Shown here one piece after another: positions 1-64,000 of a stretch of 64,000 nt of DNA. Each line of letters opens with the position of its first letter. Within the stretch, counting starts at the first letter, position 1. Position numbers and translations under genes: made by a program. Below the pieces are notes generated by a model. That model was not told the DNA's origin. It saw nothing but the letters and a program-made list of their open reading frames with translations, and searched no databases. The stretch spans positions 1,389,991 through 1,453,990 of the forward strand of contig CP070643.1 of the NCBI GenBank assembly GCA_020354125.1, given 5' to 3'. The stretch comes from Betaproteobacteria bacterium. Lineage in GTDB: Bacteria; Pseudomonadota; Gammaproteobacteria; Burkholderiales; Eutrophovitaceae.

Positions 1-300
1 TTCATCCTCGTTAAGCCACGCTCCCGCCGCACCAGTCGATATGAAGCGCGGTTGATCGATCGCCGGGATGCCATCCTTTGGCGGGCCGCCGGACTGAATC
101 TCGTCGAGTTCGACGGTACGCCGTGAAAAGTCAGTGTTAGGCCACTCGGCTGCCAGGTGTGAAGGGGCGGCAGCCGATCTTTCTACGGCAAGCGCCTCCG
201 GTGTATCGGATACCCGCTCACAACCGCCCGACCACAGGGCGATCAGCGCTACGGGCGCAAGAACAAGATAAACAAACGGCCTTATGCGGCTAGCCGACAT
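1..300 (-). CDS. DUF3179 domain protein, N-terminal part (gene runs off the left edge)
   Basis: My own reverse-strand translation from the ATG at 300-298 gives MSASRIRPFVYLVLAPVALIALWSGGC (signal peptide). It continues ...WPNTDFSRRTVELDEIQSGGPPKDGIPAIDQPRF, the motif I associate with DUF3179. It is absent from the ORF track because there is no stop inside the window. Confidence 0.65.
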   Translation of the reverse strand, partial: MSASRIRPFVYLVLAPVALIALWSGGCERVSDTPEALAVERSAAAPSHLAAEWPNTDFSRRTVELDEIQSGGPPKDGIPAIDQPRFISTGAAGAWLNEDE

Positions 301-360
301 GGAACATCTCCTGAGAAACGTATTGCCTAATCTACGTTTGTAAGGTTCAGGCAGATGCCT

Positions 361-484
361 AGGGCCTGTTAACACATATTGGATCGCGCGAGTTCTGGTT
401 GAACCGGTTCTGATTGAATCGGTGTGGGCCCGTCCCAGGATTCTTTCAGACAAGGCGTTGCCCCAATATGTGTTAATAGGCCCT
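361..484. repeat. 124-bp element bounded by 22-bp inverted repeats, with internal 15-bp tandem units
   Basis: 361-382 is agggcctgttaacacatattgg. The reverse complement of 463-484 is agggcctattaacacatattgg (21/22 match). Interior 390-419 holds gagttctggttgaac / cggttctgattgaat. The right arm overlaps the stop codon of the 484-1284 gene. Confidence 0.6.
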
Positions 485-1284
485 TATTTGACGATAACGA
501 CCTCAAGGTAGTCGGCGCTGACCAGCAATGTTTCGTCATCAGACTGATTAAACCGGTCCAGAATGCCGTTTAGTTCGATAAGAAACTCCGCGTAGCGCCC
601 ATCATCGAGATTCTCGCGCACACGGATGATCGGCCCGAACCAAGTGCTAAATACATCGATCCAGTGTTGGTTGTCGCGAAAGCGAAACAATGCGCTGCGT
701 TTTGACGATTGTATCGACGAGGTAGCCTCACCAAACAATTCAACGAGGCGTTCTTCTGTACCCCATTCGGGAGGCGAGCGTACTCCCTTTGGTGCTGGCA
801 GATAGCGTCCGACAAGTGCAAACGTCTGTCCCCAAAAGCCATCCGGGGTCCAGTTGCCCAACCCGATACGGCCGCCGCCGCGGCAAACGCGAATCAGTTC
901 CTGCGCCGCCTTTTCCTGGTTCGGCGCAAACATCGAACCGTAGAGTGACAGGACACGGTCAAACGATTCATCTGCAAACGGGATCTGCTCACAATCAGCA
1001 ACTTCAAATTGCGCCGGCAACCCCTCGGCTTCGGCGCGCAAGCGGGCACGTTCGATCAGTGCGGGCACGTAGTCAATGCCGACAGCTTCGCAATTGCGGC
1101 GTGCCGCTGACAAAGCTACGTTACCCGAGCCTGCGGCAACATCGAGTACCTTGTGACCAGCGCGGAGGTCGACCGCTTCACACAACAGCTCACCGGGGTA
1201 TACGGTGTTCCAACCGATAATTGCGAAATCGCCAGTCGCCCAGGTTTGCTGTTGCTTCTGTTTAACAACCTCCAGATCAGGCAT
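484..1284 (-). CDS. class I SAM-dependent methyltransferase
   Basis: ORF 484..1323. Motif I is VLDVAAGSGNVALSAA, and the downstream DxxxFD/acidic-loop pattern fits the Methyltransf_11 type. I prefer the internal ATG at 1284 (MPDLEVV...), which clears the upstream gene's stop at 1299. Confidence 0.8.
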   Translation of the reverse strand: MPDLEVVKQKQQQTWATGDFAIIGWNTVYPGELLCEAVDLRAGHKVLDVAAGSGNVALSAARRNCEAVGIDYVPALIERARLRAEAEGLPAQFEVADCEQIPFADESFDRVLSLYGSMFAPNQEKAAQELIRVCRGGGRIGLGNWTPDGFWGQTFALVGRYLPAPKGVRSPPEWGTEERLVELFGEATSSIQSSKRSALFRFRDNQHWIDVFSTWFGPIIRVRENLDDGRYAEFLIELNGILDRFNQSDDETLLVSADYLEVVIVK

Positions 1285-1298
1285 TGTTGGCCCCCGAT

Positions 1299-2336
1299 TC
1301 AGGCAACCAGTCTCGATGGCCAACCTTTGTTACGGACGTAATCCGCGAGGTTTTTCGGCCGGTAGGATTTGTCGCGGTCCCAGCGTTGTTTGACCGACTG
1401 ATGAATCAACACTTTGTCCTTGCCGTGATCAATTGAGCGAAAAATTTTCTTGCGGATGCGGTAATAGCTTCGGCGAGATTCGTGCAGCGTGGCGGTAGGT
1501 CTCGGTTTTAGTCGCTTTTTCAAATGTGGTTCGAGTGCTAACCCTAATTTGTTTGCTTCGCGCATCATCCAGTCAAGCGCAATGTCAGACAAAAGCCATC
1601 CGCCAGGGTCGGGCGGATAGCTGCCACCCACGTCACTATGCGCTCCGCAAAACCACACCTGCTTCAGATCGAGGTTGTCGCGCGGGACCCATACGGTCGG
1701 TTCAAAATCGGCGCGAAATTCGTCGATCGCCATTGCGTGGCGCGCGATGCGCACATTCGAGCCGATCTTGGTGTCATAGAACTCGTCCTTATCGTCGAGC
1801 AGCCCGAGAAACGAAAAAGGTATTCCCATTGCACCGACCGTATCCCATACGCCAACGAACTTTACCTCTCGTGAAGGATGCGAGTGGGACTTGCGAAACG
1901 CCACTGATCGACTTCCGCGTGGCGCATAAGCATCGCCTGGCTTCTTGTAGTGATCGAATGCGGCCTGAATGAGCCGCGCCTCAGGACGCTTGAGGACGCC
2001 GCAATTGTTAATCAGTCCACACAGACTGCGGACCGTGTAGGCACCGCGGCTAAAACCAAACAGAAAGATCTCATCACCGGGTGCATAGTTCTGCACAATG
2101 TATCGATAGTCATCAACGATGTTTTTGTGTAGCCCTCTGCCGGTAGCACCGCCGACGACGCGATCATAGTAAGAGCCGACTCCCCAGTCGTAAAACACTT
2201 GTTGCGACCACTTGCCACTTCCGACCGGTTTTATCGCGCGTGCCAGTCGCAGCACGTTGGTCGGATAATCCTTGCTCAGATCTTCCTCGGGTCGATTCCA
2301 GGTACCGTCAGCGCAGATAACGATTCTTTTTGGCAT
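1299..2336 (-). CDS. DUF2235 domain alpha/beta hydrolase (Tle1-like fold, stand-alone)
   Basis: ORF 1299..2447. The sequence MPKRIVICADGTWNRP...TNVLRLARAI...IFLFGFSRGAYTVRSL (GxSxG nucleophile elbow) is typical of DUF2235. The ATG at 2336 is preceded by aaggag. The 37 codons upstream look like an ORF-caller extension. Confidence 0.8.
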   Translation of the reverse strand: MPKRIVICADGTWNRPEEDLSKDYPTNVLRLARAIKPVGSGKWSQQVFYDWGVGSYYDRVVGGATGRGLHKNIVDDYRYIVQNYAPGDEIFLFGFSRGAYTVRSLCGLINNCGVLKRPEARLIQAAFDHYKKPGDAYAPRGSRSVAFRKSHSHPSREVKFVGVWDTVGAMGIPFSFLGLLDDKDEFYDTKIGSNVRIARHAMAIDEFRADFEPTVWVPRDNLDLKQVWFCGAHSDVGGSYPPDPGGWLLSDIALDWMMREANKLGLALEPHLKKRLKPRPTATLHESRRSYYRIRKKIFRSIDHGKDKVLIHQSVKQRWDRDKSYRPKNLADYVRNKGWPSRLVA

Positions 2337-2453
2337 TCTGGACTCCTTTGCATGCAGACAGCTTGGGTTTGCGCGTCCGCATGACGCGCGTAGTCCTGCA
2401 ACCATAATCCAGATACCGGCAAAGGGAAACCGGTATAGCGTCAACAAAGAGAT

Positions 2454-3527
2454 TCAGGAGAAAACGTGCTCCATGACACGCTTGCACAGCGACACGCCAC
2501 GATCAACAATGGAGTCGCGCCATTTCCGGTTGGCCGGAGCAAGCATCTCTTTTAGATGCCGCCGCGACGGGTGCTGTGGACTGGCATCCCCATGTTGATA
2601 CCAGTAGTTTTCCCTTCGTAGCGCGTTGACCACCCTGAGTACCGGATAGGTGCCGAACTCCTGCAGCAAGAATGACCAGTCGGGCTTTGGCTCGAGCATC
2701 GTGAACACTTCGGAGAGCATGCCGCGAATTTCGTAAGCGCCATGCGCGCGGGCATCGGTTACCACCTGCTGGCTCAATGCATGACTGAGCGCGACCGCTT
2801 CGTCGGTTTGGTCTCCTCCGCTACGAAAATACAGCGCTTCCTGTCCCCACTTACCCAAGCCGGTGTGCACATCGATGGCGAACACGCGCCGCGCTCCCTT
2901 GAGGTGAAGACTAAGCCAGGCGAGATAGAGCAGCGCGCCTTTTTCAAACTCGTTGCCGCCATAAAACAAGCCTTCAGGGAAATCATACTGACCTTCGGCA
3001 ACCGCCTGTTTCAGCGCCGGCATCCCGTATTTCAGTACGGCCTGTACGGCACGGGCATAAAACAGGTCGGGGCCTGTAGGCAGTCTCACTGGATTGAGTA
3101 ATCCTTCGAGCTGGCAGTAGGCGTCCGCCGAACCGGTGCGCTCGGCCGAATCGACGATGAAGTTCCGGTTCAAGTCGACATTACGTTCATTGACCCGCCG
3201 CAACCAGGCCATTCCATACGGATTCAGGCAGTGGACCAGCACCAACGCTGCGTCCGACGGGATCTTCAGTTCCGAGTCGTCGAGCAACGCAAGCTGGACG
3301 GCGGAACCGGCAAAGCCCTCGACCCCGTGTATGCCCGACGAGTGTATGACCACGCGTGAAGGGTTATCCAATCCAAACCAGGCAATCTCGATTGCCAGCG
3401 GTGAACCCGCCGGACTCATCGCGTCAAGATGAAGTTCGTCCATTTGGGCGCCGGCGGCACAAGCCGCGGCAATAAAGCGCGCCCGCGCGACTTCGTATGT
3501 TTTCGAGAAGTAATCCGAGCCGGTCAT
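2454..3527 (-). CDS. M14-family metallopeptidase-like protein (DUF2817 type)
   Basis: SSGIHGVEG...HCLNPYGMAWLRRVNERNVDLNRNF resembles the zinc-carboxypeptidase/DUF2817 signature (HxxE ... NPxG ... DLNRNF). Confidence 0.7.
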   Translation of the reverse strand: MTGSDYFSKTYEVARARFIAAACAAGAQMDELHLDAMSPAGSPLAIEIAWFGLDNPSRVVIHSSGIHGVEGFAGSAVQLALLDDSELKIPSDAALVLVHCLNPYGMAWLRRVNERNVDLNRNFIVDSAERTGSADAYCQLEGLLNPVRLPTGPDLFYARAVQAVLKYGMPALKQAVAEGQYDFPEGLFYGGNEFEKGALLYLAWLSLHLKGARRVFAIDVHTGLGKWGQEALYFRSGGDQTDEAVALSHALSQQVVTDARAHGAYEIRGMLSEVFTMLEPKPDWSFLLQEFGTYPVLRVVNALRRENYWYQHGDASPQHPSRRHLKEMLAPANRKWRDSIVDRGVSLCKRVMEHVFS

Positions 3528-3654
3528 TTCTTGTTTGATGCTGAAGTAGCCGTTTCAGGTATGGTTCGATTCGCTCAATATAGCCTACGGCGGCGGCGTG
3601 GTGGCTGTATCGACCGGTTCTTTAACGGCACACGCGGCAAATTGTGTAGGGCGT

Positions 3655-4929
3655 CTAGTCAAACAGTGCGGGCAGCCACAACACGACTTTTGGCCAAACC
3701 GATACGATCACGATCACCGATATAAAGCTCAGATAAAAGGGCAGGGAGGCACGGATTGCTCTTTCATAGCTAACCTTCGCAATCTGCGCCGCAGTCATTA
3801 ACGTCATGCCAACGGGCGGCGTGATGTTGCCAACATTCAGCGTGAGAATCATCACCATCGCAAAGTGCAACGGGTCAAAACCGAGCTGAACCATCGCCGG
3901 TACCAACACCGGGGCGACGATGACCAGCGCTGGCAGCACGTCGATCGCGGTGCCAATCAGCAATAACAGCACATCAACGAGCAAGATCTGCAGCAGCGGA
4001 TCGCTACTGAAACCGGCGATCAACTCTGCAGCGTCGCGGGTAATGCCGGAACGCGTGACAAACCAGCCCAATACAGTTGACGCGCCCAGCAAAAAGAAAA
4101 CTACCCCTGACAACCGCACCGTCGTGAGCAGAGCTGCCCAGATCGTTTGCAGCGAGAGGCGCCGGTAAACCGCTACCCCGATCACGATCGTATACACCGC
4201 GGCAAACGCTGATGCTTCCGTCACCGTGCTCAGGCCACTAATAATGCCACCGAGAATAATCACCGGCACCAGCAACGCCGGCAATGTCGGTAGAAAGGCC
4301 TTCACCGCCAGACCAATACCGCCGTCTCCATGCACCGGAAAATCGCGGGCCCAGGCCAGCCACACGCTGACAAACAGCAGTGCACCAACCAACAACAGAC
4401 CCGGGACGATGCCCGCGATGAACAACGAGATCACCGACGTGTCTCGCAAGATGGTGGCATAGACAACCATCACCACACTCGGCGGAATGATCGGCCCGAT
4501 GACCGATGAGCAGGCTGTCACGGCGGCGCTGTAGTCGGCCGGATAACCCTCTTTCTTCATTGCCGGAATCATGAGCTTGCCGACTGCTACGGTATCGGTG
4601 ATCGCGGCACCGGTAAGCCCGGCAAAGAACAGGCTGGTGGTGATGTTGACGTGACTGAGCGCGCCTCGCACACGCCCGAGCAAAGCATTGTTGAAATCAA
4701 TCAGCCGCTGCGTCAGTCCAGCGCGATTCATCAGTTCTGCAGTGAAGATGAAATAGGGGACAGCCATCAGCAGAAAACCACTCACGCCCGAGAACAGACG
4801 ATCGGGGAGAATCTCGAGATACGCTAAACCGCCTAGCGAGACCGCACCGGCCAAACCCGAGAACACCATCACCAGCGCGATCGGTACGCCGATCAGCAAC
4901 AACAGCACAAAAACAGCGGCGGCGCTCAT
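3655..4929 (-). CDS. TRAP transporter large permease (DctM family)
   Basis: A 424-aa polytopic membrane protein with a typical DctM length and sequence pattern. Its start overlaps the stop of the small permease gene at 4929. Confidence 0.9.
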   Translation of the reverse strand: MSAAAVFVLLLLIGVPIALVMVFSGLAGAVSLGGLAYLEILPDRLFSGVSGFLLMAVPYFIFTAELMNRAGLTQRLIDFNNALLGRVRGALSHVNITTSLFFAGLTGAAITDTVAVGKLMIPAMKKEGYPADYSAAVTACSSVIGPIIPPSVVMVVYATILRDTSVISLFIAGIVPGLLLVGALLFVSVWLAWARDFPVHGDGGIGLAVKAFLPTLPALLVPVIILGGIISGLSTVTEASAFAAVYTIVIGVAVYRRLSLQTIWAALLTTVRLSGVVFFLLGASTVLGWFVTRSGITRDAAELIAGFSSDPLLQILLVDVLLLLIGTAIDVLPALVIVAPVLVPAMVQLGFDPLHFAMVMILTLNVGNITPPVGMTLMTAAQIAKVSYERAIRASLPFYLSFISVIVIVSVWPKVVLWLPALFD

Positions 4930-5450
4930 CAGTTCGGCTCAACACCCGGAAGTTCGTCTTCGCGCGGCTTCAGTAACCGCACACCGTTGAACAGGTGTGT
5001 TAGCAGGATCGCACCGCTCGCCGGTACACATGCCGCCACCCAACGGCCGTGAACTTGCAGTTGGTCGGAAACCATGTAGTACTGAGTGGTCGAAACAAAA
5101 AACTGCCAACCAAACCAGAGCAACAAAACGGCAAATACACCAACCGATACTAGACTGACCACCCGCAATGGCCCGACCAGTGATGCAGGAACCAGGCGCG
5201 CTAGGATATTCATTGCGACATGCTCACCACTGTAGAAAGCGACCGTAATGCTGAGCATGCCGATCCAGGGTATGAACAGACGCGCCAGTGAGTAAGTCCA
5301 GCTTAGTGCATCGCCGGTCACCAGCATGTAGAAAAACCCGACAAACGAGATCGACAACATCGCCAGCACACAGAGCACGCAGCAAAGTAGCGTAACTTTG
5401 TTGAGCCTCGCGCTGAAGTCAAGCGCTGCAGATTTAGCGGACATGGTCAA
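4929..5450 (-). CDS. TRAP transporter small permease (DctQ family)
   Basis: A 173-aa four-TM protein sitting between the DctP-like and DctM-like genes. Confidence 0.8.
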   Translation of the reverse strand: MTMSAKSAALDFSARLNKVTLLCCVLCVLAMLSISFVGFFYMLVTGDALSWTYSLARLFIPWIGMLSITVAFYSGEHVAMNILARLVPASLVGPLRVVSLVSVGVFAVLLLWFGWQFFVSTTQYYMVSDQLQVHGRWVAACVPASGAILLTHLFNGVRLLKPREDELPGVEPN

Positions 5451-5468
5451 GGCATGGTTAAAGCTGTG

Positions 5469-6539
5469 TCAACGCCCGTAGAGACGGATTTGGTTCTGAT
5501 TGGTCTCGCTCTCCAAGCGTGCGACCTCACTCCACAGTTCATCTACCAGTTTTGCATCAATGCCGAAGTCTGTGGTGATCCACTTTTTCCATGCCGGGCG
5601 AGCGACGGCGGCCATTGTCTTTTTCTCGCTCTGGGAAAGAATGTGGCACTTCTTGAATTCCTTGCAGGAGGCTTCCCAACCTTTAATCGCTGCGAGCACG
5701 GCAATTCCGTGCGACACCTGAACTGCCTCGCGGGCAGCTTCGATTACCGCCTGCTGATACTTCTTCGGCAGTTTACTGAACCATTTTTCGCTGACTACCC
5801 AGGAAACAGTGTTATAGACGTGTCCGCTCCAGGTGGTGTAATCGTTTACCTCCCACAGTTTGAACGCGAGACTGACGCCGGGGGCGTTGAATTGTCCATC
5901 GGCAAGCCCAGTGCTCAATGCGGTCATGACCTCGCCCCATGGCAATGGTGTTGCTGACGCGCCTAGTGCTTTCATGGTTGCAACATGCGCCGGGTTCTCT
6001 TCGACGCGTATTTTCAGGCCTTTGATATCGGCAACTGTGCGAATCAGTCGCTTGTTATTGGTGAAGGCGACGAATCCGCCGCCATCGTCCAGCGTGCCAA
6101 GATAGCGTAATCCCGACTTCAACGTGCCGCGCATGAAATTGGCATGCCATTCTCCGTCAAAATAAGCGCGCGCAATGCGGTAATCCGGAAACAGGAACGG
6201 CGTGGTCACAATTTGGTATTCGGGAAAGAAAGACGACATCGCACCTGACGAAATAAGAGATGCCTGAACCAAGCGACCAGCCTGCGCCTGTCTTGCCGTT
6301 TCTACTTCCGATCCGAGCTGACCATTGCCGAATACCTGCACGTCGATGTCACCGGAGGTCGCCGCTTCCAGTATTGCTTCGAAGTGCTTCATTGCCGGAT
6401 GCATTTCGTTATTAGTCAGGTCTTCGGGGGCAAGATGGCTGATCACCATGGTGTATTTGGCGGCATGGGCCGAGGGAAGACCAATACAACCGATATAGGC
6501 CAGACATCCAGTCGCGATGAGTGCTTTGAGTAGTGTCAT
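5469..6539 (-). CDS. TRAP transporter substrate-binding protein (DctP family)
   Basis: ORF 5469..6620. I prefer the ATG at 6539 (MTLLKALIATGCLAYIGCIGLPSAHA signal peptide), which is preceded by agggaggg. The body is DctP-like. Confidence 0.85.
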   Translation of the reverse strand: MTLLKALIATGCLAYIGCIGLPSAHAAKYTMVISHLAPEDLTNNEMHPAMKHFEAILEAATSGDIDVQVFGNGQLGSEVETARQAQAGRLVQASLISSGAMSSFFPEYQIVTTPFLFPDYRIARAYFDGEWHANFMRGTLKSGLRYLGTLDDGGGFVAFTNNKRLIRTVADIKGLKIRVEENPAHVATMKALGASATPLPWGEVMTALSTGLADGQFNAPGVSLAFKLWEVNDYTTWSGHVYNTVSWVVSEKWFSKLPKKYQQAVIEAAREAVQVSHGIAVLAAIKGWEASCKEFKKCHILSQSEKKTMAAVARPAWKKWITTDFGIDAKLVDELWSEVARLESETNQNQIRLYGR

Positions 6540-6676
6540 AGATCCCTCCCTTAGTGGTCGACAGGCTGACCAAAGCTCGTGGTCAGGTTGTCCGATAGGG
6601 AGGCAGCATCGCCAGCGCAATGCGTATCTGTCAAGCCCCGTCGGCGGACGGGGCCAAAACAGCAGGCGCGCCGTGT

Positions 6677-7408
6677 CTATTTGCGGCCGAAGTGAGTTGA
6701 CAGATAGTCGAGCACGCGGTCGCGGATAGCAGCGTCTTCAATCGGCGTCATTCCCTGTTCCTCAACCATCCATTCCAGAGACTCGTCCCATGCCGACCGG
6801 CTGAGTCCCTGCTGCTTGACGATCATCAGCGAGTGACAGGCCTTGCAGCGATAGAAGACATCTTCGCGCCCGGGCCCTGGTGGCAACCCCTGCCATTTTT
6901 CCGGATCATCGCCGGCATCCGCGACACCGCTGTCGGCCAAGGCTGATACAGCGGCAGGCAATGCGACCGGATTGTCACTGAGGGTCCTTAAGTAGGCGAT
7001 GAGTTGCGCCCGCTCATTAGGAGACTTGATTCCGGGAAACGGCATGCGCCCTTCGGGTGCGACTAGTTTCGGGTCGAAGAGGTAAACATTCAGTCGCTCA
7101 AATTCCCAGTTCCCGCCGGCCTGCTTGAGCGACTCGGAATACTCGAAACCGGGCTCGCCTGCAATTGGCCGACCGACCACGTTCCACAGATTAGGCCCGA
7201 TCGTGGCGCCGTTGCCGGGGGTCGCGACATGGCACGCTGCACACTGCAGGAAAACATTCTTTCCCGCTGCAACGTCTGCTGAAGCGAGCCGCCCCTCGAT
7301 CGGCTCTACTGTAGCCTGCGCCTGCGCCACTGAAGACAGCCCAGCAAACACTATTGGCAATAGCGTCAGCATCACCAGCCCATGACAATCAACTACATTG
7401 CGTTTCAT
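6677..7408 (-). CDS. diheme c-type cytochrome (class I cyt c domain plus second CxxCH domain)
   Basis: Two heme-binding motifs, CAACH and CKACH. The signal peptide MKRNVVDCHGLVMLTLLPIVFAGLSSVAQA starts at the ATG at 7408. It lies directly downstream of the SorA-like gene on the same strand. Confidence 0.8.
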   Translation of the reverse strand: MKRNVVDCHGLVMLTLLPIVFAGLSSVAQAQATVEPIEGRLASADVAAGKNVFLQCAACHVATPGNGATIGPNLWNVVGRPIAGEPGFEYSESLKQAGGNWEFERLNVYLFDPKLVAPEGRMPFPGIKSPNERAQLIAYLRTLSDNPVALPAAVSALADSGVADAGDDPEKWQGLPPGPGREDVFYRCKACHSLMIVKQQGLSRSAWDESLEWMVEEQGMTPIEDAAIRDRVLDYLSTHFGRK

Positions 7409-7466
7409 AGTCCGTTCCAAAAAAAGTGAAGCGGCATACCGCCGCCTTACCATGTCCACTACTTAC

Positions 7467-7721
7467 CAGGCTGATGCATAACTACTGCGCGACCTTGATC
7501 CGGGCTTGCGCCCGTATTGATTTGAACCGGTGCTCGCCCGCCTTCGGCGGTCCGGCCCGGCCACATAGTCGCCGGGCGCTGCGAGCGGGCGCGGCATGCC
7601 GCGCCTACTCCGCTCTCGCCCTCATGTACTCCCTATCTACACTCCGGTTCCTGCGCACTGGTTCTATCAAATCGAGTGCGCACCCGGCTGAAGGCCGCTC
7701 GCGACGTTTTTCAACACCCTG
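7467..7721 (+). mobile_element. MITE-like repeat, copy A (255 bp)
   Basis: It starts caggctgatgcataactactgcgcgaccttgatccgggcttg and ends ...ccgctcgcgacgtttttcaacaccctg. It aligns along its whole length with 54170-54423 (inverted) and at both ends with 45301-45827. Confidence 0.8.
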
Positions 7722-7746
7722 TCAATGATTCGGGAATCGCCGGCTG

Positions 7747-9045
7747 TTACGCGACGTTTACAGCAACTCGGTGCATCGAATTGTTCAGGTAGCCTTTCGG
7801 GTTCCACGCAATGCTGAACGGTTGTTGTTCGCCAGTGTCATCTGTCGCACGCGCCCAGACCTCGTAATAACCCTTGCTCGGGAATCGCACCCGGGCGGTG
7901 AAATGCTGCCATGCGTAAGGATTGGCTGGCTTACGCAGATTCGCCTTTATCCACGTCGCCCCAAAATCGATGGACAGATCGACCGACTTCACCGAATGGT
8001 CTCCAGCCCACGCGTGACCGCGGACATCCAACGCTCGGGAACCGGACAACGCGATACCACTTTCGGGATAGGTGATCAGCGATTTCACCGGCATGGCTTC
8101 GATGATCTGAAAATCTTCTTTGGGTACTTTCTGGCCAGGTGCGACCGGATAGCCAGGCACCCGATAGGATGTGCCGGTCATCTTGGCACCATCATGAACC
8201 TGATCGCGAACACGTACGCGCGTTAGCCACTTCTGCGAACACGATCCCGGCCAGCCGGGCACCACAAGTCTCAGCGGCGCGCCGTTCATCGGATGAATGG
8301 GTGCCCCGTTCTGCTCAAACGCGATGAGGTTGTAGGGATTCATTGCTTTGGCAATCGGCACGCCGCGCGAGATCGGATCCTTGTCGGGATTACCGGAAAG
8401 ATGGGCGTCTGCACCATAGTGCGCGGTATAGACGGCGCCGCTCTTGACGCCGGCTGTTTTCAATACGTCTGCCAGGCGAACACCAGTCCACTGCGAAGAC
8501 GCGACCGCGCCGAGTGTCCATTGATTGCCCTTGGCCTTCGGATCGAAATACGCGCGGCCGTTGCCACCACATTCAATCGTCAGTTGCAGTTTCACGACTT
8601 CGAAACGGCGCTCGAGTTCAGCGATGCTGAGCGTCATCGGTGAGTTCACTTCGCCGTCGATTTGCAGCGTCCAGTTTGCGGCCTCAATGTTGGCAGGGGG
8701 GATGCCATTGTTGCGCACAAAGTGGCGTGCCGTCGGCGTGACAGCGTCGTCGAGCAAATGCGGCGGGCATTCAGCATTGACCGGGCGGTCATTGAGAACA
8801 ACCAGGCCGTCCTTGTTTTCGATGCGAAACCCTTCTTCCGCCAATGCTACCGGAATCAAACCACCCGGCATGTTGCGATGAAAGGGAATCGCACCCCCCA
8901 GCAACGCTGCCATGGTCGCAAGCCCGGCGCCCTTCAGAAAACCGCGCCGATCGGCGTAAGTTTCGCGACCGAATACGACACGGTCTGCATTCTGCGGATC
9001 TTCCGCATAGAGTTCAAAGATGTCCTTACCGGAGTTTTTATCCAT
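7747..9045 (-). CDS. SorA-like sulfite dehydrogenase / sulfite-oxidase-family molybdopterin oxidoreductase (Tat-exported)
   Basis: Twin-arginine signal ADRRGFLKGAGLATMAALLGG. 432 aa with the sulfite-oxidase-family Moco and dimerisation domain pattern (TIECGGNGR, PLRLVVPGW). Confidence 0.8.
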   Translation of the reverse strand: MDKNSGKDIFELYAEDPQNADRVVFGRETYADRRGFLKGAGLATMAALLGGAIPFHRNMPGGLIPVALAEEGFRIENKDGLVVLNDRPVNAECPPHLLDDAVTPTARHFVRNNGIPPANIEAANWTLQIDGEVNSPMTLSIAELERRFEVVKLQLTIECGGNGRAYFDPKAKGNQWTLGAVASSQWTGVRLADVLKTAGVKSGAVYTAHYGADAHLSGNPDKDPISRGVPIAKAMNPYNLIAFEQNGAPIHPMNGAPLRLVVPGWPGSCSQKWLTRVRVRDQVHDGAKMTGTSYRVPGYPVAPGQKVPKEDFQIIEAMPVKSLITYPESGIALSGSRALDVRGHAWAGDHSVKSVDLSIDFGATWIKANLRKPANPYAWQHFTARVRFPSKGYYEVWARATDDTGEQQPFSIAWNPKGYLNNSMHRVAVNVA

Positions 9046-9208
9046 TGCAACTCCTCAATGAATCCAATTATTTTGTAATAAATCTGTCACAAAACAACAC
9101 GCGAAGTGGAACCATTTAACACTGCAACGACTGTCGAGGTTCTGTCCTTGATCAAGAAATGCGAAGGGAATTGCAGCCAGTAGCGACCGGTGTGGCTGAA
9201 TCTTGGGT

Positions 9209-10984
9209 TCAGCTGATTTGCGCAGCTTCGGCACCAAGCGCGAACTGAAGCTGGTGCAAGCGAGCATAAATATCACCGCGAGCCAGCAGTTCCGCATGGC
9301 TACCACTCTCGGCAATACGACCTTCATCTAGAACGACAATCCGATCAGCGTTCTCAATAGTCGACAAACGGTGCGCAATAACGATCGTCGTTCTCCCCTT
9401 CATCAGCGAATCGAGCGCTCTCTGCACGTGTTTTTCCGATTCCGAGTCAAGCGCTGAGGTCGCCTCGTCGAGAATGACAACGGGCGTGTTCTTCAGAATG
9501 GTCCGAGCGATCGCCAGGCGCTGGCGCTGCCCACCGGAAAGGCGCACACCCTTTTCACCGATGAGCGTATCCAGTCCCTGCGGCATGGCGCGAATGAATT
9601 CCATGGCATACGCCGCCTCGGCCGCCACTATGATTTGCTCCCGGCTTGCACCGGCATTGTCGCCATAGGCTATGTTTGCAGCGACGGTGTCATTGAACAA
9701 CGCGACTTCCTGACTGACCAGTGCGATGTTGGCACGCAAGCTGGCAAGTGTCAGTGTGCCGATGTCGTGACCGTCGAGCAGTATGCGTCCCGAATCGGGG
9801 TGGAAGAAACGCGGCACCATGTTGGCGAAAGTCGTCTTTCCACCGCCGGAAGGACCCACCAGCGCGATCGTTTCTCCGGGCGCAATAGCCAGATTGATAT
9901 CAGCCAGCGCCGGGCGACTACTATTAGGGTACTGAAAACTGACGTGCTCGAAACGCAACTCACCTTTGGCACGTGGCAGTTCGAAGGTACCTGTATCGAT
10001 TTCGGGCATTTCATCAATCAAAGAGAACACTGATTCCGCAGCGGCCAGTCCTCGCTGCAAGTGTTCGGTTACGCCGGTCAGGCGTTTCAGAGGCGCCGTC
10101 ATCATCAGCATGGCGGCAAGAAACGACACGAAGCCGCCAACGGTGGTCGTGTTCGCTTGTGCCTGAACCGTGACGTAATAAACAACGACTGCGGTCGCGA
10201 GCGCTGCGAGCAATTGCACAATCGGAACATTTGCCGACGCCGCTGTGGTCTGCTTCATCATGAAGCCGCGCAAGGCGTTACTCGTGTCATTGAAACGCGT
10301 CGTCTCGTAAGACTGCCCGCCAAAGGTCTTCACGACTTTGTTGCAATCAATCGTTTCCTGTACAACGTGGGTAAGATTACCCATCGCAGCCTGGGTCAAG
10401 CGGCTCGCCTTGCGCAAGCGGATATTGAAGTAACGCACAACGATCGCAATCGGCGGGATCATGCATAGCGAGATGAAAGTCAGCTTCCAGTCGACGTAGA
10501 GCAAGTACGCGAATAGCCCGATTATGGTCAGCGAATCTTTCACCAACACCGTAATCACCTGTGTCGCGGCCTGAGTGACCTGGGCGACATCAAAGGTGAA
10601 ACGCGAGATCAGATTACCCGTGGTCTGGTCATGGAAGTATCCGAGTGGTAAGGCCAGCATGCGGCGGAACATCTGGTCGCGCAAATCCATGACCACCTTG
10701 TTGCCAACCCAGGCGCTGGCGTACTGACCCATAAAGCTGCCCACGCCCCGGAAGATGAACAAGAAGACCAGGAAAACCGGCATCCATTTGATCAGCAGCG
10801 GGTCCTTGTCAACGAAAGTGCCGTCAAGGAACGGCTTCACTGCGGCAGGCAATGCCACTTCCGTCACTGCGCTGATCAGCATGCCGAGTATCGACAAAGC
10901 AAACACCAGGGCGTACGGGCGCACGTAGCGCAGCAGCCGCAAATACAGCTGCGTGCTGGTCATCATCTGCATGGCGCGCACCAT
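9209..10984 (-). CDS. msbA: lipid A export ABC transporter permease/ATPase MsbA
   Basis: 591 aa, with a six-TM N-terminal domain and an ABC ATPase domain. Walker A is GPSGGGKTT, signature LSGGQRQR, Walker B VVILDEATSALD. Confidence 0.85.
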   Translation of the reverse strand: MVRAMQMMTSTQLYLRLLRYVRPYALVFALSILGMLISAVTEVALPAAVKPFLDGTFVDKDPLLIKWMPVFLVFLFIFRGVGSFMGQYASAWVGNKVVMDLRDQMFRRMLALPLGYFHDQTTGNLISRFTFDVAQVTQAATQVITVLVKDSLTIIGLFAYLLYVDWKLTFISLCMIPPIAIVVRYFNIRLRKASRLTQAAMGNLTHVVQETIDCNKVVKTFGGQSYETTRFNDTSNALRGFMMKQTTAASANVPIVQLLAALATAVVVYYVTVQAQANTTTVGGFVSFLAAMLMMTAPLKRLTGVTEHLQRGLAAAESVFSLIDEMPEIDTGTFELPRAKGELRFEHVSFQYPNSSRPALADINLAIAPGETIALVGPSGGGKTTFANMVPRFFHPDSGRILLDGHDIGTLTLASLRANIALVSQEVALFNDTVAANIAYGDNAGASREQIIVAAEAAYAMEFIRAMPQGLDTLIGEKGVRLSGGQRQRLAIARTILKNTPVVILDEATSALDSESEKHVQRALDSLMKGRTTIVIAHRLSTIENADRIVVLDEGRIAESGSHAELLARGDIYARLHQLQFALGAEAAQIS

Positions 10985-11119
10985 AGCAGAGCGTGGTCAA
11001 AAACAAAACGATCCGGACTGGACAAGTTGCCCCTCATTCGCGTGGCGCTATAGGTCAATCGATTCTATCGGTCATACGCCAAACGAGAACATGATCTTCA
11101 GGACAGAGCGGGGCGTGAC

Positions 11120-13222
11120 CTATCTCCCGAAGCGGTACTCAGCAAACGCGGTCACGGTTCGCTCAGGAAGCGGATAGGCGTTGTAGGCATCGGTTATGAG
11201 GCTGCGAACAGCATAGGCGTAATACTGCTTGTCAAAAAGATTGTTCACTACCAAGCCCAATCGCCAATTGGCAATATCGTGCGAATATTTCAAGTCAAAA
11301 ACCGAGTAAGCCGGGATCTTGGTACCGAAGTCGTTGGCTTCGTCGTTATCCATAAACTGTTCGCTCGCGTAGCGGAACGTCATGGTCAAAAAGGACTTCT
11401 CCGAGGTCAACCAGCGCGCGTATGCGGTTACTTTGTGTCGCGGTACGAGCGGTACTGTGTTTCCGGAAATATCGACCGGCCCTCCGACGCTCGAGAACGT
11501 TCCCTCAAGAAACTTTGCCTCAGTATAGGCATAGCTTGCGCCGAGATTGACCTCTTTGAAAGACAAGGCCGATTCAAGTTCAACTCCTCTTCGGCGCGAC
11601 GGCGGGAGATTCGTGTTGCCGATGCCAGTGCTGTACGGATCCAGATGTATCTCGTCCTCGACATCGATCTGGAAGACGGTCGCACGAAGCAACTGTGCGT
11701 TCCACCTGCGTTCCACGCCGATATCTATGTTTTGAGCGGTTTGAGGGCGCAGAAACTGGAACTCCCTCTGGAAGGTTGGAGAGAATTCGTAAATCTCATC
11801 AATGGTCGCGAAGCGAAAACTGCGCCCGGTGCTCGCGAGCACTGACCAGCTCGTAGTCAGTTCGTAGCGCAGTCCAAGATCATAGGCATGTTCACGAAGA
11901 TCTTGCTCGCCATCCGGCGCTTCGGAACCGAACGCGCCCCCCGGCGCCGTCGGGTCGTAATCATCAGTTGCCTCGATTTCTTGCCACTGCTCGCGCCAGC
12001 CCAATGACAGTTGCATGGTGTCGGTTAACGTCAGGATATCGTGAAGGTAATATGCGTAATCCCGTTGCGTTGCGCGCACCCTGTTTATCGGCGTGCCGAT
12101 ATTGGCGGGATCATTTGACACATCCAGTTGGTAGTCCCAGCTATAGAAATCCAATCCAATAACGAGTTGGTTCTGCCGACCGAACAGATCGGCAGGAATC
12201 TTCATTCTTGGCGTCAGGCTCCAGACACCAAGATCCGTCTCCCGGTAGTCCGGAAATCCGCCAAAGTAGAAGTATGAAGTCTGCGCCTTGTCCCGGTAAC
12301 CCAGTTCGGCGTCTATCAGGCCGATGTCTTGGCGGCTCGACAGCGCGAGCGTCGCGTAACCACCATCGCGTGTCGCAAAGTCTAGTGGCGTCGACGTGCC
12401 GCGACGATCGTCTTCAAGTTCATTGATACCCGCACTCGGCTCAACGCGCCTGCCTCCCGGCAAACGGACATCCTGTCGATCAGCGCCGATGCGAAGCGAC
12501 ACATCGTTTGAGATTCCCGCGCGCCGCAAATCTAATTTCAGTACCGAATCGTCAGTCTCATTATTGTCTCGGTAACCATCGGATGAATAAGTGTACGCGT
12601 TGATATTCAACCCATATTGGTCCTTGAGCAAGGTTGCATCGATCTTGGCTTCCCGCGTATCAAACGAACCGTAGCGGGCACCGACAGTTGCCCGGCTGCT
12701 CTCCCCGGATGGTGATCGCGTGATGATGTTCACCACACCGGCTACAGCACCATCTCCGTACAGCACGGAGCCAGTACCACGAACAATTTCGATGCGCTCG
12801 ACGCTCGACAGCGGGATCGAAGACCACTTTACGCCGGACAGATCGATATCGCTGACGCGACGACCGTTGACGAGAATGAGTGTGTTCTGACCACCGGTGA
12901 CGCCGAAGCCGCGCAGATCGATGATGGTGTTGGTACCGTTGTTGCCGAACAAGTCGCTCGGAACAACGCCGACCTGACCTGCGAGGACCTCCGGTACCGT
13001 TCTTGCCGGACTAGCTTCAATCTCCTGCCTGGTTATGACAGTGAGATTGACCGGCCGCTTGACGTCCAACTCTTCAGTAAAGCGCGTCGCGGTGACGACC
13101 ACCTCGTCCGTGCGTACGTCAATAGCGTCGTCAGCATCCTTGCCATCCTCGGCGAATGCAAACGCTGGCGCCATAAGCAATACAGTCCCGATGATTCCTG
13201 CCCGCCGGCATACGCTGGCCAT
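11120..13222 (-). CDS. TonB-dependent outer-membrane receptor, cobalamin-riboswitch controlled (BtuB-like)
   Basis: Signal peptide, TonB box DEVVVTATR, plug and beta-barrel, and a C-terminal aromatic end ...AEYRFGR. A B12 riboswitch lies immediately upstream. Confidence 0.85.
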   Translation of the reverse strand: MASVCRRAGIIGTVLLMAPAFAFAEDGKDADDAIDVRTDEVVVTATRFTEELDVKRPVNLTVITRQEIEASPARTVPEVLAGQVGVVPSDLFGNNGTNTIIDLRGFGVTGGQNTLILVNGRRVSDIDLSGVKWSSIPLSSVERIEIVRGTGSVLYGDGAVAGVVNIITRSPSGESSRATVGARYGSFDTREAKIDATLLKDQYGLNINAYTYSSDGYRDNNETDDSVLKLDLRRAGISNDVSLRIGADRQDVRLPGGRRVEPSAGINELEDDRRGTSTPLDFATRDGGYATLALSSRQDIGLIDAELGYRDKAQTSYFYFGGFPDYRETDLGVWSLTPRMKIPADLFGRQNQLVIGLDFYSWDYQLDVSNDPANIGTPINRVRATQRDYAYYLHDILTLTDTMQLSLGWREQWQEIEATDDYDPTAPGGAFGSEAPDGEQDLREHAYDLGLRYELTTSWSVLASTGRSFRFATIDEIYEFSPTFQREFQFLRPQTAQNIDIGVERRWNAQLLRATVFQIDVEDEIHLDPYSTGIGNTNLPPSRRRGVELESALSFKEVNLGASYAYTEAKFLEGTFSSVGGPVDISGNTVPLVPRHKVTAYARWLTSEKSFLTMTFRYASEQFMDNDEANDFGTKIPAYSVFDLKYSHDIANWRLGLVVNNLFDKQYYAYAVRSLITDAYNAYPLPERTVTAFAEYRFGR

Positions 13223-13605
13223 TGCCTACTCCCGTAGTGCGTACACCCGCCGTGTACGTTCGGTTAACAGGGGAGGTCACTCGAGGGAACAGCTATGGCT
13301 TCAAAGCCGGTCTTCCGCCCCTCGCGAAGACTCCGTCGCTGTTCGCGAGGCCGATATCCGGGCTCACGAGTCTTGATGCGTCGCCTTCCCGCGGCGCAGG
13401 CGGACAATGCCTGCCGCTCACAGTGGCTGGAAACCTGAATAGGTGAGCAGATTTCCTAATTGACGCACCCGCACTCGCCTACCGTTGCGGGGGCAGCACA
13501 GGACTATGTGACAACAATGCGCACCATATTGGTGCGAAATTCGTCACCTTCACCTGATTTCCCGTTTAACCCTGGCAAAACTGGCTATCCAAGGCACCTC
13601 GGAAC
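13223..13605 (-). promoter_or_regulatory. cobalamin (B12) riboswitch with expression platform
   Basis: The reverse strand reads GGTTAAACGGGAAATCAGGTGAA...GCTGCCCCCGCAACGGTAGG...GCCACTGTGAGCGG...CCGCGGGAAGG. A B12-box-like GAGCCCGGATATCGGCC follows (plus 13349-13365). Compare the E. coli btuB leader, recalled from memory. Downstream, CCTCCCC can pair with the GGGAG SD at 13229-13233. Confidence 0.8.
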
Positions 13606-13741
13606 GCCGGAGATTGTACATCGGCAGCCACTTTCAGGGGCAGGCATTAAAGTCGCATGATTCGGCATTAAAGATGCTAAATAACATTCAATACATTCTG
13701 TTACCGGTTGACTTTTCAGAACTTTTAAATATAGTGTTGCC

Positions 13742-13942
13742 ATGGAAGCTGAGATCAACAGCCTCGACGAGAAAGTTCAACAGCTGGCTCTCCTGTGTCA
13801 GCGACTGCGCAAAGACAACTCACAGTTGCGACAGCAACTGGCGACGGCACGCAATGAAAACCAGCGACTAAGCGATAAAATCAGCGCTGCCACCGGTCGT
13901 CTTGAAACACTTCTCGAGAAAATTCCGGAAGAGCCGAAATGA
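13742..13942 (+). CDS. small coiled-coil protein upstream of zapA (ZapB-like / TIGR02449-type)
   Basis: 66 aa with heptad-rich sequence (LDEKVQQLALLCQRLRKDNSQLRQQLA). It overlaps the zapA start by ATGA. This position matches the small coiled-coil gene usually found upstream of zapA. Confidence 0.6.
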   Translation: MEAEINSLDEKVQQLALLCQRLRKDNSQLRQQLATARNENQRLSDKISAATGRLETLLEKIPEEPK

Positions 13943-14247
13943 GCAGAGAAGCGCCTGGAATGGATGTCACCATACTCGGCCGACAATTCCGGGTCGCTTG
14001 CACCGAAGACGAACAACAGGAACTGCTGAAAGCAGTCTCTTACCTGGATGGAAAAATGCGTGAAATCCGCGATGGCGGCAAAGTCATCGGCGTCGAGCGC
14101 ATTGCCATCATGGCAGCTTTGAACATGGCCCATGAGCTGATGTCAGTCAGTGTCGACGGCGTTGACCTCGGCGAAGTGCGGCGTAGAATGTCCGAGATGC
14201 GGGCGATGATCGACGAGGTCCTCTCCGCCCAGGATGAACTGTTCTAA
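13939..14247 (+). CDS. zapA: cell division protein ZapA
   Basis: 102 aa. VTILGRQFRVACTEDEQQELLKAVSYLDGKMREIR...RIAIMAALNMAHEL is a typical ZapA pattern, and 6S RNA follows as in E. coli. Confidence 0.85.
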   Translation: MSREAPGMDVTILGRQFRVACTEDEQQELLKAVSYLDGKMREIRDGGKVIGVERIAIMAALNMAHELMSVSVDGVDLGEVRRRMSEMRAMIDEVLSAQDELF

Positions 14248-14261
14248 TCGGCGGTTCTTCC

Positions 14262-14462
14262 GCGATCCCATGTCCCCTGCGGTGTGCGTTTAGGCTGTCG
14301 TTTCTCTGAACCAACGTAACCACCCCAGGTCGCCGACTCAAGTAACGCTATTGTGCGCGTCCAACGCGGACGTACCTGAGGCGTTCGGGAGGTGGCCGCT
14401 CTTGAACCAGTCGGTTCAGGATATCGGCCTGACGGCATGCGCGGGGGGCTCCCCATCGACGG
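14262..14462 (+). ncRNA. ssrS: 6S RNA (ssrS)
   Basis: It lies immediately after zapA. The 3' half CTTGAACCAGTCGGTTCAGGATATCGGCCTGACGGCATGCGCGG parallels E. coli CUUGAACCAAGGGUUCAAGGGUUACAGCCUGCGGCGGCAUCUCGG, recalled from memory. The 5' CGAT...CCCCTGCG can pair with the 3' CGCGGGGGG...ATCG as a closing stem. The ends are approximate. Confidence 0.7.
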
Positions 14463-14496
14463 AGATTGCGACAAGCGAAAGCTGTATTCTCCAGCA

Positions 14497-14519
14497 AAGC
14501 GGCATGGCCGCTTTTTTTG
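14497..14519 (+). terminator. rho-independent terminator after zapA-ssrS
   Basis: Stem agcggc (14498-14503) pairs with gccgct (14507-14512), followed by a T-run at 14512-14518. Confidence 0.6.
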
Positions 14520-14552
14520 TTTGCGCCCAAGACAAATGAAACCCCGAGCCAA

Positions 14553-15014
14553 ATGAAATATTGGTTGATGAAATCCGAGCCCGACGCATTTAGTGTCGAT
14601 GACCTTGCCGCACGGCCAAAGAAAACCGAGCCGTGGGATGGCATACGCAATTACCAGGCGCGTAACTTCATGCGCGACGACATGAAGCGCGGCGACCTGG
14701 TTTTTTTCTACCACTCGAGCTGTCCGCAGCCCGGTATCGCGGGCATCATGAAAATCTCGAAAACAGCGTATCCTGACGAAACGCAGTTTGACGAAAGCAG
14801 CAAGTATTACGATCCCAAGGCAACGCGCGCCAACCCGCGCTGGCTCAACGTCGATGTCACTCTGGTGAAGAAAACACGCCTGATCGGCATCCAGGAGCTG
14901 CGCTCCCATCCGCAACTAGCGTCGATGCAGATCCTCAGACGCGGCAACCGACTATCGATTACACCGATCAGCGAAGCCGAGTGGCAATTCATCGTGTCAC
15001 TTATCGACGCATAG
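14553..15014 (+). CDS. EVE (PUA-like) domain protein
   Basis: MKYWLMKSEPDAFSVDDL...WDGIRNYQARNFMRD...GDLVFFYHS is the EVE-domain signature. I prefer the ATG at 14553, which lies after the terminator, over the ORF-track start at 14466. Confidence 0.85.
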   Translation: MKYWLMKSEPDAFSVDDLAARPKKTEPWDGIRNYQARNFMRDDMKRGDLVFFYHSSCPQPGIAGIMKISKTAYPDETQFDESSKYYDPKATRANPRWLNVDVTLVKKTRLIGIQELRSHPQLASMQILRRGNRLSITPISEAEWQFIVSLIDA

Positions 15015-15023
15015 GCACGAACC

Positions 15024-15824
15024 TTGGAGTGGTGGATTGCCTATTTGTTGCTGGGCCTGTTTGTCGGACTGTTTGCCGGCATGTTGGGCATTGGCGGCGG
15101 GATGTTGTTGGTGCCGCTATTGGTGTTCATGTTTTCTGCTCAGGATTTCCCCGCTGACCGAACATTGCATCTCGCGATCGGTACTTCACTGACGACAATT
15201 GTATTCACGTCGCTGTCCAGCATTCGAGCGCATCACATGCGCCGTGCCGTGCGCTGGGATATCGTGCGCAGGGCGGCCGCTGGTCTGGTGATTGGCACCA
15301 TTCTTGGCGCATTTCTCGCCGACTGGCTCGATGCGCGGTTGCTGGCGATCGTGTTTGTTATCTTCGTATCCTACTCGGCGACACAGATGCTGCTCGATGT
15401 GAAACCCAAGCCGACCAGGCGGCTGCCTGGTCCGGCCGGAATGGCTGCTGGTTCAGGAGTGGTTGGCGTGATTTCCAGCCTGGTTGGCGCCGGCGGCGGC
15501 GTCGTCAGCATTCCGCTGATGGTGATGTGCAATGTGGAAATGCGAAACGCGGTGGGAACGTCCGCGGCACTGGGCTTTCCGATCGCCCTCGCCGGTGCGC
15601 TTGCCTATGCCTACACCGGCCTCGGCGAACCGAACCTGCCACCAATGGGCCTCGGTTATGTCTATTTGCCAGCGCTCATTAGCATTGTGATCGGGACATT
15701 TGTCACCGTACCGATCGGGGCACATCTTGCGCACAGCATGCCGGTTGTACGGTTGAAGAAAATCTTTGCCGTGATTCTGTTCCTGCTCGCTGCCAGAATG
15801 CTCTGGTCGATTTTTTCCGGGTAA
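15024..15824 (+). CDS. TauE/SafE (TSUP) family anion exporter
   Basis: A 266-aa membrane protein with an internal duplication and glycine-rich GxGGG segments typical of TSUP/TauE. Confidence 0.8.
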   Translation: MEWWIAYLLLGLFVGLFAGMLGIGGGMLLVPLLVFMFSAQDFPADRTLHLAIGTSLTTIVFTSLSSIRAHHMRRAVRWDIVRRAAAGLVIGTILGAFLADWLDARLLAIVFVIFVSYSATQMLLDVKPKPTRRLPGPAGMAAGSGVVGVISSLVGAGGGVVSIPLMVMCNVEMRNAVGTSAALGFPIALAGALAYAYTGLGEPNLPPMGLGYVYLPALISIVIGTFVTVPIGAHLAHSMPVVRLKKIFAVILFLLAARMLWSIFSG

Positions 15825-15853
15825 CGAATCGGCGACCAGTTAACAGGGCAAGA

Positions 15854-17359
15854 CTAGCCGAAGTGTTCGCGCAACAGGTTCTTCTGGACTTTTCCCATCG
15901 CATTGCGCGGTAGCGCATCGACAAAGTAAACGCGCTTCGGAACTTTGTATCCAGCCAGTCTCGACTTGAGCGTGCCAATGATGCTTGCTTCGTCGGTCTC
16001 AGCGCCGGGTCTAAGGACAACGACTCCGGTAACCGCTTCGCCAAAATCAGCGTGTGGCAGACCGATGACGGCCGACTCAATTACCTGCGGCAGTTCATCG
16101 AGCGCCAATTCGATTTCTTTCGGATAGACGTTATAGCCGCCGGTAATGATCAGATCCTTGGCGCGGCCGACGATCGACAGATAGCCATCCGAATCGAATA
16201 CACCGATATCTCCTGTGCGAAACCAACCATCAGCGGTGAACTCCTGCTTCGTTCTCTCCGGCATGCGCCAGTAACCACTGAAAACATTCTCGCCTTTGAT
16301 CTGAATCGCGCCTTTATCGCCTACCGGTAACGACTGGTCCACTTCATCGACGACGCGCACTTCGACCCCGGGCAGAGGAAAGCCAACGGTGCCGGCGCGG
16401 CGCTCACCTTCATAAGGGTTCGAAGTAATCATGCCGGCCTCGGACATGCCATAGCGCTCGAGGATACGGTGACCGGTGCGCTGTTCAAATTGGCTGTGGG
16501 TTTCTGCCAGCAATGGTGCTGAGCCGGATATGAACAGCCGCATTTGCCGACAGCTTTCCCGAGACAGGCCCGATTCCCCAAGTAATCGTGTGTAATAGGT
16601 CGGCACGCCCATGAATACGGTCGCATTTTCCAGTTGCCGAACCACCGATTGCGCGTTGAAACGGTTATTCCAGAGAATCCTCGCGCCGCTGGTAAGCGCA
16701 CAGTGAGTAGCAACGAACAGGCCGTGCACATGGAAGATGGGCAGCGTGTGCAACAACACGTCGTCACGGGTGAATTGCCACACCTGCTTTAGCGCCTGCG
16801 AATTTGACACCAGGTTGCCATGCGTCACCATCGCGCCCTTGCTGCGCCCGGTTGTGCCCGAGGTATAGATGATCACCGCCAGATCACTCGCACCGCAGAG
16901 CCGCGTGTCAAACTGTGCCGATGCTTGAGCCGCACGCTTCGCAAAGTCACTGTCTGTGCCCCCAGCCAGCGTCATTACCGTTGCGCCAATTGAAGCACTC
17001 GACACGGCATTGATTGCATCCAGTTTCTCTGGCTCGACCAGAATCAAACCCGGTTCGGCGTCACGCAGAAAGTAATCAAGCTCGCTCGTTTGGTATGCCG
17101 TATTCAGCGGCAAATAAACCATTCCCACGCGCAAACAGGCAAGGTAAACAAACAACGACCCAACACTTTTATGAATCTGTGCCGCGACGCGATCGCCCGG
17201 TTGCAGACCGGCTTCCAGCAACGCATTTGCGGTGCGTGCCACCTCACGATCCAGCTCACCGTAAGTTAACGAAGCACCGTCCTCAGTTTCAATAGCGACG
17301 CGGTCCGAATCATCTGCAACAGCACGCGCCATTTCCAGGTACATGTTGCTATTGCTCAT
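15854..17359 (-). CDS. matB: malonyl-CoA synthetase (MatB-type AMP-forming ligase)
   Basis: The N-terminal block GDRVAAQIHKSVGSLFVYLACLRVGMVYLPLNTAYQTSELDYFLRDAEP closely parallels Rhizobium MatB, recalled from memory. The AMP-binding motif IIYTSGTTGRSKG is present. Confidence 0.75.
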   Translation of the reverse strand: MSNSNMYLEMARAVADDSDRVAIETEDGASLTYGELDREVARTANALLEAGLQPGDRVAAQIHKSVGSLFVYLACLRVGMVYLPLNTAYQTSELDYFLRDAEPGLILVEPEKLDAINAVSSASIGATVMTLAGGTDSDFAKRAAQASAQFDTRLCGASDLAVIIYTSGTTGRSKGAMVTHGNLVSNSQALKQVWQFTRDDVLLHTLPIFHVHGLFVATHCALTSGARILWNNRFNAQSVVRQLENATVFMGVPTYYTRLLGESGLSRESCRQMRLFISGSAPLLAETHSQFEQRTGHRILERYGMSEAGMITSNPYEGERRAGTVGFPLPGVEVRVVDEVDQSLPVGDKGAIQIKGENVFSGYWRMPERTKQEFTADGWFRTGDIGVFDSDGYLSIVGRAKDLIITGGYNVYPKEIELALDELPQVIESAVIGLPHADFGEAVTGVVVLRPGAETDEASIIGTLKSRLAGYKVPKRVYFVDALPRNAMGKVQKNLLREHFG

Positions 17360-17428
17360 GGTATTTTTCTCGATTCTATGTGTAGCTGCTTCTATCGTTG
17401 CGTCGTTCCCAGCCGCGCTCGACGCGGT

Positions 17429-18604
17429 TCACCCATTAGCACCACCGTCCGCACCTTCCATGAGCCGATCGACCACACCGGTTCGCAAAGCGTCTGCGAG
17501 CGTTTCCTCCGCTGGCGCTTCTCCCAGTACAACCTCTATCGCCCTTGCTGGTAGAACCCGCACGACTGCCTCGGGATTCGCTTCGACCCGCGCTACACCG
17601 GAGGCAAGCGCAACATAAATGCCACCCGCGGATTCTCCTTCGATACGGGTAACAAGCTCTACGCCGCGGCTGGAGGCAACACTCAGGCAAAGCGCCAGAT
17701 GGGCGACGTATTCGGAGAGAACCAACAATTCATCGCGCCGCGTTGCCGCTTGCCCCGGATAATCCACACTTAGTATGACCACCTCTTCACGTCCGGCACG
17801 CAGGACAGCGTCGGCGAGTTGCCATATTTCGGCAGCACCAACTGCCTCACCACGACGAAACAACTGTATCGCACCGTCCAGGGTAGGCGCTGGGGGTTCT
17901 ACGCCTGCCTCGCGCAGCCGTTGCTTCAGTCTTTGGTGCTGTGTCAGGACGTCGACCTGTTTATCGGCTGCCAATTCAAGCAGCTGCGCGAGCGTGTCAG
18001 CCGACAAAGCTTGCTCTTCGAAGACGATGTCGATCGCACCGGCCCGGGCGCGCGCGGGCACACCGAACAAAGCCCGAACGGCGTCGCGATCAGATGCATC
18101 GAGGTCCTTTCTGCCTGCGAGTCTTTCAATAATTGCAGGGCCAGACATGCCGATCCGTGCTCGTGGCAAGGCACCTCTTACGATACATAGCATCGCCAGC
18201 ATACTCGCGCCGCCAAAGCAGTCACGTTCAATCAGGGCAACCATCGGCACACCAGCAAGACGCAGATCGAGTGCCGCGCGATACATGCGGCGAAACGCTG
18301 CGAGTCCAGCCAGACCCGAAGTCAGTCTTGCTCCGCCAGAGTCGAGCGCGAGTACCAACGGCGTTCGCTCCGTACGACAACGCACAAGACAATTGCGCAG
18401 AAGATCGCTTTCATCGACGCCCAACGATCCACCGGCAACTGAGCGATCGGTCAATACAAGGCGCAACACGCGGCCTTTGCATCGCCCTTCAACGATACTC
18501 AGCGCATCGCTGGTTTCGATCAGCTTGGCACTACCCGGATCGAGCATCACTTCATAACGCGCCGCGTATTGCGAAGCGGGGCGGACATCGGTTGATTCTG
18601 TCAC
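17429..18604 (-). CDS. fused carboxyltransferase-fold protein resembling malonate decarboxylase beta+gamma (MdcD/MdcE-like)
   Basis: The N-half has LDSGGARL...CFGGASMLA, carboxyltransferase beta-like. The C-half has VDYPGQAATRRDELLVLSEYVAHLA...GESAGGIYVALA, MdcE/AccA-like. Only a 69-bp gap separates it from matB. Confidence 0.55.
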   Translation of the reverse strand: MTESTDVRPASQYAARYEVMLDPGSAKLIETSDALSIVEGRCKGRVLRLVLTDRSVAGGSLGVDESDLLRNCLVRCRTERTPLVLALDSGGARLTSGLAGLAAFRRMYRAALDLRLAGVPMVALIERDCFGGASMLAMLCIVRGALPRARIGMSGPAIIERLAGRKDLDASDRDAVRALFGVPARARAGAIDIVFEEQALSADTLAQLLELAADKQVDVLTQHQRLKQRLREAGVEPPAPTLDGAIQLFRRGEAVGAAEIWQLADAVLRAGREEVVILSVDYPGQAATRRDELLVLSEYVAHLALCLSVASSRGVELVTRIEGESAGGIYVALASGVARVEANPEAVVRVLPARAIEVVLGEAPAEETLADALRTGVVDRLMEGADGGANG

Positions 18605-18642
18605 CGTTGATCAATTCCGGTTTGATTTAGACACTCGGAGCA

Positions 18643-18706
18643 ATTAGACATCGCACCGATTAAACATCGCACCGATTAAACATTGCACCGATTAAACATT
18701 GCACCA
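18643..18706. repeat. 4 x 16-bp tandem repeat (attaaacatYgcaccg)
   Basis: Units are at 18643, 18659, 18675 and 18691. The last unit supplies the final codons and the TAA stop (18692-18694) of the M20 gene. Confidence 0.85.
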
Positions 18707-19822
18707 GTCGGCAATGACTTTTTCATACAGGCTGACCGAGGATTTGACGCGCTCAATCTCGCAATACTCGTCAGTCTGATGCGCCATGTGGGGCTCGCCG
18801 GGACCGAGAACCACGGTGGGTGGATTGCCGTAGGCCGGGGTCAGCGCCGCGGCATCGGTGAAGTAAGTCGCGACTTTCGGCTCCGGGCGCGAACCGACGT
18901 AAGGTTCACACATATCAAACACGCGCTGGATCCACGGATCATCCGGTTCGCTGTAGACGCTCTCCAGGTTGACAATCGTCTCCAGTTCCACCTCGGCCCC
19001 TAGTCGCTGCTGCAGCGCCTGGCGGATGTCTTCGTGCCGTGAGGTCGGTACGCTGCGGATGTCGATGGCGACGACCGCTTGGTCCGGAACCGAGTTGATA
19101 TTCAGTCCGCCATGCACGGTACCAACGTTCAGCGTTGCCTGACCCATCAATTCGTGCGGTGGGTTGTCAAACTTGAACTGCTCCAGCGTGGTAATGGCGC
19201 GTGCAGCTTTGTAAACGGCGTTGTCGCCGCGCTCAGGCATGGATCCATGCGCGGTCACGCCTCGCGTTTTTGCGTACAACCAGAACGCGCCTTTATGTCC
19301 GACGTAGGGGAAATTGGATGTCGGCTCGCCGACGACCACAGCACCAGCTCGATCGAGCGCGCCGTGCTGACGGACCAGATCAAATGCACCTTCACATCCG
19401 ATCTCCTCTCCAGCGGTGATAACCAACTCGAGCCCTGGCGTGCGCTCGAGCTTCGACGCAAGCGCAAGGGTCGCGATGACGAACGCGGCGACACCGCATT
19501 TCATGTCACTGGTACCACGACCATACAACCTGCCGTCATCTGTCTCTCCAGCGAACGGGTCCTTACTCCAGGGCGCGGCACCGAGCGGGACGGTATCGAT
19601 ATGGCCGGTCAGGCACAGCGGCGCTTTTTCGTCACTGCCACCGATGCGCGCGACCAGGCTCGCCCGCTTTTCGCCGAGCTTGTGATAGGCAACTTTGCAG
19701 CCGGCTGACTCGAGCAACGAGCCGAGATAGCGCGCGCAGGCTTCCTCATCGCCCGGCGGATTGATGGTATTCATTCGCACAATTTTTTTGGTCAGTTCCA
19801 CTGCATCCAGTGGCTTGGTCAT
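18692..19822 (-). CDS. M20-family deacylase (ArgE/DapE family)
   Basis: 376 aa. The metal-ligand pattern GHIDTV...GRGTSDMK...AGEEIG is typical of ArgE/DapE peptidase M20. Confidence 0.85.
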   Translation of the reverse strand: MTKPLDAVELTKKIVRMNTINPPGDEEACARYLGSLLESAGCKVAYHKLGEKRASLVARIGGSDEKAPLCLTGHIDTVPLGAAPWSKDPFAGETDDGRLYGRGTSDMKCGVAAFVIATLALASKLERTPGLELVITAGEEIGCEGAFDLVRQHGALDRAGAVVVGEPTSNFPYVGHKGAFWLYAKTRGVTAHGSMPERGDNAVYKAARAITTLEQFKFDNPPHELMGQATLNVGTVHGGLNINSVPDQAVVAIDIRSVPTSRHEDIRQALQQRLGAEVELETIVNLESVYSEPDDPWIQRVFDMCEPYVGSRPEPKVATYFTDAAALTPAYGNPPTVVLGPGEPHMAHQTDEYCEIERVKSSVSLYEKVIADWCNV

Positions 19823-19861
19823 GACATTCTCCCGTCCTGGTTCTACTGCCTGCGACGCCGC

Positions 19862-20575
19862 TCAGCCTCCAAAATACGCAGCGCGTACTTCCTCGTTGTC
19901 ACGCAAATGAACCGCGTCGCCCTCGGCAACGATGCGGCCCTGAGCAAGAACATAACCACGATGCGCTATGTCGAGCGTCTGCCTGACGTTCTGTTCGACC
20001 AACAATACCGTAACGCCAAGTTCATTAATGCGCTTAATGACCCTGAAATTCTCTTTCACCAACAGGGGCGACAAACCCAACGATGGTTCGTCCACGATGA
20101 GCAATTTGGGCGCACTCATTAAGCCCCTGCCAATTGACAACATGGCCTGCTCTCCGCCCGACATGGTGCCGGCAAGTTGGTCGGCACGTTCTTTCAGGCG
20201 CGGAAAGATCGCAAATACCTCGGCGAAGCGTTTCTTGATGGCCTCGCGATCCGATTCCGTATAAGCACCAACACGGAGATTTTCTTCAACACTCATTCGG
20301 GGAAACACCCGCCGTCCTTCTGGAATACAGGTCACACCGAGCGCGGCAATGCGGTGCGTAGATTGGTGGGTAATATCATGATCGCCAAAGCAAATGCGCC
20401 CACTGCGCGCCGGCGTTAAACCCAGAATGGCACGGATGAGCGTCGTCTTGCCGGCGCCGTTCGAACCGAGCAGGCAGGTAATTTGTCCCTCGGAAACGGT
20501 CAGCGATACACCGCTGAGGACATCGGCCTGGTCATATCCGCTGACAACGTTTTCGACTACAAGCGGTTCGCTCAC
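19862..20575 (-). CDS. livF: branched-chain amino acid-type ABC transporter ATPase (LivF family)
   Basis: Walker A GSNGAGKTT, signature MSGGEQ, Walker B LLIVDEPSLGL. It is the last gene of a five-gene HAAT-family operon. Confidence 0.85.
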   Translation of the reverse strand: MSEPLVVENVVSGYDQADVLSGVSLTVSEGQITCLLGSNGAGKTTLIRAILGLTPARSGRICFGDHDITHQSTHRIAALGVTCIPEGRRVFPRMSVEENLRVGAYTESDREAIKKRFAEVFAIFPRLKERADQLAGTMSGGEQAMLSIGRGLMSAPKLLIVDEPSLGLSPLLVKENFRVIKRINELGVTVLLVEQNVRQTLDIAHRGYVLAQGRIVAEGDAVHLRDNEEVRAAYFGG

Positions 20576-20592
20576 CGATAATTCCTCATGAC

Positions 20593-21384
20593 TCAGTCCT
20601 CGCCCAGATAGGCCGCACGCACCCGATCGTCGTTGGCGACATCACGATAACCGCCCTCGGCGATTTTCTGACCGTAGTTGAGCACCACACAGCGATCGGT
20701 AACGCGCTCGATGACACCCATTTCATGCTCGATCAAAACGATTGCAAGACCGGGCATGCGTTCACGTGACGCCAGCAGATCATCCATCAAGGCACGTGTT
20801 TCCTCATGCGTCATTCCCGCCGATGGCTCATCGAGCAACAGAATCTTTGGCTGACTTATCAGGGCCCGACATACCTCGACACGCCGCCGATCGATCATTG
20901 GCAGCTGCGAAACCGGATCGAGCAGACGCGAAGCCAATGGCGCACTGAATTGTTCGAGCAACATGCGACTGTTCTCGATGTTCTCCATGATCTGCTTTTC
21001 CAGGCGTCGGCGGGCAAACAAATTTGTGACGATGCCTTGATCGAGATTTCGATGGTTGCCGATCATCAGGTTATCGAATACCGATAAGCTCGACGCCAGC
21101 CGCAGACGCTGGAAGGTGCGCGTAATCCCGGAATCGTAAATTTGCTGTGGGCGCAGCCCGGTAATGTCTTCACCAGATAATGTGACGCGTCCCGACGCAG
21201 GCGCATAAATTCCCGTCAAGGCATTGAAGAATGTTGTTTTCCCCGAGCCATTGGGTCCAATCAGCCCGACGAATTCTCCCTCGTGCAACTCGAACTCGAG
21301 TGCATTCAATGCCACGAGTCCACCGAATCGCACGCTCAGGCCTTCAACCGAGAGTATCGGTTCGTTTCGGATGGCCTCACTCAC
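20593..21384 (-). CDS. livG: branched-chain amino acid-type ABC transporter ATPase (LivG family)
   Basis: Walker A GPNGSGKTT, Walker B ILLLDEPSAGM, and a LivG-type C-terminal extension. Confidence 0.85.
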   Translation of the reverse strand: MSEAIRNEPILSVEGLSVRFGGLVALNALEFELHEGEFVGLIGPNGSGKTTFFNALTGIYAPASGRVTLSGEDITGLRPQQIYDSGITRTFQRLRLASSLSVFDNLMIGNHRNLDQGIVTNLFARRRLEKQIMENIENSRMLLEQFSAPLASRLLDPVSQLPMIDRRRVEVCRALISQPKILLLDEPSAGMTHEETRALMDDLLASRERMPGLAIVLIEHEMGVIERVTDRCVVLNYGQKIAEGGYRDVANDDRVRAAYLGED

Positions 21385-22538
21385 GATCGACTCCAGGCAG
21401 CGAAATACTCACGCATTTTTCGAGGCAACAATCCCTCTGGCCGAAACCGGAGAATCAGTATCACCAATACCGCGAACAACAGGAAACGATATTCCTGGAT
21501 GATCTGCAGTTTCTCGGGTAACACGACAACCAGCAATGCGGCGGGCAAAACCCCGAGTGGATTGCCACTGCCACCGAGCAAAACAATCGACACCAGCAGC
21601 AGCGAATCACCAAAGTTAAAACTCGCGGGAGCGATAAAGCCTGACATCATCGCGTAGACCGCGCCGGCAAAACCGGCCAGACAATTACCAACTGTAAACG
21701 CGAATATCTTCCAGCGTGGCACGTCGATCCCGAACGACGCCGCAGCCGTTTCATCGGTACGGATGGCATCGAGGTTCAAGCCGATCCAGGAGCGCTCGAG
21801 ACGCTTGACCAGAATGTAGGCACCCGCCGCCAGCAACAGAGCGACAACAGCGTAGGAAGCATAAAAGGACACGCTACCCAACGGGCCCAGTGAAATATTG
21901 TCGTTCAGCGACCAGCCGAGAATTTGCATTCCGGGCACCTTGAGGCCTTGCGGACCGCCCAGTACATCGCTGACCTCCAGGAAAGTGCGAAACAGGATGC
22001 CGAAAGCGATCGTCACCAATGCTGCGTAATGGCCGCGCGTCCTGAGCAAGGGCAGGATCAACACCGAACCGATCAGGCCGGCAACAAGACCGGCAATGAT
22101 GATCACGAGCAGATGCGGAACGCCGGTGTGCGCAGTGAGTACAGCCGTCGTATAGGCACCAATGCCAAAAAACGCGATGCCGGCGAAATTGACAATGCCT
22201 GTGTAACCGAACTGTATTGTCAGGCCCAGACACACCGTGACGTACAAGAACACGGTCGCCAGCATCAGCAAAGCGAAGTGCTCACCGCGAAGCAATACAA
22301 TCACTGCTAAAGCAGCAACAAAGTTAACAACGATCGTTGTACGCGGGTGATCAGAGGCAGCTGCTTCGATCCGTCCCAAAAAACCGAAACGCACAGCGGA
22401 ATACAGTGCAGCAACCAAACCCACTGCCAGCACAGCGATCTCCCACTGCTCCTCAAGGTAGAGAAACAGGAGCACAAACACCGCGGCAAACACTGCCGAT
22501 GCTACGACTGGCCAGTAACTACGGTTCGTTATCGGCAT
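21381..22538 (-). CDS. livM: HAAT-family ABC permease (LivM family)
   Basis: A 385-aa polytopic permease whose stop overlaps the livG start. Confidence 0.8.
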   Translation of the reverse strand: MPITNRSYWPVVASAVFAAVFVLLFLYLEEQWEIAVLAVGLVAALYSAVRFGFLGRIEAAASDHPRTTIVVNFVAALAVIVLLRGEHFALLMLATVFLYVTVCLGLTIQFGYTGIVNFAGIAFFGIGAYTTAVLTAHTGVPHLLVIIIAGLVAGLIGSVLILPLLRTRGHYAALVTIAFGILFRTFLEVSDVLGGPQGLKVPGMQILGWSLNDNISLGPLGSVSFYASYAVVALLLAAGAYILVKRLERSWIGLNLDAIRTDETAAASFGIDVPRWKIFAFTVGNCLAGFAGAVYAMMSGFIAPASFNFGDSLLLVSIVLLGGSGNPLGVLPAALLVVVLPEKLQIIQEYRFLLFAVLVILILRFRPEGLLPRKMREYFAAWSRS

Positions 22539-22542
22539 CGAT

Positions 22543-23460
22543 CTAGACTCGCTCAGCCGACTTCGCGGCGAGAAGGCCGGTTGGTTTCCAGGCCATTAAT
22601 GCAATGATGCAGGCGAACGCAAACACATCCTTGTATGCCGGTACCGAGAACCAGACGGCACCAATCGTTTGCAGAGCAGCAAATAGAAAACCACCGATAA
22701 TCGCGCCGTACAAGCTACCCAAACCACCGACGACCGCAGCACTGAAGCCGATCACGCCGAGCAGCAAGCCCATTCCGAAGTTCACTTCGCTGTAGTACAG
22801 GCCGTTGGTGACCCCGGCCAGCGCCGCGAGTGCCGAACCAAGACCGAAGGTGGCCAGAACAACGCGTTCGAAATTGATGCCCATCAAGCGGGCTGTTTCC
22901 GGATCCTGGGCCACAGCCCGTATCGCCAACCCAATCCGGCTGCGTTCGATCAGCATGTGGACACCAATGATTGCGCCGAGCCCAACGATGATCAGCAACA
23001 CACTATCGAAGCGAAGCTCGAGGTTACCGAGACTCAGCGACAGGTCGGGCAGTAGTTGCGGAAACGGCTTGGGGTTCGAACCGTTCGGATAGAACAGTCT
23101 GACCGACTCGCGCAATGCGAGGCCGAACATCAATGTAATCAGGAGCGTGTTAAGCGGTGGTGCGTTACGTAACGGCAGAATCAAAAACTTCGCCAATAGC
23201 GCACCGAGCAACGCCATTGCGGCTATTCCGGCGAGGGTAATGAACACGGCAGCGAAAGTCGGGTAGCCCAGTCCCAGCAACTCGAGGCCTGCATACGTCG
23301 CCAGAGCGGTGAACGCGCCCGCCATCACCACATCACCATGGGAAAACTTGATGACGTCGAGGACGCCGAAGAAGAGCGTGAACCCGACCGCCACCATGGC
23401 GTAAATCACGCCAAGCACGATACCGTTCAGCAAATACTGGGCAATGAAGCCGAGGTCCAT
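22543..23460 (-). CDS. livH: HAAT-family ABC permease (LivH family)
   Basis: A 305-aa polytopic permease with a typical LivH N-terminus (YLLNGIVLGVIYAMVAVGFTL). Confidence 0.85.
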   Translation of the reverse strand: MDLGFIAQYLLNGIVLGVIYAMVAVGFTLFFGVLDVIKFSHGDVVMAGAFTALATYAGLELLGLGYPTFAAVFITLAGIAAMALLGALLAKFLILPLRNAPPLNTLLITLMFGLALRESVRLFYPNGSNPKPFPQLLPDLSLSLGNLELRFDSVLLIIVGLGAIIGVHMLIERSRIGLAIRAVAQDPETARLMGINFERVVLATFGLGSALAALAGVTNGLYYSEVNFGMGLLLGVIGFSAAVVGGLGSLYGAIIGGFLFAALQTIGAVWFSVPAYKDVFAFACIIALMAWKPTGLLAAKSAERV

Positions 23461-23479
23461 GGCGTACGCTCGCCGGCTG

Positions 23480-24640
23480 TCAGCTTCCGGGCAACTTGCG
23501 CTTGCCTGACGCGTATTCGCTTTCTTCCCACACTACCCACTTGCCGTCCTGGATGACGTAGCGGGTAATTAACGCAACCGTGTTCTGGCCATGCTCGTCG
23601 AACGTAACCGGACCAACGACCGAATCATGGTCCCGCGTAGCGTTCAGTTCCTGCATGACCAATTTGCGATCCGGGCCGACTTTCTCAATCGCGTCGATGA
23701 TCAGGTTGGCAGCTGCAAACGCAAACGCGCCATAGGCTTCCGGCGGCTCGCCAAAATCCTGCTGTTGATATTGCGAAAGAAAGCTTTCGCCGCCCGGCAA
23801 TTTCTCCACCGGCGCACCTTCCCGAAACGCAAGTACGCCTTCGGCCAACGGCCCCAGGCCATCGATGAACGCGTCGGAGACGATGCCCGATGTGCCCTGG
23901 AAGACTGCGTTGATACCAAGCTTCTCCATCTGCGAGCGCAAACGCACGCCAGTCGGAGCGAGTCCGCCAAAATAAATGACGTCGGGATCGAGTTCTTTGA
24001 CTTTGGTAAGTTCGGCGTTGAAGTCCTGCTGATCGGCACTGACACCGAAGGTGCCAACGATTCTGCCGCCCTTGTCGATGACGAATTTTGAGAAGTAACG
24101 GTTGTGCCCCTTGCCATAATCAGTCGTGTCATGAACGACCGCCCATGTTTTGTACCCCTGTTGCAACATGAAATCGGCCGCAACCTCATTCTGGTTGATC
24201 ATCGTTCCATTGACACGATGCACTTCGGCGTAGTCGTTGCCGTAAGTGATGTCGGGCAGCACTGCGCCCCACACAACAACCGGTAAGCCAAACTTGTGAT
24301 AGACATCCACGGTTCCCATGGCTACAGCGGAGCAGTAATGGGTCACGCCGGCGACAATGTGTTTGTCCGCAGCAACCTTGGTTGCCACTTGCACACCGAT
24401 ATTCGGTTTACATTCGTCGTCCAGTGCAACCAACTCGTATTTGTATTTGCTGGATGAATCGGCGTTCTGTAGTCGAATCGCAAGTTCGGCGGAATTGCGT
24501 CCACCCAGACCGTTAGCTGACACGCCTCCGGTAAGCGGTCCAATAAAAGCAACCTTGACGGTTTCTTTATCGTCCGACGCACAGCCAGCAACGCCAAGCA
24601 TGAACAAAAGTGTGATCAGTGTTACGTAGTGTCGTTTCAT
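23480..24640 (-). CDS. ABC substrate-binding lipoprotein, LivK/amide-urea PBP1 family
   Basis: MKRHYVTLITLLFMLGVAGC carries a lipobox, and the body is type-1 periplasmic-binding fold. The ORF-track start at 24655 is 5 codons further upstream. Confidence 0.8.
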   Translation of the reverse strand: MKRHYVTLITLLFMLGVAGCASDDKETVKVAFIGPLTGGVSANGLGGRNSAELAIRLQNADSSSKYKYELVALDDECKPNIGVQVATKVAADKHIVAGVTHYCSAVAMGTVDVYHKFGLPVVVWGAVLPDITYGNDYAEVHRVNGTMINQNEVAADFMLQQGYKTWAVVHDTTDYGKGHNRYFSKFVIDKGGRIVGTFGVSADQQDFNAELTKVKELDPDVIYFGGLAPTGVRLRSQMEKLGINAVFQGTSGIVSDAFIDGLGPLAEGVLAFREGAPVEKLPGGESFLSQYQQQDFGEPPEAYGAFAFAAANLIIDAIEKVGPDRKLVMQELNATRDHDSVVGPVTFDEHGQNTVALITRYVIQDGKWVVWEESEYASGKRKLPGS

Positions 24641-24756
24641 AATGGCCCCAATCAACCGGTTGCCTGCCCGCTGAATATTCGCCTATGCAGCCTGGTTCGC
24701 GCGGGAAGAGAGGATGTCAACGAAGTCGACACGCAATTGTGACCGATAGACAGTCA

Positions 24757-24786
24757 CAAAAAAAGAGCAGCCAACCGGCTGCTCCT
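24757..24786 (-). terminator. rho-independent terminator of the atp operon
   Basis: The reverse strand reads gagcagcc-ggtt-ggctgctc followed by ttttttt (plus-strand A-run at 24758-24764). It lies 25 bp after the atpC stop. Confidence 0.75.
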
Positions 24787-24810
24787 CGTATCGTCCGACG
24801 ACTCGCCAGA

Positions 24811-25230
24811 TCAATGGCGTCGTATTCTGCGAATCGCCGCGAGTTGTGCTGCCAGCTCCGCGAGTTCGCCTTCGACGGTAGCGATTTCCTGTTTGTCGGT
24901 CGCATTTCGCAATGCTTCTTCGGCACGCTTTTGCGCCTCCAGGGCTTTCGCTTCATCCAGGTCATGGCCACGAATAGCCGTATCAGCGAGCACTGTGACC
25001 ATCGCCGGCTGGACTTCAAGGATGCCGCCAGCAACGAAGATCAACTGCTCTTCGCCACCGCCCTCGGGCTGGATACGAATCGTGCCCGGCTTGATGCGTG
25101 TGATCAGAGGTGTATGACGCGGATAAATGCCGAGCTCGCCGGCTTCGCCCGGCAAAACGACAAATGTCGCTTCGCCCGAGAATACCGACTCTTCGGCACT
25201 AACTACTTCCACTTGTATCGTGTTTGCCAT
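24811..25230 (-). CDS. atpC: F0F1 ATP synthase subunit epsilon
   Basis: 139 aa, the last gene of the atp operon, with typical epsilon sequence ([13 protein letters not shown]). Confidence 0.95.
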
Positions 25231-25284
25231 AACTGCCTCGTAAAGTACGTCTGTGAATGTCGCCCGCTGGTTCGCCTTAGCCGC

Positions 25285-26718
<1,434 letters not shown>

Positions 26719-26752
26719 TCAAAATCTAATGTGTATTCGTCAGACCGCACTT

Positions 26753-27616
26753 CTAAACTGCGGCGGCTCCGCCGACGATCTCGGCAAGTTCCTTGGTAAT
26801 GGCTGCCTGACGCGATTTGTTGTAGATCAGCGTCAGTTCATCTATCAGTGTCGCCGCGTTGTCGGATGCCGACTTCATCGCCACCATGCGGGCGGACTGC
26901 TCGGATGACATGTTCTCGGCAACCGACTGGAAAATCACCGCTTCGATGTAGCGAGTTAGCACCTGGTCAAGAACGCTCTTGGCTTCCGGCTCATAAATGT
27001 AGTCCCAGGATCCTTCAGGCGCCCCAAGCCGCTCACCACTGATCGGGAGCAGCTGTTCCATCATCGGCTCCTGTTTCATCGTGTTTATGAACTTGGTGTA
27101 GAACAGAATGACTCTATCGAACCGATCCGCCATGTAACCGTCGAGCATGATCTTGACGGCGCCGATGATTTGCTCGAGGCGGGGGCGATCACCCAGACCA
27201 CTAACCTCAGAGATAATGTTGGCGCCGAGCCGCTGCATGAAACCGAGTCCTTTGCCGCCAATGCAGCAGACGTCGATCTCCTCGCCCTCTTCCTGCCATT
27301 GTTTATATTGGCCCAGAGCCATGCGCAGTACGTTGGTGTTGAGCGCACCGCACAGACCCTTGTCGGTGGTCACAACTATCATTCCAATCCGCTTGACGGT
27401 ATCGCGCTCAACCAGAAACGGATGACGGTACTCCGGGTTGGCATGCGAAATGTGCGCTGCGACGTTGCGGATTTTCTCGGCATACGGTCGTGCAGCCCGC
27501 ATACGCTCCTGTGCTTTGCGCATCTTTGACGCCGCGACCATCTCCATGGCTTTGGTGATCTTGCGAGTGTTCTGGACACTCTTGATCTTGGTACGTATTT
27601 CCTTCGTGCCTGGCAT
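26753..27616 (-). CDS. atpG: F0F1 ATP synthase subunit gamma
   Basis: 287 aa, with N-terminal [32 protein letters not shown]. Confidence 0.95.
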
Positions 27617-27650
27617 TGTTAGCCTTTATACGTGGCGTTATCTACGTCGG

Positions 27651-29198
27651 TTAGTAAGTTCCGTTCGCCTTCCAGTCGGCGATCGCTTCCATCAGCGCCT
27701 TCTCATCGTCTTCGCTCAAATTCTTCTGCTCATCTATGCGTTTTATGAGTTCCGGGTACTTGCCCTTGATGTAATCACGCATCGACTTTTCAGCTGCTAG
27801 CGCCTTGTTGACGTCGATGTCATCAAATACATCGTTGTTGACGGCGAACAGCGTCAGCGCCATTTCCCATACTTCGAGCGGCTGGTACTGCGGCTGCTTC
27901 ATGAGTTCCGTCACCATACGACCGCGCTCGAGTTGTCGACGCGTCGCTTCGTCAAGATCTGACGCGAACTGGGCAAATGCCGCCAGTTCGCGATACTGGG
28001 CGAGCGCCAGACGCACGCCACCGCCAGTGTCCTTGCGTTTCATGATCTTGGTCTGGGCGGCACCACCAACGCGTGACACAGATACACCGGCATTGATGGC
28101 CGGGCGAATACCGGCGTTGAACAGATCGGTCTCGAGGAAGATCTGACCATCGGTAATCGAGATCACATTGGTCGGCACGAACGCGGACACGTCACCGGCC
28201 TGGGTTTCAATGATCGGCAATGCGGTAAGCGATCCGGTCTTGCCTTTGACTTCGCCATTAGTGTGCTCCTCAACCCATTCGGGGGAAACACGCGCGGCCC
28301 GCTCGAGCAGGCGGGAGTGCAGATAGAAGACGTCTCCCGGATACGCCTCCCTTCCCGGCGGACGGCGCAGCAATAGCGAGATCTGGCGATAAGCCCACGC
28401 CTGTTTGGTCAGGTCATCGTAGATGATCAGTGCATCCTGGCCGCGATCACGGAAATACTCACCCATGGTGCATCCCGAGTAAGCGGCGATGTACTGCATG
28501 GCGGCCGATTCGGAAGCCGTTGCAGCAACGACGATGGTGTAATCCATCGCGCCGAACTCTTCGAGTTTGCGTACCACGTTGGCAACCGTCGACGCCTTTT
28601 GGCCTATCGCAACGTAAACGCAGAACAGATCCTTGCCCTTCTGGTTGATAATAGTGTCGACCGCCACGGCGGTCTTGCCGGTCTGGCGGTCACCAATAAT
28701 GAGTTCACGCTGGCCGCGCCCGATCGGCACCATTGAGTCGATCGACTTCAATCCCGTTTGCACCGGCTCCGACACTGACTGACGCCAGATGACACCAGGC
28801 GCCACCTTCTCGATAACGTCAGTTTTCTCGGCGTTGATCGGGCCTTTGCCGTCGATCGGCTGACCCAGTGCGTCGACCACGCGGCCTATCAACTCAGGTC
28901 CAACCGGCACGGCCAGAATGCGGCCAGTGCACTTGACAGTGTCACCTTCGGTAATGTGTGTGTAATCACCGAGCACCACGGCGCCAACTGAGTCGCGCTC
29001 CAGGTTCAGTGCCAGTCCAAACGTGTTGCCGGGAAACTCGAGCATCTCACCTTGCATCACGTCCGACAAACCGTGAACCCGGCAAATGCCGTCGGTCACG
29101 GATACAACCGTACCCTGGGTCTTTGCCTCTGCCGACGTCGCAAGGTTCTCAATCTTGCTCTTGATCAGTTCGCTGATCTCGGAGGGGTTTAATTGCAT
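27651..29198 (-). CDS. atpA: F0F1 ATP synthase subunit alpha
   Basis: 515 aa, with Walker A GDRQTGKT. Confidence 0.97.
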
Positions 29199-29210
29199 CG
29201 ATCAATGCTC

Positions 29211-29747
29211 CTATTTCGAAAGGACGACGGCCATCTCTTGCAGTCGGCCACGCACCGAGGCGTCCCATACTTTGTCGCCCACTTGTACCTTGATTCCACC
29301 AATCAAATCTGCGTCGACATCGACAGTCGGGCTGATTTTTTTGTCGTAGCGCTTCGATAGCAACGTAACAATCTTTTCGAGTTGCTGATCTTCCAGCGGA
29401 TAAGCAGATGCGATGTGCGCATCAACTACACCCTCGTCTTCGGACTTGAGCTGCTCATACAACCGCCGCACTTCGCCGATTACTGACAGACGAGCGTTCT
29501 CAACGAGTAGCTGGACAAAGTTGCGCGCGTTGCCGTCAATGCGTTCACCACAAATTGACAGCATCAACCGCTCGACGTCGTCGCTGGTCGCCGACGGGGC
29601 ACCGATGGCAGATTGAAATTCCGGGTCATCGTACACGCTGACCATGAGCGACAACATCTCCGACCACTTGGCGAGCTCATTGCGTTGTTTGGCGAGCGCG
29701 AATGCAGCCTCCGCATAAGGCCGGGCAATGGTTGTAAGCTCTGCCAT
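29211..29747 (-). CDS. atpH: F0F1 ATP synthase subunit delta
   Basis: 178 aa, sitting between atpF and atpA, with ARPYAEAAF at the N-terminus. Confidence 0.9.
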   Translation of the reverse strand: MAELTTIARPYAEAAFALAKQRNELAKWSEMLSLMVSVYDDPEFQSAIGAPSATSDDVERLMLSICGERIDGNARNFVQLLVENARLSVIGEVRRLYEQLKSEDEGVVDAHIASAYPLEDQQLEKIVTLLSKRYDKKISPTVDVDADLIGGIKVQVGDKVWDASVRGRLQEMAVVLSK

Positions 29748-29753
29748 GACGCC

Positions 29754-30227
29754 CTACCCGAGTTCCGCTTCCAGGCCCTGCAGCAACTGCGCGTGCGCGC
29801 TGGCGTCGATTTCACGTTTCAGGATCTTCTCGGCGCCGCTTACAGCAAGCGAAGCCACCTGGGTTCGAAGTTGCTCCCGGGCACGATTGACTTCCTGCTC
29901 AATCTCCGCCTTTGCGGCATTGACGATGCGTTCGCCTTCAGCCTTGGCATTGTCCTTCGCTTCCTCGACCAGTTCACCGGCCCGTTTCTCTGCCTGCGCC
30001 AAGATCTCGCTGGCCTGCTCACGCGCTTTCTGCAGTTCCTCTGATACACGCTGGGCCGCCATTTCCAGCTCTTGCTTGCCTTTTTCGGCGGCGGCAAGCC
30101 CGTCGGCAATCTGCTTCTGGCGGTCCTGCATCGCCTTTTGCAGCGGCGGCCAGATGAATTTCATCGTTATCCAGATGAAAAAGGCAAACCACAGCGCCTG
30201 AGCGAGTAGTGTTGCATTGATGTTCAC
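29754..30227 (-). CDS. atpF: F0F1 ATP synthase subunit b
   Basis: 157 aa, with a single N-terminal TM helix and a long charged helix. Confidence 0.9.
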
Positions 30228-30259
30228 GCTTATCTCCTGCGCTTAGCTAGTCGGGTCTA

Positions 30260-30529
<270 letters not shown>

Positions 30530-30565
30530 CTAGTACAGTAGTAGATAGTGATCGCAAAAACTAAA

Positions 30566-31728
<1,163 letters not shown>

Positions 31729-31796
31729 TCCAGCTGTTCCCGGGAACTGGCGAGAGACTCTTTGTGCGGCCGCAGCATAGCCACAAAAAGGCCGAG

Positions 31797-31825
31797 ATTT
31801 TATTGGCTTAACGCAACAGTGTCAA
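31797..31825 (-). promoter_or_regulatory. sigma70-like promoter of the atp operon
   Basis: The reverse strand has TTGACA (31825-31820), a 17-nt spacer and TAAAAT (31802-31797), about 70 nt upstream of atpI. Confidence 0.55.
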
Positions 31826-31856
31826 CGCGCCGAAGCAGGCCTTTGCAGATCATTAC

Positions 31857-32708
31857 CTAGTCCTTCAACCTGGCGAGAATGGCGTCGAGCTGATCGAGAT
31901 CGGCATATTCGATTAATAGCGTGCCGCTGCCGTTTTTGCGATGGCGAATGGTCACCGCTGCGCCGAGCGTTTCTGACAGGGATTCCTCGAGCGCGACAAT
32001 ATCGCGGTCTTTGCGCGGGCGAGGTTTTGGCCGCTTCGCCGGCGGCACCCCTTTACTGACCAATTGCTCAGCCTCGCGCACCGATAGTCCAAGGGCGACG
32101 ATACGCTGGGCCAGTTCGACCTGACGCGCACCAAACACTGCCAACAGCGCCCGCGCATGTCCCATATCGATACTGCGGTTCATCAATAACGCCTGAACCG
32201 GCTCCTCCAGAGACAGAAGTCGCAGCAAGTTAGTCACAGCGCTGCGCGAGCGCCCGACCGCTTGTCCGACCATCTCATGCGTCATCGAGAACTCGTCAAT
32301 GAGACGCTGGATGCCAATCGCCTCTTCGAGCGGATTCAGATTCTCGCGTTGAATATTCTCGATCAGTGCAATCGCCAGTGCGGCGTTGTCTTCGACGTTG
32401 CGCACCACCACCGGCACTTCCTTGAGGCCGGCAACCTGCGCCGCGCGCCAGCGCCGCTCGCCGGCAATGATTTCATAGCCATCGTCAATCGACCGGACAA
32501 GAATCGGCTGCAGCACCCCCTGGGCTTTGATTGAATCAGCTAGTTCCGCGATTGAAGCCTCGTCCATGCGCGTGCGCGGCTGATAGCGGCCAGGCCGTAA
32601 CCGGCCGGTCGCAATCGTCCGAAGTTCCCCATCAGCTGACGTCGTTGCTTCCTCATCGGCCGCTAGCAGCGCGTCGAGACCGCGACCAAGTCCTTTGAGT
32701 TTCGCCAT
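31857..32708 (-). CDS. parB: chromosome partitioning protein ParB
   Basis: 283 aa, with the ParB box GERRWRAA and an HTH segment. It lies downstream of parA. Confidence 0.95.
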   Translation of the reverse strand: MAKLKGLGRGLDALLAADEEATTSADGELRTIATGRLRPGRYQPRTRMDEASIAELADSIKAQGVLQPILVRSIDDGYEIIAGERRWRAAQVAGLKEVPVVVRNVEDNAALAIALIENIQRENLNPLEEAIGIQRLIDEFSMTHEMVGQAVGRSRSAVTNLLRLLSLEEPVQALLMNRSIDMGHARALLAVFGARQVELAQRIVALGLSVREAEQLVSKGVPPAKRPKPRPRKDRDIVALEESLSETLGAAVTIRHRKNGSGTLLIEYADLDQLDAILARLKD

Positions 32709-32719
32709 CGACTGTGTCC

Positions 32720-33493
32720 TTATTGGCTGGATGACGGTTGCCGCAGAATCTCATCCGTGAGCGACAAATAAGCCAGAGCACCTTTGGATGACTTGTCGAA
32801 ATGGATGGCCGGCAAACCATGGCTCGGCGCTTCGGCCAGACGTACATTGCGCGGGATAATGGTGCGATACACTTTCGCGCCGAAATGTTTCTGCAACTGA
32901 TCCGACACCTGTTGCGATAACGTGTTGCGCGAGTCGTACATGGTGCGCAGCAGACCTTCGATCTCCAGTTTGGGATTGAGATGATTGCGGACTTTCTTGA
33001 TCGTCTGCACCAGATCGCTCAGTCCCTCGAGTGCGTAGTACTCGCACTGCATCGGAATCATCACTGCGTGAGCTGCAGTCAAGCCATTCACGGTGAGAAG
33101 ATTCAAGGCCGGCGGACAGTCAACCAGAATGTAGTCATACTCTGACTCAACTTCGGCGAGGGCTTCTTTCAGGCGGTTCTCACGCCGCTCCATAGCAACC
33201 AGTTCGACCTCAGCTCCGGCGAGTTCCTGATTGGCGGGTACCAGATCAAAGCCGCCGTTTTCGCAGCGAATCCGCGCTGTTTCAATATCGCTGTCTCCGA
33301 GAAGCACCTCATAGACGGTTGCACGCGATGCACGCTTGTCGATGCCGCTGCCCATCGTTGCATTGCCTTGCGGATCGAGATCGACCAGCAACACGCGTTG
33401 GCCCGCTCGTGACAATCCGGCCGCAAGATTGATCGACGTCGTTGTTTTTCCAACACCGCCTTTCTGATTCGCCACCGCAAGAATGCGCGTCAT
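32720..33493 (-). CDS. parA: chromosome partitioning ATPase ParA (Soj)
   Basis: 257 aa, with the deviant Walker A NQKGGVGKTT. Confidence 0.95.
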   Translation of the reverse strand: MTRILAVANQKGGVGKTTTSINLAAGLSRAGQRVLLVDLDPQGNATMGSGIDKRASRATVYEVLLGDSDIETARIRCENGGFDLVPANQELAGAEVELVAMERRENRLKEALAEVESEYDYILVDCPPALNLLTVNGLTAAHAVMIPMQCEYYALEGLSDLVQTIKKVRNHLNPKLEIEGLLRTMYDSRNTLSQQVSDQLQKHFGAKVYRTIIPRNVRLAEAPSHGLPAIHFDKSSKGALAYLSLTDEILRQPSSSQ

Positions 33494-33496
33494 GAC

Positions 33497-34129
33497 TCAG
33501 CGTTCCGTCAGCATTGATGGCCGAAGAAACACAGCGTGGCGTTGCTCATCAAGCAACGGCACTTCGAGGCGAACGACTTTCTCGATGACTGCAGGCGCTA
33601 GGTGTTCGAGTTCCTGTGCCGGATAAACGCCTTTCATCGCCACTAGCCTTCCTTCGCTGCTGCACAGGCGGGCCGCCAATTTGATGAATGTCTGTAAATC
33701 GGAAAAGGCACGGGATACCACCACATCAAAGCCAACGGCCGGTTTGAAATCCTCCGCGCGCCCTGTTTCCACCGCCACATTGGTCAGCCCCAATTCAGCT
33801 ACTACCTGTCGCAGAAATGCCGTTTTCTTGTTGTTGGAGTCGAGCAATACGACCTCCCGATCCGGCTCAGCGATAGCGATCGGAACACCCGGAAAACCAG
33901 CTCCGGAACCCACATCTATTAGACGCCCTGGGGGAAGAACACCTATAACACTGAGCGAATCCAGTAAGTGATGACTTACCCACTTTGCCTCGTCGGGTAA
34001 TGCCGTGAGGTTGTAGACGCGGTTCCATTTCGCCAGCAAGCCCAGCATCGCATCCAGCTGGTCCACCGCCGCGGCGGACAGATTCAGACCCATCGCGGCG
34101 CCATATTCGGCCAGGCCCCATTGCCTCAA
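33497..34129 (-). CDS. rsmG: 16S rRNA m7G527 methyltransferase RsmG (GidB)
   Basis: 210 aa, with the SAM motif [11 protein letters not shown]. Its start overlaps the mnmG stop. Confidence 0.9.
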
Positions 34130-36048
34130 ATGCCGCCTCCATGCACCCGCAAGCTGGCCGAAGACACTGCACCCCGCCCATTGCTACGTTTGAGGTGCAC
34201 CAACAGCAATGAAATCGCCGCCGGTGTAATACCCGAGATACGCCCAGCCTGACCAAGTGTTTCCGGTCGATGTTGCGCCAGTTTCTGCGACACTTCGGAT
34301 GACAGGCCACGCACCTGGCTGTAATCGAGATCTTCGGGGATACGAACCGTTTCGACCTGCTCGAGCCGGGCGCACTCATCGCGCTGGCGCTCGATATAAC
34401 CTTGATACTTGGTCTGGATCTCAACCTGCTCTGCCGCCTGTTCGTTTTCGAGACCAGGGCCAATGCCCTCGAGAGTCATCAAATTGCGATAGCTGACCTC
34501 CGGTCGGCGCAACAGCTGCAGCGCCGGGTATTCGCGGTCGAGCGACTGACCGATCGCGACTTCAAGCTTCTCCTGATCGAAGCGACGCGAATCCACCACC
34601 AACTTATCGAGACGATCCAATTCACCCGATATTGCATCACGCTTGTGCGCGAACAGCGTCCAACGCTGGTCATCGACCAGCCCGAGTTGGCGTCCAGTCT
34701 CGGTTAGACGTAGATCGGCATTGTCTTCTCGCAAGCTCAGGCGGTATTCGGCTCGGCTGGTAAACATCCGGTAAGGCTCGGTGACACCGCGGGTCACCAG
34801 ATCATCGACCAGCACACCGAGGTAAGCCTCGTCGCGGCGTGGGCTCCATGCCGGCTTGCCCTGTATCTGCAACGCCGCATTGATACCTGCCAATAGGCCC
34901 TGCGCGGCGGCTTCCTCGTAGCCAGTGGTACCGTTGATCTGTCCGGCAAAGAACAATGCGTTGATTGCCTTGGTCTCAAGCGACGATTTCAGACCGCGCG
35001 GATCAAAGTAATCATATTCGATCGCGTAGCCTGGCCTGAGAATAGCTGCCTTCTCCAAGCCCTTGATTGAGTGAATTATTTCAAGCTGAACATCAAATGG
35101 AAGGCTGGTGGAAATGCCGTTCGGGTAGACCTCGTTGGTATTCAGTCCTTCGGGTTCGAGGAAGATCTGATGCGACGTTTTGTGCGCAAAGCGCATCACC
35201 TTGTCCTCGATAGACGGACAATAGCGTGGCCCAACGCCCTCGATGACGCCTGAGTACATCGGCGACCGATCGAGACCGCCTCGAATCACCTCATGAGTGC
35301 GCTCGTTGGTCTGCGTAATCCAGCACGAGATCTGTCGCGGATGCTGATCCCGATGACCCAGGTAGGAGAAGACCGGTACCGGTTCATCGCCAGGCTGCTC
35401 CTCCATCACCGAAAAGTCGATGCTGCGCCCGTCCAGACGTGGTGGCGTCCCGGTTTTGAGTCGCCCGACCGGCAGCTTCAGCTCGCGCAGTCGCTCCGCC
35501 AGACTCAATGAAGGCGGGTCGCCGGCGCGCCCGGCTTGATAGTTCTCCAGCCCCACGTGAATTCGTCCGGAGAGAAACGTCCCGGCGGTAAGGACCACAG
35601 CGCGTGCCCGGAACCGCAGTCCGATTTGGGTGACCACGCCCACGACACGATCGCCATCCAGAAGCAGATCGTCGGCGGCCTGCTGGAATAGCGTGAGATT
35701 GGGCTGGTTCTCCAGGCGCGAGCGAATTGCCTGCCGATACAACACGCGATCTGCTTGAGCCCGCGTTGCTCTTACCGCTGGTCCCTTGCTGGCGTTGAGA
35801 ATTCGGAATTGAATCCCTGCTTCATCAATTGCTTGCGCCATCGCTCCACCGAGCGCATCGATCTCTTTAACCAGATGGCCTTTTCCGATACCGCCGATGG
35901 ATGGATTGCAGGACATTTGGCCCAAAGTCTCGATGCTGTGCGTCAGCAACAGTGTGTCGCAGCCGGTCCGCGCCGCGGCCAAGGCGGCCTCGGTGCCGGC
36001 ATGTCCGCCGCCGATAACAATGATGTCGAATTCCTTGGGATAGAACAT
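34126..36048 (-). CDS. mnmG: tRNA uridine 5-carboxymethylaminomethyl modification enzyme MnmG (GidA)
   Basis: [22 protein letters not shown] is the FAD motif. The ATG at 36048 is preceded by gagaggg. The ORF-track start at 36075 adds 9 codons. Confidence 0.95.
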
Positions 36049-36112
36049 GATGCCCTCTCGCGAGCGCGCAATCATACCGGAAAGGGGCCAAAATGACCTC
36101 TGTAATCAGCCA

Positions 36113-36128
36113 TGTTTCACGTGGAACA
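36113..36128. promoter_or_regulatory. parS site (ParB binding)
   Basis: tgtttcacgtggaaca, a 15/16 match to the palindromic parS consensus TGTTTCACGTGAAACA. Confidence 0.85.
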
Positions 36129-36167
36129 TTTGGCTGTTGTCATTCGACCGAGCCATTTCGGAGCCAA

Positions 36168-36183
36168 TGTTTCACGTGAAACA
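36168..36183. promoter_or_regulatory. parS site (ParB binding), perfect consensus
   Basis: tgtttcacgtgaaaca, a perfect 16-bp palindrome identical to consensus parS. Confidence 0.9.
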
Positions 36184-36296
36184 TCACACCAATCGGATTT
36201 TTGTGCGACCTGCAGTCAAATCCTCGATTGTCGCCTGGACAGCGTCAAGGTATATCGAAGAGCCACAAAACTTCAACAGGTTAGCTTCCGTGAGCT

Positions 36297-37637
36297 TCAC
36301 TTGCCGATACAGAAGCGGGAGAAAATCTCGCCCAGCAGATCGTCCGCCGAAAACTCACCGGTGATCTCATCCAGGTCACGCTGGGCCAGCCGCAACTCCT
36401 CGGCGCAGAGCTCAAGGCGGTCGATCTCATCCCTGGCTCGATTGACATGACCCAACGCCCGCCTGAGGCAGGCAATATGACGCTCTCGAGCCATGAACGG
36501 AACTTCATCGGTTACCTCACGACCACTGGCTCGGAGCAGAGTCTGGCGCAATTCATCGAGTCCCGCACCAGTCTTGGCCGACAGCCATACGGTTTCACAT
36601 CCATCCTCGACAGCTGTTCGCGGAGCTTCACCAACTAGGTCTATCTTATTGATTATAAGGATTTTATTGGTCCCCTCCCCGAGCTCGATCGGCACTTCGT
36701 CAGTAGCCACTGCAGTCGGATTCACGGCTTCGCGGACTTCCAAAACGATGTCCGCTTGCCCTACCTGGCGCAGGCTACGCTCCACTCCAATGCGTTCTAC
36801 CGGATCGTCGCTCTCACGCAGCCCCGCGGTATCAATAACGTGCACCGGCAATCCGGACACCACCAACTCGCGCCTCAGTACATCACGCGTCGTGCCTGGC
36901 ACCTCGGTGACAATTGCCACCTCTTCCTCAGCAAGCCGGTTCATCAAACTCGATTTGCCGACGTTTGGTGCTCCGGTCAGTACGACTTGTACGCCTTCAC
37001 GCAATAGATTGCCTTGCGTTGCCGACTCACTCAGCGTGGAGAGATTGTCGCGCAGCAAATCGAGTTTTTGCACAACGCCGTAACGATCGATCAGCTCGAC
37101 CTCCTCTTCCGGGAAATCAAGCACCGCTTCAAACAGGGCTCGCACCTCAATAAGCTGTTCGCGAATGCCACTGATCTGCTGCGAAAACTCTCCAGCAAGA
37201 GAACGCTGCGCGCTGCGCACTGCGTCAGTCGAAGACGCATCGATCAGATCGGCAACGCTTTCCGCTTGCGCAAGATCCATCTTGTCATTCAGGAATGCGC
37301 GTTTGGTAAATTCACCGGGTTCAGCAACACGGGCACCGAGTTCAACGCAGCGTCGCAACAACATACGCAATAACGCCACGCCACCGTGAGCCTGGATTTC
37401 CAGCACATCCTCGCCGGTATAGGAACGCGGCGCAGGAAAGAAGAGCGCGATTCCCCGATCGATCACGACACCGTCGGCGTCGCGGAACTCGCTCAGCGTA
37501 GCCTGGCGTTTGGTGGGCACGCGACCCATTAGCGCAACGCCAAGTTGCTGTGTTTCGGGACCGGATACTCTGACTACGCCAATGCCGGCGCGACCGTAGG
37601 CAGTCGCGACCGCCGCGATGGTGTCAGCGGTTGGCAT
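36297..37637 (-). CDS. mnmE: tRNA modification GTPase MnmE (TrmE)
   Basis: 446 aa, with N-terminal DTIAAVATAYGRAGIGVVRVSG, the G domain GAPNVGKSSL, and C-terminal CIGK. Confidence 0.95.
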   Translation of the reverse strand: MPTADTIAAVATAYGRAGIGVVRVSGPETQQLGVALMGRVPTKRQATLSEFRDADGVVIDRGIALFFPAPRSYTGEDVLEIQAHGGVALLRMLLRRCVELGARVAEPGEFTKRAFLNDKMDLAQAESVADLIDASSTDAVRSAQRSLAGEFSQQISGIREQLIEVRALFEAVLDFPEEEVELIDRYGVVQKLDLLRDNLSTLSESATQGNLLREGVQVVLTGAPNVGKSSLMNRLAEEEVAIVTEVPGTTRDVLRRELVVSGLPVHVIDTAGLRESDDPVERIGVERSLRQVGQADIVLEVREAVNPTAVATDEVPIELGEGTNKILIINKIDLVGEAPRTAVEDGCETVWLSAKTGAGLDELRQTLLRASGREVTDEVPFMARERHIACLRRALGHVNRARDEIDRLELCAEELRLAQRDLDEITGEFSADDLLGEIFSRFCIGK

Positions 37638-39285
37638 TGGCGGGTTTGGAACGTTCGATTACCCGCGTGATGCGCCACTGCTGGAGAATAGACAAGATGT
37701 TGTTGACGAGCCAGTAAAGCACGAGTCCCGCAGGAAAGAAGAAAAAGAACACGCTGAACACGACCGGCATTATTTTCATGATTTTCGCCTGTACCGGGTC
37801 GGGGGGTGTCGGACTCAGCCACGACTGAATGATCATCGAAAGGCCCATCAGTATCGGCAGCACGTAATACGGATCCTTCGCCGACAGATCATCAATCCAC
37901 AGAATAAACGGTGCATTACGTAATTCGACGCTCGCCATTAATACCCAGTACAAGGCGATAAAGACGGGAATTTGCACAAGTATCGGCAAGCATCCGCCAA
38001 GCGGGTTGATTTTTTCGGTCTTGTACAACTCCATCATCGCCTGTTGCATGCGCTGCCGGTCATCACCATAGGTTTCTTTTAGTGACTGCAGCTTGGGCGC
38101 GAGCACACGCATTTTTGCCATCGATTTGTAGCTGGCCGCCGAAAGCGGATAGAAAACAAGTTTGATAATGACAGTCAGCAAGATGATCGCGACGCCCCAG
38201 TTACCGACCCATTGTTGGATCGCTGACAATAACCAGAACAACGGCGCCGCGATCACAGTCAGCCACCCGTAATCAACGGTCAGTTCGAGGCCCGGAGCGG
38301 CTGCCGCCATTGCCCCCTGGTCTTGCGGGCCAGCGTACAACCGCGAACCGAGAGTGCCAACCGCACCCGGTGCGATCCGGTCGACTGGCAAAATGGTGCC
38401 AACTGCATACAAGTTATTGCCGCGCGCCTTGCTGAAGTACTCTCTTGGCGTGCCCTGCGGCGGCAGCCAGGCGGCAACAAAGTAATGCTGCACGATTGCA
38501 GCCCAACCATCCTCTGCTTTCCGAGGGTACTTCACCTTGTTCTTGTCCATGTCCTCGAAATCGACCTTGGTGAATTTGGACTCATCGGTATAAACCGCGC
38601 CGCCGGTGAAAGTCGGCATCATTTTCGAGTCGCCCGCTGCGGGGTTACCGTCCCTCAGAAACTGGAAATAACCGTGTGCCGACAGTGGCTCGCCACGCTT
38701 GTTGGTAATTTCGTAGTCAACGTCAATGACGTAACTACCACGCCGGAACGTGTAGCGCTGTATGACATCCAAGCCGCTCACCTCCGAGGCACGAAGTTCT
38801 ACCAACAGCTCGTTGGCCCTGGGTTGTAGTTCGAACCGATCGCCAGTGATCTGATACAGCGTCGAGTGATTCGGAAGGCCTTGGCCTATCAATCCACTCT
38901 GGGCGACATAGGTACGTTCGCCATTCTTGTCGAACAATTTCAGGTTGGTGTCCGGATCGTCCTTGCTGTAGTGCTTCAGCAGTTCGAGTGTCTGGAGGAC
39001 ACCGCCTTGGGTACTGATCTTCGCTTGGTACAGGTCAGTGCGAACGGTCACGACACGCGCCGACGGTGCCGCCGGAGAAGGTGCGGACACGACTGGTGTC
39101 GCGCTCGTTGAGTCGGCCTCCAGGGTAACTTCGGGAACGGTGCTGTCGACCACTGCGGGCGGCCCCTGCGTTGTCGCCGGAGCAACCTCCTGCGGCGGCG
39201 GCTGATTCGCTTTCATCCAGGCGTCCGCCAACAGAATGATGGAACCGGCAAAGACGATGGCGGCAATGACTCGCGCGTTATCCAT
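37624..39285 (-). CDS. yidC: membrane protein insertase YidC
   Basis: 553 aa, with an N-terminal TM, a large periplasmic domain, and the conserved C-terminal five-TM core (GCLPILVQIPVFIALY). Confidence 0.95.
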   Translation of the reverse strand: MDNARVIAAIVFAGSIILLADAWMKANQPPPQEVAPATTQGPPAVVDSTVPEVTLEADSTSATPVVSAPSPAAPSARVVTVRTDLYQAKISTQGGVLQTLELLKHYSKDDPDTNLKLFDKNGERTYVAQSGLIGQGLPNHSTLYQITGDRFELQPRANELLVELRASEVSGLDVIQRYTFRRGSYVIDVDYEITNKRGEPLSAHGYFQFLRDGNPAAGDSKMMPTFTGGAVYTDESKFTKVDFEDMDKNKVKYPRKAEDGWAAIVQHYFVAAWLPPQGTPREYFSKARGNNLYAVGTILPVDRIAPGAVGTLGSRLYAGPQDQGAMAAAAPGLELTVDYGWLTVIAAPLFWLLSAIQQWVGNWGVAIILLTVIIKLVFYPLSAASYKSMAKMRVLAPKLQSLKETYGDDRQRMQQAMMELYKTEKINPLGGCLPILVQIPVFIALYWVLMASVELRNAPFILWIDDLSAKDPYYVLPILMGLSMIIQSWLSPTPPDPVQAKIMKIMPVVFSVFFFFFPAGLVLYWLVNNILSILQQWRITRVIERSKPANANR

Positions 39286-39560
39286 TAGAACGTCTCTTGT
39301 TTGTTGTTTGTGTGGACGCCGGCCCGGTTTGTGCCAGTTGTGTCGGCGGTACCTGGAACCACGTCAACTCCACCGGCGTGCCAAGGGTGACATTTTAGGG
39401 TGCGGCGCAACGCCAGCCAGCTACCCCTGAGACTGCCATGCTCAATGATGGCCAGTCGTGCGTATTCCGAACAAGTTGGGTAAAACCTGCACTGGTTACC
39501 AAACCAGGGCGACAATAGAAATTGGTAGCCACGAATTGCCCAAGCGAGAACATGTTTCAT
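39285..39560 (-). CDS. yidD: membrane protein insertion efficiency factor YidD
   Basis: [23 protein letters not shown]...[11 protein letters not shown] is the YidD signature. Confidence 0.9.
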
Positions 39561-39907
39561 GCTGCGGCCTGTCCAAACAGCTCGTTTAACTCTGATCGAA
39601 TCTTGGCTCTCGTGCGGTTACCGGAACCACCGCGATATTTGACTACCACATCAATGTTGCCAAGTTGATGTCGGCGCACGCGAAATGCTTCTCGAATGAT
39701 ACGCCGCAGCCGGGAGCGCTCGACTGCGCGAGCGATCTGTCGTCGGCCTATAACAATTCCCAACCGAGCCCCTCCTTGGACGGAACCCCCCGGCCGGGTC
39801 AATAGCAAGAAATGTTGACTACGATACCGCTCCTGAAAGGCGCCGGTAAACTGCGCTGCTCCCCGCAAGCGTGTCGCCCGCGGAAGCGTTGCGCGCGTCA
39901 CACTCAC
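39557..39907 (-). CDS. rnpA: ribonuclease P protein component
   Basis: The C-terminal roughly 117 codons of ORF 39557..40177 contain RNase P protein sequence ([28 protein letters not shown]). A probable GTG start at 39907 or 39901 overlaps the rpmH stop, so the start is uncertain. Confidence 0.75.
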
Positions 39908-40038
39908 ACGCTGAGGCGGGCCCGTCCTTTCTTTCGCCGGGCGTTGATGACAGCTCTGCCGCCGCGGGTACGCATGCGCACAAGAAAGCCGTGACGACGT
40001 TGCCGTCGCGTCTTCGAAGGCTGATAGGTGCGCTTCAT
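39904..40038 (-). CDS. rpmH: 50S ribosomal protein L34
   Basis: My own translation gives [44 protein letters not shown]. It is missing from the ORF track because it is shorter than the cutoff. Confidence 0.95.
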
Positions 40039-40075
40039 AAGTGCTCTCCAAATGGGGTCTTTGAAAAAGCCCGCT

Positions 40076-40104
40076 ATTACACTGATTTGTTGGTCCTATG
40101 TCAA
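40076..40104 (-). promoter_or_regulatory. sigma70-like promoter of rpmH-rnpA
   Basis: The reverse strand has TTGACA (40104-40099), a 17-nt spacer and TGTAAT (40081-40076). Confidence 0.5.
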
Positions 40105-40125
40105 TCCTCGCGTGGTAATCGAGTC

Positions 40126-40134
40126 TGTGGATAA
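40126..40134. promoter_or_regulatory. consensus DnaA box overlapping a putative dnaA promoter
   Basis: TGTGGATAA is a perfect match (reverse complement TTATCCACA). TGGATA (40128-40133), a 17-nt spacer and TAAAAT (40151-40156) could form a -35/-10 pair on the + strand. Confidence 0.6.
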
Positions 40135-40225
40135 CTTTTGTCGAGACTGTTAAAATCCGGCTTCCTTTCCTGGTCACTGCACACCGCAGTTTTGACGCTC
40201 TTGGGCTCGGCTAACACACGCATAA

Positions 40226-41548
40226 ATGGACAGTTTCTGGACACATTGTCTTCGCCACTTTCAGTCGGCGATACCAGCCCAGCAGTTCAAAACCTGGATT
40301 CAGCCCCTCAACGCAGAGTTTGACGGCAAGACAGTTCATATCGCTGCTCCAAACCGCTTCGTGCTCGAGTGGGTGCGGGACAAGTATCTGGGGGATATCC
40401 AGCGCCTGTCTTCGGAATACCTCGACAAGAATGTCGGAATCAACATGACGCTGGCGACGCGCCAAGTGCAACCACCAAGCCCGGCCGCGCAAAGTTCGAC
40501 GGCGCCTGCAAAACCACGTGATCGGGAAAAGAGTCGCCTCAATCCACTTTTTACCTTCGACACTTTCGTCACAGGAAAGGCGAACCAGCTTGCCCGTGCC
40601 GCTGCACTACAGGTGACTGAACACCTCGGTAGTGCCTACAACCCCTTGTTCGTTTACGGTGGCGTCGGCCTCGGCAAGACACACTTGATCCAGGCCATCG
40701 GTAACGCTGTCCGTGACCGGCAGCCCGATGCGAAGATCCGTTACATCCATGCTGAACAGTATGTTTCTGACGTAGTACGTGCTTACCAACATAAAGCCTT
40801 CGATGGCTTCAAAAAGTACTACCACTCGCTCGACCTACTACTGATTGACGACATTCAGTTCTTCAGCCGTAAGAACCGTACCCAGGAAGAGTTCTTCTAC
40901 TTGTTTAACGCGCTGACCGAGGCACATCGCCAGGTGATTATTACCTGTGACACCTATCCAAAAGAAATCTCGGGCATGGAAGACCGCCTGGTGTCGCGAT
41001 TCGGCTGGGGGCTGACAGTCGCCATCGAACCGCCCGAGCTGGAAATGCGCGTCGCCATTCTGTTAAAGAAAGGCGAAATGGAGCGTATGGATTTGCCTGA
41101 AGATGTCGCTTTTTTCATCGCCAACCATATCCAGTCAAACGTACGCGAACTGGAAGGCGCACTAAAGCGCATCCTTGCTTACGCCCGCTTCACAAACGCC
41201 CCGATCACCGTCGAACTGGCGAGAGAGGCACTGAAGGATCTGCTCGCAGTTCAGACGCGGCAGATTTCATTGGAGAATATCCAGAAATGTGTCGCGGACT
41301 ACTACAAGATTAAAGTTTCAGAGATGTATTCCAAGAAGCGTTCGCGCACCATCGCCAGACCGAGACAGATGGCGATGGCGTTGGCCAAGGAGCTGACTTC
41401 AATGAGCCTGCCGGATATCGGTGAAGGCTTTGGTGGCCGCGATCATACGACCGTGCTGCACGCGTGTCGCAAGATCAATGAACTGCGTGCGTCGAATACC
41501 GATATCAACCGCGACTTCGATTCACTGCTCCAGACGCTACGTGGGTAG
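40226..41548 (+). CDS. dnaA: chromosomal replication initiator DnaA
   Basis: 440 aa, with the AAA+ Walker [11 protein letters not shown] and the C-terminal DNA-binding helix ([12 protein letters not shown]). Confidence 0.97.
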
Positions 41549-41569
41549 TCCGGAAATACAACCGATGGG

Positions 41570-41771
41570 AAACACAATGTGGATAACCCGTGCATGACTT
41601 GTGAATATCCAGCACCATCGGTGAAGCAGTTGTTTTCATCCACAATTTGTCCACCGTTTCTACACGAGTAACTTTGGCCGTTATACAAGAAAATTTAATA
41701 ATATATTCAATGACTTAATATAGCTTTTCATGACTCTCGGCCAACCTTACTATTCTTATTATTTATAGAAT
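41570..41771. other. candidate oriC / DnaA-box cluster plus AT-rich unwinding region
   Basis: DnaA boxes are TGTGGATAA 41578-41586 (perfect), tcatccaca 41636-41644 (1 mismatch), ttgtccacc 41647-41655 (2 mismatches) and tgtgaatat 41600-41608 (2 mismatches). A conspicuously AT-rich stretch follows at 41683-41771. Confidence 0.45.
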
Positions 41772-42878
41772 ATGAAACTACTAAATATTGAGCGGGACAC
41801 GCTGCTCAAGCCACTGCAAGCAGTCTCCGGCATTGTCGAACGGCGCCATACACTGCCCATTTTGTCGAATGTACTACTTGAAATTGCAGATAGTGAACTC
41901 AATCTATTAGCAACAGACTTGGAAATCCAGGTAGCGACCAAAGCCAGTCTCGACAAGTCAGCGAACGCGCAGGCGATAACGGTATCTGCCCGCAAGTTAC
42001 AGGATATTCTCCGCTCCCTGCCCGACGCGGCAACCGTGTCGCTTGAAACGCAGGAAAGCAAGCTGGTCCTGCGAGCTGGAAAAAGCCGATTTAATCTACA
42101 AATGCTGCCGGCAGAAGACTTTCCGCGACTGGCGCAAGGAACCGGGGAAGTGGCGACTGTCAGCGTCGCGCAGAAGAATCTGAAGCGCATGCTGCAACTG
42201 GTGCAGTACGCAATGGCCCAGCAGGATATTCGCTACTACCTGAATGGACTGTTACTGTTGGTAGATGCCAACAAGTTGACGCTGGTTGCGACTGACGGTC
42301 ATCGGCTCGCCTGTATTTCAGCAACGCTCGACGAAAAACAACCGCGTGCCGAAGCAATTTTGCCGAGAAAAGCAGTCCTTGAACTGGTGAAGCTTCTTGG
42401 CGACACGGATGACGTCGTCGAACTGCAGATACAGCAAAACCAGGTCAGAAGTCATTTCGGCAGCGTTGACCTGTTATCGAAGGTAGTTGACGGGAAGTTC
42501 CCTGATTTCACTCGCGTCATTCCGTCGAATCCGCCAAGCCGATTCGTCATTACGCGCACCGAGCTGCAGCAGGCTTTGCAGCGGGCATCGATTCTGTCCA
42601 ATGAGAAATTCAGAGGGGTGCGTTGGGTGCTAACCAAAGACATGCTGCGCATCGTCTGTACCAATGCCGAGCAGGAAGAAGCGGAGGAGGAACTGGAGAT
42701 CGACTACTCCGGCGAGCCTCTGGATATCGGATTCAACGTCACTTATCTGCTCGACGTATTGAACAATCTCTCTTCTGATCAAGTTGAGTGTGCGCTCGGC
42801 GATGCCAACAGCAGCATGCTAATAACCGTGCCTGGGGACGAAAACTTCAAGTACGTCGTCATGCCCATGCGAATCTGA
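41772..42878 (+). CDS. dnaN: DNA polymerase III beta sliding clamp
   Basis: 368 aa, with a typical N-terminus (MKLLNIERDTLLKPLQAVSGIVERRHTLPILSNVLL) and C-terminus (VVMPMRI). Confidence 0.97.
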   Translation: MKLLNIERDTLLKPLQAVSGIVERRHTLPILSNVLLEIADSELNLLATDLEIQVATKASLDKSANAQAITVSARKLQDILRSLPDAATVSLETQESKLVLRAGKSRFNLQMLPAEDFPRLAQGTGEVATVSVAQKNLKRMLQLVQYAMAQQDIRYYLNGLLLLVDANKLTLVATDGHRLACISATLDEKQPRAEAILPRKAVLELVKLLGDTDDVVELQIQQNQVRSHFGSVDLLSKVVDGKFPDFTRVIPSNPPSRFVITRTELQQALQRASILSNEKFRGVRWVLTKDMLRIVCTNAEQEEAEEELEIDYSGEPLDIGFNVTYLLDVLNNLSSDQVECALGDANSSMLITVPGDENFKYVVMPMRI

Positions 42879-42900
42879 GCACTTGCGAAAAGCTAACTGA

Positions 42901-45300
<2,400 letters not shown>

Positions 45301-45827
45301 CAGGCTGTTGAAAAACTACTGCGCGACCTTGATCCGGGCTTGTGGCCGGTTCTGATCGATACCGGTTCTGATCAGTACGGTGCTCGCCCACCTACGGTGG
45401 CCCGGCCCGGCGATCACAGTCGCCGGGCGCTGCGACTGGTTTTAATCGAACCGGTGCGCGGCGATGCCGTTTGGCCGCTCCAAACAAAGAGCGAGCAACA
45501 ACGCTGGAAGCGAAAACAGCGCCCCGGACTCGGAGTGGAGCGGGCAGGGGCGCACAGGCTGCGAACACGACTTTGAACCGGGGCTTATGCGGCTGCTCCC
45601 GCACCAGCGCTTCGCGTACCGAGTCGCAGCCGCCATCCCGAAGGGTTACGCGCGGAAGATGTACGGCTTGCGTTTTCTTGCCTGGCCGTCTTCATTTTCT
45701 GGGCGTAACGCATTGTGTGGTCAACTATGAGATAGGTTCTGGGTACACTCCGGTTCCTGCGCACTGCTTCTATCAAACCGAGTACGCACCCGGCTGAAGG
45801 CCACTCGCGACGTTTTTCAACAGCCTG
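45301..45827 (+). mobile_element. MITE-like repeat, copy B (527 bp, composite or expanded)
   Basis: Perfect 16-bp terminal inverted repeats, caggctgttgaaaaac ... gtttttcaacagcctg. It shares both arms with copies A and C. It carries an extra internal segment of about 307 bp (45437-45743) and 2 extra 16-bp units (45346-45377). Flanks are CTAA / TTAA. Confidence 0.8.
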
Positions 45828-45837
45828 TTAAACTCGG

Positions 45838-48471
45838 TCAAGCTGCTTTGCGACGGCCGGTCTTTTTCCTGGCGGGTGCGCGGGTCGTCGTGCTTCTTCC
45901 CGACGCTGTCTTGCGCGGCTTGCCTGTCGATCGCGTCGTCGCTTTCTTGCCTTTACTCGTCTTCGCCGCGATCAGTTCGATTGCCTCGTCGAGCGTGATC
46001 TTCTCGGGATCGATCGACTCGGGGATGGTCACGTTGGTGGCACCATACTTCAGATAAGGACCGTAGCGACCGGAGTGAATCGTGATTGCCCGTTCGTCAT
46101 CGGGGTGTACGCCAAGCTTGCGACCACCACCCGGGCGGCTGCGTGCCTGCGCCAACAGTTCGACTGCGCGGTCGAGCTTGATGTCATAGACGCTGTCGGT
46201 TTTAGGTATCGATTTGAATCCACCATCATGCTTGATGTACGGCCCGAAGCGGCCGATATTCACCTCGACCGGTTTGCCCGTTTCCGGGTGATCGCCCAAT
46301 TGGCGTGGCAACGACAGTGATTTGAGGGCGATCTGCAACGCTTCAGGTGTTGCTTCCGAAGGCAACGGAACGCCTTTAGGCCAGGCAGCCCGCTTCGGTT
46401 TCTCTTTGGATCCCTGCTCCGGTGTTTCGCCGATTTGAACGTACGGCCCATACGGTCCCGTAAGCAAGTAGATCGTTTTTCCGGTCTTCTTGTATGTTCC
46501 CAGTGCAAGCGGCTCTTTGCGGATCGGTCCGGAACCGAAAGGCTCGGTGTAATCACAGTCGGGATACGCGCTGCATCCGACAAACAGCCCGCGGCTGCTG
46601 TTTTGCAGCAGGACAACGTTCTTGCATTTTGGACACAGTTCCGGCTGCTGTTTTTCTTGCCATTTCGGATCGTAAAAACGCCGCGAGTAAGCTTCCCAGC
46701 TACGCACCCGCGGTTTTGCCTCTGGCAGTGGAATACCTCTGCTGATGGTTTCCTTGTGACTGAGATCCTTTGCGAAGGTGGTCCAGAACTCCTCCATGAC
46801 TGAAACCCAATCGAGCACGCCATTGGAAATCTCGTCCAATTCAGCTTCCAGATTGGCGGTGAATCCGTAATCGAGATAGTGGTTGAAGTGCGAGGTGAGG
46901 AATCCATTGACCAACCTTCCTACATCGGTTGGCGAGAAACGCTTCTTTTCCAGGACCGCGTAGCCACGATCCTGTAAGGTCGAAATAATGTTCGCATAGG
47001 TTGACGGTCGGCCGATGCCGAACTCTTCGAGCGTTTTTACCAAGCTGGCTTCCGTGTACCGTGGCGGTGGCTGGGTGAAATGTTGCTCGCCATATAGTTT
47101 CTTTACCGGTAGCTTGTCATTGACTTCCAATTCAGGCAGTTTGGCTTCCTCTTCCTGCTCTGTATCGTCGGCTCCTTCCGTATAGACCGCGATAAATCCG
47201 GGAAACACGAGTATTTGTCCAGTGGCCCTGAACACCGTGGCCTTGTTCCCGGCCTCAAGGTCGACGCTGGTTGTGTCAAAGCGGGCTGGCGCCATCTGGC
47301 ATGCCAGTGTTCGCTTCCAGATCATTTCATAAAGCGCCGCCTGGTCCGGACGCAGATACTTCTTGACCGAGGCTGGCGTGCGAGCAATTGACGTTGGACG
47401 AATTGCCTCATGCGCCTCCTGCGCGTTCTTCGAACGATTTCTGTATTTGACGGCCGACTTCGGCAAATACTCGGCATCGAAATTGTTTCCGATGTATTCG
47501 CGAATCTCCTGTACCGCATCCTTTGCAAGCGCCACCGAATCGGTCCGCATATAGGTGATCAGGCCGACCGTTGAGCCGCCGATGTCAACTCCTTCGTAGA
47601 GTTGCTGAGCCGTGCTCATGGTGGTTCTGGAAGTCATTCCCAGTTTACGCACTGCTTCCTGCTGCAGCGTCGAGGTGATGAACGGTGCCGCCGGCTGGCG
47701 TGTACGCGGTTTGCGTTCAACACGGGTAACCTTGACCGCGCCCTTGGCGGTCTTCTCGATCTGTGCGACTGCCTTTTTCTGTGCCGATTCACTGTCGAAC
47801 GTGAACTGTTCGACTTTCTTGCCCTTGTACGTAACCAGGCGTGCGCTGAACGCTTGTCGTCCCTTTTGCGATCCGAGATGAATCGTCCAGTATTCGCGGC
47901 TGATGAAGTTTTCGATTTCCTGCTCACGCTCTACGATGAGTCGCAGCGCGGGACTTTGTACACGACCGGCGGAAAGACTGCGGCCGATTTTCTTCCACAG
48001 GATTGGCGACAGATTAAAACCGACCAGGTGATCGAGTGCGCGGCGTGCTTGTTGCGCATTGACCAGCGGCATCGAGATCTTGCGTGGATGCTGAACAGCT
48101 TCCTTTACCGCGGACTCAGTGATCTCATAGAAGACCACCCGATGCAGTTTGCGATTCTTGAGCAGCTTCCTGTCTTTGAGAATCTCCGAAATGTGCCACG
48201 CAATCGCCTCGCCTTCCCGGTCCGGGTCAGTCGCGAGATAGATATCCTTGGCTTTGGCAACCGCCTTGGCGATGCTGTCCACATGCTTCTTGTTGCGCTC
48301 GACCAGCGCGTAGCGCATGCGGAAATCGCTCGCCGGGTCGACGGCTCCTTCTTTTGCCTCCAAGTCACGCACGTGACCATACGAGGCGAGAATATCGAAG
48401 CCGCGGCCAAGATACTTCTTAAGCGTCTTCGCTTTTGACGGCGACTCAACAATCAGCAGATTTTGCGACAT
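45838..48471 (-). CDS. topA: DNA topoisomerase I
   Basis: 877 aa, with Toprim (LLIVESPSKAKT), a catalytic-domain Tyr region, C-terminal zinc-ribbon repeats and a lysine-rich tail. Confidence 0.97.
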   Translation of the reverse strand: MSQNLLIVESPSKAKTLKKYLGRGFDILASYGHVRDLEAKEGAVDPASDFRMRYALVERNKKHVDSIAKAVAKAKDIYLATDPDREGEAIAWHISEILKDRKLLKNRKLHRVVFYEITESAVKEAVQHPRKISMPLVNAQQARRALDHLVGFNLSPILWKKIGRSLSAGRVQSPALRLIVEREQEIENFISREYWTIHLGSQKGRQAFSARLVTYKGKKVEQFTFDSESAQKKAVAQIEKTAKGAVKVTRVERKPRTRQPAAPFITSTLQQEAVRKLGMTSRTTMSTAQQLYEGVDIGGSTVGLITYMRTDSVALAKDAVQEIREYIGNNFDAEYLPKSAVKYRNRSKNAQEAHEAIRPTSIARTPASVKKYLRPDQAALYEMIWKRTLACQMAPARFDTTSVDLEAGNKATVFRATGQILVFPGFIAVYTEGADDTEQEEEAKLPELEVNDKLPVKKLYGEQHFTQPPPRYTEASLVKTLEEFGIGRPSTYANIISTLQDRGYAVLEKKRFSPTDVGRLVNGFLTSHFNHYLDYGFTANLEAELDEISNGVLDWVSVMEEFWTTFAKDLSHKETISRGIPLPEAKPRVRSWEAYSRRFYDPKWQEKQQPELCPKCKNVVLLQNSSRGLFVGCSAYPDCDYTEPFGSGPIRKEPLALGTYKKTGKTIYLLTGPYGPYVQIGETPEQGSKEKPKRAAWPKGVPLPSEATPEALQIALKSLSLPRQLGDHPETGKPVEVNIGRFGPYIKHDGGFKSIPKTDSVYDIKLDRAVELLAQARSRPGGGRKLGVHPDDERAITIHSGRYGPYLKYGATNVTIPESIDPEKITLDEAIELIAAKTSKGKKATTRSTGKPRKTASGRSTTTRAPARKKTGRRKAA

Positions 48472-48557
48472 TCACGCAGCGATCAGGAAGAAAGGGCGAG
48501 ATGATAAGAAGATGCTGACCCGGGAGCAAGCAATTGGTGGACCCAACGCGAATTTTG

Positions 48558-49013
48558 TTACTGCGGACTACTGAAGTCGCGACTCGCGAGCAACTCCAGC
48601 ACCAGACTGTCAACGGCCTGTTGCTGGTTCCACAGAACCATCAGCACGATTAGTTTTATCTTTTCCAGATCAACTCCGGGTTCAGCCAGTGCCAGTACAC
48701 GCTCAATGATGAGTTCTCTTTGTTGCGCTGAGATGATATCCGAGTCTTCGAGAAACAGGATGAAGCCGCGCGCTTCCGCCGTCAGGTTGGCCAACTCTTC
48801 ATCAGCATAGATACGGAATCCACGGCTATGAACGAAAGCTGCATCGCGGGCTAGTCCGCTCGATTGATCAAATCCACTCAGCCAACTAAGTGCTTCAGAG
48901 ATATCGTCATCCTCAAAGCCGGCTGCCGACAAGCGTTTCGAAATTGTTTCGGCATCGGGAAGTTGACCATTATGAAAATAGCTTTCGACGAGGTAGACCA
49001 GTATGTCGAACAT
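48558..49013 (-). CDS. smg: Smg protein (DUF494)
   Basis: 151 aa. MFDILVYLVESYF... is a typical Smg N-terminus, and the gene sits in the conserved dprA-smg-topA arrangement. Confidence 0.85.
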   Translation of the reverse strand: MFDILVYLVESYFHNGQLPDAETISKRLSAAGFEDDDISEALSWLSGFDQSSGLARDAAFVHSRGFRIYADEELANLTAEARGFILFLEDSDIISAQQRELIIERVLALAEPGVDLEKIKLIVLMVLWNQQQAVDSLVLELLASRDFSSPQ

Positions 49014-49026
49014 GTGCCCCCTGGGC

Positions 49027-49136
49027 TAATTGATATCGGTGCTAATGATAATCGGTGCTAATGATAATCGGTGCTATTGATAAGCGGCGCTGTTAATAAT
49101 TGGTGCTTCTGATACCGGTTCTATTGATGCGGGTTC
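49027..49136. repeat. 7-unit tandem repeat, period 16 then 15 bp (taatgataatcggtgc)
   Basis: Units start at 49027, 49043, 49059 (the 49043 and 49059 units are identical), 49075, 49091, 49107 and 49122. The array fills the dprA-smg intergenic space. Confidence 0.85.
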
Positions 49137-49150
49137 TAGAAATACCAATC

Positions 49151-50236
49151 CTAAGGCTGGCGTACTTGCTGAAACCGTCCGCCGGCAATCCGTACGACCG
49201 TCCCTTCGAGCTCCAGTTCCAGCAGCATCGCCGAAGCGTTCTCGGCAGTCAAGCCGCTGCGTGCGCAAATCGTGTCAAGATCGACCGGGTCAAAACCGAT
49301 GACACGTAACAGTTCCGGATGTTTGCTTTGTGGCGATTGCGTGGCCGCCGCGCCTAGCTTGCCTGCAGTGCGACCGAATTCTTCGATAATGTCCGCAGCA
49401 ACTTCAACCAGCTTTGCGCCTTGTTTGATGAGCGCGTGACAGCCTCTCGAAACCGGTGAATGTACGGAGCCCGGTATGGCAAAAACTTCGCGCCCCTGCT
49501 CAACTGCGTAGCGTGCAGTAATGAGTGATCCGCTCTCGATGGCGGCTTCGACAACCAATACGCCGAGCGACAAACCGCTGATCAATCGATTGCGTCGCGG
49601 AAAGTTTCCCGCTACCGGGCGGGTGCCGAGCGCAAACTCGGATACAAGCAATCCTTGCTGCGCAAGCTCGTGTGCAAGACTGCGGTTGCGAGCCGGGTAA
49701 ACAGTGTCCAGGCCTGTGGCAACAACGGCGACGGATGAGCCCGTTTCCTGCAAGCCGCCGCGATGAGCAGCGGCATCGATGCCGAGAGCGAGACCGCTGA
49801 CGATTGCAAAACCGTCGCTTGACAATTCCCGCGCGAACGCTTCGGCATTGGCCACGCCTTGTGGCGTTGCATTACGACTGCCAACAATGGCGATTGCCTC
49901 GTGATGTAGCAACGCCGTCTGCCCCTTGAGGTAGAGCAGCGGCGGCGGGTCGGAAATTTCGAGAAGTGCGCCGGGATAGTCGTTGTCGGCCAGCGTCATC
50001 AGCCGGTTATTGTCTTCATCCGCCCAGTCCAGAGAAGCGGCGAGCAAGTCAGCGTCCGGGCCTGCAGCAATGGCTGCTGCGAGACTTGCCCCGACTGCAT
50101 TGGTGAGTGCCGTAGTAGACGCGTCCAGCACAGCCTCCGGACTACCGAAGCTGCTTAACAGTTTTCTGAAAGCGACGGGCCCCAGTCGCGGAATGAGCCC
50201 GAGCCGGAGCCAGGCCTCGAGTTCCGCGTCGGGCAT
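49151..50236 (-). CDS. dprA: DNA-processing protein DprA (Smf)
   Basis: 361 aa, with the Rossmann-like core IAIVGSRNATPQG...SGLALGIDAAAHRG and a C-terminal winged helix. Confidence 0.9.
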   Translation of the reverse strand: MPDAELEAWLRLGLIPRLGPVAFRKLLSSFGSPEAVLDASTTALTNAVGASLAAAIAAGPDADLLAASLDWADEDNNRLMTLADNDYPGALLEISDPPPLLYLKGQTALLHHEAIAIVGSRNATPQGVANAEAFARELSSDGFAIVSGLALGIDAAAHRGGLQETGSSVAVVATGLDTVYPARNRSLAHELAQQGLLVSEFALGTRPVAGNFPRRNRLISGLSLGVLVVEAAIESGSLITARYAVEQGREVFAIPGSVHSPVSRGCHALIKQGAKLVEVAADIIEEFGRTAGKLGAAATQSPQSKHPELLRVIGFDPVDLDTICARSGLTAENASAMLLELELEGTVVRIAGGRFQQVRQP

Positions 50237-51316
50237 TCAGGACGGCGTCAGAACCGCATCGTTGACCTTGACGGAGCGCCTGGTGTTCATTACCAGCGCG
50301 TATGAGAGGCGTTCGTAGACCTTGAAAACGAAGACAATACCGTAACGTTCGTCTGGCAGCGTCACTCTCTCCCGTTCATCGAGCGAACCGGCTGGCCGGA
50401 CCCTTTCTCCGGCGCGCGACAACTCGAGTACGTTGCCGGTCTCGACACCGTCACGGCTACCGCGGTTCAAAATGACCACGGTGAGCGGCCCGATCTCGGA
50501 AACACCTTCACTGGCAGATGCAATCACTTTGCCGTTGATGTTGCGACTGGGTGCCCGGGGCATTAGCGGCACGCTGTCACCGCGGGTCGCTGTCAGCAAA
50601 CGGTCGCCGGGATTGATTTCGCGTATTGCACGGCTGATTTTCAGCGTGCTGATATCGGCGCGCTCGCTGAGCCGCGTGTCACCGAGATAGATCGCTTCGT
50701 AACCGAGCACTTCATTGGTATCGGGGTCGGTAAAAGTGCGGCCAGGCCGTACCGCATAGTAGCGTTTGCCGCCGGTCTTCTCGAGGCCGCGCGCGTAGGC
50801 TATGTCCCCCGCGCCCAATATGAAGCGGCCCTCTTTGCCGGCGACAATGGTCGGCGCGACTTCGAGGTCGTTCTCATCAACTACGAGCGTGCTGTCCATG
50901 AACGATTTCAACAAATCCGGCGAGATCGTCGGAACCGGCGTGCTGTCCAGTGGATAAGTGCGAATTTGCGGGCTCAGACGCTCACTCAGCAATGTCCACC
51001 CCGTGTCGCTCTCGAAACGCAGTCGCGGGGTAGCTCCGCTGAAGTCGAGAATGAGCACGTCACCTGGATAAATCCAGTGCGGGTTCTTGATTTCATCCCG
51101 GTTCAGACCCCATATATCAGGCCAACGCCATGGGTCGCGAAGGAAGCGCGCCGAGATGTCCCATAGGGTGTCGCCTTTGACGACTACATAGCGGGACGGC
51201 GGATTCTCAACCAGGGCGAGCGGTTCCGTCGACTGTGTATTCTGAGCCGCAACCAGGCCAGGGGCCAGCAAGACCGCGATTGCGGATAACACCATATATA
51301 TAATTGTCTTGCCCAT
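50237..51316 (-). CDS. LysM peptidoglycan-binding domain protein
   Basis: Signal peptide MGKTIIYMVLSAIAVLLAPGLVAAQ, then a LysM motif YVVVKGDTLWDISARFL. I prefer the ATG at 51316 (aagga 8 nt upstream) over the ORF-track start at 51394. Confidence 0.8.
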   Translation of the reverse strand: MGKTIIYMVLSAIAVLLAPGLVAAQNTQSTEPLALVENPPSRYVVVKGDTLWDISARFLRDPWRWPDIWGLNRDEIKNPHWIYPGDVLILDFSGATPRLRFESDTGWTLLSERLSPQIRTYPLDSTPVPTISPDLLKSFMDSTLVVDENDLEVAPTIVAGKEGRFILGAGDIAYARGLEKTGGKRYYAVRPGRTFTDPDTNEVLGYEAIYLGDTRLSERADISTLKISRAIREINPGDRLLTATRGDSVPLMPRAPSRNINGKVIASASEGVSEIGPLTVVILNRGSRDGVETGNVLELSRAGERVRPAGSLDERERVTLPDERYGIVFVFKVYERLSYALVMNTRRSVKVNDAVLTPS

Positions 51317-51439
51317 TTGACGCATCCTTGTTCGCTGGGTGTTCAGCCGACGGTCGCGCATAGATGACCGTAACGACCCCACCATATCACACATTTTGCT
51401 TTAAATTCTGCATCTAATTCGTTAAATTAGCAAGCATTT

Positions 51440-51943
51440 ATGGCATTGCTCCCGATACTTAAATACCCTGATTCGCGCTTGCACACGGTCGCCGTACCGG
51501 TCCGGGAGGTCGATGAGGCGATACAATCACTGGTCGATGATATGGCCGAGACAATGTACGCCGCACCCGGTATCGGCCTCGCAGCGACCCAGGTCGATGT
51601 CCACAAGCAGGTGATTGTGCTCGATATTTCCGAGTCGAAAGACGAGTTGCTGGTGTTGATCAATCCTGAAATCGTCACGTCCTCCGGCCAAATCGAATGC
51701 GAAGAGGGTTGCCTGAGCGTACCGGGCATCTTCGAGAAAGTGACCCGGGCCGAGGAAATACGCGTCAGGGCGCTTGATCGGGACGGAAACACTTTCGAGT
51801 TCGACGCCAGCGGCTTGCTTTCGGTCTGTGTACAGCATGAAATGGACCACCTTAAGGGCAAGGTATTCGTTGAGTATCTGTCACCTTTGAAACAGGAGCG
51901 GATCGTCAAGAAGCTGCGCAAGGCAGAGCGGCTGGCGATCTGA
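51440..51943 (+). CDS. def: peptide deformylase
   Basis: Motifs [17 protein letters not shown] and QHEMDHL. Confidence 0.97.
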
Positions 51944-51964
51944 CCTCCCGGCCGCTTTGAATCG

Positions 51965-52894
51965 ATGCGCTTGGTCTTTGCCGGAACGCCGTCATTTGCT
52001 GCCACGGCGCTCGATGCGCTGATCGAAAGCGAACACCAGGTAGCTTTGGTATTGACGCGGCCTGATGCCGCAGCTGGTCGCGGCCTGAAAACGGTGCCAA
52101 GCGAAGTGAAACGGCGCGCCGTGGCCCACGAGCTACCAGTGTTCCAGCCGGTCACGTTGCGCGATCCGGCCGTCGTCGAGCACGTTCGCGGCTTTGGTGC
52201 CGACGCCATGGTGGTTGCCGCATACGGACTGATTCTTCCGCCCAGCGTGATCAAGGCGTTCCCGCACGGCTGCATCAATATTCATGCCTCATTGCTGCCG
52301 CGCTGGCGCGGAGCGGCACCGATACAACATGCGTTGCTTGCTGGTGACAGTGAAACCGGCATCAGCATCATGCGCATGGACGAGGGGCTTGATACCGGGC
52401 CGGTGTACCTGGCGGAAAGCATCCCGATTGCAGCGAATGACACTGCGGCTACGCTGCACGACAAGTTGGCTGAACTGGGCGCGAGCAAGATTGTGCAGGC
52501 GCTGGCCGGTATCGCGTCTGGCGAGTTGCAGCCACAACCGCAATCCGCTGATGGCGTGACCTATGCGCACAAGATAACCAAGGCGCAAGCCCGGATTCAG
52601 TGGACGCAGCCGGCGGCGAAGATTGAAAGGGCGATCCGCGCTTTCGATCCCTTTCCAGGCGCGTTCTCTCATTTCGATCAGCAGTTGGTTAAAGTTTGGG
52701 GAGCGCAACTGGTTACAGATTCATCAGGTCAGCCGGGTGAGGTTCGTACCGCAACGGAGGCTGGAATCGTTGTCGCATGTGGCAACGATGCCCTGTGCCT
52801 CACCGAGCTGCAAAGGCAGGGCGGAAAGCGTTTGCCTGCATCGGAATTCCTGCGCGGATTTCCGATCGAAGCAGGCCAACGCTTTACCGACTGA
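51965..52894 (+). CDS. fmt: methionyl-tRNA formyltransferase
   Basis: 309 aa, with MRLVFAGTPSFA...INIHASLLPRWRGAAPIQ. Confidence 0.95.
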   Translation: MRLVFAGTPSFAATALDALIESEHQVALVLTRPDAAAGRGLKTVPSEVKRRAVAHELPVFQPVTLRDPAVVEHVRGFGADAMVVAAYGLILPPSVIKAFPHGCINIHASLLPRWRGAAPIQHALLAGDSETGISIMRMDEGLDTGPVYLAESIPIAANDTAATLHDKLAELGASKIVQALAGIASGELQPQPQSADGVTYAHKITKAQARIQWTQPAAKIERAIRAFDPFPGAFSHFDQQLVKVWGAQLVTDSSGQPGEVRTATEAGIVVACGNDALCLTELQRQGGKRLPASEFLRGFPIEAGQRFTD

Positions 52895-52903
52895 GACGGT
52901 CGC

Positions 52904-54169
52904 GTGCAGCAGATACAGCTGGCAGCCGCAGCGGCCGTGCAGTCAGTCTTATCCGGCCACAGTCTGACGGACGCTCTGGATAGAGAGTTTCGCAAAGGCT
53001 TGTTGACAGACCAGCAACGCGCAGCGGTTCAAGCCTGCGGATACGGTACGTTGCGCCATCTTGGTTTCTTGCGGTTCGTGCTGGACCGGTTGGTGAAGCG
53101 CAAACCAAAAAATGACAAGGTTGTTTCTATACTGCTGGTCGCGCTCTATCAACTTCAGTACAGCAAGGCAGCGCACTATGCAGTTGTTGATCATGCCGTG
53201 AAGAGCGTCGGGGCAATAGGCGGGCGCACGCTGAAGCCTTTTGCTAACGCAGTGTTGCGCGAGTATTTGCGTAAGCGCCAGGATCTCCTGGATACCGCGA
53301 GCCGTGACGACGTTGCCCGGTTGTCCTATCCACGCTGGTGGATAGACAAACTGCGCGCGCAGTTGGGCCAGCAGGCGGATTTGGTCATGGAACTCGGCAA
53401 CCTGCATCCGCCAATGACGCTGCGCGTCAACCGGCGTCAACTGGAGCCTGTGCTGTATGTCTCGATGTTGGCGGAGCAAGGTTTCGGAGCAACATGGATC
53501 TCTGCAGAAGCTGTGCGATTGGACGAGCCTGTCAGCGTGGAACGCTTGCCCGGCTTTGCCGACGGTGTCGTATCGGTGCAGGACGCGGGTGCGCAAATCT
53601 CGGCGCATCTTCTCGATTTGCAGCCCGGTCAGCACGTACTAGATGCGTGTGCGGCACCAGGTGGAAAGACCGGCCACATGCTCGAGCTCGCTGACGTTCA
53701 CATGACTGCGCTCGACCGCGACTGCGAGCGACTTAAGCGCGTCACGGAAAACCTGGAGCGGCTCGGGTTTCGCGCTCATATACAGTGCGCCGATGCCACC
53801 GACCTTGCTTCCTGGTGGGATGGCACACCGGTAGATCGCGTTTTGCTCGATGCACCTTGCAGTGCGTCCGGCGTGGTGCGGCGCCACCCCGACGTAAAAT
53901 GGTTACGACGGCCTGAAGACATCGCCGGATTCCGCGGCCAGCAAAGAGGTCTGTTGGATGCCTTGTGGCAGGTCGTTGCTCCCAATGGTAAATTGCTCTA
54001 TGTGACTTGTTCCATTTTTCGGGAAGAGAATGAGGAGCAGGTGGACTGGTTTCTGTCCCGCCATGCCGACGCGCTCCTTGAAACGCGACATGACTGTCAA
54101 CGAGGCGGCCTGCTACTTCCCTCAAAAGAGCACGATGGTTTCTTCCACGCCCTGTTCGAGAAGGTCTAG
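52904..54169 (+). CDS. rsmB: 16S rRNA m5C967 methyltransferase RsmB (Sun)
   Basis: 421 aa, with a NusB-like N-domain, the SAM motif VLDACAAPGGKT, and catalytic DAPCSASG / TCS. Confidence 0.9.
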   Translation: MQQIQLAAAAAVQSVLSGHSLTDALDREFRKGLLTDQQRAAVQACGYGTLRHLGFLRFVLDRLVKRKPKNDKVVSILLVALYQLQYSKAAHYAVVDHAVKSVGAIGGRTLKPFANAVLREYLRKRQDLLDTASRDDVARLSYPRWWIDKLRAQLGQQADLVMELGNLHPPMTLRVNRRQLEPVLYVSMLAEQGFGATWISAEAVRLDEPVSVERLPGFADGVVSVQDAGAQISAHLLDLQPGQHVLDACAAPGGKTGHMLELADVHMTALDRDCERLKRVTENLERLGFRAHIQCADATDLASWWDGTPVDRVLLDAPCSASGVVRRHPDVKWLRRPEDIAGFRGQQRGLLDALWQVVAPNGKLLYVTCSIFREENEEQVDWFLSRHADALLETRHDCQRGGLLLPSKEHDGFFHALFEKV

Positions 54170-54423
54170 CAGGTTGTTGAAAAACGTCGCGAGCGACCTT
54201 CAGCCGGTGCGTACTCGCTTTGATGAAACCAGTGCGCAGGAGCCGGAGTGTACAGAGCGAGTACATGAGGCCGAGAGCGGAATTGGCGCGGCACGCAGCG
54301 CCCGCTCGCAGCGCCCGGCAACTTTGTTGCCGGGCCGGACCGCCGAAGGCGGACGAGCATCGGTTCAAATCAATACGGGCGCAAGCCCGGATCAGGGTCG
54401 CGCAATAGTGTTTCAACAACTTG
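54170..54423 (-). mobile_element. MITE-like repeat, copy C (254 bp, inverted relative to A and B)
   Basis: It starts caggttgttgaaaaacgtcgcgag and ends ...gtgtttcaacaacttg. The reverse complement aligns end to end with copy A. It is flanked by perfect CTAG direct repeats at 54166-54169 and 54424-54427. Confidence 0.85.
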
Positions 54424-54977
54424 CTAGGTTTTACGCTCTGCTGCTGGGTGCCTGTCTGCTGGTGTGCAGTACACTGGTTCGGGCAGACAATATCTTCGTC
54501 CAGTCTGTTGATCTGACCACTAACGGCGGCGAGTATTTTCTTAGTGCAAGTTTCGATATCGTGCTCACGCCGACAGTCGAAGACGCGCTCAATCGTGGTG
54601 TTCCGTTGCACTTCCTGGTCGAGTTCGAGGTCATCTATCCTCGCTGGTACACGCTTTATTTCTGGAACAAGCGGATTGTCGAGCAGCAGCAGAATTACCG
54701 CCTGAGTTACAACGCCCTGACGCGCCAATACCGGCTTGGCTACGGCGTGGTGTATCAGACCTTTTACACACTCGACAATGCATTATCGGTGCTCGGCAAT
54801 ATCGAGGGTCAACAGGTATTTGACCAATCAGAGCTCGATGACGACCGCGTCTACGAGGCGGCACTGCGAATGCGACTTGACGTCGAGCGACTACCCAAGC
54901 CAATTCAAATCGATGCGCTTGGCTCCGATGCCTGGGACGTGGCTTCGCCATGGTTCCGCTGGACGGTGCAAAGATGA
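54408..54977 (+). CDS. DUF4390 domain protein (periplasmic, precedes ntrY)
   Basis: Signal peptide-like LARFYALLLGACLLVCSTLVRA, then a DUF4390-like body. No ATG is available. The GTG at 54408 is in frame and lies inside the terminal arm of MITE copy C, so the start is uncertain. The ORF-track start at 54030 overlaps rsmB and is rejected. Confidence 0.65.
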   Translation: MFQQLARFYALLLGACLLVCSTLVRADNIFVQSVDLTTNGGEYFLSASFDIVLTPTVEDALNRGVPLHFLVEFEVIYPRWYTLYFWNKRIVEQQQNYRLSYNALTRQYRLGYGVVYQTFYTLDNALSVLGNIEGQQVFDQSELDDDRVYEAALRMRLDVERLPKPIQIDALGSDAWDVASPWFRWTVQR

Positions 54978-57169
54978 AGCGATCCATTCAGAGATTGCGC
55001 AAGTCGTTCATGAACCGTGGCGCACGTTATGTGGTCGCGGTCGCGTTGATTCTCGGCGTCGTAATGCTTTATTTGTTGTCGACTGCGAGTACCAACACGA
55101 CCGAATTTGCTAACGATTTGCCGCTCTTGCTCGGCTTGGGTGTCGCCGTACTCGTCGTGCTGCTATTACTGGTGGGCTTGCAACTGGTCACGGTTCGACG
55201 CCGCCTGAAGGCGCGCGTGTTCGGTTCCAAACTGACGCTGCGTTTGGTCGTGGTTTTCACCATGGTGTCGGTATTGCCGGGTGTGTTGATGTACGGTATT
55301 TCAGTTCAATTTCTCGCTGGCTCGATCGAATCGTGGTTCGACGTGAGGGTCGACAGCGCGCTGGAAGGTGGGCTGAATCTCGGCCGGGTAAATCTTGAGA
55401 CCGGTTTGCGCGAACTCCAGCGAAAAGCAGACTCGATGGCGGTCAGTCTGTCTGATGGACAGGATGGCGCGCGGGTGGCCGCGCTCAACGATTTGCGTGA
55501 ACAGGCCGCCGTGCATGAAGCCGCGTTGTTAACACCGGAGGGGGACATCGTTGCTTTCTCTGGAACAGATCCTGAACAGCTGATACCGGTGATGCCCAAT
55601 CCATCGGTATTGCGCCAGGTGAGATTGCAGCAGCCTTACCTTTCTATTGAGGAAGACAGCGAATCCAGTTTGCGACTGCGTGTGGCCGTGCCTGTTAATT
55701 ACCCTGCGGGCGAGACGGAAATCCTGCAGCTGGTGCAACCTGTCTCGGAAAAACTCGCGCGTGATGCGGCGATGGTGCAGGAAGCCTACCGTGATTACCA
55801 GGCATTATCGCTGTCGCGAGAAGGTCTGAAGCGTTTGTACACCCTGGCCTTGACGCTTTCGCTTGGACTTGCATTGCTTTCGGTGCTGCTGCTGGCGATC
55901 ATGTTTAGTAACCGCCTGTCTGCGCCGCTTGGTTTCCTTGCTGCCGGAACGCGTGCGGTGGCGCAAGGCGACTTCAGCCAGCGCCAACCGGTGCAGCGCC
56001 AGGATGAGCTCGGGGTACTCACCGAGTCATTCAATGGCATGACACGCCAGCTGTCCGAGGCACAGACTGCTGCGCAACAGCATCAGGAAGCACTGTCTGC
56101 GGCGAATGCCTACCTGGAAAGTATTCTGGCAAATCTTTCGGCCGGTGTGCTTTCATTTGACACAGACTTCCGTCTGCGTGCCAGCAATCGCAGTGCTGAG
56201 AAAATTCTCGGGGCGGATCTTACCCAGTTGATCGGAACCAGTGTTGCCGATTGGGAGACAAGCGCTCCGCGGCTGGTGAATATCTGTCAGGCGGCTCGGG
56301 CCCGCTTCGTCAAAGGCGGTGAGACAACATGGCAGCAACAAATTCAAGTCGATACCCAGGCAGGCAAGCAAGTCCTTTAACTGCGCGGTTCACAGCTTCT
56401 GGAAGGTGAAGAAAAAGGTTACGTAGTGGTATTTGACGATGTAACGGAACTGCTGCAAGCGCAGCGCTATGCCGCGTGGGGCGAAGTCGCGCGTCGTCTT
56501 GCACATGAGATCAAGAATCCGTTAACACCAATACAGTTGTCGGCGGAGCGTTTGCAGCGCAGGTTATCGGAAAAGCTGGAGACATCGGATTCCGATGTTC
56601 TGAATCGTTCTACGCAGACGATCGTCAACCAGGTTTCCGCGCTGAAAGGCATGGTGAATGCGTTCAGCGAGTATGCGCGCTCCCCTGAACCCGACCTGGC
56701 GGCGGTTGATTTGAACGCATTGGTCGGCGACGTACTGGAGCTGTACGAGGCTTCAAGACCGTTGCTGCGTGCTGAACTGGACCCGCAGCTACCGACCGTT
56801 TTTGGAGACTCGGCAAAACTGCGCCAGGTATTGCACAATTTGCTTCAGAATGCTGAGCAAGCGGTTGCCGAAGTCAGCCAACCACAAATTGTCGTGCGCA
56901 CCGAGGCAATGGAAAATGGTGTCGTGCTTTCGGTACGCGATAATGGGGTCGGTTTTCCGGAAGAGATGATGGCGCGCGTGTTTGAGCCCTACGTAAGCAG
57001 CAGGTTGCGCGGCACCGGCCTCGGCCTTGCCATCGTGAAGAAGATCGTGGAAGAACATAATGGCAGCGTCACCATATCGAATCCGGCTTCCGGGGGAGCG
57101 CTGGTTGAGATTCGGTTGTCAAAGGTTGCTGGGGTGGCAGGCGTCCAGCAAGCTGTAGTTAACCGTTAG
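54974..57169 (+). pseudogene. ntrY: NtrY-like sensor histidine kinase interrupted by one in-frame TAA (56378-56380)
   Basis: ORFs 54950..56380 (TM-HAMP-PAS) and 56426..57169 (HisKA HEIKNPLTPIQLSAERL plus HATPase) are in the same frame. The read-through translation ...AGKQVL*LRGSQLLEGEEKGYVVVFDDVTELLQAQR is colinear with intact NtrY proteins. The ATG at 54974 overlaps the DUF4390 stop (ATGA). Confidence 0.75.
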
Positions 57170-57183
57170 CAGGTCAGAGCAGG

Positions 57184-58443
57184 ATGAGCGAGATTCTTGT
57201 CGTAGATGATGAAGTTGGTATCCGTGAATTGTTGTCCGAGATTCTGCGGGAAGAAGGTCATCAGGTTCGTCTCGCCGAAAGCGCATCTCAGGCCAGGAAT
57301 TCCCGGTCGCAGTCGACACCCGACCTAGTATTGCTGGACATCTGGATGCCCGATAGTGACGGGGTCACCTTGCTCAAGGAATGGGCGTCGACCGGACAAC
57401 TCACCATGCCGGTCGTTATGATGTCCGGTCACGGCACCATTGACACGGCCGTGGAAGCGACGCGGATCGGAGCCTACGGATTTCTCGAGAAACCGATCGC
57501 GTTGCAGAAATTGCTGTCGACTGTCGGCTCGGCACTTGCACAAGGACCTGCCAGTGAGCGGTCGATGCCTTCGTTTGCCACGATTGGCAAATCGGCTGCC
57601 GTCACCCAGCTTCGGGAACAAATTGAGCGTGTAGGAAAACTGCGCGGTTCGGTACTATTTGTCGAGCCGCCGGGTGCAGGCGCAGACCAGTGCGCACGAC
57701 TTCTGAGAAAACACGATGAGCCGTGGGTCGAAGTAACCAGCCCTGGTGAGTTTGACCAGCGTCGCTTCGAACTCGCGCAACTGGCCCATCAGGGAATCGT
57801 CTATTTGCGTGAAGTTCAGGAATTGTCACGCGAGCAGCAATATGCTCTGTTGGCGACAATGGCCGATCTCGAAGCAAGCGGCGCGCGCTTGTTGTCTTCG
57901 ACAACTGTTTCCTTGCCCGATCGCATCGTCGATGGTTCATTCGAGTCGCGCCTCTATGCGGTCATTGCCGGTACCATTATTCGTGTGCCGGCATTGTGCG
58001 AACGCTCCGAGGATATTCCGGAGCTAATTGAAGCAATGCTCGCTCAATTATTGACAGTGCATGACTCGCGGCCACGGAGTTTTGCGATGGCGGCTCTCAA
58101 TATGCTGCGCAACTATCACTGGCCGTGTAACCTGATACAACTGCAAACGGTGGTACAAAGCTGTCTGCAGCTTGCGTCGGGATCTGAAATCGGTATCGGC
58201 GACGTGACCAATGCGTTGGCCGAGTTTGATGTTGCAGTGCCGATGCAAGATGAGAGATTCAATCTCGATCGCGATTTGCGTGCCGCGCGAGAGGATTTCG
58301 AGAGGGTCTACTTCGAGTATCACCTGAGCCGGGAAGATGGCAATATGTCCCGTGTTGCCGGTCGTGCTGGGCTCGAGCGAACTCACCTGTACCGTAAGAT
58401 CAAGCAGCTTGGATTAAAACCACCCCGGCGCCCGGACGACTGA
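57184..58443 (+). CDS. ntrX: NtrX-like response regulator (REC + degenerate AAA+ + Fis-type HTH)
   Basis: REC domain (ILVVDDE...DLVLLDIWMPD...KP). The central domain is alignable to sigma54 activators but has EPPGAGAD in place of Walker A GxxGxGKE, and no GAFTGA. C-terminal HTH is GNMSRVAGRAGLERTHLYRKIKQLGL. Confidence 0.8.
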   Translation: MSEILVVDDEVGIRELLSEILREEGHQVRLAESASQARNSRSQSTPDLVLLDIWMPDSDGVTLLKEWASTGQLTMPVVMMSGHGTIDTAVEATRIGAYGFLEKPIALQKLLSTVGSALAQGPASERSMPSFATIGKSAAVTQLREQIERVGKLRGSVLFVEPPGAGADQCARLLRKHDEPWVEVTSPGEFDQRRFELAQLAHQGIVYLREVQELSREQQYALLATMADLEASGARLLSSTTVSLPDRIVDGSFESRLYAVIAGTIIRVPALCERSEDIPELIEAMLAQLLTVHDSRPRSFAMAALNMLRNYHWPCNLIQLQTVVQSCLQLASGSEIGIGDVTNALAEFDVAVPMQDERFNLDRDLRAAREDFERVYFEYHLSREDGNMSRVAGRAGLERTHLYRKIKQLGLKPPRRPDD

Positions 58444-58496
58444 CTGCGCCTGCCTCACTGGCTAGGATAGAATAGCGCCGCTCTCAGTATCAAATG

Positions 58497-58528
58497 ATCC
58501 CGGAACGCCTGTTCCGGGATTTTGTTTT
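58497..58528 (+). terminator. rho-independent terminator after ntrX
   Basis: atcccggaac-gcct-gttccggga followed by ttttgtttt. Confidence 0.7.
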
Positions 58529-58542
58529 CCTGGAAAAGACCA

Positions 58543-60537
58543 ATGGCAAACAGATCAGAATTGGCTAACGCAATCCGTGCGCTGGCAATGGACGCCGTAC
58601 AAAAGGCGAATTCGGGGCATCCGGGGATGCCGATGGGAATGGCCGATATCGCCGAGGTATTGTGGCGCAAATACCTGCGTCACAGTCCCGCCAATCCTTC
58701 CTGGTTTAACCGGGACCGCTTCGTTCTCTCGAATGGCCATGGCTCGATGCTGCTCTATGCCCTGTTGCATCTGACCGGCTACGACTTGCCGATAGACCAG
58801 ATCAAGGCATTTCGGCAACTGCACTCAAAGACGCCCGGGCATCCAGAGTATGGTCTGACTCCAGGCGTTGAGACCACCACCGGTCCGCTCGGACAGGGTC
58901 TGGCCAACGCAGTCGGAATGGCAATTGCAGAGCAGGCTCTCGCTGCTGAATTCAACCGTCCCGATTTCAAGTTGGTTGATCACCACACGTACGCCTTCGT
59001 CGGCGACGGTTGTCTGATGGAAGGCATATCGCATGAAGCGTGTTCACTCGCTGGTGTACTGGGGCTGGGAAAGCTGATTGTGATGTATGATGACAATGGC
59101 ATTTCCATTGACTCGGATAAGGCCCACATTAGTCTGTGGTTTTCGGATGAAACGCACAAGCGCTTTGAAGCTTACGGATGGCATGTTATCGACGGCGTCG
59201 ATGGGCACGATCCTGGCGCAGTGGATCGAGCCATTGGTGAGGCTCGATCAATCACTGAGAAACCGACCCTCATTTGTTGCAAGACGAAGATCGGAAAGGG
59301 TTCACCCAACAAGCAGGACACGGGTGCAGCGCATGGCGCAGCACTTGGCGAGGATGAAGTTGCGGCGACGCGCCAGGCACTGGGTTGGTCGCATCCTCCG
59401 TTTGAGATTCCGGAGCACATTTATGCTGCCTGGGATGCGCGTGGGCAGGGCGCTGAATATGAGACCGAATGGACCCGGCTGCTCGAGAATTACACCGCCA
59501 GGTTCCCCACAGAGGCAGCCGAGTTCCAGCGCAGGATCAAGGGTGAGTTGCCAGCCGAATGGGTAAGTGAACGTGACGCTGTAATTACCGAGGTCGCAGA
59601 CAAAGCGGAGAAACTGGCGACACGGAAAGCCTCCCAGAATGCGCTGGAAGCATTTGCACCGCTGATGCCGGAACTGATCGGCGGCTCGGCTGATCTTGCC
59701 GGTTCCAATCTCACCATGTGGTCTGGCTCCAAACCAGTTTCCGAGGGCGGCGGCAACTATGTGTTCTACGGTGTGCGCGAGTTTGGCATGGCGGCAATGA
59801 TGAACGGTATGGCGTTGCATGGCGGATGCAGACCATATGGCGGCACCTTTCTTGTGTTCTCCGATTATTGCCGCAATGCACTGCGTGTCGCTGCCTTGAT
59901 GGGCGTTGGCAGCATCTTCGTGTTCACGCATGACTCGATCGGACTTGGCGAAGACGGGCCAACGCACCAACCAATCGAACACGCTGCTAGTCTGCGTCAG
60001 ATTCCGAATATGGATGTCTGGCGGCCGTGCGATGCTGTTGAGACAGCAATTGCCTGGGCGATGGCGGTTGAACGCAGGAACGGGCCAAGCAGCCTGCTGC
60101 TGACGCGTCAAGGCGTTCCGCACCAGCAACGTTCTACGTCACAGATTGAACAGGTGCAGCGAGGCGGATACATACTATCGGACGTCGACGATCCACATGT
60201 CATTATTCTTGCAACCGGATCGGAAGTAGCACTTGCCATGAGCGCGCAGCGCACGTTGGCGGATGCGGGTACTCGGGCGCGGGTCGTATCGATGCCGTCA
60301 ACAACTGTGTTCGACCGGCAAGAGCAGTCGTACAGCGACAGTGTCTTGACTCCAGGTGTGCCACGCGTTGCAGTCGAAGCGGGCGTAACCGATTTCTGGC
60401 GTAAGTATATCGGTCTCGATGGTGCGGTGATCGGCATCGACCGGTTTGGAGAATCCGCGCCAGGCGGTGCACTGTATGAGCACTTTGGAATCACCGCAGA
60501 TGCTGTCGTCGCTGCAGTGGAAAAAACACTGAGCTGA
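58543..60537 (+). CDS. tkt: transketolase
   Basis: [37 protein letters not shown], the ThDP motif [10 protein letters not shown], 664 aa. The ORF-track start at 58522 adds 7 codons that would overlap the terminator. Confidence 0.95.
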
Positions 60538-60560
60538 TAGTTCGACCGCGACCTTTTACG

Positions 60561-61526
60561 ATGAGTGAAGTGAAGACATCGTTGGTAGCGGATATCGGCG
60601 GAACCAACGTTCGGTTCGCTCTCGTACCAATTGGGACGACTGACACGCAGCACGAGCAAATCCTGCACTGCCAGGACTTTGACGGACCGGTTGAAGCGGT
60701 GCGTCACTATCTTGCATCGCTTGGAAACCCGCAGATTGGGGTTGCCGCTTTCGACGTCGCCACGGCGGTCACCGGAGATGTGATCAGCCTCACCAACGGC
60801 CCCTGGTCATTCTCGATCAATGCAACGCGTGATGCGCTTGGACTCGACCGGCTGCATGTGATCAATGACTTCACCGCACTGGCGCTGGCGGTGCCGATAC
60901 TCGAAGAAACCGAAGTTCGCAAAGTCGGCGGCGGCACGCCAGTTCCGGAAACCGCTATCGGTGTTCTCGGCGCAGGTACTGGCTTAGGGGTATCGGGCCT
61001 GCTGTGGCATGCTGGTCGCTGGCTGGCGGTGCAAGGTGAAGGTGGTCACGTGGCGTTCAGTCCGGTAACGGAGCGTGAGGATGCCATTCTGAAGCTTTTC
61101 CGCCGTGACTACGGAAGTCATATATCGGTCGAGCGATTCTTGAGCGGTATGGGCCTGACCAATATTTACCAGGCGCTGTGCGAGCTCGACGGCGCTCAGC
61201 CGCTGCAGCTCGAACCGGCGCAGATCACTGAAGGCGCACTTGTTGGCAGCGACGAGCGTGCATGCGAGACTGTTGACATTTTCTGCGCTGCGCTTGGCAC
61301 TACTGCGTCCAATGTTGCGATTACCCTTGGCGCACGCAGCGGTGTATACATTGGCGGCGGAATCGTGCCGAAACTGGGGGACTATTTTGACCGGTCTGCT
61401 TTTCGCGAGCGGTTCGAGGACAAAGGCCGCTTCAGCGACTATCTGTCTGCCATTCCGACCTACCTCATTGTTGCCGAGACCCCGGCACTGCGTGGCTTGG
61501 CCACGCTTCTGGGGCAAGCGGATTAG
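60561..61526 (+). CDS. glk: glucokinase
   Basis: 321 aa, with LVADIGGTNVRFAL (ATP-binding) and a Glk-type body. Confidence 0.85.
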   Translation: MSEVKTSLVADIGGTNVRFALVPIGTTDTQHEQILHCQDFDGPVEAVRHYLASLGNPQIGVAAFDVATAVTGDVISLTNGPWSFSINATRDALGLDRLHVINDFTALALAVPILEETEVRKVGGGTPVPETAIGVLGAGTGLGVSGLLWHAGRWLAVQGEGGHVAFSPVTEREDAILKLFRRDYGSHISVERFLSGMGLTNIYQALCELDGAQPLQLEPAQITEGALVGSDERACETVDIFCAALGTTASNVAITLGARSGVYIGGGIVPKLGDYFDRSAFRERFEDKGRFSDYLSAIPTYLIVAETPALRGLATLLGQAD

Positions 61527-62638
61527 CGGATTCGTGTTTCCTTGTCGGGATCGAAAAATACCAGTTTTGACAAATCAAACATGAGGTCCGCGGTGTCGCC
61601 GCTTCGAACCCTGGTTTCGGGGTGGACACGACAGGTGACCGGCGTGTCATTGAGTTGAATCAATACCAGGGTATCGGGTCCGGTCGGATGCACGACATCG
61701 ACTTTGACATTCCGTTTGACCCGATCGGTCCGTTCCGGGCCGCGTGCCATGTCGTCGGTAATCTGCTCCGGGCGGATTCCGACAATCACTTCACGACCGT
61801 TCCACGCTGACAGACCGCTCTGCACCGCGTCAGGCGCGGCCAGGAAGAAGGTTTCGCCACCATCGTGCAAGTCGACACCAATCTTGCCTTCTTTCGATGC
61901 GACCGAAGCCCGGATCAAATTCATAGGGGGAGAGCCGATGAAGCCGGCAACAAACAAATCAGCCGGATCGTCGTACACCTGCTGTGGAGAGGCGAGCTGA
62001 TGAACCTCGCCGCCCTTCATGACCGCAATCCGGTCGCCAAGTGTCATTGCTTCGATCTGGTCGTGCGTGACATAGACGATGGTTGCGTCGAGCCGCTCGT
62101 GCAAGAGCTTGATTTCGGCACGCATCTCAACGCGCAGCTTGGCGTCGAGATTTGACAACGGTTCATCAAACAAGAACAAGGCAGGATCACGCGCCAGGGC
62201 GCGTCCCATCGCGACACGCTGCCGTTGGCCACCCGACAGTTGTGACGGCATACGGTCTAGCAGGGCCTCAATCTGCAACAGCTTGGCAACCCGGTTGACG
62301 GTCTCTTCTTGTTGATCCTTGGGGATTTTGCGAATCTTCAAGCCGAAAGAAATGTTGTTGCGCACCGTCATATTGGGATATAGCGCATACGACTGGAATA
62401 CCATCGCAATGTCACGATCCTTTGGTGACAGGTCATTGACAACGCGTCCACCAATCGCAATCTCACCGCTTGAGATAGTGTCGAGACCCGCAATCATGTT
62501 GAGGAGGGTCGATTTGCCGCAGCCCGAAGGCCCTACGAGAATCAGGAATTCACCGTCTTCGACATCAATGTTGATGCCCTTCAGAACTTCGACCGGTCCG
62601 TAACGTTTCTTTACATTGATGATCGACAAGGTGCTCAT
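61523..62638 (-). CDS. sugar ABC transporter ATP-binding protein (MalK/UgpC family)
   Basis: Walker A GPSGCGKST, signature LSGGQRQR, Walker B LFLFDEPLSNLD, and a C-terminal TOBE-like regulatory domain. I prefer the ATG at 62638 (MSTLSIINVKKRYG). Confidence 0.9.
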   Translation of the reverse strand: MSTLSIINVKKRYGPVEVLKGINIDVEDGEFLILVGPSGCGKSTLLNMIAGLDTISSGEIAIGGRVVNDLSPKDRDIAMVFQSYALYPNMTVRNNISFGLKIRKIPKDQQEETVNRVAKLLQIEALLDRMPSQLSGGQRQRVAMGRALARDPALFLFDEPLSNLDAKLRVEMRAEIKLLHERLDATIVYVTHDQIEAMTLGDRIAVMKGGEVHQLASPQQVYDDPADLFVAGFIGSPPMNLIRASVASKEGKIGVDLHDGGETFFLAAPDAVQSGLSAWNGREVIVGIRPEQITDDMARGPERTDRVKRNVKVDVVHPTGPDTLVLIQLNDTPVTCRVHPETRVRSGDTADLMFDLSKLVFFDPDKETRIR

Positions 62639-62642
62639 CTTG

Positions 62643-63524
62643 TTATCCTTTAACTGCACCTGCGGTCAGCCCACGCAGGAAATATTTGCCGGCAACGATG
62701 TAGACAAACAGTGTCGGCAGCCCCGCGATAATCGCAGCCGACATGTCGACGTTGTATTCCTTTACGCCGGTCGAGGTATTCACCAGGTTGTTCAGCGCAA
62801 CTGTAATCGGCTGCCGGTCGCCGGAGGAGAACACGACACCAAACAAGAAGTCATTCCATATCTGCGTAAACTGCCAGATGACACTGACAACGATGATTGC
62901 CGGCGAGAGCGGCAGAATGATGCGCCAGAATATGGTGAAGAAGCCGGCTCCATCAATGCGCGCTGCCTTGGTCAGGTCGGATGGAACCGTAACGTAGAAA
63001 TTGCGGAAGAACAAAGTGGTGAAAGCCAGGCCATAAACGACGTGAACGAATATCAGGCCTGGAATCGAATTCGCGATGCCGAGGTAGCCGAGCGTCTGCG
63101 CCATCGGCAGCAGAATCACCTGAAACGGAATGAAGCAACCGAGTAGCAACATGGTGAACAGAACATCGCTGCCGCGAAAACGCCACATGGTTAATACATA
63201 GCCGTTGAATGCGCCGACCAGCGTTGAAATGAGGACGGCCGGCACGACGAAGCTTACCGAGTTGAGGAAATTTCCCTTGAGCCCGTTGCATTCGACACCG
63301 ATACAGGCTGTGCCCCACGCCTTGAACCAGGCAGCGAAACTGATTTCCTGCGGCAGCGCAATCAGATTGCCGGCCCGAATGTCATCCAAGGTCTTCACCG
63401 ATGTGGTCACCATGACAAACAGCGGCATCAGGTAGTACACGGCAAACACGACCAGCAGCGCATAGAGCACAGCCCGTCCCAGCCATTGCGATCCAGCTGT
63501 CTGTGTTTGGTATGTGTCAGCCAT
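62643..63524 (-). CDS. carbohydrate ABC transporter permease (MalG/UgpE-like)
   Basis: A 293-aa six-TM permease with an EAA-like loop (KAARIDGAGFFTIFWRIILPL). Confidence 0.85.
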   Translation of the reverse strand: MADTYQTQTAGSQWLGRAVLYALLVVFAVYYLMPLFVMVTTSVKTLDDIRAGNLIALPQEISFAAWFKAWGTACIGVECNGLKGNFLNSVSFVVPAVLISTLVGAFNGYVLTMWRFRGSDVLFTMLLLGCFIPFQVILLPMAQTLGYLGIANSIPGLIFVHVVYGLAFTTLFFRNFYVTVPSDLTKAARIDGAGFFTIFWRIILPLSPAIIVVSVIWQFTQIWNDFLFGVVFSSGDRQPITVALNNLVNTSTGVKEYNVDMSAAIIAGLPTLFVYIVAGKYFLRGLTAGAVKG

Positions 63525-63597
63525 CGGTTTGATAGGAACTGGCTCTGTTGAACATCGCTCTAATAAGAATCGCTTCGATCAGAGTTCGTTTGCATCT

Positions 63598-64000
63598 TCA
63601 ACGGTGCGTCCTGCGTGTCTCCGAGTACATCAGTGGCACGATGATCGCAACGACGGTCATCAGCATAATGATCGCGCTTGCCGCGCCGAGCCCGATCTGA
63701 TTGCGGTTGAAGGCGAAGGTGTACATGAAGGTCGCCGGCAAATCCGATGAGAAACCGGGCCCGCCGCCGGTCAACGCCATGACCAGGTCGAAACTCTTGA
63801 TGGCAATGTGTGAAAGAATAATCAGCGCACTGAAGAAGACGGGGCGCAGTGACGGAATGATGATGCTGGTGTAAATGCGCGTCGGTGAAGCACCATCAAC
63901 TTGCGCTGCCTTAATGATCGCGTCGTCGACGCCGCGTAAACCGGCCAGAAATAGTGCCATTACAAACCCGGTCGACTGCCAGGCACCGGCGATCACCACC
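63598..64000 (-). CDS. carbohydrate ABC transporter permease (MalF/UgpA-like), C-terminal part, runs off the right edge
   Basis: EAA loop AAQVDGASPTRIYTSIIIPSLRP. The frame stays open to the window end. Confidence 0.8.
   Translation of the reverse strand, partial: VVIAGAWQSTGFVMALFLAGLRGVDDAIIKAAQVDGASPTRIYTSIIIPSLRPVFFSALIILSHIAIKSFDLVMALTGGGPGFSSDLPATFMYTFAFNRNQIGLGAASAIIMLMTVVAIIVPLMYSETRRTHR

Follow-up and report, generated by a model that had tools for sequence, protein, structure and literature searches.

MITEPsy1 of Pseudomonas syringae is a 100-nt MITE of the IS5 family with the TIR GGAAGGTCTGAAAAAGCC, a 4-nt CTAG/YTAA duplication and a restricted host range, whose presumed parent is ISPsy2 (IS5 family) and whose transposition has been caught experimentally (PMC3189936). 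YTAR has been given as the duplication motif of IS5 (PMC10359306). Another MITE, Chunjie from Geobacter uraniireducens, is AT-rich and 178 to 235 bp long, with 21-bp TIRs and 9-bp duplications (PMC3184786), and Xanthomonas is reported to express a 75-nt transcript, sX9, which is not called a repeat or a mobile element in the accessible text of its description (PMC3300014). The repeat analyzed here occurs three times in a window of 64 kb (the whole stretch of DNA that was analyzed). It resembles MITEPsy1 in being small and non-coding, in having IS5-like TIRs rich in GAAAAA and a 4-nt CTAG/YTAA duplication, and in being thought to be mobilized in trans, but it differs by its 141-bp core (255 to 527 bp here), its TIR, its covarying hairpin and its hosts, which are Beta- and Gammaproteobacteria and Desulfuromonadia. 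With Chunjie it shares the status of a MITE in Geobacter, a group that also carries the present family, although identity of the two was rejected because the duplication (9 versus 4 bp), the TIR (21 versus 16 bp) and the composition (AT-rich versus GC-rich) differ. Correia/NEMIS, ERIC and RUP are likewise intergenic palindromic sequences of about 100 to 150 bp with long hairpins, but their sequences and TIRs are different (Correia duplicates TA), and neither the Rfam scan nor the similarity searches of the copies returned any of them. The literature searched yielded no description of this element family, which appears to be undescribed so far, though ordinary in kind. We consider the three repeats to be, with high probability, copies of a non-autonomous MITE moved in trans by an IS5-family DDE transposase of the ISPst12/ISDisp1-type clade.

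The window comes from a Burkholderiales bacterium and spans the origin region of its chromosome. A look-up of its GyrB as an exact sequence gave no record. Its gene order, inferred from fully syntenic loci of relatives with GyrB 91 to 94% identical, is dnaA, dnaN, gyrB, convergent topA, DUF494, dprA, a LysM protein, def, fmt, rsmB, DUF4390 and ntrY. The replication-origin neighborhood lies at about 40000 to 45300, and the GC skew changes sign around 40 to 44 kb. The features referred to below are the following:

7467..7721, plus strand: copy A, 255 bp, between two minus-strand genes; left TIR CAGGCTGATGCATAAC (degenerate), right TIR CAGGGTGTTGAAAAAC (reverse-complement reading)
7467-7512 and 7612-7721: parts of copy A homologous to the core
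About 7513-7611: extra GC-rich hairpin module of copy A
40226-41548: dnaA
41772-42878: dnaN
42901-45300: gyrB
45297..45300, plus strand: left target duplication of copy B, CTAA, its TAA being the gyrB stop
45301..45827, plus strand: copy B, 527 bp, TIRs perfect (16/16)
45301-45469: left arm of copy B, matching a 288-bp subfamily (L016, L112)
45470..45742, plus strand: interior of copy B, about 270 bp, with a counterpart in no other copy
45743-45827: right arm of copy B
45828..45831, plus strand: right target duplication of copy B, TTAA, 3/4 identical to the left one
54166..54169, plus strand: left target duplication of copy C, CTAG, its TAG being the stop of an rsmB-like gene (52904-54169)
54170..54423, minus strand: copy C, 254 bp, inverted with respect to A and B; TIRs CAGGTTGTTGAAAAAC and CAAGTTGTTGAAACAC
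54424..54427, plus strand: right target duplication of copy C, CTAG, identical to the left one

All three copies were found where an earlier note, made from the letters of this DNA, had placed them. As described there, A and C are alike along their length (the repeat finder reports them as an inverted pair, 88% complementary over 224 nt), and B shares both arms, with 51 nt in common with A at 88% on the left and 88 nt at 93% on the right. The DNA flanking the three copies is unrelated. The description of the ends was equally accurate: the TIR pair of B (CAGGCTGTTGAAAAAC / GTTTTTCAACAGCCTG) matches at 16 of 16 positions and is followed inward by an imperfect extension, the flanks of C and B read CTAG/CTAG and CTAA/TTAA, and copy A, said to have no target duplication and the most degenerate TIR, is bordered by TTAC/TCAA, a decayed pair agreeing at 2/4 positions. 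Beside the right terminus, the 19-mer CTCGCGACGTTTTTCAACA is exact in A, B and C; allowing up to three mismatches it occurs three times in the window, in the three copies alone, against 0.05 expected from shuffles. A profile search of the 64 kb with nhmmer recovered A, B and C and nothing more. At 254 to 527 bp and without coding capacity, the copies are within the size of a MITE (non-coding, less than about 600 bp). Their TIRs, a duplication of fixed length (4/4 in C, 3/4 in B, 2/4 in A), insertion polymorphism and multiple intergenic copies agree with the MITE-like nature proposed at the outset.

The left 170 nt of B match the 288-bp subfamily of other genomes, so that copy B is a member of this subtype (L016, L112) with its center replaced by about 270 bp. 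None of its ORFs has a Pfam match, and the interior at 45470-45742 has neither a Pfam match nor a passing Rfam match, nor any similarity to IS5-family insertion sequences by blastn or tblastx. A relic of the parent insertion sequence was ruled out for this segment, as all three kinds of search were empty; it is passenger or replacement sequence. The statement that no transposase is present in the copies or in the window also held: with E. coli InsH and four transposases of the ISPst12 clade as queries, tblastn found no IS5-type transposase in the window, in 112 related loci or in the loci of the relatives.

To evaluate the extent of the family, a 19-mer scan was run over one GTDB genome per species, giving at least 112 places, with about four matches expected by chance. 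Six matches lack any element feature (Rhodobacteraceae, Hyphomicrobium, Flavobacteriales, Acidobacteriota, Verrucomicrobia and Opitutia). The rest, among the matches listed, comprise Burkholderiales MAGs, Gallionella and Gallionellaceae; Roseateles aquae and R. violae, both cultured, together with Noviherbaspirillum; Porticoccaceae, many other Gammaproteobacteria MAGs and Thiohalobacter; and Geobacteraceae, Oryzomonas and Desulfuromonadaceae. When the right ends were each joined to the closest left TIR, at least 88 complete elements resulted, 52 of which are exactly 141 bp long among the matches listed. In these 88 related elements, again among the matches listed, the 16-bp TIR is conserved, and from one host clade to another the interior varies, whereas the elements still align from end to end. 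The subterminal boxes differ between the two ends, ACT[AG]CTGCG versus CTCGCGACG, each being strongly conserved. Solitary right ends in eight loci were considered as possible insertion sequences and rejected, as they are degenerate copies.

Full-length relatives of the window type (239 to 289 bp) come, among the matches listed, nearly all from Burkholderiales MAGs; one (L112) is from a MAG labelled Gammaproteobacteria. One MAG with a window-type element also has a 143-bp core copy (L068). The window type consists of the 141-bp core with additional GC-rich hairpin modules at its center and in each arm, and judging from these alignments the window copies are a lineage-specific 255-bp Burkholderiales variant of the core, belonging to a family that is by the same comparison far larger and older than three copies. 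Related units also occur outside the elements. The window contains three intergenic tandem arrays with a period of 15 to 16 nt and related units (CGGTKCTRAT...-like) at 392-423, 18643-18705 and 49025-49128. The array between DUF494 and dprA is missing from the relatives, where the spacer measures merely 28 to 29 nt. Units resembling those of the arrays make up the modules added to the arms of the window-type MITE (45347-45376, 7516-7529 and 54361-54374), and the unit pattern had five matches against 1.0 expected.

Searches of mobile replicons with the whole element were nearly empty. Copy A had no match among annotated plasmids by BLAST, and the 141-bp core had one partial match, on a Nitrosomonas plasmid, with no IS5-family gene nearby in the 48.6 kb examined out of 78.6 kb. 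A TIR scan of viral contigs gave chance-level matches alone, with no partner end and no YTAR flanks. On a Pseudomonas aeruginosa plasmid (LT969519.1, 443346-443522), both TIR-type queries match about 177 bp apart in opposite orientation, which suggests that this clinical megaplasmid may carry a copy of the MITE family.

The parent insertion sequences were found by short queries alone, made of TIR plus flank. When plasmids were searched with 31-nt queries (CTAG, the TIR and subterminal bases), the first 19 to 25 nt found a match in more than 120 records, and the matches inspected were ends of complete insertion sequences, five of which are described here:

Paraburkholderia phymatum pBPHY01: 1335 bp, flanks CTAG/CTAG, one end CAGGCTGTTGAAAAAC, matching copy B at 16/16
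Burkholderia thailandensis plasmid: 1335 bp, flanks TTAG/TTAG, ends CAGGCTGTTGAAATAC
Eleftheria terrae plasmid: 1355 bp, flanks CTAG/CTAG, CAGGCTGCTGAAATAC, with about 10 TIR matches in the record
Pseudomonas putida, ISPst12-type: 1331 bp, flanks CTAG/CTAG, one end CAGGCCGTTGAAAAAC
Diaphorobacter, ISDisp1-type: 1321 bp, flanks TTAA/TTAA, ends CAGGCCGTTGAAAAA(T/G)

The end CAGGCCGTTGAAAAAC of the ISPst12-type element is also the left TIR of several 141-bp MITE copies. The scanned transposases have 361 to 371 aa, and the one from B. thailandensis contains Pfam DUF772 and DDE_Tnp_1. NCBIfam NF033581 was passed at 264 to 318 bits (cutoff, 140) by four scanned transposases, covering four of the five insertion sequences; the P. 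phymatum transposase is 87% identical to that of B. thailandensis. With 366 bits, E. coli IS5 InsH also passes this model, and the transposase clade is present in 274 plasmid records. Thus, the earlier suggestion of an IS5-group transposase is borne out by five complete insertion sequences that share the TIR and the 4-bp YTAR duplication and by the passing of NF033581 by the four scanned transposases and InsH. The loose resemblance to IS903-type ends that the note also mentioned gives way to the exact matches with ends of the ISPst12/ISDisp1 type. The gene bounded by the same TIR that the note proposed to search for does exist in the records of other hosts, but there is none in the 64-kb window.

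The MITE and the ISPst12/ISDisp1-type elements are therefore alike in their terminal 16 nt (up to 16/16) and in the 4-bp YTAR duplication. They are unlike in that the insertion sequences measure 1.32 to 1.36 kb and carry a DDE transposase, and the likeness is confined to the terminal 16 to 22 nt. This limit argues against a simple deletion origin: the MITE is not a mere deletion product of any insertion sequence examined, and the conserved subterminal boxes of its ends are absent from them. From the shared ends and target, the ISPst12/ISDisp1 type of the IS5 family is likely the mobilizing transposase type, and we infer that members of this clade mobilized the MITE and that the two would have resided in the same cells. 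Such a transposase would recognize the 16-bp TIRs, CAGG(C/N)TGTTGAAAAAC, excise or copy the element and insert it at YTAR by a 4-nt staggered cut, the repair of which would duplicate the tetranucleotide. Surviving copies would often lie on the stop of a gene, where the duplication would regenerate the stop, as in B and C.

The insertions were also traced by comparing filled with empty sites. In one pair of loci (L006 filled, L010 empty), the flanks are 91% identical and the empty site has a single TTAC; in another (L029 filled, L033 empty), a single CTAG is found. The sites of B and C are empty in five syntenic loci from four relatives (GyrB 91 to 94% identical), and a profile search detected no element copies in these loci (10 to 22 kb each). 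The gyrB-topA spacer measures 6, 6, 63, 63 and 11 nt in the relatives, compared to 537 nt in the window, and deleting B together with one copy of the duplication brings the stops of gyrB and topA to a distance of 6 nt, the spacer length of L114 and L115. At the site of C, the next gene of the relatives follows directly after the rsmB stop, and in L114 one CTAG stands in place of the CTAG-element-CTAG of the window. Transposition rather than segmental duplication, the alternative by which the note could have failed, is what these empty sites and the two further pairs support. We infer that the window copies were mobile in the past.

Among the matches listed, 43 of the 88 elements have identical 4-bp flank pairs (CTAG 11, CTAA 11, TTAG 8, TTAA 4 and 9 others, the other motifs being ATAG, CTAT, CCAG, CTAC, GTAA and ATAA). 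In 42 of the 75 elements with enough flanking DNA, also among the matches listed, an ORF of 80 codons or more has one copy of the duplication as its stop codon, against a background of 29% of all YTAR sites in these loci that adjoin such a stop. There is an orientation bias as well: among the 88 elements (L001 to L112, matches listed), the end next to the gene stop is of the left type (ACT[AG]CTGCG) in 32 cases and of the right type in 16. In the window, B starts directly after the gyrB stop and C directly after the rsmB stop. Since YTAR contains TAA/TAG and intragenic insertions are harmful, copies are expected on stop codons, and the stop survives because the duplication regenerates it (copies B and C). 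The enrichment thus suggests a YTAR target combined with selection against intragenic insertion, with a host function as a possible addition.

Such an addition, in which the MITE proposed above would also have been co-opted by the host as a bidirectional terminator, a 3'-end stabilizer or a donor of start codons, is an alternative that we consider unlikely. It would fit the stop adjacency and its orientation bias, the hairpin kept by compensatory change (see below), the location of B between the convergent gyrB and topA genes, 6 to 63 nt apart in the relatives, and the transcription of a related Xanthomonas sequence as sX9 (PMC3300014). Copy C adds a further case. In the relatives, the DUF4390 gene starts at a TTG just past the rsmB stop, and this ancestral start is lost here (54408-54977 of the window, copy C and the downstream gene); the downstream DUF4390 frame stays open across the entire copy C, and an in-frame GTG at 54408, inside the end of the copy, is followed by a plausible signal peptide, MFQQLARFYALLLGACLLVCSTLVRA. 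Copy C may thus now supply the DUF4390 start codon. However, the stop adjacency is explained by YTAR and purifying selection with no need of a function, the relatives do without the element at the sites of B and C, and the orientation differs between these two copies.

Alignment of 23 non-redundant 141-bp elements gave an end-to-end hairpin of 35 pairs in which 93% of cells are paired, versus 77% in shuffled and 37 to 46% in slid controls, with a covariation score of 0.415 (0.134 shuffled, 0.05 to 0.10 slid). In 16 pairs both partners have changed and the pairing is preserved, and the arms covary across host clades (Burkholderiales, Gammaproteobacteria and Geobacteraceae). Folding gave -110.8 kcal/mol (z, -3.8) for copy A and -251.8 kcal/mol (z, -6.7) for copy B, and between copies there are compensatory changes in the stems of UNCG-type loops. 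The modules added in the window type fold as small GC-rich hairpins, likewise with compensatory differences between copies. Covarying hairpins and subterminal boxes that differ between ends are common among bacterial MITEs but go beyond what transposase binding alone would explain; the covariation of the arms suggests a constraint beyond transposase binding. From the fixed length, the different invariant subterminal boxes and the compensatory hairpin, it could be proposed that the 141-nt core is under selection as a folded single strand, either as an RNA with a role in the host (a 3'-end stabilizer or terminator on stops, or an sX9-like sRNA) or as a structured transposition intermediate. We regard this proposal as doubtful, and to our knowledge no such intermediate is known for IS5-family elements.

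A known RNA family does touch the copies. The note had proposed an Rfam scan to exclude a known ncRNA; at gathering thresholds the scan of the window reported a cobalamin riboswitch elsewhere (RF00174, 13331-13616, minus strand, 66.1 bits) and no family on the copies. Below threshold, the right arms of all three match sX9 (RF02228) over the full model, with 28.3 bits for A, 23.4 for B and 29.7 for C (E values of 0.001 to 0.06), against a gathering score of 44 bits. The right arm can be aligned to the sX9 consensus over its entire length, with the terminal GTTTT..CAGCC included; the model covers only this one arm. Two sX9-matching loci, in Xanthomonas sacchari (L120, 2459-2575) and on X. citri pXcB (L119, about 2500-2545), look like degenerate members of the superfamily, and one Xanthomonas sX9-type plasmid locus directly follows the proC stop codon. 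Like the present elements, the Xanthomonas loci lie after stops, and sX9 appears to be a degenerate relative that may derive from a MITE. The description of the repeat as unrecognized therefore stands as far as passing Rfam families and the literature are concerned, but not entirely, as the sub-threshold match represents a relative already catalogued as an sRNA.

Taken to the extreme, these matches would make the repeats genes for a structured, sX9-like non-coding RNA rather than mobile DNA, with the ends acting as a closing helix. The full-model sX9 matches, the 35-pair hairpin with its compensatory pairs, the UNCG-type loops and the stable folds of A and B would all agree with it. We nevertheless think this very improbable: the sX9 scores are under the gathering score, the copies occur in either orientation with respect to the genes next to them (compare B with C), B and its surroundings yielded no promoter-like site, and the target duplications, empty sites and identical ends of insertion sequences show insertion as DNA. 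An RNA role could add to mobility but cannot replace it, and the MITE moved by an IS5-family transposase remains our preferred reading.

The target duplication also bears on the type of transposase. Mariner ends begin CAGG, as do the ends of the present elements, and the bases beside TA are complementary in B and C (A...T, G...C), so that a MITE of the IS630/Tc1-mariner type could be envisaged, inserting at TA within CTAG and duplicating TA alone, with the next base being part of the TIR. The flank-register test rejected this model, to which we give practically no credence. Among the matches listed (78 related elements), the flanks agree in the 4-bp register at 0.81, 0.81, 0.73 and 0.81 per position, compared to 0.05 to 0.10 in the 2-bp register and at most 0.42 per position in all other registers (2, 3, 5, 6 and 8 bp). 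Moreover, 28 of the 43 identical pairs are non-palindromic (for instance, TTAG/TTAG, CTAA/CTAA and CTAT/CTAT), which under a TA duplication would need non-complementary TIR bases, and the insertion sequences with these ends encode transposases of the IS5 and not of the IS630 family. A TA-only duplication is therefore excluded, and by this comparison of flanks the duplication is 4 bp with the target consensus YTAR, the motif that the earlier note had given for IS5-group transposases. REP/BIME palindromes (short units of about 20 to 40 nt without target duplication), or a segmental duplication or gene conversion free of any transposase, would account for an intergenic, GC-rich, hairpin-forming and multi-copy sequence but hardly deserve consideration in view of the defined termini, 16-bp TIRs, 4-bp duplications, precise empty sites, unrelated flanking DNA and a length of 141 to 527 bp, well beyond that of a REP unit.

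As for their age, the window copies are probably old insertions, made after the split from the sampled relatives and now immobile, since they diverge by 7 to 12% from each other, the ends and flanks of A are decayed and there is no transposase in the 64 kb; the duplication of B also carries one mismatch. These results leave the understanding of transposition unchanged and bring no new principle. They explain three unannotated intergenic blocks beside essential genes (gyrB/topA, rsmB) and link a widespread, apparently undescribed repeat to a defined transposase clade, with the YTAR target of IS5-type elements directing copies to stop codons while the genes stay intact. Metagenome assemblies are broken by such copies, which are also usable as presence/absence markers between close Burkholderiales lineages, and at least one catalogued sRNA family, sX9, appears to be derived from a mobile element.
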